Source of the DNA: Anthoceros angustus
Lineage: Eukaryota; Plantae; Anthocerotophyta
Length of the DNA: 64,000 nt
NCBI GenBank assembly: GCA_010909165.1
Contig: MU008201.1
Location: 248,001-312,000 of the forward strand
Direction: 5' to 3'
The position numbers and the translations under genes were made by a program. Below, piece by piece: positions 1 through 64,000 of this stretch. Under the pieces are notes generated by a model. It was given only the letters and a program-made list of their open reading frames with translations. It did no database searches and was not told the DNA's origin. Within the stretch, counting starts at the first letter, position 1. The number at the start of each line of letters is the position of its first letter.

Positions 1-1940
1 AACAAAATGGTCATACACAAATATAAAATAAAATTCTTGTTGGTACTACTCATTGTACGTTATCTCATATGAGTTTAGGTCCAATTTTTTTGGGTTGAAG
101 CAGTTCAAACAGTTGCTTGCGTTGTGAACAAGATTGTTTCTGATGTTCAGGCATTGTGGATTGGTGTGGTTCCTTCTTCTAAAATCTATGTGTGTTTAGA
201 TGTGTAGCGTTTTCCTTGGGTTGTCGTTTGTTTGATCCTAGTACTCGACAAATTATTTCAAGTTGAGATGTTATTTTTTGTGAAGATTTGTCTTTGAAGG
301 ATTCAGTTCGTTCTTCTCAGCCATGTGATCATGATCTTATTTTTGAACAGTTTCTTCTTTATTATCCTCATATCATGATGATCACTACTTTTTTTATGAA
401 GTTTTCGATTCGAATTCTTAGAATGATACTCAAAATGATCAACACAATGATCGTGGTGTACATCAACATGTTGTCGGTGAAGTTGTTTCAAATCTTCCGA
501 ATTTTCGTGATGGATTTCAAGATAATATTCTTCCTGAATCTCCAGGTCTTTCTCACAATTTTGCTGGGGTTCCTCGACATAATCATGTTATTCCATGTGA
601 TCTTGTGCCACCAAATGTAGTTCGTCGTCCTGAACGATTATATATTCCTTCTCATCGACAATTAGAAATTTATGAAATTGATGATGTTGTTGGTCTTATC
701 TCGGCGGCTCATCCTGAGCCTCAATCAATTGCTGAGGCCTAGGCTTCCCCGCAATGGTCTTTGTGGGAGCATGTTTTGCAAGATGAGTGGAACTCACTCT
801 TGCAAATTGAAACGTGGGAGGTTGTTCCACTTCTTGCAAGTTGTAAACCTGTTGGTTGTAAGTGGGTCTGATCCTTAAAATTAAATATAATGTTGATGGG
901 TCCATTGAGCATTATTAAGCTCGATTGGTTGTTGCGGGGTATTCACAAGTTGAAGATATTGATTATAAGCAGACTTTTTCGCCACTTGTAAAACTTCCTT
1001 TTGTTTGTGTTCAACTTGCTTTAACTGCTTTCTTCAATCTTGAAATATGTTGGATGGATGTCAAAATTGCATTTTTGAATGGTGATCTAGATAAAGAAAT
1101 TTATATGGAACAACCCCAACCATTTAATAATGATATGCTGATATGTAGACACGCCAGCAAGACTTCTAATGTTTATTGTCAATGGGCCAAGCATATTTTG
1201 CACTATTTGTGTGGATCTTCTTTTCATGGATTATGTTTTGGTGATTCTACTGTTAACATTAAGCACTGTGCCTTAACGTTTTGTTGGCTATTTTGATTCT
1301 GATTGGGGAGGAGATAAACAAACTCGTCATTCTACTCTAGGATATGCTTTTGATATTTTTAGTTCTCTTGCTAGTTCAAGTACTAAGTCACAACCTACTA
1401 TTGCTCTCTCTTCTACGGAGGTAGAATACATGGCACCAATACATGCTACTAAGGAGGTGGTTTGGTTGCGACTTCTTCTACAGGAACTTGGTTATACTCA
1501 AACAGAATCTAGAATTTTACATTCGGATAAGTAGAGTAGTCTCAAGGTTGTGCATAATCTTGAGTTTCATTAGCGTATGAATTTTATATTCATAAGAAGA
1601 TAGAAAAAGGCTTCATCGATTTCCTCTATGCTTTTGCAAATTCTACGAAGGCAGATGGTTTCACCAAAGTTCTTCCTCTTAACAAAGTTCAAAGAGTTTG
1701 TGCAACATTTGCACATAATTCCTATATCTGAACTATTTAAATCTTCCACTGCCACAAAAGATCTCTTAAACAATAAGTCTTAAGCATGGCTTTTTCCTGA
1801 CATATGGTAGGTTTTTTCCCTAATAATTTTTTGCTGTTATTAAGGTTTTTAATGCTGCTTACGAGTTCCTCTCTTGTCACACGTCTTGTATAACGAGACT
1901 TCTACATCAAGTGTTTGACTAGATTGGAGAGGGGAGGTGA
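1..1940 (+). mobile_element. Degenerate Ty1/Copia LTR retrotransposon fragment (integrase C-terminus, internally deleted RT, RNase H, polypurine tract)
   Basis: Motifs RLFDP..DVIFCE (~225-290), KARLVVAGYSQVEDIDYKQTFSP and MDVKIAFLNGDLDKEIYMEQP (925-1120), DSDWGGD...IALSSTEVEYMA...KEVVWLR (1295-1480); purine-rich GGAGAGGGGAGG near 1926. Many stops and frameshifts. Confidence 0.85.
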
Positions 1941-2832
1941 GAAAAGTACAACTAGTTTTATCCCTTTTGTCTGCTCCTTCTATGGGTCTCCTTCCAATCT
2001 CTACTGTCAACATTGGTCCGCGGTCGATAGGGTTTCGGTGTTGGCCTTAGCAGCTGGCACGAGGCAAGGGGATCCGTTGGGGGGCGCCCTTTTTGCCATG
2101 GCTCATTTTTGGGCTCTGTCCATAACTACCTCCTCGTTTTGGGATTGTATGTATCCCTCAATGGCGGACGACAACCATATCATGGAGTTAGGTGACTGGG
2201 TCCAGGGGGCTTTTGAACTCTTCTCTTCGGAGCTCTCCCGCCTCGGTCAAAAGATGAAGATTTTGAAGTGTAGGGTCTGGTCCTTCTCCGGCGTGGTGCC
2301 CTCTCTTCAGTATCCTAATTAGGGGGATATTGCTTTCCCATACGGCCTTCATGTTTTACGGGTCTCGATGGGGCCCCCAACTTTCATATAGGAATTTGTA
2401 GATGCAGCTTTGCAGGAGGACCTGGCACATATATGCGATCTCTCGCAATTGGGGGATCCACATGTGGCATTAGGTATTATATATTCTTGTTTTGCACGTC
2501 GACCATGTTACCTCCTTCGCACAGTTCCGCCCTCCTCGGGTTTCTTGTCCAACCTAAGGGATTTTGACAGGCAAGTTCTGCAGGCGCTCGCTGACATCAT
2601 TGGCCCGGGCACCTTCGAGTGTGCCCCTGGGGACTTGACCAGGCGACATGCATCCCTCCCCGTCGCGTTTTGGGGTCCTGGTCTTTTGGCCACGGAAGCC
2701 TCTGCGCCGGCGGCTTTCCTTGGGAGTTGGGCCCTCTCTGCTCCCATCCTGGTCTCCTGTTTCATCATCAGGGACCCTTGCATTTTGGAGTCCTTCATCG
2801 CGGGAGTGGAGGAGGGCATTTTTCCCCTACAT

Positions 2833-3290
2833 CTATCGGAGGTATGCTGTGAAGTACGAGAGGGACAGCCCCGCACCGTGCCTGCGTGCATGGCAAGCTT
2901 TGGCACAGGACTTGACAAATTTGTCAAAGTCCTCAGCCATTGCCTCATACGTTTCTAGTGGAAGCGGAATAAAGAGGTGGCCCACTTGCATCCTGCTATA
3001 TTTGCGCACCTTCAGAGCCACTGCTCCGGCAGCAGCCCAACCTGGACGGTTAGTGATAACCTGGGCGGAGATGGTGTCACATACTCCTAGGATCAATAAT
3101 CACCATATCCTCCACCAAAACCTGGTCGCCACGGACAAGGTACAAGTCGGCCCTGATTGAAGGACATGTACGGAGAGTATACCCCCGCTATCTCCAGGCC
3201 ATGTAGCCGCTTTTACGAGCGATGGTGAACATGACATTGCGGATGACATCGTGAGTGGCAATGCGATGACCCCATGATGAAGATGAGGAA
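2833..3290 (-). mobile_element. Opposite-strand fragment of an RLE-type endonuclease domain from a second non-LTR element
   Basis: Minus-strand translation HRIATHDVIRNV..ARKSGY / RADLYLVRGDQVLVEDMVIIDP / AAAGAVALKVRKY...FIPLPLETYEA, matching the RH/HD, R.D, D..I.DP, K..KY and F.P...E pattern of RLE domains. Confidence 0.7.
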
Positions 3291-3660
3291 AAATAGACTG
3301 TAGGAAATGGAAAGAGCATGGTGCCTTGGGTAAGGTTTTTTCTCGTTTTATCAAGGAGTGTGCTTTTATCAAGGAGTGTGCAAGGGCCCACGATAGGGAC
3401 GAGGTTAGCCTCCGTTTTTGATTGTCGTGGCTTATTTCAGGTAATGGATTTCATCGCCCTGCAAAGGGTATTGACCAGTGCCATCTTTAGAACGAAGACG
3501 CGGCATCGGTGGCACGAGTGTAAGCCCTTCCCTACATATGGCCCTTCCCTACATGAGACGGCGACATCTTAGGAGCGGTTGCGAGTTATCGGATAGATTA
3601 GTGTGGGGGGCATGGAGGCTGGGGAGGCTGGGGAGGCTGCGGGCGGCGCGTTGTGCCGCG

Positions 3661-3832
3661 TCGTGGGTTATCCCCTTTCGGCCCGGGGTGGATGGGATTC
3701 CCGTCGTGGGTTATCCCCTTCCGGCCCGGGGTGGATGGGATTCCCGTCGTGGGTTATCCAGTAGCGGCCCTGGGTGGATGGGATTCCCGTCGTGGGTTAT
3801 CCCCTTCGGCCCGGGGTTGATGGAATTTCCCA
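3661..3832. repeat. Tandem repeat, 4 x ~43 bp (TCGTGGGTTATCCCCTTYCGGCCCGGGGTGGATGGGATTCCCG)
   Basis: Units visible at ~3661, 3704, 3747 and 3790. Confidence 0.9.
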
Positions 3833-4673
3833 TCTAGTTCTTTTTGTAAAGTCTCCACATTCCCCGTTTGTGGAGGTAACCAAGACGCTGGAGGCATGTC
3901 ACTGCCTGACCGAGCCTGTTACCTTTAACAGTACGAGACCAGCCCTGGTTTGTTCTTTGTTCCAGTCGCCTACTTCGTCGCTGAGCCGGCCGCCGATCGG
4001 GGAACTCTCCTCCTGTCCTACGACTAGTCTATGCTACAGTAAGATGCTGGAGATGCTGCTGCCTATCTTGGGAAGAGCAGCGCATAGATGCCGGGTTCTT
4101 GAGGATCTTCGTTCACAGAATTCGCGCTCCCGAACTTGGTTAGGCCTGTGGCCTCGTAGTGGTCGTCTCCTCCTATGCTGAGCAGCGGGCAATGGCCAGG
4201 TTGAGCTGGTCCACATTATCGTCCAGATGGCATCCTGCGGGCATGCCGGATGTGAGAGAAAAGTTCAAGGTGAGTGAATGTCAGGTGCAAGAGTTTGTGG
4301 GTTTTGCAGATTTCATGCTGTGCAGATTTCATTTTGATTTTGACCATCGTCATCCAGGGACAGTTTTCTCGGCATCACCGTGACCTTTGAAGGAGATGTT
4401 CTGCTGTATTCTGTGCTGCTTACATGTGTTTCACGATTCGTGGCACAGTTTCACGATTCGTGGCTAGTTCTTCCAGGCATTTCAGGTTGTGGATGTCAGA
4501 TGTTGCAAGGAAGTATGGATTCTCATGCTATGGGCAGCACAATGGATGATACAGGATATTAGATGGTGCAAGACGAAGGAAGTAAGGATTCTCATGCTAT
4601 AGGCAGAATGGGGCCACAGGTACACATTGGAGAAGTGATGATCGGTGTTCACGTGATACAGGGCCTGAGGTGG

Positions 4674-7600
4674 TCAATTGTTCACGACTGCCTGACCCTT
4701 TTCTGCAGCTTGCATCAACTGGGCGGCTATGACCTTCCCGCTTTGCAAAACCATGTTGGCAAACACTCCCGGCTCCTCCGTTTCGGATGCCTGGCGTAGC
4801 AGGTTGGCGGGGGAGTCGAATTCCGCAATGCGCCCGCCCTTGGCCAGCACCAGGAGCAGGTCGGAGTCGATCACTGTCTCGATTCTGTGGGCGATTGTGA
4901 GGACAGTACAGTCTCGGAACACCTCACGCATGGTTGTTTGAATGAGTTGGTCGGTCTCTCCGTCCACAGCGGCTGTGGCCTCGTCCATGACGATGATTCG
5001 TGACTTGCGGAGGAGGGCTCTGGCAAGGCAGAGGAGTTGCCGTTGTCCAACGCTGAAGTTCTCCCCGTTGCTCACGACCATGCTGTCCAGGCTCTGGACC
5101 TTCTTCTTCAGGTGCACTTTGCGGATGGCCTCGTTGATGTCCTCATCTGCGTGCTGGTTGAAGGGGTCCAGGTTGATTCTGACTGTGCCTCGGAAGAGGA
5201 CAGGGTCTTGGGGGATGATAGACAAGCGTTGCCGGAGGTCATCTAAGCCTACAGATTTGATGTCTATGCCGTCCACCAGGATGGAGCCGGAGCAAGCCTT
5301 GTTCTCCACCATCCGGAACAGGGCTGCTGCAAGGCTGGACTTGCCGGCTCCAGTGCGCCCTAAAATGCCCACCTTCTTCATTGGTTCGATGGAGAAGGAG
5401 AGGTTGTGGAGGACTGGAGGCAAGTCCTCTCTGTAGGCCATGGTGTAGTCTGAGAATTCTATGGCACCTGTGCTGGGCCAGGCATCTGGGATCACTCCTG
5501 GAGGTGTGTGGGGATCTGCTTCGGTTGAGAGGTTGGCGTATGTTTGGATCCTCTCTACACTGGTAAAGTAGTTCTCGGTCTCTGCAGCCATGCGGATACC
5601 GTACTGGAAGAAGCCAGTGAGCTGCAGGGCCTGCACCAGGACAACTCCAGTTATTCCTGGACCAAGCTTGTGTCTGAGAAGGACCACCAGGAGGGCAGCT
5701 ACTGCAACGCACATGGCAGCGAGGCAGTCCAGCCTGATGCCCAGCCAGCGTCCAGCATGCACGAGCAGAATGTATGCCCGGTGGTTGGCATCAACCAGTG
5801 CGATGATGCGTTTGTGGGCTCGGGATCCCACCCCGTACGCCCGTATTGATGTCACTCCTGCCAGGGTCTGTGCAAAGTGCTCGTACATTGGGGACCGAGA
5901 TATGCCGTCTAGCCTCTTGAGCTCCCTGGATACCACCATGTATCTACGCTGCAGAAAGAAGAAGCCCATGATGAATGGTGGCATGACAAAGAGGAACCAG
6001 GGGATGAGTACTGCGATTATGGCAAGCGAGCCGAGGCAGCCCACCAAGTTCTCTGCAGTGGTGAAGGCAGTGAAGGGAAGCAGCTCATCGACCAGTGCTT
6101 GGTCTTTGCTGAACCTGTTCACGATCCTGCCCACAGGGTTCTGGTCGAAGAAAAGTTGAGGAGACCTGAAGACCTTCTCAGCCATGTCTGAATGCATCTG
6201 CTTGGCTGCTCGGACTGTTGCTTCTGTGAAGAGGATGGCTCGGCATAGAGAGAGGCAAAGGGCACCTGTCGCAAAGACCGCGTATGTGATCATATACACC
6301 TTTGTATGGAGTCCATACTTTCTGTCCACCCACGCACTCAGCCAGTAGTCCACCATCACTCGTACTGATTGTGCTAGGCTGAAGGAGATCACCACCACTA
6401 CCCACAGGCCGATGCCTCCATCTCTGAAGTAAGCCACAAAGTTGGACCAGTCCACCACTCCTTGTGCTCTGTCTTCTTCCACTGTGATGGCTCCAGTACC
6501 TCCTTTTTTGCTGCTGGGCTTCTCATCCCCATGCGCAGTTCGCTCATCTGCATCTTTATCTGTTGGAATGTGGTCCGGCTTGGGGTGGAGGATTTGCTCA
6601 CCAACCTGCTCTCCTGTCTCATCCGGTCCTGCAACTGTCTCCTCATGCACCTCTACATCAGCTTCTGTTGTCTGCACGCTCTGATCCTCGTCCTCTTTTT
6701 CTGTGAAGCCTTGGACTGCACTGTGCTTCAAGATGTCCTCCTTCGTCATACTTCGGAGCTGACCATTGTCCATAAGATAAACCCTATTGCAGTACTGCAG
6801 GGAAGTCCTATTGTGGGTAACAAGGATGACTGTCCTGCCCTTCAGAACTCCATCCAAGACATGCACCATCAAATGCTTTGCAGTTGGCACATCAACAGCA
6901 GCAAGAGGATCATCCAAAAACACAACGTTCACATCGCTATAGCACGCACGGGCCAAGCTGATCCTTGCCTTCTGACCCCCGCTCAGATTGATCCCCCTCT
7001 CCCCAATCTCTGTGCCATCTCCAGCTTCAAACTGGGTAAGGTCATGCTCCAAAGCACATGCAAATATGACTTGCTTGTACCTCGCTTCATCGTACTGCTG
7101 TCCAAAGATGATATTGTCTCTCACCGTTCCGTTGAATATCCATGGCTGCTGGGGCACATAAGCAACCCTCCCCTCAGTGTGATGAATCCCACCCAGAGTA
7201 CGCATCTCTCCTAAAAGGGCAAGAAGCAGGGAGCTTTTCCCACTCCCAACAGGCCCGACAATAGCCACCAAATCACCTCTTTCCACCTTCATGTTGACGT
7301 TGTTCAGAATAAATCGGCCAGCAGTATCCGACAAAGACCGTTGCAGCTGTTGCTCAACCGTATCCCCATCTGCAATCCTCAGACTCGTGCTTCTCCGGAA
7401 GCTACTAGAACTCCTCCTCGCACTCCTCCTCAGGCTTCCACTCCGGTCCTTGGAAAAGCTCTTCACGGGATTGTCAGTGACATTCCAGGAGAAAGTACAA
7501 CCGACTGCAGCAACGGCTTCTTTGGGAGCACCATCAGGTCCATAAGCTTTCTTCAGCCGCTCCACCGTCTCCTGATCCGAATTCCCATTAGGTAGGTCAA

Positions 7601-8816
7601 GCAGGGACTGCAGCCTTCCCACAGATATAAGAGCCTCTCCGAAAATCTGCACCCCCGTTGGCGCAATGGAATAAGTCCTCACAAGCACGCTGAACAGAGC
7701 CAAAATGGTGAACGCCTTGCTCGGGTTCAGGTCCCCATGATGCAACGCCACGTACGTCCCGAACGTGGCCAACGTCGCAAACGGAGTCACAGAATCCTTA
7801 ATAGCCGACGTGCAAGCCCTCAAGAAGGCAGTTCTCCTGATCCAATGCAGCTCCGCCTTCCGCAGATCCTCCACCTGCCGCAGAAACGCCGAAGTCCATC
7901 CATTGTACTTCACGACCCGGATTCCAGTCAGGATCTCCGCCACCATCCTCACCCTGGCATCGGTCAGCTTAACAGCCTTGCTCCTCAGCCTCCCGACAGC
8001 CCGGGCCATCCAGACCTGCAACGGCAGCGTCAAGAGCCCCAACGCCACCCCTGGAATTGCACTCACTCCAGCTTCCCAGATACAGAACCCTGCAACCACG
8101 ACGATTTCCACGACCGAGAACCACACGAAGTGGAAGTACATGGCAGCATCCAGCATCTTCTGCGTGTCATTCGTCACGAGGTTCAGCATCTGCCCGCTGC
8201 TGCTCTCCGCCAAGGCCACAGACTTCATCTCCAACACCTTCTCCAACACCGCCAAGGCCACGATAGACCGCATCTTCATCCCCACCTTCTGGCTGCGCGT
8301 GAAACAACTATGCTGGGTCACGCTCATCCCAGAAGACGTCACTAGCATTGCAACAACCAGCAACATCCCCCACCACCATTGCAGGTGCCTATCCTCCTCA
8401 GCACTCTTCACCAGGGCCTTGAGCACATACACCTGCAGCAACACCAGGGCCAGCCACACCGGCTTGTACAACGACGCCAGAAAGTACTCCCTCCCAAGAG
8501 CAGAAAAAAGCAGACTCCACACCGAGACCCTCCTCCCTGCTCCCAGCCCACCATTATATGCATGCTGCTTTCTCCCAATGGCAGCCTTCCACTGCTTCTC
8601 AGAGTACTCGGTCGTCTCCTTCGGATTCAGATCATACAGATCCTCTGCCTGAAGAGGCCTCTTGTTCCCCGTCTTCACCAGCAAGTAAACCCATTGCCAG
8701 AGATGCCAGTTGATTACGTTCGCCCTCAGCTCCGGGCTGGGTCCAGCTGTGGGCATACGAAACTCCCGCCCATCACATGCATCCACGTCGGTTCCATCCT
8801 TCTGCTCAGAATCCAT
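4674..8816 (-). CDS. ABCC: ABC transporter subfamily C (MRP-like), short form without TMD0, single exon, 1380 aa
   Basis: Continuous ORF with TMD1-NBD1-TMD2-NBD2. NBD1: GPVGSGKSS, LSGGQ, VFLDD, VTHN. NBD2: GRTGAGKSS, FSVGQRQ, IVMDEAT, IAHR. Lasso-like KRPLQAEDLYDL; FFDQNPVGRIVNRFSKD. Confidence 0.95.
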   Translation of the reverse strand: MDSEQKDGTDVDACDGREFRMPTAGPSPELRANVINWHLWQWVYLLVKTGNKRPLQAEDLYDLNPKETTEYSEKQWKAAIGRKQHAYNGGLGAGRRVSVWSLLFSALGREYFLASLYKPVWLALVLLQVYVLKALVKSAEEDRHLQWWWGMLLVVAMLVTSSGMSVTQHSCFTRSQKVGMKMRSIVALAVLEKVLEMKSVALAESSSGQMLNLVTNDTQKMLDAAMYFHFVWFSVVEIVVVAGFCIWEAGVSAIPGVALGLLTLPLQVWMARAVGRLRSKAVKLTDARVRMVAEILTGIRVVKYNGWTSAFLRQVEDLRKAELHWIRRTAFLRACTSAIKDSVTPFATLATFGTYVALHHGDLNPSKAFTILALFSVLVRTYSIAPTGVQIFGEALISVGRLQSLLDLPNGNSDQETVERLKKAYGPDGAPKEAVAAVGCTFSWNVTDNPVKSFSKDRSGSLRRSARRSSSSFRRSTSLRIADGDTVEQQLQRSLSDTAGRFILNNVNMKVERGDLVAIVGPVGSGKSSLLLALLGEMRTLGGIHHTEGRVAYVPQQPWIFNGTVRDNIIFGQQYDEARYKQVIFACALEHDLTQFEAGDGTEIGERGINLSGGQKARISLARACYSDVNVVFLDDPLAAVDVPTAKHLMVHVLDGVLKGRTVILVTHNRTSLQYCNRVYLMDNGQLRSMTKEDILKHSAVQGFTEKEDEDQSVQTTEADVEVHEETVAGPDETGEQVGEQILHPKPDHIPTDKDADERTAHGDEKPSSKKGGTGAITVEEDRAQGVVDWSNFVAYFRDGGIGLWVVVVISFSLAQSVRVMVDYWLSAWVDRKYGLHTKVYMITYAVFATGALCLSLCRAILFTEATVRAAKQMHSDMAEKVFRSPQLFFDQNPVGRIVNRFSKDQALVDELLPFTAFTTAENLVGCLGSLAIIAVLIPWFLFVMPPFIMGFFFLQRRYMVVSRELKRLDGISRSPMYEHFAQTLAGVTSIRAYGVGSRAHKRIIALVDANHRAYILLVHAGRWLGIRLDCLAAMCVAVAALLVVLLRHKLGPGITGVVLVQALQLTGFFQYGIRMAAETENYFTSVERIQTYANLSTEADPHTPPGVIPDAWPSTGAIEFSDYTMAYREDLPPVLHNLSFSIEPMKKVGILGRTGAGKSSLAAALFRMVENKACSGSILVDGIDIKSVGLDDLRQRLSIIPQDPVLFRGTVRINLDPFNQHADEDINEAIRKVHLKKKVQSLDSMVVSNGENFSVGQRQLLCLARALLRKSRIIVMDEATAAVDGETDQLIQTTMREVFRDCTVLTIAHRIETVIDSDLLLVLAKGGRIAEFDSPANLLRQASETEEPGVFANMVLQSGKVIAAQLMQAAEKGQAVVNN

Positions 8817-11800
8817 CGTTCTTCCGAATCAGATACGAAGTCACCCAACAAAGCCCACTTCCTTCGTGATTCCCGATCAATCTACCTCCACAATCGCCCC
8901 ACTACAAAATCCATCACCCATGGAAGATGCAGGTCCAGGCCATCGAGCAAGTACAGACTGCACAGAGGCTCCAGAGCCCTCTCCGAATTCCTTGTGCACC
9001 GCCCAAGAACTGAGACACCTGGGATGTGCATCCCGGATCGGATGGAGACCTGCAGAAGCACAGAAGAGGCACTCCTATTAACAAGGGAGGTCCAAGAGCG
9101 AAGCGCAGCATCGTCGCCCTCTCACTGGATGCTGAGAGCCTTGTCTCATGGGCGGAAGTGGCGGGGCAGATTCCGATAGGAGAGACAAGATCGAATCAGA
9201 ATCGTGAGCAAGTGCGGTGGAGAAATTCGTCACGCACGGAAGCGAGCCATTCTGATTCGACACCGCCCGCAGCAGGCTGCGGGTGCCGCGGGATATATAT
9301 AGAGCGAAGCATTTTCTGAGGAAAGAGGGCGTCGTGCAACTTGGGTGCTCCTTCTGCTTCGTTGGACCCTGTTGCATGGGCTACGGCAAAGATACCGCCT
9401 TCGTGCTATTCTAATGTGGAGTGGAGCAAGTTGTGGCGATTGTCGGTAGATTGCATCCTTTTGCTGTCGGACACCGGCCCTTTCGCTCCCTCTCCACAGC
9501 TGACATTTTGGCATGCGCTCGTCCAAATCCATTTCTGCTTCTGCATGCACATTCTTGGCCTGGGCCCCTGCAACCCAAAGGAAGCTCACAAGACGACTCC
9601 TACCTCCAGCTATTCCAGCATGGGTTCAGGGTAGACGATCGCGGCGGCTAGTTCCCTTTGGCCTCGGGCCCTTTAGTGGGTTGTTCCCCACCACCACGGT
9701 GTTCAGTGTCCATGGGATTCTCTATCTCTTGCATATTTTATAAACCCTCCATGTTCTCCCGTGCGATGCTGTATCTCTGCCTCCATGATGTCCTATCTCT
9801 GCATATTTTATAAAGTCTTCATGTTGTCCCTCCCGGTACTCCAGCAAACATTTTCTTACTGAAAAGATGGAGTGCGCCGAAGGGGTCAGCAAAGCGGGAT
9901 ATACCACCTATTAACAATGGACTGCCGCTGAAGAGCGACATTACAGTAAAAATTTATATTATTCTGGTGTACGGGGCCTTCAAGGTCTTACTATAGTGGG
10001 ATCCAATGCGGACATACACGAACCCGGACAGCTGAGGTCTGCTATCGAGCTTGAAAGGCCTTCCCTGCAGGGCCCATTTTGAGCCACACAAAAAAACAAC
10101 TCTTATATCACGGGCTTTACAAGAAATAAAGCACCAAGTGCCATGACAATCCGGACTCCGGCTTGACAAGTGATGGAGGAACATGAGACTTTTTTATGAA
10201 AAGGAGATGGGAAACTCATTTACCCAAAAGAAGAGGAACAACCCTTATGAGGGCACTAGACCTTGGGGGACTAACCCCCGATAAGTGGTAGAGGAACAAG
10301 AATAATGTGGAGATAGATGATACCATGTCGCTAGTGATTTGAAGGGTTATGTGAACTCATGATCACACCCAAGATGTCACTCTAAAAGGTAGGATACTCC
10401 AAGAGACACTTACATTGTCATATTATTCTAAACATATATCTTGGCCTGGGATCTAGACGAATGTTGCCTATCGACCCTGTGTAGATGGGACTTCCGATGG
10501 GACTTCCGCTTTGCATATTTTTATAAAGTTTCTAAGTTCTCGGGAGATATAACTTAAAAATATGTTATTTAGAATAATAAATATCTTTAAATTAAATTAT
10601 ATATTATTTTGATTTAAATTTAATTTATATTTGAATAAGATTCAAGTATGAGCTTTCAGTACTTGACTCTGTCAAACACATCAAAATCCATCACAAAGAT
10701 CATGATTTGAAACCAGGTTTTGAGATCTAAAAGCTTTAAAAACCGCACCTACGACATATGATTGCTACATAACCTTGTCTGAAAAAAAGGAGTTGTTGGG
10801 CACTTAATATCAAAATAATACTAAAGTAGGATACATATTATGAAAAAAGTAAATAGAATGAACTCACATTGCTCCTCTATACCACAAAGTTTGTAGAACA
10901 TTCATGCCTAAATTTTCAATTCAAAATGGGAAGTTACTTTAGCTCAAGAATATTTATTATATTTTAAAATATATTCTAAAAATCCATATTATTCATATCA
11001 TTATTCAAAACAGAGTACTAAATAATAATTAACAATAAATCTGTGAAAAAACTTGAAATTCGCTTTGGAATAATGGAATCTTTTATTGGAAAGAAACTCT
11101 CACTCACTTGTCCCAACTTTGTACATGATTTTTTGTGCTACCGTTGTCTAGAGGTTAAAGTTTCAAGTGGATACACCGATTTCATAACTTAATGATAGCA
11201 TAAATAAATCAAGCAATCAATCAAAAATAATTTTCTAAATCAGTAATTCTATATTTTTAAATAATTATAAAGTTAAGGAGTAAGATAATTATTGAAAAAA
11301 ATAAGATGATAATTGTAACATTTATTGGAGGATTATCTAAGCCATGACAAAAGACACTATGCTTTTAGTTCAGTAGTTTAACAAGCAGATGATTTATTCT
11401 AGGATATAAACTCTGGTTTTGAGATATATTTAAAGGATATGATATAGATATAATATTAATCATATTATCTCCAAGGAATCAACAATTTGGTAAGCTACAT
11501 ATTATTTTCAGCTTTCTCTTGGGAAGCTGGACAACGGAATCACTTGATGTGCAGCATTAAATAGAGCAGTCGGAAATAACGGTAACTCGCCTTTATGCAG
11601 GCGTATAGACGTTGGCAACTTTGGAGCTTGCAACGAGGTGACCTAAGCCTCCGTGGCATGTCAGCTGGTAGAGTGTGCCCCGTGAGCCCCGTCTCCCAAA
11701 TACTGAGAAGTTATTATGACCTAACAACGGCCCTGCGGTGGGCCATGTACGATATCTCTCTCTACGGCGTAGTCATATGTTATGCGACCATGGTTTCACA

Positions 11801-12796
11801 TCCATCACAATTCCGTGCGAAAGACCATGCTGCACCGCGCGGACGCGGCATCGGAAGTGAGTCCCGCGCCCGAGGCCGCTCCTCTTTGGAAAGTTATCAG
11901 CCATACTTAAGCCAAGCACGAAAGAAAGGGGAAGGGGCGCGGTCGCGCTAAGGTCACAAACACAAACCAAAGGGAGGATAAGCAAAACCTTGAATTCGCA
12001 TCAACAGGGCAGGGCGTTGAGCAAATGAAGTTCTCATGGCGATGCTGATGTGCCAATCCACCTGCCTGCACTTCGAGGACACTCTGTTACATCTGCGTGC
12101 CCGGGACAAGCCCCATTGCCTACCGACCATGGAGCAGCCAAGGATCTGAGCGCGAGGTTATCGCGCACGACACATCACCGCGCGGTAGCGCCACGTTACC
12201 CATATCACTCATGGCATGCTGACATCCTTTCTCTCCCTCTCTCTTGTCTGCACTTGCGTAGGAGAGAGAAATTCTGCGTTTTTAGGAGACGGGAATGTGC
12301 GCAGCCCTGCAGCAAAGAGAGAGACCAAGTCAATAAAAAGCAGGAAATCAGCCTTGACGAAGAATCAACCTAATTGAAGTCGAAGCAAGGAGTGCGACGT
12401 TCTTCGTTGCGAGGCCCTCAGACTTCAGACTACGAGCAGTCCGTCTCTTCACAACAAGGCTGATGGTTTGCTTGAGGAGATTGGTTGCTTCGTCCCTGGA
12501 CAATGCAGATGGCTGGTTACCACTGCATTTCAGCAGGTGACATTTGGGAGGGAAAACATGCACTGCTGGGGTCGGTGGAAGAATGATGAGCTGCAGGGAG
12601 TCAGGCAGCGCACTGAACTGAACTGGTATGTCCTACCACCCTCATCATGTGACTGGTTACAGGATCGTATTCTTACCCGATTGCAATCGGTATGCCAGCA
12701 CAGATCTCTATTGAAGTTCTGACCTCAATGAGTTTTCTCCACATGCATGTTCCACCAGAGGAAAGGCTCTCCACAAGGAGATACTCTCACACCCGA

Positions 12797-14262
12797 ATGG
12801 CAGAGTTCGGCAGTGGGGCATGGAACTCCAAGTTGGTGGCCACATTATGCCTGTTGCTATCGCTGGTCCAGTCCAACTGTGCTGCATCCTCATGGTGCAC
12901 ACGTGCTTTCACCCCAGCAACATGTCCTGACCCTCCAACTTTCGACTCCATCGACCTGAAAGCCTACACCGGCGTCTGGTACGAGATAGGTAGCACTGCT
13001 CGCTTCAAGCTTTCCCAAGAAGGAGTAACCTGCGTGTCGGCCCACTACACCTTCACCAAGCCGGCAAATTCAACATCCGGCATCACCATCGGCGTAAAGA
13101 ACCGAGGAATTCAGGTAAAACCCTAGCTCATGCATTCTCCCAGTGACAAGTGCTCCCACTCACGATCAACGCAGGAAGAGATGCATACTTCACCAACAGA
13201 GCTGGTTCCACCCGTACGCAGGTCGTCGGCCCGCTTGCCAAGGCTGGCATATCTCAAATAGATCTCGCATCCGTCGGCGCTTGCAACGCAGCCAGGTCAA
13301 TTTGCTCTGAGCTAGGACCTACCGGCCAGATCTCAGCAGCGCTCTCCCAGGTAGAACTCTACCTCCCTCCACAAAACCCTGGCTCCTCCAGAACCATTCT
13401 ATGCCACGCCTGATCCGATTTCCTCATCTTGAATCCAATCCAGGTGAGAGCACTGACGAGGCATCTCCAACCAAGCTCCGTCCACACATTCACCGCAGCC
13501 ACATCCAAAATCCAGAACGCCGTGAGCAGCCTGGCCGTGGGACTGAACGACCTGGAATCCAAGATCCGTCAGATCCAACAGCGAGCCTCCAAGCTCCTGC
13601 AAGGGGCCGGAAAGAAGGCACTCCAGCTGCAGCGCCTCACGGCAACGGCCTCGCAGGTCAGGTCCCAGGCCCTGTCCCTGGAGAAGAGCGTGGAATCCAT
13701 CGACTCGGCCCGATCCCAGCTCATCTCCGCCGCGGAAGCCTTGCTCCCGAGCAACCCGTTCGCGGCCGGCAAGCTCACATCCGCCGCCGTCGCCATCGCC
13801 GCCGAGCAGAGAAGCATCTCGCGCAGCCTTGCCGACATCCAGGCGGAGACGGCGTTCGCCATCTCCGCCGGCAGCAAACTGGTATCCGCCGACGATACCC
13901 GGCCGCTCACCGAGGCGTTCGGATTGGGCGTGGGCGTGCAGGACCGCACCTCCCCGGGTAAGCTAACCTTATACTTCCCGCAACCCGGCCACAAGCAGGG
14001 GACGGGGCCGTACTGGATAGCAGCGGCGACGGGCGAGGCCGCGTCCGGCTACGACGCCGCCCTGGTAGTGAACTGCGAACCGGGTCCGTCGGGCACGGTG
14101 TCCAAGTCCGTGTTCGTACTGTCGCGCAAGACCAGTCTGCCCATGGCGGTGGTGAACAGCTTGCTCACCTTGGCCACAAACTACGGATTTGATTTCGATT
14201 GTGAGGACCCCTTTATCTTTACATCTCACGGAGGCAAATGGTGCGCCCAAGCCTCCTCGTGA
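12797..14262 (+). CDS. Secreted ApoD/Blc-like lipocalin with a large internal helical insertion; exons 12797-13114, 13222-13350, 13444-14262 (~421 aa)
   Basis: Signal-peptide-like N-terminus; SCR1 CPDPP...DLKAYTGVWYEI; TCVSAHY; GKLTLYF; PYWI...GYDAALVVNC; SCR3 VFVLSRKTSL; C-terminal Cys. Two phase-0 GT..AG introns join three ORFs in frame. Confidence 0.85.
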
Positions 14263-14593
14263 TGGGCTGACCACAAGTGTCCCCATTGTAAACTTGCTAA
14301 ACATCTGGATGACAAGCACGGAATGAAATAGTGGGACACATTTTTGCTAAGAATGTTTTTTCTTTCGTTTGTCAAGGCAATCTGTCTCATAGAGTGCTCG
14401 GGAATTTGCAAACACCGTTGAATAATTCAATATAAGGACATAAGAGTCTTCATCTATTCTAAAATTGTTCTAAAACTATTTATATAAAGGATGTTAAAAT
14501 ATTAAACTATATATAATATTAAATACAATAAAATTCTAGACTAGCAGCAATGTTCGAAAATTGTTGAATTTTATTTAATAAAAACCCCTATTT

Positions 14594-17500
14594 CACTATT
14601 AAGAACATATTGGAGGACGACATTACGTTTGCATAACAAGATTCTATAAGATAGATCGCCTCTACCTTTTGCCTTCTTGTAGACCGACATTACGTCTATT
14701 CTTTCTTTTGTTTCTACGGGTGACTTGGATGCGGAGTAGCCGGCTTTAGCTAATAGTTTAAACTAAAAGGGAACTAAAACGAGAAGACAATCCTAGCCTA
14801 TCCAGCTATGTGAACTATGTTGAGTGGGTTCCTGAAATGCGCCTGCAATCGTGTGTAGAGGAGCAACAAGCGAAAGGCATTGGGTAATCTATGTAGCCTG
14901 CACAACGTTGATTCCAACATCATGAGTGTCGCTTGCATTAGGGTCACCACCCATGGAGTTGTGAATGGCCTTGCTGGGGTCAGTGTACCTGAACATGCTC
15001 ATGCAAAAGAAGGGGGGTATCCTCGCTTAAGCTAGATGTTCACAAGCTTGAAGCCGGGTAGTGAGATTCTGCAACGCCTTCTTGACCTAAAAGCTTTCAA
15101 ACAAACCTTTGAGCACAAGCAGGAAACGATGTACTCATCCACCTTTCTACGTGGTGAAGGGTGCAAAGGGACTTCCAGTACTCTCGAAGGACGTCTACAT
15201 AGATCTCCCATCACAATCCGTGACGAGGAGCTCCACTGCATGCTTCCAAGCTCGGGATTGCATTCTCCACCTACCTCCATCAAGGTAGATTCATTGGCCG
15301 TCGAACGCATCACTTGAACCAAGCACCCATCACAATCAATTGCTGGGACTTTTGTTCACCTCGTCATGCAGTGGGCCATATGGTCTTGAGCTTCTTCGTG
15401 TGTCCTGAGGTGGATCCAAAGGCCATAATAATGATGGGCCTGCCTCAAACACAGTGCAAGATGGACTCTTTAATCTTTTGCTCAATCTCGTCACCGGGGA
15501 CTTACTCAACTCAATTGTCCTTGGCGGCTTTAGTTTCCCATTTTATTGAGAAATACGATTTGGTTTAGTTGGGTGCCTCAATGTATTGACAGCATTTTGC
15601 TAGCGCTTGACCAACCTGAGAGCAGCCCAATCAAAGCCTCTTATCTATAAGGCGTCCGGACAAATGTCAATGATGAATGCTTGCAGTCAAATCGCGGAGC
15701 ATACAAGTAATAAATTTGGATGTCCACTTCTGAATCGATCTACAAGCCGTCAAGATTGAGCTCAAGAATGGCTACTTTGACGTTGATCGTTCTCATGGTA
15801 AATGTAGCACGATGTGCGGTCTGGATGTTGGGCTATACCTAGAACCCAGATACAGTTACAAACTAAACTACAGCTTGCAAATTAATGGATATTTACTCAT
15901 ATATACCTAGTATATACGATAACTAAGGGGGTCACTATGTACAAGTGAATTATCTAAATACTAAACTATTATAGCTGAGTATGTTAAACGAGGCCCATTC
16001 GATGGTACGTTTGCCATTCCATCGGTTATGGGACAAGGAAGAAATACATGTCCGCCGTATGCAGATAGATATTCGGTATAAAGATGCCTTCAAGACTTAA
16101 TAATGCAATATAGAATCGTGAAGTACTATTTACTTAGCAACATAATACAAATTGTATTGCTAAACAAAACTGTTTTAAGATTGTGTCCCCTTCATTCATG
16201 ATACTATCGTGCAATTGGCGGGCTTTAGGATGGTTACAATTTTCAGACTATCATCCTTGTAAGTAATGAGAACCCATTCTAGTATCAATTTCTTTGGTTG
16301 TTCAATGGGTTCACTGGGCAACTTAGCCAGCTAAACGGATGCATATGGAAATTAGGACAACAAGAAAATAACTTCTCTTTCGAGAAAACGTGTAACATCT
16401 TTCGCACACAATAGTGCATGAGATGTGTAGGCATCTGCTACTCAGCTAAAAATGAATTCAACAACATTGGAATATAGTTGAATAAATTGTAATTGCAACA
16501 CACACAAAAACTTCATTCCAAGACACAGCATCTTCACGCCCACCATCTCGCCTTTACTTCCGCTTTAGCTGATGATGACACCTTCAACGGTTTCAATCAC
16601 ACTACAGGAGCGAAGTTAGGGCTACGCCGCGTCATCACACTACGGAGACTATGTATATCCAATTTATCACTAATTGCATATCTACCATAAGCAGGTTCCA
16701 TGTATGTAACCTAACTACTATATTATCATAGTCACTCTGCTCATTCATGCTTTTTTACAGTTACATAAAACCTTGAATCAGTCCATGTTTGTGACAATAC
16801 TTTGCAAGACCTTCAGCTTGTACAACTAACAACCAAATGTTTTGATTTATAATCTGATTAGTTACCTTCAATTTGAGGAGCATGAACAACTTGAAAGATA
16901 ATATACACTTTAGATGTGGAAGCAATACACATATACAGCAATACTGTAGAATTAAGAAGGGAATAAGATGTAGATTTGGTAGTAGACAACGACATGTTAA
17001 AAAGGTTCATTGAAAAAACAATCATAGTATCAAACCTACTAGTGTCAAACAATTCCTCGAACTCGCCATTCCATCGGCTCTAGATTTGGCTCAAATCAGA
17101 ACGTCATCATCTTACGTCGTTGATCATCTCACGTTGTTGTCAAATGAAGAATCATCATCATCATTTTGCATTGTGCTTGAATTTTCATGATTGCCGGACC
17201 TATTCAAACTACATGCTTAATTCTCCTAGAATCCTGCTCGCTTGCCTAATTGCTCTTCAAACGAGCTACGATGGCGCCCACAAATTTGGCCACCGATGAT
17301 GGTTCAGGGTATTGGTTTGTGGATAACATTGAATCTCGAAGCAGCTAACCACATTGGCCAAGAGCAGAATGAGGAAGCTGTACTAGAGGAGCTCCACGTG
17401 CACGGAGAAGATTCGGAGGAGCAAAACGAGGACGATTTGGAGGAGTAGAAAGAGGACGATTTGGAGAAGCAAAACGAGGACGATTTGGAAGGAAGATGGA

Positions 17501-19434
17501 GAGCTGGTTTTAAAGAAGTTGAAGACAAGTTCGAGCAATGGAGTATAGGTCGGGCCAGTCACTTGTTCTTGGAAGCGAGGTGCAAACTACATTGGTAGCA
17601 ATCCATCCTATTAAGACGATGTTAGACTATGTGGTAGATCGTATGGGGCGGGGAGCTGTCTTTTCTACAATGGGGAGACCGGAGGAGAATCTAGCATAAA
17701 CCATCGAAGTGGAGAAGATTGAAAAAATGGAAAATAATGATTCTGATACTGCCTTCGGTGGTGCAGAATACGACACTTGGAAAGAAGCCTGTACTCGAAT
17801 ACGAAGATTAGCAACAACAAAGTTGGATGTGCACGGGGCATGGAACGCTCACAGTTTGGAGCGAAGATGCGAGTTAATAAATGTGATTGCCTCAGAATTT
17901 CCCACCGTGATTAACAAGTCTTTGATCAGGGAAAGGTTTTCTTCTCAATTCATGCGCAGCAGGCATAAGGCCTTGAACAAGGCCATGGAGCTTTAGGCCA
18001 TGACGATTGTGACCACTGGAAGACGAGCCAAAGGATAAGAAAGCTAATATACCTTGTCAGGCAGAGCCAGCATTTTTTGACAAAAGCATGAAAGCAGAAG
18101 TTGCAATTCTAAGGAGAAAAAATGCTAGAGAAAATATTGAAATCAAACAGCAAAAGTACACTGCTTCCGCTCGGAGCAAGGGGAGTAGTAATTCTCTTGG
18201 GCGGGGTGGCGAGAGGCGTCTACGAAGTTCCTTCAAGAAGAAATGGGGAAAGAGTCCAACGTGGGCAGAACTAGCATATGCAGCAAAGCATGGTCTTAGT
18301 AACATGGGCGATTTCTTAACTACACATATGAATCCTGCTAATATGGTACTCGATGGAGAAACATTAGAAGCAGAGACTGTGGACATGGAACATATCCGTG
18401 CAAATGGTGCCTGTCAATCTGGTAGCTATAGAACCGAAAGCTGTGGCATTGGAAGCAGAGCAATCAGAAAATGTGGCAGGCCCATCTTCTAATACAAGAC
18501 CATGCGAGGCATGTACAAAGCAACAGCCTGTAGTTGCTGCCTCTGTTAAGAGGAAGAGGAAGGTGGCCACAAAAACACCTAACAAGAAACAAAAGCTGGG
18601 CACTTTATGCCCATTCCCAATAGGTATCACTAAGTATTAGATCACACAGATATCTGCGCCCTTTGTAGATGCCAGCATCACCTGAACATGTAACAGAATG
18701 AACTCTACTGGAAATGTAAAATGTATCTGGACTATGTCTTGCTGTACTCGCACACTGTGATTGTGAGGAAGGTGTCAATGCTATCCGTGTGGTGTCTGTG
18801 CTGCTGAAAAGTGAATTCGCTCAATAAAGGTGGCCTTGTCGGAGTCGAGGTACTCCGAAATGCCAATGCTGCCAATTCTCGAATGCATGTGAGGAAGGGT
18901 GCACACAAGTTAACCATTCAATATGTTTAATGTGGTGGATTCCTTGCAGAAACTTGAGCTGGGCACATGCTTCCACTTTCCTGTAGACAAACATGAACAG
19001 AATTTCAGCAACCTGCCATCCGAGGAGATATTTGATCCGGTTTTCTGCATCGGCTTCTTCTTCGTCTCCTTCCCCTGCTGCTGTTGGTCCTGCTGAGGCT
19101 GCCAGAAGCCTGGTGTCCAAGGTATGAAGAGTTCGAAGTAGAGCTAGCTCAAACAGCTGGTGTCCTTAGATGAATGTTGGAGCTCGCATTTTTACCTACA
19201 AGTCCTCCCTTCTATTGCTAGCTTCATGGACACAACTAGGTGCATAATTTATATAGATTTAGTGAATGTACAGAATTTATATAGATTTCAAAGTATACAT
19301 CCAATCCCGTACTGGTGATCTAGAGTAATCCCGTAGGACACTAACAATTGGTGGCCCCACTTTGACTATTGTCGTAAAAGTTACCTCGGCCGATTTGTTT
19401 GTCTCTTTTATACTCGATGCTTTTCAAAATAGTG
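14594..19434. mobile_element. Possible highly degenerate CACTA/EnSpm-like element
   Basis: CACTATT at 14594 and AATAGTG ending at 19434; repeated CGACATTACGT near the left end; broken + strand ORF (17700-18330) with KNARENIEIK...LGRGG...KWGKSPTWAEL, resembling TnpA/Transposase_24. The flanking 3-mers (TTT vs TCC) do not form a TSD. Confidence 0.35.
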
Positions 19435-19998
19435 TCCTTTCCGCTTTGGCTGCCTGGAGAGTGTTTGTGAGAAAGCCAAAAGGTGCTCAAATAATGAAGG
19501 CAAACTTAAAGCCAATGTGTGTGCTTTCACTGTAAATACAAAGTCGCATAGGCTTTCAAACTATTGTGTGATAGAGACATATTGGGAACTCTAGAATATC
19601 CCAAAGTCTTTATTTTTTCATAAAAATAATTCAAAATTAGTGGCACAAGGATTTTACTTGGCTGGACGGATTTGGAGATATTTTGATGAATCATTAAATT
19701 ATTAACTTGTTTGATCACTAGTTTGGTTCCGGTTTAACAGTAGTTGTTTGTTTTTGTTTGGTCCTTGGACGATTGCACTCTTGCGAGGACAACACGCCGT
19801 TGTATCATACGCAAGATTAGGGCATCGGGCCAAGGGCAAAAGCAAAGTGCGTAAACATTTCGGTTCCTTCCGCTCTCACGGTGTACATATGTCGTGTGGC
19901 TCCATCGATGCCTCACACCTGGCACTAGCCTGAATTCGCACGCGCTCTGAGATTTCCTCGATTTACATGGCTTACCTGTCCCCTGTGTCTGTAACTGT

Positions 19999-20421
19999 GT
20001 GCCGTGGAGGTGGCTGATTGTAATTCGGTTCCTCAATCCCACCAGGACCTGCCACCTGTTTTCTTCCTCCTTGGGGCATCTTGAATTTGCGTGTCCTACC
20101 CTGGCGCCAGCGGCTCTGCCTCTTCCTGACCAGCACTCCTGCTTCATGAATCATGATCAACCAGTTCCATACGAATGTCCAGTGGATTGTCCACAGAGTA
20201 GCTTGTGTGTGTGGCCGGGCCGCCGGTCGTCAGTCCCCAAAAGGCAAGACGACGGCATTGAATTAGAAAACAGTCGGAGGCAACGAAGGATGGTAGATGG
20301 TGATTTTTCGAACTGGCTGTCGGAACCACACAGTTCAGAGTACAGATTTGTCGTATCCGATGGTGGGCTGTTCTGCATCTTTGCAGTGACGGCGACGCCA
20401 CACCCTGACAGGCAGCACTAG
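19999..20421 (+). pseudogene. Possible F-box/kelch-type gene fragment
   Basis: Only the motif RFVVSDGGLFCI, typical of the first propeller blade in plant F-box proteins; no intact F-box seen. Confidence 0.3.
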
Positions 20422-21565
20422 GGCTAGGGCATGGCTCCCTGCTCCAGGATGTACTGCACATGCCAGGCGCCCACATTGATGAATATGTACCACTACATAT
20501 ATCCCTGCAGGCTGTAGAGAGATAATAGCCACCTCAAAAATCTGATAACGCCCAGATTGCACCAGATTGCAAGCCCTGAAAAGCAAATGTTGACGCCAGT
20601 CAAGCCGGAAATGCGGAACTCAAGCCAAGTGAAGGCCGGAATGCTGGAATACAGGCCACCAGGCCCTCTGACACCAGGCGCACCGAAAGCGTGGTGGAAT
20701 GCCCATCGTTCACCAGCCTCCGGTACGGACAGCTGTTCAGACAGAGATGTACAGTAGGGTGAGTGCTTTGCTGCATTGTACTGTTTCTACTTGCGTGCGC
20801 ATTGTCCAGGCTCCAGCTGATCACAGTCTGACCTATTCCTGCGTAACTGGCCAAATTAGGGTGACGGCTGTTTCTGTCTCCTAGGCTCTCCTGGGGAACT
20901 GCACACTTGGAAGCCAGTCGGGGTGAACAGGTGTCTCTCTGCCGTCCAGTGTCGGCATTTCCTGGACCCCAGATTTGCGTTCTAGCAAGCGCCCACCGAC
21001 GGTGGGGTCCCACAGCAGCAGAGGGATATGCGGAAGTGGAAGGAGTAGGGCTGCTGGATGACATATGTTCCTGGTGGCGGTGAACATGGCAGGAGACGGA
21101 TAAGACAAGAGATCTTTTATTCGCATTACCAGCCCTGGTGCGTGTCCTTGAATGCATTGGTACCATTCACATGATTTTGAAGGTACTTTGGGCTTGAACA
21201 TTGGAGTATTTCAAACGCTACAGAGCTTCAGAGTTTGACAATGTGCTTGATTCAAGGGATATTCTACTTGCAGACTGCTGAATCCTGATAACAGAGATGG
21301 GCTGATTAGAAGATGAGCCAGTGGCGGGTTTTTAGAGGTGCCTGGCTGAAGGAGATTTATCTACATAGCTAGAGAACAGCACAGCGAGGTGCCGGAAGTG
21401 GCATGCCTTCCCGCTGCTAAATGCACCAAGCCAGATACAAACTACATAACATTGCCTGGCAGTGGCACAGCAAGTTGCAGGCACAGGCACATTAATGCAA
21501 TCCTGCTGGAAGCACCAGCACCAGCAATACCAAGCAAAACTAGCTACAATGACAAATGTACGAAT

Positions 21566-22714
21566 CTAGCGACGGCAGACGAGGCCCTGGTTGCTCTCCG
21601 TGTTGCAGGAGATCTGGGGGAGGCTGCCAAGGTGCTCGGCAGAGGAGATGCCGTTGAACCTGGTGGCAGCGCAGTCAGGAGCCATGAGATGGGATGAGGA
21701 GAACAATCCCTCGTGGTGGAGAGTCCTCATGCTCTGGCCTGGCTTCAGCTCTGTTGTGTGGGTGAAGTCGGGGCGGTAGGTTTGGCCGAGCACGCCGTTC
21801 ACGCTCGGGGAGAGGGAGTGGAAGTTGAAGCTGAGCTCCAGATGGGCGAAGCAGTTGTCGGCGGTGATGCCGTAGTTGTGCTTGATGTTCTCCTCCTGGG
21901 TCACTGGCACCACATGCACCTGGAGAGTGAACTGGTTCTCCACCTCCACTGTGAGGAAATTGGTGGCCTCGGTCCTGCTGATCCTCACCCCGTCGTAGGG
22001 AGCAGCCCAGACCGACCCTGTGCCGGGTGGAAGAACAATGGGGCTGGCATCGAAGCCCAAGGTGAAATGGTCCACTTCGTTGTCAAAGCTGGCAACCTGC
22101 ACGCCACAACCCTTTCTGGTCATTGCTGCAGATCAGGAGCTCAAAATTTGAAAGATGAGCCAGGAAACAAATGAACGCAAAGATGGCCGATTCCCTCTCA
22201 CAGAGTTGTTAGCTCACCACATCGGCACCAATGTAAAGCTGGTGATCGCCGAAGAGGATACCCAAGGACTGCACCCAGGTGAAGTCCCGGTGCATCCCCT
22301 CGTTCCTCCTCCCGATGAAGTGGGCATTGATGTGGAGGTTGTTATCGGACACCAGGCAGAAATCCGCGTCCTTGTGACCGTGGAAGTAGAAAGCCACACC
22401 ATCTCCTCCGACCAGGGCGGGATCTCCACACACACCTCCATACTTATAACACTCTGCAATGCACCGCAACCTTAACAGTCAGCATCACGACGCAGTGCGA
22501 AACGAGGTCCACAATCTCCACAACACCCACAGAACTCTCCAATGCTCCATCACGGCATCAACATCCACCGCAACCACAACAGAAAACCCAACAAAACCCA
22601 CAAATGAACCGGAAGCAACAACACCAACTCAGCCGTACTTTTCCATGCCGCGACCCCCTGCAGAGCAGAGAGGACCAGAAGCGCGGAAGCAAGCAGAGCA
22701 GATCCGGAGGCCAT
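21566..22714 (-). CDS. Root-cap / LEA-related secreted protein, paralog 1; exons 22714-22639, 22453-22218, 22096-21566
   Basis: Signal peptide MASGSALLASALLVLSALQGVAA; CGDPALVGGDGVAFYFHGHKDADFCLVSD..LHINAHFIG; Root_cap motif NCFAHLEL.F.FHSLS..V.GVLGQTYRPD. Canonical phase-1 and phase-0 introns shared with paralog 2. Confidence 0.9.
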
Positions 22715-24331
22715 GGCACACGAGCTCCGAAGACGCAGCTGCCCGAGGAAGCAGGGTGAGGGACAGGGAGGACCGGTGTGCTTCCTAGAGGCGCTGGTAC
22801 TGCAATGTGGCAATGCCTCCGACTATAAACGAGGCGGCAAGTGGATTGTACAAGACAGCTGGAGGCCTCTGCCGAAGACTTGCAGAGCAGCTCCACAGCG
22901 CTTGGCTCACGATTGCTGCTCGTTCTCGGGCAGCACAGAGCAGGGGTCAATCGGAGAGAGCATTAAAAATTATCCTCCATTCTTTCATCATGGAGATCGT
23001 ACGACGCGGATGGCACGCTCGACTAATGGCGAGCAACAGGATTTTCAGCAAGAGAGCTGGTGCCCGACATGGTATGTACATGCTTCTGCCTTCTGCCAGC
23101 ATGTGATGCGTCATAAATTATTGACGACGTTGAAGAGACCACGAGACAAGTGCCCACCTCTCAATCGTTGGTACCACTCGTGATACGTCACGGGTCGTCA
23201 CAGCCCAGTTGTCAGGGACATCAACCATACACTATTGTATGCACTCAGGGTAACAAGGATGTTCAAACTCATACAAGTAACAAAGACACGCTGCACGACC
23301 TAAGCTTTTGGAGCTTCTTTTCATTCCTCACCGTCTGTTCCTGTTTCTGCGGAGGTTGGGATGAGATCAACCTCTTTGAAGTTAGCAAGTAAAGAATTAT
23401 TTTGTGAAAATAATAGAAATGGTTTATAATATCTGAGGACTGAGGACAGACAACTGCTGAAACATTACAGAATGGTCAAGTTTCTACAAACACCTTGCCC
23501 ACTCTCCATTGAATCACATGAAAAGATTCCCCCCATTCAGATCTGGACACCGCCTTATCCGTATATGTAGACGACACACCTATGATATGGAGGTGAAACC
23601 GTTGCGTTTTTGCTTTGGGATCAACACGAATGGGCGAGCCAACAACAGGCAAAAGACGAGGAAGGTGGGGCGGGGTTCGCGATATGTGAAGCTGAAAGCC
23701 ACGTTTTTGTCCTTCAAAGTGCGAAACATAAAAGAATGCAGGGGTGGATGAAGTTTAGCACGTGCCACCCATCCTCGAGAGTTGAGAATCGAGAGGTGGT
23801 CTGCCCAAGCTACCAAACTCCTGGACCGAGCACTGTCGTTTGCCAGCCTTATGTTGTCTTGGGCCTGCGTCGTTTGGCCTGCACTTGTGTGAAAGGGAAC
23901 TGGAACAGGAAGGTTCCGGACCCACAAAATCGACAAGAATCCTGAAAGCAGCCGGCCGGTTTCAAACAAAACGATTATTTATTGCATGTTCTTCCCACTT
24001 GTTCTTCGAACAGCAGGGGAGGAGTGGTTGGAGAAACCATAGACTACTGCTACTCCTTGCAGTCATCAACATGCCAGTCTTCCTGTTTACACTAATTGAG
24101 ACACTTCACCATAACAAGACAACATGCCGGGATGAGCCATCTGGGCGTTCTTAGAACTGCCATCATGATGTACGAGGGAAACTGAGCTTGAAGGAAGGCG
24201 TAGCATTCCCAGATGTAGTCGTCATCGGGGCATGACTTCCTCCATACTGCTGCGGCTAAGGTGTGATTCTGCCCACATTCTGGAACATTTTATGGGGACT
24301 GGGTGGGGGAAGCGAAGAAGATGGGAACATT

Positions 24332-25527
24332 CTAGCGACGGCAGACGAGGCCCTTGCCCTCGGTGTTGCAGCTGAGCTGGGGGAGGTTCTGCAGGACCTC
24401 GGAGGAGGAGACGCCGTTGAAACGGCTGACGGAACAGTCCGGCTTCATGAGGGAGGAGGAGGAGAAGGTGACCTCGTTGTGGAGGGTGCGCATGCTCTGC
24501 CCGGGCTTCACGACCTCGGTGTGGGTGAAGTCGGGGCGGTAGGTCTGGCCCAGCACGCCGGCCACGCTCGGAGAGAGGGAGTGGAAGGTGAAGCTCAGCT
24601 CCAGGTGGGCGAAGCAGTTGTCGGCCTGGATGCCGTAGTTGTGCTGGAGGTTCTCCTCCTGGCTCACCGGCACCACTCGGACGTGGAGGCTGAATTGGTT
24701 CTCCACCTCCACGGTGAGGAAGTTGGTGGCCTCGGTCCTGCTGATCTTCACGCCGTCGTAGGGCGTGGTCCAGGCGGCGCCGGCTCCGGGCGGCAGCACC
24801 ACCGGGCTCGCGTCGAAGGCCAGGGTGAAGTGGTCCACAGAGTTGTCGAAGCTCGCAACCTGCGAATGCAATGCATTGCAATGCGAACAGGAAGCTGATC
24901 AGCAATGTGCGGTTCTGCGGCTCGCAAGCAAGGTCCGAAAAAGGGGGAGGAATTTGAGTCCCGGCCTACAATCCAGGGCCGAGGGATCACCTTGTTGGCT
25001 CCAATGTAGAGCTGGTGGGTTCCGAAGAGGATGCCCAGAGATTGCACCCAGGTGAAGTCCCGGCGCATGCCCTCGTTCCTCCTCCCGATGAAGTGGGCAT
25101 TGATGTGGAGGTTGCTATCGGACACCAGGCAGAAATCGGCATCCTTGTGCCCGTGGAAGTAGAAGGCGACCCCGTCCCCGCCCACCATAGCCGGGTCTCC
25201 ACACACGCCTCCGTAGCCATGGCATTCTGTTATCGCCCACAAAGTTTACAAACAACCCAACAATGAGCTCCACATCCAGAATCCACCGCAATGTAATGTA
25301 CAGAAATGCCACTGCGAAGGATCACAATGAGCTACAATGCACTGCGATGGGTTACAGCGCAGTGCAATGCACGCCAATTCACTCAATGCGATGAGCTACA
25401 ACCACAGAGCATCTGACGCATCAGGAAAAGAATGCAGAAATCGCGTACTCTTCCATGCGTCCGCCGGGTGGGCAGCCAGAAGAGCCACGAAGGCCAGGAG
25501 AGCAGCGACGAGGAGGACGGAAGCCAT
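24332..25527 (-). CDS. Root-cap / LEA-related secreted protein, paralog 2; exons 25527-25449, 25226-24991, 24859-24332
   Basis: Same motifs, identical intron positions and an identical 236-nt exon 2 as paralog 1; signal peptide MASVLLVAALLAFVALLAAHPADA. Confidence 0.9.
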
Positions 25528-25645
25528 GGTTCGCAACCTGGGAGGAGGAGGGGCGGGAAGGTGCGGGGAAGCGGGAGCTAGAGGGGAACACCAAGGCCTG
25601 GAAGTCCCGACTGCGTTGGTGCACCAAGACTAGAGAGCCCTCTGG

Positions 25646-25652
25646 TTATATA
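25646..25652 (-). promoter_or_regulatory. Putative TATA box (TATATAA) of root-cap paralog 2
   Basis: TATATAA on the minus strand, ~120 bp upstream of the ATG at 25527, in otherwise GC-rich DNA. Confidence 0.4.
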
Positions 25653-26645
25653 CCATCCCAAAGGGCAGCAGCCACGCAAGGGGCAAACTTGGGTACAGCC
25701 TCCGCAAGACAGGCGCGAGGCTGGGCAGCCAGCTGGAGGCAGATTATGAGGCGGCACGCAGGCAGGCGGGCAGCAGCTGCAAGACCCGGCTGACCTGATA
25801 ACACAGCTCTTCCTTCGAGGACGCCAGGCCGGGTCATTTTCCTGATTCATTTAACACCATGTTTCTCCACGTAATGAAACACGATACGAGAATCGCTTAA
25901 AAAACGGCATCGCATTCGGGCAACGCAGCGTCGCGCGCCTCGCGCTGCGGCGGGTCCGAGTCCGGGGCCCGAATTAACTCCCAATAAGTGTGAACGCGAC
26001 GGTCACACTGCATCCTGTGGCAGCAGGTGGAAACGGATATTTTAAATTGCGTCACGTGATGCCACAGTCGTACAGCAGCAATATGGGGTATATGTGAAAT
26101 TTTTCGTGGCGGTGGAGGAGTCGTGTCGTCTGTGGGTGGGGACTGGGGAAGCACGAAGGGAAGAGACCCGCACCAGCAACCAGCTTTTTCCATGTCATTT
26201 TGTCATACGTCACGTTGTGTCATCTGCCTATTTTGTATGTTGGTGCTCTTTGGGTGGAGGAAGGGCTTTTTCTTTTCCGAGCTGGATTCCAGCGCCTTGT
26301 AGGTTTGAAGCACGGACGCTAGTTTCTAGTGGATCACAGCTGCTCCCAAGGCAATGGATCAATGGCTTGGAAGTTTGAAGGGTTGACATGCATTTCCATC
26401 GGATCACATTCCCACGGACCTCCTTTTCGGAGTTGTGCAATGCCATTGGTGGATGGTTTTATGTTTAGCTTGTTTGGCTGATGCCCCTTTGCAACGGATC
26501 GCACAAAGAGTAAAGGATTTCCCTTCTGATAGGAGAGGAAGGAAACCAAGGACCTTGTCCCCCTTCCTCTCCAAAGGACCTTGTGCCCTAACATTCCTTT
26601 TTAGAAACATTTAGAATATCTTAATTTTCGTCAAATTGTCACCAT

Positions 26646-26718
26646 GGGGATGTAGCTCAGATGGTAGAGCGCTCGCTTAGCATGCGAGAGGTACGGGGAT
26701 CGATACCCCGCATCTCCA
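26646..26718 (+). tRNA. tRNA-Ala (anticodon AGC)
   Basis: GGGGATGTAGCTCAGATGGTAGAGCGCTCGCTTAGCATGCGAGAGGTACGGGGATCGATACCCCGCATCTCCA, the typical plant cytosolic tRNA-Ala; cloverleaf with G3:U70. Confidence 0.97.
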
Positions 26719-28277
26719 CCGCCTGCTGTGGTGTCGCGATTGCCAGTGACCCTCTCCACTTTTGCAATGCAGCGTACAGTACTGTACACGAGGTCAGCTG
26801 GCGGACGTAGGTTGGGTTTGGTGGGGCAACGGGGGAAGGTTCAAGGAGAAGGTGGAAACTCTGACAAATTGGGGATTGTCAGGCCAGCACGGCAGCGGAA
26901 GGAGGAAGGAGCACGCCACTCGTCAATCCAAGTTGCTGCATGCCAGCTACGGACATGTGTGGTGTTGGACTGACCGCGGTCAGGACAGCTTTACTGCGGT
27001 TGGAATGTCAGGACTCCAGGTGCGAAATAGCGGGGGACGGGGCTTGTGACAGCTTCCGGGCTCTGGGCTCCGGAGTCCGGGCCCTGGGTTTGTGGCTTTG
27101 GCTTGCTTCCGTCTGACACCAACTTGGCCGCCTCTGCGTGGGTCTGGAGTTGGGTCCCGCGATTCGATTCCTGGAATCGCGATGCCATCTCATCATCGCC
27201 AGGGCGACGCCTTGCCAGTGCGCCGACCCGCCGTGCGCTGGAACTGGTGAGGGTAGGAAGCTTCCCATGCCTTGTCGGGCTCGACTGCCCCTCCCCACCC
27301 CACTTCATTATGTGCTTTTTTACCACACTCTCACGACCCGCTTCATGCCCGTAATCATGATCCTTACCGCCCATGCCATGCCGCATGTGGCATGTCATGT
27401 CATGTCGCTGTCCGTGCCCCGACTCGCCTGCCCCGTCGCCAGGTAGATGCCTCTCGGCCTATCCTTTCCTTTCCCATGGCTTGCCTCGCAACACGCGAGC
27501 ATCATCATCCCTGGGGCCCTAGGGGGGTCGGTGCGCAGGCTCGGTACCGGGGTGGCCCCACAGACCGCGTCGGTGTGGGAGGGCCGGTGCCGGGGGGAGG
27601 GGCCTCCAGGAGGCTCGGGACAGGGTCGCACGCACGGGGGGAGGCCAGGGTGTCCCCCGGCGTCGGCATGAAGTGCGGGGGGCGACGGGAAGTGAATCGA
27701 GACGAGTGTGGCGTGTGTCGGTGCAGGTCACGGGATGCCCTCGCGCGCAACGTGCCGCGTTACTCTTGCCGCTTGGTCGTCGCGGGTCGCCTGCCACACA
27801 ATGCCTTCAGCCTGGGCCCGTTCGACTGCTCACGGGGTGGTGGCGAAAGGGAACATCCGGACAGCTGGTGGGGGCCGGGCAAGCCCACACCCGCGAATGA
27901 TGGGGGCCTCCGGTTCCCACCCTCCGTCGGCGGGTAGGTTCGGGGAGGTGGTCCGGCCCGGACCGCGCTCGCAGTGCGGGGCTCGCTGGCGGTGGCGGTG
28001 GCGCTTGCTCCTGCACAGGACTGCGCACAGCGGCAGTGGGGGCAGCGGCAGCGGCAGCGGCAGGCCAAGGACAAGGACTCGCTCACAGGCTTCAGGCCTC
28101 GAGGCAGGCAGTGGCAGAGGAGGCAGTGGCTGCGGGTGTGGCAGAGGGGTGGAGGCACGGAAGGCTGCAGAGGCGAGTAATTCTGCTGGAGTTCCTCTTT
28201 GCGAGATCTGTGCAGAAACGGTGGTTGGAAAGAATGGCAGAAGGAATTGGACCCGTGAGATGAGCTGGAGCGTGTGA

Positions 28278-28320
28278 GAGGAGGAGGAGGAGGAGGAGGA
28301 GGAGGAGGAGGAGGAGGAGG
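28278..28320 (+). repeat. (GAG)n microsatellite upstream of the DUF688 gene
   Basis: About 14 GAG units seen directly. Confidence 0.9.
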
Positions 28321-28404
28321 AAGGGGAGAAAGCGGAGGAAGCGGAGGAAGAGGAGGAAGAAGGGGGAAGACGAAACCAGGGAGCAAGAAAGATTGATTCG
28401 ATTG

Positions 28405-31074
28405 ATGGAGAGATCCGCGGTTGGAGTTTTGGTGCTTCAAGCGCCGCAGCAGCAGCTGGACTACAATGCACCGCTGATTTCGGTGCGGCGGCACTATGGA
28501 TTGAAGCTTGATTTGGAGTCGGGATCGATTGCGTCTTCTGCCAGGAGCTCCAGTGCGGCTGGCTTGGAATTCGCGCCGGCGAGTGTTGATTTTGAGGATA
28601 CGGATTCCGTGAGGAGTCCTGGTGCGGTGCCTTTCTTCTGGGAGCGGGCTCCCGGGGTGTCCAAGGCCAAGCAGGCCGAGTCTTCTCCGTCAATTCGACA
28701 TCTTCCACCACCGCCTTCTCCTGTTGTTGCTGGAGGAGGGAAGGGGGGAGGTAGAGGAGGCAGAGGAGGAGGAGGAGGAGGAGGAGTTGCAGCTGTTGTT
28801 GCTCCGCTTGCTAAGGCGGCAGCTCCCGTTCTTGCTGATGCGCGTGATGATGTGGAGCAGGAAGAGGGGAGGGAGGAGGAGGAGGAGGTAGAGGAGAGGA
28901 GCCGTGTGAATGCTGTCGAAGAGGAGATAAAAGTCAAGGCACGAGATCCCGCGCCGGCTTTTGCCGCTGGCGAGGGAGGCAGAGTGAAGAATGCTGCGCA
29001 TAGGAGTGCTAGCCGAGGAAAAATGGCGGTGAATCGGGGAACCGGGCAGGATGTGGCCAGCTTACGGGCGTTCGAGGAGAGAGTGACCAAGAGGTCGTTC
29101 TTCGGGGAGATTGCGCTGAGCGCCATCAGCGAGCCGTCGGATCGGGCTGGCTCCCCTGCTCGCGATCGGGCAGCGGAGAGGAGAGCACATTTGTGCAAGC
29201 AGTCCTTCAGTAGCAACATTTTCTCCTCCGATTCTTCCATCAATTCTTCCCCGCGGGCTGCCAATGCGGGGGTGGCCGTTGCGGCCAGGGTGCGGCTTGC
29301 GGGAGGCCCTGCGGTCTCGCCTTGGGAGGATAACGATGTTTTCTCGGATGCGGCGGAGACCTTTGCTCAGACCAGCTATCCTGTGAGCGTCATGAGCGGG
29401 GTCACAGAAGGCGGGCGGCCTTCTGTGACTGAAACGGATCCATCGAGCCGGGACTTCATTTTGCAGAGATTCCTGCCGGCCGCCAAGGCCATGACAAGCG
29501 AGACCAAGGAGCATGGAGAGAGAAGTGCGGCTCAGGAGTCCGATTCTGCTGATCGGCGCCCGCTTGGTCTTCATTCTCGGCGGCCGGGCGCTCTCTCTGC
29601 CGCGCGCCCTGTTTCTAGATTTGTTGCTGTGAGGAAGCTGGAGGTGGAGGAGGAGGAGGACGATGAAGAGCCTGACCACGTGTCCAACTTGGCTGTGAAG
29701 ATAGGTTGTGGAATCCTTCCGCGTGGGGTGGCGAGAGTGTTTGGGCAGTCTAATCCGTGCTTTCAATTCAAACCGAAGATCCGGGGTCAGCAGACGCGGT
29801 CTCCCGTGGTTTCCAGTCCCCGTGGAGTGTACCAGTACGAGCAGGATGCTCAATTTGAGGACGTCCGGAGCGAGTTCTGGTCTGGAGATGATGAATCGGT
29901 TGATCGGAGGTTGATGGAGGTGGTGGAGACGCAAGACCAGTTCAAGATGGTGGGCAAGAGCCCGCACACTAGTGCACCTCGCTTCATTTCCAACGTGCAA
30001 GAGAAGTTCATCCAGGCAGACGCAAGCTTGACAAGGAGCGCGCCCTCGCATTTCGTGACCAGCCATGTCTTTGAGGAGGGCCCGGAGGTGGCGGATGAGG
30101 TTCTTGGAGGCAAGAGGTCTGGTAGTGCTGACTTCGATGACATCAGTCCAGATCGGCATGTGGGGATCCCGGAGGCTTTGTTTGTGGGCAAGGCTGGTAC
30201 TCCGACTCACCGCATTGGCAGCCCAAGCTTGTCATCTCCGCTACACGACGGCAAAGGGTTCTTAGGGGTGCCAACCAACAGCAGGACCTCCGACCCCGAC
30301 CCCGACCTTGTCCCTATCAGATCTGGGCGACGAAAATTTACGGGCCAGCAGGAAGGCTCATCCAGCTCGGAGATTGTCCCTGATGGCTTGCAAGGAAGAG
30401 CCAAGCTAGAGGATTTCCTGGCAGTTGAGAGGTGGAACAAGCCAGAACCTAGGAACGTCAACATATGGCCCGGTGTCCCTCGGGTGGCTACTCCTCCCAG
30501 AACAAGCAGCGCATCCAGCCCTCCAAGACACAGCAACGCGGAGTCCAAGCACGGCGATGGAGTACCATCTTTGTTGCTCGACCGCTCGGAGGGTGCTGAA
30601 TCCAACAGAAGCAGCGACAATAGTTCCATCTGCGACTCCGACGCCCAGTCCATCTTCGACACGAAGCTGGTGCAGCGGGAAAGCACATCCTCACAAACCA
30701 GCAGTGGGCGCAGCGTATCCACGGATCTCGACGAGTCTGCTTCTGTTGTGTCGGCCGGCAAAGGTTGGCCCCTCGGCACCCGCCAACGCAAAGAGAAAGG
30801 ATCTCCCAAAAGCGTTCTCCACATGGTACCCCCTCTGCCGCCATCTCCAGCAGAATCCTGGCTGTGGGCCAATCTCCCTGTTTCTCCCATGAATGCCCTT
30901 AAGCCTGTTCCACAACTGGTCCTGCCCAAGAAGCAGCACGACAGAGCCGAAGCAGACTTCAGGTGGCAGCTCATGGTGAGATCCGGCAACATCTCCACGT
31001 CGTCAGATCGCTACAGGCGTTCGGAAGAGCTCAGAACTACTGACCTTGCAATGGTGCCTACCACCATGGCTTGA
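28405..31074 (+). CDS. DUF688-family plant protein, largely disordered, single exon
   Basis: Motifs LDYNAPLISVRR, PGAVPFFWERAPG, SRDFILQRFLPAAKAM and PPLPPSPAESWL, characteristic of plant DUF688 proteins. First ATG at 28405. Confidence 0.85.
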   Translation: MERSAVGVLVLQAPQQQLDYNAPLISVRRHYGLKLDLESGSIASSARSSSAAGLEFAPASVDFEDTDSVRSPGAVPFFWERAPGVSKAKQAESSPSIRHLPPPPSPVVAGGGKGGGRGGRGGGGGGGVAAVVAPLAKAAAPVLADARDDVEQEEGREEEEEVEERSRVNAVEEEIKVKARDPAPAFAAGEGGRVKNAAHRSASRGKMAVNRGTGQDVASLRAFEERVTKRSFFGEIALSAISEPSDRAGSPARDRAAERRAHLCKQSFSSNIFSSDSSINSSPRAANAGVAVAARVRLAGGPAVSPWEDNDVFSDAAETFAQTSYPVSVMSGVTEGGRPSVTETDPSSRDFILQRFLPAAKAMTSETKEHGERSAAQESDSADRRPLGLHSRRPGALSAARPVSRFVAVRKLEVEEEEDDEEPDHVSNLAVKIGCGILPRGVARVFGQSNPCFQFKPKIRGQQTRSPVVSSPRGVYQYEQDAQFEDVRSEFWSGDDESVDRRLMEVVETQDQFKMVGKSPHTSAPRFISNVQEKFIQADASLTRSAPSHFVTSHVFEEGPEVADEVLGGKRSGSADFDDISPDRHVGIPEALFVGKAGTPTHRIGSPSLSSPLHDGKGFLGVPTNSRTSDPDPDLVPIRSGRRKFTGQQEGSSSSEIVPDGLQGRAKLEDFLAVERWNKPEPRNVNIWPGVPRVATPPRTSSASSPPRHSNAESKHGDGVPSLLLDRSEGAESNRSSDNSSICDSDAQSIFDTKLVQRESTSSQTSSGRSVSTDLDESASVVSAGKGWPLGTRQRKEKGSPKSVLHMVPPLPPSPAESWLWANLPVSPMNALKPVPQLVLPKKQHDRAEADFRWQLMVRSGNISTSSDRYRRSEELRTTDLAMVPTTMA

Positions 31075-31509
31075 AAAGCTTGCCTTTGTGGGGATAGACC
31101 AAGAAGCTGCAACTTTGGTAGTCGGGGCCCTGTTTTACTGCAAGAATAGTATAAGCGGGCCTAGGTCATCCTGGCAATATGGGATGCCAAAGCGTACAGC
31201 TGCCTAGGGAGTATCATGAATCTGTAGTGCATCCAATTATATGTACTTTGTATTACAAATGGTTTGACTAGATATCATGTAAACTCTATCTATAAGATAT
31301 AATTTTAAAATTAGACTGATGAAAGTGTAAAAGTGGTCCCAAGAGTGATCCGATTGGGGATAAATAATCAACCACATCAGTGGTGATCCAACGTGGTCGC
31401 TTACTGTGAACCTTATGGGAGGGGCCGCGTAATGCTTAGATCGTCGGTTTGGTTACTAGGGTTACGTAGTAGGTGTACCTAGCGTTGCATGGCAACACAT
31501 GAACAGCGA

Positions 31510-32625
31510 TCAACGAGATATTTTCAATGCAGTGAGTAAAAGATGCTCGAGTTTCGCATCCCGACACCTACGAGCAAGCTCGTCCATCGCAGTCTCGGGG
31601 AGCTCTTTGATGCCTGAGGGAAACCTGCGCAGTGCGTCGACGTCCTGACCTTGAGTTGGTTCTTCCTGCTCTGTTGCTCGGATTTGCATAAACTGCCATT
31701 TCAACTTCCTAATCCGTCTCACAAACTCCGCAACATCATCTGCCTCACCTTCAAATATGAGAAGTCCAGGAAATCCAGGTTTGCAATAGCCACCTAGGTC
31801 GAGTTTTGCACCCCACTCCTTGATGCACCGCTTCTTCAGAGAAGATTTGATATGGTGGAAATAGATTGACCTGCGCTCCAGCATCGGAGAGGGATGGTAT
31901 GACACAAGCTGCGGTGAAGAGGTTGCAGGATCCTCCGAATTGGAACAAAGTTGTCGCACTCTCTGCAACACTAGCAGCACAGCTTCTTCACCAACCATAT
32001 TATCCGCTGCAGCTTGAGCTTCCGAGTTGATCAGAACACGACGGTTCTTGGAAACACGGGCTTCGCATTCCACTGTCACAGATACCGGTTCCTGGATAGG
32101 GTAAGGCCGGGGGAGGGAGATGAGGATACTCACCCGGCCGCAACTCTCATCTCCCGTGGCGGCCAGGTGCACTGAGAAGCTCAACGTTAGGTCTGGTGGA
32201 GGCTCCGCTTCTTGATTCCACAGGTGTAGCAGCTCCAACGAGAAGCTCTCGTCATCTGTCATCCAAAACTCATCCGGATAGACTGAGCGTACTGCTTCCA
32301 CCTCCCTCAGTTGCCTGGTAAGGCAGTCCCGCAGCAAAGCCACCTGATCCTCACCTTCTTTGCCTCCGTCTTGTTGCAAGCTGCATGACCAAAGATCTTG
32401 CTCCTTGTTCAGATTCTTAGCCCTGCTATTCAAAGCTCGTACTGAAGCTGGTTCTGATAGCTGCCCTGGCGGTCGGCCGACTGGTATGACTGGCTTCCGC
32501 TTTCTCACCAGATTCCAACTTGTTGTATGCAATCTGTGGCACCCAACAATCCTCGGCACCCTGGTTTGTAGGAATCTGCGGGTTAGGCAACGTTGCATCT
32601 GCTGGCCTACTCCAATCACCAGCAT
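31510..32625 (-). CDS. RWD-domain + DUF1115 protein (RWDD2A/B-like), single exon
   Basis: RWD motifs QLREVEAVRSVYPDE and LPRPYP; DUF1115-like SIYFHHIKS..K...LGGYCKPGFPGLLIFEG....EFVRRIRKLKWQ. Confidence 0.85.
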   Translation of the reverse strand: MLVIGVGQQMQRCLTRRFLQTRVPRIVGCHRLHTTSWNLVRKRKPVIPVGRPPGQLSEPASVRALNSRAKNLNKEQDLWSCSLQQDGGKEGEDQVALLRDCLTRQLREVEAVRSVYPDEFWMTDDESFSLELLHLWNQEAEPPPDLTLSFSVHLAATGDESCGRVSILISLPRPYPIQEPVSVTVECEARVSKNRRVLINSEAQAAADNMVGEEAVLLVLQRVRQLCSNSEDPATSSPQLVSYHPSPMLERRSIYFHHIKSSLKKRCIKEWGAKLDLGGYCKPGFPGLLIFEGEADDVAEFVRRIRKLKWQFMQIRATEQEEPTQGQDVDALRRFPSGIKELPETAMDELARRCRDAKLEHLLLTALKISR

Positions 32626-33423
32626 CGTGAGATGATAGTGCTCCTTGCTTGGGTTAGGTTTGAGCAGAGAAAAACGGAGGGAAACCCGATGAAGGCATCG
32701 TTGCGTTACTCACAGTTGCTTACATTTGCAACTCGAGCTTGCCACATGCCCTGCTGGGAATGCCCTACCCTGCTAGGCTCATGTAATTTGCATAGCAAGT
32801 TGCTTCCCCTTCTCGGCAGCAGGAAAAGCTGCTGCCCTCGCTTGTCCTGGCTTGCACATCACCGTAGCAGGCAATATACAGATGGAAGGGCTTCATGTAT
32901 GCCCCATCGTCCGCGGGGAGTATCTTCACATTAGGGCAGCCCGAGACACGCATCCATGCAAGAGGCGCACAGATGTCACTGACCTTGGGTACAGAGATCC
33001 CTCCTACTTCGAATTGCTGCACACGCAATTCCGGACAAGGATATCACCCTCAACCGCACTGGCCAACACATCAAGACCACATTGAAGGCATCTGGCTATG
33101 CAACCACGGTGAACACATCCATCACGTCCTGCAAGTTGCAACCGACCATGAGGAACAAACAAATGTGCTATATGGTTGCAGAAGAACATAACTCCCTCTC
33201 TCCGACATTGGGCAAATATTCCTCAGGTGTCCTTCGCTGTTACTAAGCGATACTCAGAGCCCTCGCCAGAGTTCCAGGCCTGTGGAGCTGGAATGAATTG
33301 CTGATCAGTGGACGTGCTGAGCGGTTGTTGCTGACAGCAGACAGTCCATCAAATCCATTCATTTCCGTTCCAGACAAATGAACAAGATGTCATCGAGGCA
33401 GCCGACAGGTATCAATCACGGAC

Positions 33424-36400
33424 TCATCTTACTGAAATTCTATTTTGGATAAGAACTGTTTCAGCCATGCTACGACTCTTGGAATGATTCGTATCCTGGA
33501 CCAGAAAACTATGCACCAGTCCCTCCATGTCTGTCCACCAGCACTGACCAGGCTGCTTTAGTGCCCTGGTTCTTATTCTCCTTGCCTGCATCTCCTGCGC
33601 CTCCTCCCACATTTGGGCACCAGTGTAAATGTTGGACATCAACAGATATGCTGAGGTATCGTTCTCGTCTAGCTTTACTGCTTGGTCGAAAGCATGGCGT
33701 CCCACCTCCATGTTGCTCCACTTTCGACAAGCACCCAACAAAGTGTGCCAAACTGCAGCATTAGGCAGTACAGGCATTGTCGTCACCAAAGCTACTGCCT
33801 CGTCCAGTAGGCCTGCACGGCTCAAGAGGTCCACCATGCATGTGTAGTGCTCCACTGTGGGACTGATGCTGTGATCTCTGCTCATGGCCTCAAAGTACTC
33901 TCTCCCCTTGTTCACTAGACCCGCATGGCTGCATGCTGTTAGTATACTAAGGAATGTCATGCTGGCTGGCTGTATGCCATCCTCTCTCATTCGCTGAACC
34001 AAGTCAAAGACTGCTTCAGTGTCTCCTTGATAGGTGTAGCCTGCAATCAGCGTACTCCAGGTGACAACGTCTCTTTCTGACAACGCATCAAAGACCTGCT
34101 GCGCCTCCACCATGCTCCCACACTTGCCATACATGTTCATCAAACTGCCAGCTACCAGCACATCAGAGTGGAGCCCTTGTTCTTCAATCTGTGAATGAAG
34201 CTCCCTTCCCACATGTAAAGCTGCCACATTTGCACATGCCTGCAAGAGGCAGACAAATGTCACGGAATCAGGTATCGTAATGCCTTCGTCCTGCATAGTG
34301 CTGTAAACACGAAGGGCTTCCTGACCCTTGCCCTGCTGGGAGTATCCTGCTATCATAGCCGTACAGGTCACAACATCTTTTTGCACAAGACCGTCGAACA
34401 CCCTTCGCGCCTCCTCTAGGCTGCCACACTTTGCATACATGTTTACCAAACTGCTGGCTATAAACACATCAGTTTCATGTCCGTCTTCTCTAATCTGCTG
34501 ATGAAGCTGCCTCCCCATTTCCAAAACTGGACTTCCTACTTTTGCACAGGCCTGCAGGAGGGATGCAGATGTCACAGCATCGGGCACAGCAATACCTTCT
34601 TCCTGCATGGCACTATAAATGCGAAGAGCTTCGTGCCCCATGCCTTGCTGGGAATACCCTGCAATTAGAGCCGTCCATGTCACTACATTCTTTCGTTCAA
34701 GGCCCTCAAACACACTCTGAGCGTCCTCCAAGCTGCCACACTTTGCATACATGTTCACCAAACTGCTGGCTACAAATACATCAGATTCGTGTCCATGTTC
34801 CCTGATTTGCATGTGAAGTTCTTTTCCCTTCTCCAGCGCTGGGGTGCCCAGGCTTGCACACGCTTGCAAAACGCCCACAAACGTCATGGGAGTGGGCACG
34901 TGGATGCCTTCCCTTTGCATAACACTGTAGAGAGAAAGAGCTTCCTGGCCCATGCCCTGCTGGGAAAGCCCTTGTATCATGGCATTCCACGAGACAACAT
35001 CTTTTTCATAAAGTCCGTTGAACACTCTTTCAGCATCTTCCAAGCTGCCACACCTTACATACATGTCTACCAAACTGTTGCCCACCAAGACATCACCATC
35101 ATGTCCTCGTCTACTACTTTCTGTTTGCAGCTCCATCCCCAACCCCAAAGCAGCGGTGCCCACACTTGCACATGCCTGGAAGAGGGAGACAAACATCACA
35201 GAATCAGGCACAGCAATGTTTTCTTCCAGCATAGCCCTGTAGAGACGAAGGGCTTCCTGGAACATGCCCTGGTGGACATACCCTGAGATTATAGCGGTCC
35301 ATGTCACCACAGTTTTTTGACCAAGTCCGTCAAACACTCTTCGAGCATCTTCCAAGCTGCCACACTTTGTATACATGTTCACCAAACTGCTGGCTATAAA
35401 AACATCAGATTGGTGTCCTTGTTCTCGACTCTGTGTATGAAGCTGCTTCCCCATCTCCAACGCTGAGCTGCCCACACTGGCACAGGCCTGCAGGAGGCAG
35501 ACAAATGTAAGAGAATCAGGAACAACAATGCTTTCTTCTTGCAGAGCACTGTAAAGACAAAGAGCTTCCTGGCCCATGTTCTGCTGAGAATAGCCAGTTA
35601 TCATGGCATTCCATGTGACCACATCTTTTTCACCAAGTCCATCAAACACTCTTCGAGCATCCTCCAAGCTGCCACACTTTGCATACATGTTCACCAAACT
35701 GCTCGCTACAAACTTGTCAGCTTCGTATTCTTGTTCTCTGATTTGTGTATGAAGCTGCTTCCCTGTTTCCAACGCCATGGTACCCACAGTTGCGCAGGCC
35801 TGCAGGAGGCAGACCAATGTTACAGTATCAGGTCTGACAATGCCTTCCTCTTGCATAGCAGTGAAAAGATGAAGGGCTTCCCGGCTCATGCCCTGTTGGG
35901 AATAGCCTGCTATCATGGCATTCCATGTCACCACATCTTTTCGACGAAGTCCATCAAATACTCTTTGGGCATCTCCCAAGCTGCAACACTTGGCATACAT
36001 GTTTACCAAACTGTTAGCTACAAATACATCAGCTTCATGTCCACCTTCTCTAATTTGTGTATGAAGCTCCTTCCCCTTCTCTAAAGCTGAGCTGCCCACA
36101 CTTGCACATGCCTGCAGGAGGCACACAAACGTCACGGAATTGGGTAACGCAATGCCTTCTTTTTGCATAGCCCCATAGAGACGAAGGGCTTCCTGGCCCA
36201 TACCCTGCTGCGCATACCCTGCAATTAGAGCAGTCCATGTCACCACATCTTTCTGACCAATACCGTCAAACACTCTTTGAGCATCTTCCAAGCTGCCACA
36301 CTTTGCATACATGTCCACCAAGCTATTGCAGACAAACAAATCATGCTCCAGCCCGCTGGCCAACACATCAGCATGCAGCTCCTGCCCTGTGCTCAAATCT

Positions 36401-48035: not shown

Positions 48036-48936
48036 GTCATGGCTCGTTGTTCTTTGTCTTTTGGCGGACCGATCCATGTTACCTGCCTTCCTATCCTCCT
48101 CAAATGAGTGTCCTTGTAAATGTGTGTCCGAACGGCCTATTATCCGTTTGAATCCGGGGTCCATTCTTCGATCGGTACTAGATGGAGTGCCTAAAGGGAG
48201 CGGATGCCTTGGTGTCTACCTAGTGGCTTAGGCATACCTTGGTACAAGTTGTAAGTACCAAGTCCCATCCATGGTACATACAAGTTGTCAAGTACCAAGT
48301 CCAATGATAGGAAAAGTTCCATCCAAGTGGACTCTAATATACTTCTTCTTCCATCCTACTAAAATCCAGAGCACACATTCCTATCCTACTGCCACATCCT
48401 AAGTACCAACACATGGATCCTCCCATCGGCATGCAGCATACATCAGAAAGATTTACTATATCGACTCCGATCATCAAATACAGACATACCCGGATCCTTT
48501 ACAATTGGATGAAACGCCTGGTTGCTACACTGTCACGCGTAGTACCCTGACCGACCAAGAAAGAGTTCGACGTTCGTCGTGGGGCCGATCTTTCTACTTT
48601 GGTGGCCCTGGTTATTCTGATACCTGCCGTGGCGTCCGCAAGTGAGGATTGGCATTCTGTTGATCCAGCAAACCAATACTTCGCAAGATAGGCACAAGTT
48701 TAAAATAATTACACGATTTTGCAAGCCTGTCTGCCTGCCAGTGACTTGAGGCCTCAACCTTTTTAGTGTTGCTTTAGCTGATGACAGACGGCAGCTACCA
48801 ATGCACTTTGGAAACCTACCATCTACCCACAAAGGAGTAGGAAAGGGATCTAAGGAATACTAGAAACTTTTGAATTTTGCAGCCCCATATTTTTTTAATA
48901 TTCATTATTGACAAAATCCGCTTCGCAGACATCCGG

Positions 48937-49017
48937 GTTGACATGGCCGAGTTGGTCTAAGGCGCCAGATTAAGGTTCTGGTCCGAAAGGGCGTGGGTTC
49001 GAATCCCATTGTCAACA
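48937..49017 (+). tRNA. tRNA-Leu (anticodon AAG), copy 2 (inside the tandem duplication)
   Basis: Identical to copy 1. Confidence 0.9.
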
Positions 49018-49151
49018 GTCATGGCTCGTTGTTCTTTGTCTTTTGGCGGACCGATCCATGTTACCTGCCTTCCTATCCTCCTCAAATGAGTGTCCTTGTA
49101 AATGTGTGTCCGAACGGCCTATTATCCGTTTGAATCCGGGGTCCATTCTTC

Positions 49152-50190
49152 GATCGGTACTAGATGGAGTGCCTAAAGGGAGCGGATGCCTTGGTGTCTA
49201 CCTAGTGGCTTAGGCATACCTTGGTACAAGTTGTAAGTACCAAGTCCCATCCATGGTACATACAAGTTGTCAAGTACCAAGTCCAATGATAGGAAAAGTT
49301 CCATCCAAGTGGACTCTAATATACTTCTTCTTCCATCCTACTAAAATCCAGAGCACACATTCCTATCCTACTGCCACATCCTAAGTACCAACACATGGAT
49401 CCTCCTACTGGCACAGTTCTGAGTACCTCCCACACATGGATCCAACGCACACCGTGAAGCTTTTTGTTAGAAAGCTTTTTCATAGTTTCTCTCGGCACAC
49501 ACCTGCTGCTAACTTGCACTGTTAAGAGCGGGCGTAGGTTTCTTAATAGTGCAAGTTAGCAGCAGGTGCTAACTTGTCTTGTGGACCACATGTCCTCTGG
49601 TCCACTAGAGGACGGTGCAAGTTTGCTGTTGTTTTTGTGTGAACCGGGGGCTTCTTCCATTGCCACGAGTATGAGTACCTGGGCATTAGTGGAGGATTTG
49701 TGGGAACTCCTCTACGACACTGATCGCTGCTGTTCTCTTCATTCTTCATATGGAGAGATCCCGTGGGACTGGAAGAACCTAGACGGTGAGACACTTGGGA
49801 AAAGCCTTTGCAAGGTGAGATCATTTGCTTTCTCCAGTGTTGGAACTTTGGAGATTGAACCCACGTGGGAAACTCAACGGTGATATTGAGTCTGAGCCAA
49901 TTCACCAACACGGAACGAAAGAAGTTGTATTGACAACGTCTGGTGACGTGCTTTAAGAATACAATGTGTGAAGGATTGTAGGGCAAAGGACAACCAGGAT
50001 AGAAACCTCTGTCAAACGCTCATGCTCATGATTGACTAGAAGAAGAAGTTGAAGAAGAATTTTATTTGAGTCCACTAAGGACGGATTTCCGTCATGGGAC
50101 TTGGTACTTAACAAGTTGTACCATGCTGTGCCTAAGCTACTTGCACCAAGGGCATCCACTCCCTTTAGGCACCCCGTCTAAGTACCGATC
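49152..50190. mobile_element. Non-autonomous DNA transposon, ~1.04 kb, with ~100-bp imperfect TIRs
   Basis: Left GATCGGTACTAGATGGAGTGCCTAAAGGGAGCGGATG...AAGTACCAAGTCCCAT matches the reverse complement of 50093-50190. No clear TSD. Confidence 0.75.
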
Positions 50191-50438
50191 TAAGCTCAGG
50201 ATGCTTAATCACAGCGTTCTTATAAATGTGTGTCCATTTGGCCTAAGCCATTAAAAGACATATCATATCCAGGCCTAAGAATGCTATTCAGAGCGATGCA
50301 CCGCTTCGCTCATATCGCCTTCTTCTCTTCCATTCAAGACGGTGAGAAAGTCTAATGATTGTCTGGAATCGACCATCTCACCAGGCGAGGCATATGCATC
50401 TCACCAGGGGAGACATATCATAGACTGCAGATTGTGAC

Positions 50439-53400
50439 CAGGGTGTCATTTTGACCCCGTCCCAAGCTCGGTCCCGGTCCCGGCATGTGTTAAAAAAAAC
50501 ATCGGACCGGAGGTTCTTCAGGAGTCCGGTCCCCACCCTCGGTCCCCTATTTTTCGGGGACCGAGGGTTCATAAAAGGTCCGGTTTAAAATTAGTAAATT
50601 ACTTAATTTTATATCCAAGGATTTATATTTATTATGGACACATGGACCAATCTTATAATTGGTATGGTCATAAAGACACTTACCATGGATCTATGGGCTA
50701 TGTCTTTATTTATCTAATACCATCCATATGTACGAGGACCTTTGTTCTATGAGATTTTATTAGCTTATTTTGATACATCTATAGAAAGTAGATATGTAAT
50801 ATTTTGCTTTGAATGTAGTTATTAATGTATACAATAATTTATTGATATGCACGCTCATCCATGAAGATGGACTAAGATATGGTATCTCAACCATAGGCTT
50901 ACATAGGACTCTTATCCTATCATGCTATGAATAGACACCCTTCAAGAGTACATAAGGCCACAACACTAGCATTTGGAGCATCACTCATTAGTGCTCTCCT
51001 CATTGTGGTGTGCTTGTTGTCTTTCTTGCTTCTTATTCTTCTTCCTTGCTCCTTGTTGTTCTTTCTTGGTAAGGGCCCTTCTTTTTTAGAGCTCATCTCT
51101 TTTGAGCTCTTTAGGTTTAGAGTTCATTTTGTTTGAGCTCATCTCTTTTAAGCTCTTCTCTTTTAAAGCTTTGTTTTTGGCTCTTCATTTGCTATATTAA
51201 TTTTTTAAAAATTTGCGGTAAAGATGGCTCATTTTCTCAAAGTTCAAGATCCGGGTTTTTGGAGGGCTCCACGTGATGACCAAACAAGGAGTGGCGACAA
51301 TAGCCAAACAAGCCAACCGAGTCAAAAGAGACAAAAGGTGCAAAAGGCAAGAGTCTTCAAGGAAGAATGGAAGGTTGCATTTCATTGGGTGGAGTTGCGC
51401 TCAATCAATGGAGAGAATCAAATGTTTTGTGTTGTTTGTGAAAAACATGGTCATGGTGTAGTGGGATAAGCTAAGGCTGCGACTCAAGCTTGGGTAAAAG
51501 TTGGCAGTCATAACTTTCAGAAGAGTGCATTGGAGGACCATGCAAGGAGTACATATCATTTAGCGTCACTGAAGATGAAGCAAGCCCAAGCCAAGGCTCA
51601 ACAACCAACCATGCAACGAACTTTGAAAATGCATTTTTCCAAAAAGGATAAGGAGATTCTCAACTTGTTGAAGTTCGCTTATTTCATTGCTAAGAAGGAT
51701 TTGAGTTTCCATATGTACGAGGACCTTTGTGAGTTCATGGGGATATTGGAGTGGAAGGCATTCCAGAGGTGAAGACATATGGTTCATATCTTACGATAGT
51801 GCTTGCAAGGAGCATGTGGTTCTCATAGCCAATTTTTTACGCGAACAATGTAAGGAGAGGTTGCGTGCAAGTCCATGGTATGGATACTCATAGATGAGGG
51901 GATGTATACATGGTGCAACACATAATTATTTATGTGTATTATTTGCATAATGGGATGGTACGAACAGAGTTTTTGAAGCTAGCCAACAAAACAAGTGCAC
52001 GTGCGGAAGGGATCTTTAACGCCTTGGCTGAGCAATTGCAACTCTTTGATCTGGATATCAAAAAAATGAATGGATTTGCAAGTGATGGAGCATCAGTCAT
52101 GATTGGCAAGGGCAAAGGCCAAGGAGGTCACAATGTTGTGAAGTTTCTGCGAAATGTGAATCCGTATTTTGCTCAAACTCATTGTGTTGTTTTCATCAGA
52201 CGGCGCATACTGCAGAGGCGTGATCCAAGGTTCCCGACTTTGAGGTATGACAAGAAATTGCAAGTCTTAATCATGTGAATTCATGATGTCCACTGGTTGT
52301 CTGGAGGTCAAGCCATGAGTAGAATAGTTTGTCTATTACCAGCTTTACTTAAATTTGCTCAAGAGGATGAGACCCTAAATTAGCCAAAAGCCAATAAGGG
52401 TCCAAGTAGTTCTTCTTCTTTGCAGGGGAAGACTGTCTTCCAAGCTTTACTAACTACTAAGGCCTTGTTTTCATTTCACTTTTTATCAGATATTTTAGAG
52501 GTCCTTAATTCATTGAATACTAACTTTCAACGTGATTATCTGGAGCCAGTTAGTAATGGAATATAGCTTATTTTGGAATAGATATGTGTTAAAACTTAAT
52601 GGTGATTTCAATTACAATTAAATTAGATTATTATTCGTTAATTAATAACCATCAATAACCGTTTCTTGTATAAGACCCTTTCTTTGTGTGTAATTTGTAT
52701 TATCTTTCGATTCCAACTTGCTCTTGTCCCTCTTGCTTACCTCTTGCACGATCTTCACACATGCGATCCTAGGCTATCAACTTCTTTATGGTATCAGAGC
52801 CAATGCCATTAATTTAAAATTCTGATTAGCGTGTGCTCAGCGAGATGCCGAAGGGCAAGAATATGGATGCATTGTAGCAAGCATTGTAGTAGCGCCCATG
52901 ATCCTGAGATGCTGCAGGCACGGCGGTTGTGCATGCGAATATGCACGGGAGGAGCAGCACGAGGGAATTGTAGTGGTTAATCCTCTCATCCGGATAGCCG
53001 TGACGCCATGCTTGAGCAGCGAAAGCTGGAGCGTGAGTCCCACGGCGTCACGCCATTCGCCCGAGCACCACCGCTGTCGCCCGCCATGCTTCTCTTTTAA
53101 AGCTTTGTTTTTGGCTCTTCATTTGCTATATTAATTTTTTAAAATTTGCGGTAAAGATGGCTCATTTTCTCAAAGTTCATCCGGGTTTTTGGAGGCTCAC
53201 GTGATGACCAAACAAGGAGTGGCGACAATAGCCAAACAAGCCAACCGAGTCAAAAGAGACAAAAGGTGCAAAAGGCAAGAGTCTTCAAGGAAGAATGGAA
53301 GGTTGCATTTCATTGGGTGGAGTTGCGCTCAATCAATGGAGAGAATCGAATGTTTTGTGTTGTTTGTGAAAAACATGGTCATGGTGTAGTGGGACAAGCT

Positions 53401-54447
53401 AAGGTGCGACTCAAGCTTGGGTAAAGTTGGCGTCGAACTTTCAAGAGTGCATTGGAGGACCATGCAAGGAGTACATATCATTTAGCGTCACGAAGATGGA
53501 GCAAGCCCAAGGCTCAACAACCAACCATGCAACGAACTTTGGAAATGCATTTTTCCAAAAGGATAAGAGATTCTCAACTTGTTGAAGTTCGCTTATTTCA
53601 TTGCTAAGAAGGATTTGAGTTTCCATATGTACGAGGACCTTTGTGAGTTCATGGGGATATTGGAGTGGAAGGCATTCAGGTGAAGACATATGGTTCATAT
53701 CTTACGAGATAGTGCTTGCAAGGAGCATGTGGTTCTCATAGCCAATTTTTACGAACAACGGAGAGGTTGCGTGCAAGTCCATGGTATGGGATACTCATAG
53801 ATGAGGGATGAGACAAGCGATGGTGCAACACATAATTATTTATGTGTATTATTTGCATAATGGGATGATGCGAGCGAGTTTTGAAGCTAGCCAACATAAC
53901 AAGTGCACGTCGGAAGGGATCTTCAACGCCTTGGTTGAGCAATTGCAACTCTTTGATCGGACATCAAAAAATGAGTGGATTTGCAAGTGATGGAGCATCG
54001 GTCATGATTAAAAAGGCCAAGGAGGTCACAATGTTGTGAAGTTTCTGCGAAATGTGAATCCGTATTTTGCTCAAACTCATTGTGTTGCTCACCGCACGGC
54101 GCTTGCAGCTGCAGAGGCAGCATCCAAGGTTCCTGACTTTGAGGTAGCGGACAAGAAATTGCAAGTCTTAACTGTATCAGGAATTCATGATGTCCACTGG
54201 TTGTCTGGAGGTCAAGCCATGAGTAGAATAGTTTGTCTATTACCAGCTTTACTTAAATTTGCTCAAGAGGATGAGACCCTAAATTAGCCAAAAGCCAATA
54301 AGGGTCCAAGTAGTTCTTCTTCTTTGCGGGGGAAGGCTTCAAGCTTTACTAACTACTAAGGCCTTGTTTTCATTTCACTTTTTATCGGATATTTTAGAGG
54401 TCCTTAATTCATTGAATACTAACTTTCAACGTGATTATCTGGAGCCA
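50439..54447 (+). mobile_element. hAT-family transposon (TTF zinc finger / ZNF862-like transposase), partly duplicated and interrupted by Copia
   Basis: Left end CAGGGTGTC with CGGTCC subterminal repeats; RVFKEEWKVAFHWV..MFCVVC..LEDHARSTYH, YGILIDE, GFASDGASVMIG, THCVAHRTALA. Reading frame is cut by the LTR at ~52549 and ~54448. Confidence 0.85.
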
Positions 54448-55020
54448 ATTAGTAATGGAATATAGCTTATTTTGGAATAGATGTGTTAAAACTTAATGGT
54501 GATTTCAATTACAATTAAATTAGATTATTATTCGTTAATTAATAACCATCAATAACCGTTTCTTGTATAAGACCCTTTCTTTGTGTGTAATTTGTATTAT
54601 CTTCGATTCCAACTTGCTCTTGTCCCTCTTGCTTACCTCTTGCACGATCTTCACATGCGATCCTAGGCTATCAACTTCTTTATGGTATCAGAGCCAATGC
54701 CATTAATTTAAAATTCTGATTAGCGTGTGCTCAGCGAGATGCCGAAGGGCAAGAATATGGATGCATTGTAGCAAGCATTGTAGTAGCGCCCATGATCCTG
54801 AGATGCTGCAGGCACGGCGGTTGTGCATGCCAGAATATGCACGGGGGAGGAACGGCACGAGGGGAATTGTAGTGGTTAATCCTCTCATCCGGGATAGCCG
54901 TGACGTCATGCTTGAGCAGCGCAGTAAAGCTGGAGCGGTGAGTCCCCGACAACCGGCGTCACGCCATTCGCCCGAGCACTACTGCTGCCTGTCGCCCCGC
55001 CATGCCTGCTCTTTTCAAGC
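51157..55020. repeat. Imperfect tandem duplication, 2 x ~1.93 kb (hAT transposase + Copia LTR/PBS)
   Basis: 51157-53089 recurs at 53090-55020; the copies differ mainly by 1-3 bp indels. Confidence 0.9.
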
Positions 55021-56020
55021 TCTTGCGATCACCCCTTGACAACACCACCTTGCTCTTCTGGGTAGGAGCGGCACTGAAGAAGTGGCCCAATAGATCAGGA
55101 GCCGCACTGCAGGAGCGGCACGGCAGGAGCTGCAGATTAGGAACGGAGCACAGAATGAGCGGGTTCCCTCCACAGCTCTTGCCAATAGAGAGAAATTGTG
55201 TTCCCTCCACTTCTCCCATGGTGGAAAAGGCTCAGCAAGAGCCGCAAGACCCCTAATTCCTGACCTCGGTCACGGCGGCGGCGTCCCGCCAATTGAAATC
55301 CGCTGGCAGGATATCCACGGGCTGAAGAGGCGCAGCGTGCAGCAAGAGCGGAGGAGGAGCCGTTAGCAATGGTGTGTGAGGGGCGCCATCGGCTCCCTCG
55401 TCCATTCAAACTTCAGCACCTCCATCGCCTCGCTCCGCAGCGGTGGAGAAGGAGCATCAAACTAGCATCTTTTCGGCATCTTTTCAAGATACTCAAACAA
55501 TAAGCGGTTTTTCGGAAAACCATAAAGGCCAGAATTTCTTTGTTCCAATTTTCTTTTTTTTTTGTGCATACCCACATACTAGAAAGCTTAATAATTCACT
55601 TTTTGTGAAAAAGGGACTTTTAGGTGGTTTGATTTTAGGCATTAGACACATGCATTACATATGTATTAAATTCACTAATATGCCATACTAGCCACCCTAG
55701 ATTGCCGTAGATGAACTTTGTCCTGGTTCTAACCATTTTAATGGTGCTTTTCTTATGCTTTTTGACCCCGCTGATGATAGTGATGGTAGTCAAGCGTCAA
55801 GTACTTTGTTTGGAAGTTTATTTGATACTCGAGAGGTAGAAACTCATGTTCAAGAGTATTCCATATGGGATTTTTCTCCTCAAGCCTTACAATTTAGATT
55901 AAATATAATGTCGGCACCTTCTCATTCCCCTCCTGTTCCTCTTACTCCTCTTAGGATAGAATTTAAGGATAGAGATAGATTTAATGGGTCAGATTACACC
56001 ATATAGCCAATGAGAGTGTC

Positions 56021-58298
56021 AACATGATAATTTTTGAAGGGGGGGAATATAGTAACCCCCTTCGGTCGAGACAGCACCCCCTTGTCACGAAGAACACCTT
56101 TCCTAGAACAGCATATCTGCCCTACTTTGATAATGCGCACACCCTTTCCGAGGTCATACCTTTTGATAAAAGATGCACTTTCAAGTCTACACCCGAGAAC
56201 TGGAGCATGAGGGTGGGCCCATTGCGTTTAGTAGAATGCATAGAGGCTGCCATTTTCATATGTTTATTACAACGAAAATTTTTACTTTCAAGTGGTGGAA
56301 CACAATGAAAACAATCAGATAATGGAGTCTCATTTCAAAGAGTCGTGAGAACATTGCAACAAACAACTGCTAAAGGAGAAAGTGGTCATCAGCATCGACA
56401 ATAGCCATTGAAGAGTGCGGCCTGGCGACTCATCCATGCCTTGCGCCGAAACTGAGTCAAGTACCACCGCCATATTCCGGAGGCAGTCCATATCGTCCAC
56501 CTCAAAGTTGTCGTTCTCCTCCATTGCTTGCTCGTCTTCAATAGTATCATTCTTGGGCCCAGCATCCGATGGTGTCGACTGCCACACAGCATCTAGGGTC
56601 TGCTGACCCTCATCCAAAAGGTCGCCAGTCGTGGTCTTCAACCTTCTGGCACTCAATGCAACCACTTGGGCTTTAAGGCAATGCCAGCGTCCTTAAAATG
56701 AACAAAGTTAGTTGCCCATGCGCCCATGCAAGCATCCTTAAAATCAACAAAGTTCAATTACTATGAAGATATGGGTTTTGAACACGGAACCTACTTATTA
56801 CTACACCTTTCTCCTAAACTTGACCAACGGTCCCAAGTTACAAATCTAGTGAGCCGCTAAATATTCATTTTCTTAAAGACAGCCTATGAGGAGGGCGCCG
56901 GCCGGCGCCCATGGGCAGTGTGCTAGGGGAGGCGGTAAAGGCCGGCGCCATGGGCAAGGCATGGCGTGTTGGAGGCGGGCGTGTTGGAGGCGGCCGGCCG
57001 GCGCCATGGGCAGTGTGCTAGGGGAGGCGGCCGGCCGGCGCCCATGGGCAGTGTGCTAGGGGAGGGCGTCTACCGCCCATGGCGAGGGTGTGCTAGAGCG
57101 CCCGGCGGCCGGCGCCCATGGGCATGGCGGGCGTGTTGGGGGGTGGGGTGTGCTAGGGGAGGCGGCCGCCCATGGGCGGTGTGCTAGGGGAGGCGCCCGG
57201 CGCCATGGGCAAGGCATGGCGGGCGCCCGCCCTCTCTGGTGGTTCAGGCGCCGGCCGGCCGGCGCCCGCCTCACGCACCACCCGTAGGCCCACCGACGAG
57301 TGGCGTGGAGGCGCCCGCCGGCCGGCGCCCGCCTCAAACACCACCCAGGGGCAAACGGGTGGTGCGCAGCGGGCGCCGGCCGGCCGGCGCCCGCCTCAAA
57401 CACCACCCGTAGGCCCACCGACGAGTGGCGTGGAGGCGGCCGGCGCCGGCCGGCGCCATCCTCCGCACCACCCGTAGGCCCACCGACGAGTGGCGTGGAG
57501 GCGCCGCCGGCCGCGCCATCCTCCGCGCACCACCCGTAAACCCCGGCGGGTGGTGCGGCGGATGGGGGGCCGGCCGGCCGCCCTCCCTCCTCGTGCCCAT
57601 TGTGGCCCTCCTTCCACGCACCCCTATCGTGGCACTTCCATCGGTCGGTGGCTAACCTTAGAAGCAACCTTAGAATGAAGGCTAACCTTAGAAGCAACCT
57701 TGGAATGAAGGCTAACCTTAGAAGCAAATGCTCAAATCGAAAGCCAAGATCCGGTCTCGAGTGTAGAGGGTACTCCTCCCGGAAACATCTGTATGCGGTG
57801 GACAAAAAAGCGATAAGGGATAAGCTCTGCGAGTTGCGTGGCTTCATACAACCTGCGAGTCAAAGTGCCGCTAAAGATAGTGATGACAATGCAGGAGAAG
57901 TCGGACCAAGTGATGAAGGATTGAACTCGGGATGAGTGAACCGAAATCTCGTTTTTCGGGTCCCGAGTTAATGTTGTAAGTCGGTTCATGTGTTCTTGTG
58001 TTAGGAAATACCCTATCGTGGCTTTGTGGTGTCATAACAAAACCACATTTTCCTCCAAAGCGAGTTCTGTCCCTTCCGGCAAGAACGGCCTTCCTCACCG
58101 CTCCTACTTTGCATTATTCCCTAGGTTCGAGTTTACCACCATTCAGAAACATTCTTTGGATGGAAAGTAGTAACTTTCTTTGGGTGACACCCTTTTTTGA
58201 AGTTTTGATGCCTTCAAAGCTGTTTAGGGCCCATCAAAACCCCTTGATTATTTGCGAAAACCCCTTGATTATTCACCCCCTTCAAAAATTATCATGTT
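56021..58298. mobile_element. Unclassified TIR element (~2.28 kb) inserted in Copia gag
   Basis: 29-bp TIRs AACATGATAATTTTTGAAGGGGG(G/T)GAATA; flanks TGTC and TGTT; excision restores in-frame gag. Interior holds GC-rich minisatellites (56890-57590) and ~3 x 30-bp repeats (57650-57727). Confidence 0.85.
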
Positions 58299-61200
58299 TG
58301 TTGCAGATTTTAGAAGAAAACGAATTAATGGGGGTTGTAGATGGGTCTGAACCTGCTCCTACTTCAGGAGCCGCCCCTGATGTCGTTTTGGATTGGCTAT
58401 GGAAGGACAGACATGCATGAAATATTATTATTTCCGCTCTAGATCGGAACATGATGACACACACCTTGGGTGCTGCCACTTCAAGTGATGTGTGGAATAA
58501 CTTTAAGATGATTTATAAGGACAGGAGCTCGGCTTCCCTTGTTCAAGCATTCAGGATTTTTCAGCCTCGCATGAAGATAACGAGCCCGTGGAGTCTTATA
58601 TTAACGGTTTCGCACTTGTCGTGCTAACCTTTTCATATTGTGGAACAAATTTGGTGAAGTCGATCGTCAAACTGCAACCTTCGAAGCATATCAATCTTTT
58701 GTAAGCGCCGAGTGCCATAATAAAAGCGGTCAATCAGCGATTGCGGTGCAACTCACGCTATTACACTTGAGGAGGTGTTTGGAGCTCTTCTAGCGGAGAG
58801 AGGACTCGTGGACTTAATAAAATGAAGGCCAGCTCAAGTGGTCAATCAAACTCAAAATTTTGTTCACTTCTCGGAGAGGGGCTTTCGAGGGCGTGGCGGG
58901 CGTGGCTTCCCAACCAAAATTTTCAGCGTTCACATATAATCCTGGCGGCACCAGCGAAATATGACTTGCCATTGGTGCAAGATACCACCATTCAGAAACA
59001 TTCTTTGGATGGAAAGTAAGTAACTTTCTTGGTGACACCCTTTTTGAATTTTCAAATGCCTTCAAAATTTGCCCATCCAAAACCCCTTATTATTTGCGAA
59101 AACCCCTTGAGATTATTCACCCCTTCAAAATTATCATGTTTGTTGCGATTTTAGAAGCAATTAATGGGGTTGTAGATGGGTCTCGAACTGCTCCTACTTG
59201 GGCCATACGATGTCGTTTGGATTGGCTATGGAAGGCGGAATAGCATGAAATATTATTATTTCCGCTCTAGATCGAACATGATGACACACACTTTAGGTGC
59301 TGCCACTTCAAGTGATGTGTGGAATAACTTTAAGATGATTTATAAGGGGAGCTCGGCTTCCCTTGTTCAAGCATTGATTTTTCAGCCTCCGCATGAAGAT
59401 AACGAGCCGTGGAGTCTTATATTAACGGTTTCGCACTTGTCGTGCTAACCTTTTCATATTGTGGAACAAATTTGGTGAAGTTCAGTCGTACTTGCAACCT
59501 ACGAAGCATATCAATCTTTTGTAGCGCCGCAGTGCCATATCGGCTCAATCAGCGATTGCGGTGCAACTCGCTATTACACTTGAGGTGTTTGGAGCTCTTC
59601 TAGCGGAGGAGAGGACTCGTGGCCTTAATAAGATGAAGGCCAGCTCAAGTGGTCAATCAAACTCAAAATTTTGTTCACTTCTCGTGAGAGGGGCTTTCGA
59701 GGCGTGGCGGGCGTGGCTTCCAACCAAAATTTTCAGCGTTCCACATATAATCCTAAGACCAAGCGAAATATGACTTGCCATTGGTGCAAGATACACCATA
59801 TTGAGAAGAATTGCGGAAGAAAATAGTGAGCCTCGTCGAGATACAAGTCTCCTAAATCAAATGTCACAACAACAAAAGCTAAGTCACCCACAATCTTAGC
59901 ATTTGTCTTTCATCATCCATTCTCAAGTAGAAACTTGGTTTTAGATTCGGAGCCACTAGTCATATTTGTTTTGTGAGACACTCATTTAAAACTTTCTCAC
60001 CCACATATGATGCCAATCGGTTTGTGCTTTTGGGTGATGACAATGGGCTTTCCATCAAAGGCTTGGGCTCGGTGGTCATACAACTCCCGGATGAGTCTTC
60101 ACTTATACTTTTGGTGTTTTATTTGTCCTTCTATGACCAAAATTTGATGTCTGATTAAGTTGTCACAAGAACACTCTTGCCGAGTCTCCTTTGATCAATC
60201 TGGTTGCATAACATGTTCCATCAAGTCGACCTTTTCATAGGCACCCTTTTCATGATTTGTATTTATTAGATGTCAAATCGATAGTGCAACCTCAACCCAC
60301 TCGATTTTTGTGCCATTCAAAGACAAGCTTCAATGCAACTTTGGCATTGTCGTCTTGCCATATCAATCTTTTGTAAGCGAGTGCCATAATAAGAACGAAG
60401 TCAATCAGCGATTGCGGTGCAACTCCCGCTATTACACTTGTGAGGTGTTTGGAGCTCTTCTAGCGGAGGAGAGGACTATAAAATGAAGGCCAGCTCAAGT
60501 GGTCAATCAAACTCAAGAATTTTGTTCACTTGAGGCGAGGGGCTTTCGAGGACGTGGCAGCGTGGCTTCCCAACCAAAATTTTCAGCGTTCCACATATAA
60601 TCCAGCAGAAAGGTAAATATGACTTGCTATTGGTGCAAGATACCCGCCATATTGAGAAGAATTGCCAAGAAAAGGCGGTGAGCCTCGACGAGATACAAGT
60701 CTCCTAAATCAAATGTCACAACAACAAAAGCTAAGTCACCCACAATCTTAGTGTCTTTCATCATCCATTCTCAAGTAGAAACTTGGTTTTAGATTCGGAG
60801 CCACTAGTCATATTTGTTTTGACAGACACTCATTTAAAACTTTCTCACCCACATATGATGCCAATTGCTTTTGGGTGATGACAATGGGCTTTCCATCAAA
60901 GGCTTGGGCTCTGGTCATACAACTGATGAGTCTTCACTTATACTTTTGGTGTTTTATTTGTCCTTCTATGACCAAAAATTTGATGTCGATTAAGTTGTCA
61001 CAAGAACACTCTTGCCGAGTCTCGCTTTGATCAACTGTTGCACCGTAACGCATGTTCCATCAAGTCGACCTTTTCATAGGCACCTTTTCATGATTTGTAT
61101 TTATTAGATGTCAAATCGATAGTGCAACCTCAACCCACTCATTAATGCCATTCAAAGACAAGCTTCAATGCAACTTTGGCATTGTCGCCTTGCCCACGTC
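58134..61200. repeat. Two further imperfect ~0.8-0.85-kb tandem duplications within Copia gag/protease
   Basis: ACCACCATTCAGAAAC recurs at ~58134 and ~58984; ATATCAATCTTTTGTA recurs at ~58688, ~59508 and ~60360. Confidence 0.85.
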
Positions 61201-64000
61201 AATTTTCAACATCTAGCATCTCTAACAAAGGGTGATAGTTTTAGATCCACTTACCTATCTCCTTCTAGTCACCTTTGTATGGCCGTCAAGTAAAGCCTTT
61301 TCTAAGCCATATACGGATCTCCACTCAACAAGGGCCTGCCCTTTTGGATACTATTCATAGTGACATTTGTGGCCCTATGTCCGTCCAACTCATTTGGAGG
61401 AGCTGTTATTTATTACATTCATAGATGAATGGAGCCGCTATTGTATTGTTTATGTGTTAAGACATAAAAGCGAGGCTCTTATGTGTTTTCAAACCTATGT
61501 GCTTTTGCAACCGGCAGAGTCACAAGGTTAAAATTTTACGCAGTGACAATGGTGGCGAGTACATCAGCAATGCTTTTCAGAACTTTTGCTCTTCGGAAGG
61601 GATCCATCACCAGCTCACCGTGCCGTATACTCCTGCTCAGAACTCTTTTGCTGAGAGGAAAAATCGGACACTCTAGGAGGCTACTTTGGCATCTCTCACT
61701 TTTGCTAGTCTCTCTCGTGGATATTGGGCTGAGGCGTTGATGGCTGCTAACTATGTTCTCAACCGACTACCTTCTAAGGAGCTTGGTTTGACTACTCCGT
61801 ATGAGAGATGGACAGGACACAAGCCCCGCATCGGGCACTTCGTATATTGGATCACCGCTTATGCTTATGTACTGTAGCTACTCGTCATAAGATGGACTTG
61901 AAGGCTATTCGCGATTTTTGTGGGCTACTCCGATGTGAAGGGTTACAAGTTATTTGATCCCTCTACACGCCGGTGACCATCTCACGATGTGGTTTTTGCG
62001 AAGATATTTTGCTTCGTCAACATCTTGCTCACTCATCAGCAACTATGCCTCTTGCATCTATATCTGTGTTCGGACCCACCTCTCAATTTGCATTTGATGA
62101 TTCTTCATTACTATTTTGAGGATGACTCCTCTTTGGCTTGAGAGGGGCTCTTCCTCAATCACCGCTCCAACTCCCATTGTTGCGGTGTGATGATCACCCG
62201 CTCTTCCAGGTGGATGACACTATTGTGCTTGAACCGCGGGATGAAGCCAATGAAGAGCCTCCTCAAGTCTCGTCGTTCTACCGTCCTCCAAGGTCGAGTG
62301 GAAAGAGCCTCCATATGTTGCGGTATTGCTGTAGAGGAACCATTTTTCCACCTCCCGTTTTAGTGTTGTAGACTCATTAGGTGAACCCGCCACCTATAGA
62401 GAAGCTATTGAAGGGCTGAAGCTTCCTTTTGGCAAGGCTATTGAGTCGAATATCAATCTCTCATTTCTAATAAAACTTGGGTTCTTGTAGATCTCCTCCG
62501 GTCGTAAACCGGTTGCTTGTAAGTGGGTCTTCAAAAAAACTCATCGATGGTAGTGTTGGTAGGTATAAGGCTCGCCTCGTGGCAAAGGGATATAGTCAAG
62601 TAAGTTAGACTACAATGAAACATTTGCCCCAGTTGTTAAGTCTACTTCCATAAGAATACTCCTTGCCCTTGCTGCTCACTACAATCTCCTCGTACATCGA
62701 TTAGGCGTAAAAGCGCTTTTCTTAATGGCACCTTAGATGAGGTCATCTACATGGCTCAAGGAAGGTTTTATTATAGACCCTAATAAAGTATGTCAACTTT
62801 TAAAAACACTTTATGGTCTTAAGCTCCTCCGTGCATGGAATGAAGTGTTTCATGCATTGCTCATAGAATTGGGTTTCACATGTTTGAATGATAGCGTATA
62901 TATTTTATGGGATGACAATGATTTTATCATTTTAATTGTTTATGTGGATGATAATATTTTATTTAGCACTTCACCAACTCTTATGGCAAGAATGAAAGCG
63001 ATACTTTGGCAAGGTTTGATATGGTGATTTGGGGCTTATCTTTTCTCTTGGCATTCAATTCCATTTTAACACTCGCGATAACACTATTGATATTCATCAA
63101 GAGCATTTTGTACATCAACTACTTAAGAGGTTCAAGATGGAGGATGCACGACCAGTAAGCACACCTATGTCTACAGGTGAAAAGCTATCTAAGGAACAAT
63201 GCCCGACAACAGAAGAAGAAAAGGCCGAGATGGCACTCAAGCCTTACCGACAAGCTGTTGGTTGTTTAATCTATCTATCAGGTTGGACTAGATTAGACAT
63301 CACACGTGCAGTTAGTAATGTAAGTCAGTTTCTAGAGAACCCTGGCTTGCCACATTGGGCTGCAGTGAAGAGAATTTTTAGGTACCTCAAAGGAACAGCA
63401 CGCAAAGGTTTACGTTTTTCTAAGCAACGGATGGTTTTACTAATGTCCTTTTGTGATGCCGATTGGGCTGGTGACCCGGACACTAGGCGTAGTATTGCAG
63501 CCTCTTTACATTTTAGGTGGATCGGTTATCTCTTGGTCAAGTAAAAGCTCACTACTATTTGTCTTTCCTCTACAGGCGAATATGGTGCCATGACACAAGG
63601 CTAGAGAGGTTATTTTGGATTAGATCTTTCTTAAGTGGACTTAAGCGCTTCATGAAGGACCAACTCGGCTTGGTGCGACAACGATCGATTGCTTTATCGA
63701 AGAATCCGTTTTCATGCTAGAAGTAAGCATATCGAGATTGCTCATCATTTTATAAGACAAGCAGCGGCGTAAAGGTAATAGTGGACTATGTTGCCACTTG
63801 AAAATGTGGCTGACCTTTTGACAAAGTCTTTGCCAAAGTTGGTACATGAAACATACTTTGGCTGGGCTACAATTTATACACGTGAGCAAAGCGAGAACAA
63901 CTCATTAGTTGATTTCCTCTTTCATGGCTTGGTGATTGGATGAAGCCTTATTGTGTTATGTGATCGTCACACTTGCTGGAACTCTTTTTGCTTATATCGG

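Follow-up and report, generated by a model that had tools for sequence, protein, structure and literature searches.

Results

The locus

The window, by which we mean the whole stretch of 64,000 nucleotides that was analysed, carries on its forward strand a gene of three exons. All three exons consist of whole codons (106, 43, and 272 residues, the last followed by the stop codon), and together they encode a product of 421 amino acids. The features of the gene and of its surroundings are collected in Table 1. The product has the sequence of a lipocalin that is interrupted by an insert of ~195–200 residues, rich in Ala, Ser, Leu, and Gln.

Table 1. Features of the split lipocalin gene and of its neighbourhood (positions are those of the window).
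Feature	Position	Strand	Remarks
Exon 1	12797–13114	+	aa 1–106: signal peptide, N-terminal Cys helix, SCR1 GxW, barrel strands A–C, sequon N91; strands assigned from the structure model of a homologue
Likely signal peptide	12797–12883	+	aa 1 to ~29, hydrophobic core aa 13–24; from hydropathy
Intron 1	13115–13221	+	GT-AG, phase 0, 107 nt
Exon 2	13222–13350	+	aa 107–149: bundle helix 1 with the conserved CX6C pair
CX6C Cys codons	13282–13284 and 13303–13305	+	C127 and C134, within exon 2
Intron 2	13351–13443	+	GT-AG, phase 0, 93 nt, in-frame stop inside
Exon 3	13444–14262	+	aa 150–421 and stop: bundle helices 2–4, strands D–H, C-terminal helix, strand I
Bundle helix 2	13471–13602	+	barrel-proximal end holds the most conserved polar motif of the family (D..L..I.Q..L.Q.G type)
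Bundle helix 3	13618–13743	+	from the fold of exon 3 (pLDDT ~80) and the homologue model
Bundle helix 4	13756–13881	+	leads back to strand D; from the fold of exon 3 and the homologue model
C-terminal barrel half	13927–14247	+	strands D–H, altered SCR2 loop, SCR3 LSR, Cys360, Cys402, Cys416
ABC transporter gene	4674–8816	−	intronless, 1380 aa, two membrane and two ATPase domains, ABCC-like
Upstream element	11678–12295		~620 bp; imperfect 25-nt inverted ends at 11688–11712 and 12269–12293
Upstream sequence with contig breaks	12278–12705		breaks/rejoins at 12305/12402, 12305/12676, and 12494/12676
Root-cap family genes	21566–25242	−	tandem, PF06830
RWD protein gene	31510–32625	−	single ORF, RWD and Prp3_C-like domains (RWDD2-like)
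Pentatricopeptide-repeat ORF	33424–37227	−	long, intronless, PLS-type, ~1267 aa; read by eye

The ABC transporter gene is the nearest large gene upstream, and no functional link between it and the lipocalin gene is evident. The element of ~620 bp upstream of the gene is bordered on both sides by a 5-bp direct repeat, and contigs of a sister species appear to join its flanks directly; with its inverted ends, it therefore looks like a polymorphic MITE-like insertion. Closer to the gene, contigs from the source organism stop and resume at several points, which suggests that the genome holds further copies of this sequence, perhaps next to sister copies of the gene. The neighbouring genes, among them those of PLS-type PPR, root-cap family, neprosin, and DUF688 proteins, identify the source as a non-seed land plant.

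Support for the gene model

Six sequencing runs were compared with the locus; one gave no contigs, and the contigs of the others cross both introns unspliced. The reads behave like genomic DNA; the contigs were thus treated as DNA and carry no information on the expression of the gene. The three-exon model of the first-pass annotation is nevertheless borne out by the open frame, the GT-AG sites, and comparison with relatives. Both intron positions, with their phase, are identical in a homologue from another organism (copy b of a tandem pair on contig L001), and the second copy of the pair, copy a, shares the position of intron 2. In the sister species, which is ~93% identical, there are no indels in 1266 coding bases versus six in the non-coding DNA covered; two of the six are intronic 1-nt deletions, at 13196 (intron 1) and 13354 (intron 2). 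The similarity ends 9 bases past the stop codon. The exons are contiguous when placed on the family profile (positions 9–104, 106–147, and 161–418), and they abut on single homologues, residue 103 of P0009 being the end of exon 1 and residue 104 the start of exon 2. Finally, the homologues of Marchantia polymorpha (414 aa) and Selaginella (534 aa) are uninterrupted single ORFs, insert included, and a transcript-sized contig with a single ORF also encodes an insert-bearing homologue. Because of the shared intron positions, the intronic indels of the sister species, the abutting exons, and the intronless insert-bearing homologues, the splice model is, at the level of sequence comparison, well supported.

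These results bear on the possibility that the gene is mis-predicted or a chance fusion, the insert being intronic or spliced out and the true product being an ordinary lipocalin of 170–190 aa. The model of the locus does rest on comparative sequence and not on RNA reads. However, the insert is encoded in the intronless genomic homologues of Marchantia and Selaginella as well as in the transcript-sized contig, the window gene has its intron positions in common with the homologue of another organism, and the indels of the sister species avoid the coding bases. Such an error is extremely improbable, and for the family as a whole a splicing artefact is refuted, since intronless members encode the insert.

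The lipocalin barrel

Sequence searches with the window gene were run exon by exon, and the full-length structure model is that of a database homologue. Exon 1 matched positions 1–35 of Pfam Lipocalin_2 (E 0.003) and the end of exon 3 matched positions 61–138 (E 0.0008), both weakly. Among PDB sequences, exon 1 was closest to human ApoD (E 0.001). When the family profile was compared with human ApoD, two stretches of the latter, 5–63 and 62–153, were matched with an E-value of 8e-26; the insert therefore replaces the C–D turn, with the split at ApoD 62/63, where the first-pass annotation had located it. Lipocalins of the compact, single-domain kind have ~170–190 aa and a short C–D turn, and the protein departs from this pattern by its ~200 residues at that point.

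SCR1 is present in exon 1 as G59-x-W61, with the Gly conserved in 100% and the Trp in 96% of the family. SCR3 is present as L375-S376-R377, the Arg being 96% conserved. The TDY of SCR2, typical of kernel lipocalins, is altered: the Tyr alone is kept, and TD is replaced by a loop that is longer by ~5 residues. C43, C79, C360, and C416 align with the Cys residues that form the two disulfides of ApoD and sandercyanin, and by analogy we infer the pairs C43–C360 and C79–C416. The earlier count of four Cys thus holds as far as the ApoD type is concerned, but it falls short of the eight that land-plant members conserve, namely the ApoD four, a further N-/C-terminal pair (C34–C402, a probable disulfide), and the CX6C pair of the insert.

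AlphaFold2 was run on P0041, a Marchantia homologue ~30–40% identical to the window protein, with an alignment of 40 rows. The model (pLDDT 90.7, pTM 0.89) has strands A–C at residues 52–95, helices at 99–127/132–147, 152–194, 202–247, and 249–294, strands D–H at 303–373, a helix at 380–392, and strand I at 403–405; it thus has the lipocalin fold of an eight-stranded barrel followed by a helix and strand I. The exons of the window map onto it without conflict. In this predicted structure, the two halves of the sequence are shown to fit one ApoD-like eight-stranded calyx, as the first-pass annotation had supposed from motif alignment. The structure search returned ApoD as the top match of the barrel (Z 21.7, with 160 residues superposed at an rmsd of 2.1; Foldseek TM 0.83 by target); Blc (Z 20.0), TIL (Z 20.0), and VDE (Z 16.8) were also matched. 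The high pLDDT and pTM suggest that in the model the barrel and the insert have a defined orientation. Folded alone, exon 3 of the window gave helices 2–4 as in the Marchantia model and no barrel.

The inserted helical bundle

The model shows the insert as an up-down four-helix coiled-coil bundle standing at the C–D turn, with predicted helices of ~43–46 residues. Hydrophobic periodicity is 3.50–3.55 residues in all four, i.e., that of a heptad, in agreement with the long bundle of heptad character first proposed from the window. The insert has 193–224 aa in 21 of 25 full-length homologues and 132–180 aa in the other four.

Searched alone, the insert gave nothing specific in PDB sequences, Atlas, Pfam, or NCBIfam, and a search of a viral library found ordinary lipocalins and tape-measure helices only. 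Its best structural match was 6z0c, a four-helix maquette designed de novo, with which it aligns over 194 residues at an rmsd of 2.5 (Z 18.7). The resemblance to this and other generic four-helix bundles, such as antiparallel coiled coils, is one of topology and length; unlike the natural insert, which belongs to none of the families searched, the maquette is artificial, and at 10% identity there is no homology. The matches to natural structures were likewise generic, e.g., AhlB (Z 12.7) and HblL1 (Z 10.6).

AhlB and HblL1 invite the thought of a defence protein, in which the calyx would recognise a target lipid and the bundle would insert as an α-pore-forming unit; the protein being secreted would fit such a role. 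However, these Z values lie in the non-specific range for helical bundles and below that of the maquette. There is neither a transmembrane-like segment in the insert (the best 19-residue hydropathy is 0.85, and below 1.6 in most homologues) nor a hydrophobic tip, the hydrophobic tongue or hairpin of the ClyA type is absent from the window insert, with no conserved one in the homologues, and the distal tip is the least conserved part of the bundle. Pore formation is very unlikely, and the earlier suggestion of membrane insertion is not upheld.

The helices are amphipathic and rich in small residues, with few aromatics, and the bundle is of a size known for apolipophorin-type bundles. The insert might thus be like an exchangeable apolipoprotein that opens at a lipid surface (that of the cuticle, of oil droplets, or of membranes), the protein being a lipid-particle scaffold with a ligand pocket; one member has a weak Pfam match to ApoLp-III (E 0.0075). 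Exchangeable apolipoproteins are marked by 11/3 repeats, but the bundle has the period given above, and the signal at the heptad angle exceeds that at the 11/3 angle in helices 2–4 (0.31 versus 0.20, 0.32 versus 0.17, and 0.24 versus 0.12, respectively). Moreover, no apolipoprotein appeared among the best 50 structural matches. We consider this reading unlikely.

Conservation is uneven along the bundle. The proximal half has a mean BLOSUM score of 0.72 versus 0.33 for the distal half, a borderline difference (p ~0.05), with gaps of 2% versus 14%. The most conserved positions are both Cys and one Arg of helix 1, together with the Asp, Gln, Ser, and Gln where helix 2 ends; by chain topology these are the parts nearer to the barrel.

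The two Cys of the CX6C motif, the most conserved residues of the insert, occupy flanking (e-type) heptad positions on one face of a continuous predicted helix. An intrachain disulfide between residues i and i+7 does not suit a straight helix, and reciprocal inter-chain disulfides may instead be envisaged, by which the bundle would act as an oligomerisation or structural stalk, forming an antiparallel dimer that holds two calyces in the wall matrix. On the other hand, a local bend of the helix may allow the intrachain bond, and the pair is incomplete in algae, where one or both Cys are missing. Dimerisation of this kind seems improbable.

Secretion

The hydrophobic N-terminus is a likely signal peptide, homologues have the same N-terminus, and exon 1 carries one N-glycosylation sequon (N91). 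According to the supplements of PMC8792609, a Marchantia family member was found in cell walls extracted with salt, where 10 peptides gave 31% coverage, and also in a ConA fraction. Its 5-week/2-week ratio was 0.18, i.e., it was ~6-fold richer in young thalli; a search for ‘lipocalin’ in the supplement text covered here gave no such label. The detection concerns the Marchantia homologue and not the window gene. By analogy, the window protein is probably a secreted, N-glycosylated apoplastic lipocalin; the secretion proposed earlier thus gains support from cell-wall proteomics of a relative.

Distribution of the family

Exon 3, used in a full HMMER scan, yielded 32 clusters. A word-indexed homologue search with the same exon had given no match, a false blank in view of these 32. 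The named members comprise algae (Chara braunii and, of the Zygnematophyceae, Closterium, Mesotaenium, labelled ‘Mesen1’, and Netrium), liverworts (Marchantia polymorpha, Marchantia paleacea, Riccia, and Calypogeia), and vascular plants (Selaginella, Diphasiastrum, Ceratopteris, Ginkgo, and Cryptomeria). The gene models of Ginkgo and Cryptomeria look partly truncated. No angiosperm or moss was among the named matches, and these absences are provisional. The same split architecture is hence present in charophytes, liverworts, lycophytes, a fern, and gymnosperms; judged by these sequences, the split lipocalin is an old streptophyte family, reaching from charophytes as far as ferns and gymnosperms, and not a one-off. 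The members are labelled in databases as ‘lipocalin’, by automatic annotation, or as hypothetical.

In a tree of the C-terminal region, the window gene is joined to L001 copy b with weak support (81/79), and the deep branches are not separated; the row of L001 copy a, which is out of frame, is to be disregarded. The L001 pair (2741–7577; run SRR33208241) has one copy without intron 1, and in both copies the helix 3–4 region holds a third intron that is absent from the window gene. Another contig from this run, L002, carries a further homologue. Of the proteins P0003 and P0030, that of Selaginella is extended at its N-terminus by an additional Pro/Ser-rich (AGP-like) stretch, and in that of Chara a second long insertion separates strands B and C.

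Discussion

Relation to known lipocalins

The best matches by sequence and structure are secreted lipocalins of the ApoD, sandercyanin, and Lazarillo type. The family has its signal peptide, its SCR1 and SCR3 motifs, and four disulfide Cys in places equivalent to theirs, and differs from them in having a ~200-aa bundle for the C–D turn, a longer SCR2 loop, and four additional Cys. Plant TIL, CHL/LCNP, and VDE as well as bacterial Blc have the same barrel fold but are not secreted ApoD-type proteins. The extra domains of VDE flank its barrel and do not split it, and the sequence match of the family to TIL (E 1e-11) is weaker than that to ApoD.

The first-pass annotation had held that the characterised plant groups are not secreted ApoD-type proteins. 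To this must be added that a secreted plant group, the seedless-plant-specific lipocalins (SLL), has been described (bioRxiv 10.1101/2025.03.13.638958); an insert is not mentioned there. The same source bases the SLL on two genes of Physcomitrium, Pp3c11_15530 and Pp3c1_13830, and describes them as made up mostly of a single Blc-like lipocalin domain, as rare in vascular plants, and as lost from seed plants. Compared by description only, the two groups are alike in predicted secretion, in the Blc-like domain, and in occurring in charophytes and bryophytes. Unlike the SLL, the split family occurs in lycophytes, a fern, and, on partly truncated models, the seed plants Ginkgo and Cryptomeria, and no moss was among its named matches. 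It may be a subtype of the SLL or their sister, or it may have been missed by the SLL study.

No natural lipocalin is known to us in which a complete folded domain lies inside the barrel sequence. The first-pass annotation knew of none either, and no description of the split architecture was found in the literature searched, most subscription journals being outside its scope. As far as found, therefore, the split lipocalin is an undescribed, real, and conserved architectural variant of a known superfamily.

Possible function

The C–D loop of a lipocalin, loop L3, lies at the open mouth of the calyx. We infer, tentatively and at a little under even chances, that the protein is an apoplastic carrier of a hydrophobic ligand, the bundle being a lid or extension at the mouth of the pocket as well as a docking stalk. 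In the wall space, the calyx would bind a small hydrophobic molecule, candidates being a fatty acid, an oxylipin or peroxidised lipid, a cuticle precursor, or a pigment. The conserved, barrel-proximal end of the bundle (helix 1 with CX6C and the end of helix 2) would form the lid or extension that gates the pocket. Its variable, deletion-tolerant distal part would be the stalk that docks the carrier to a wall component, a surface protein, or a second subunit. The ApoD-like barrel, the defined orientation suggested by the model, the stronger conservation of the proximal half, and the cell-wall detection of the Marchantia member favour this reading; the altered SCR2 and the borderline size of the difference in conservation speak against it. 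It may be noted that the lid and docking stalk, the apolipoprotein-like bundle, and the dimerisation stalk are not mutually exclusive.

A broader idea, which we regard as rather unlikely, is that the family is a streptophyte-wide extracellular class of two modules, the pocket being mechanically coupled to the bundle. The ligand would gate or rearrange the bundle, or the bundle would lengthen the pocket into a long lipid tunnel; a role in wall, cuticle, or signalling would date from the charophytes and have been kept through the gymnosperms and lost in flowering plants.

The weight of the finding is tempered in that members are already annotated automatically as lipocalins, and their function is a proposed one. 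The family nevertheless offers a natural example of the insertion of a domain at the mouth of a lipocalin pocket, in an architecture that has been kept since before land plants parted from their algal relatives. The split lipocalin is a candidate for the transport of hydrophobic molecules through the wall in early land plants; and as a member, Mapoly0050s0013, is present in the wall of the model liverwort Marchantia and enriched in young thalli, this candidate role is directly testable.
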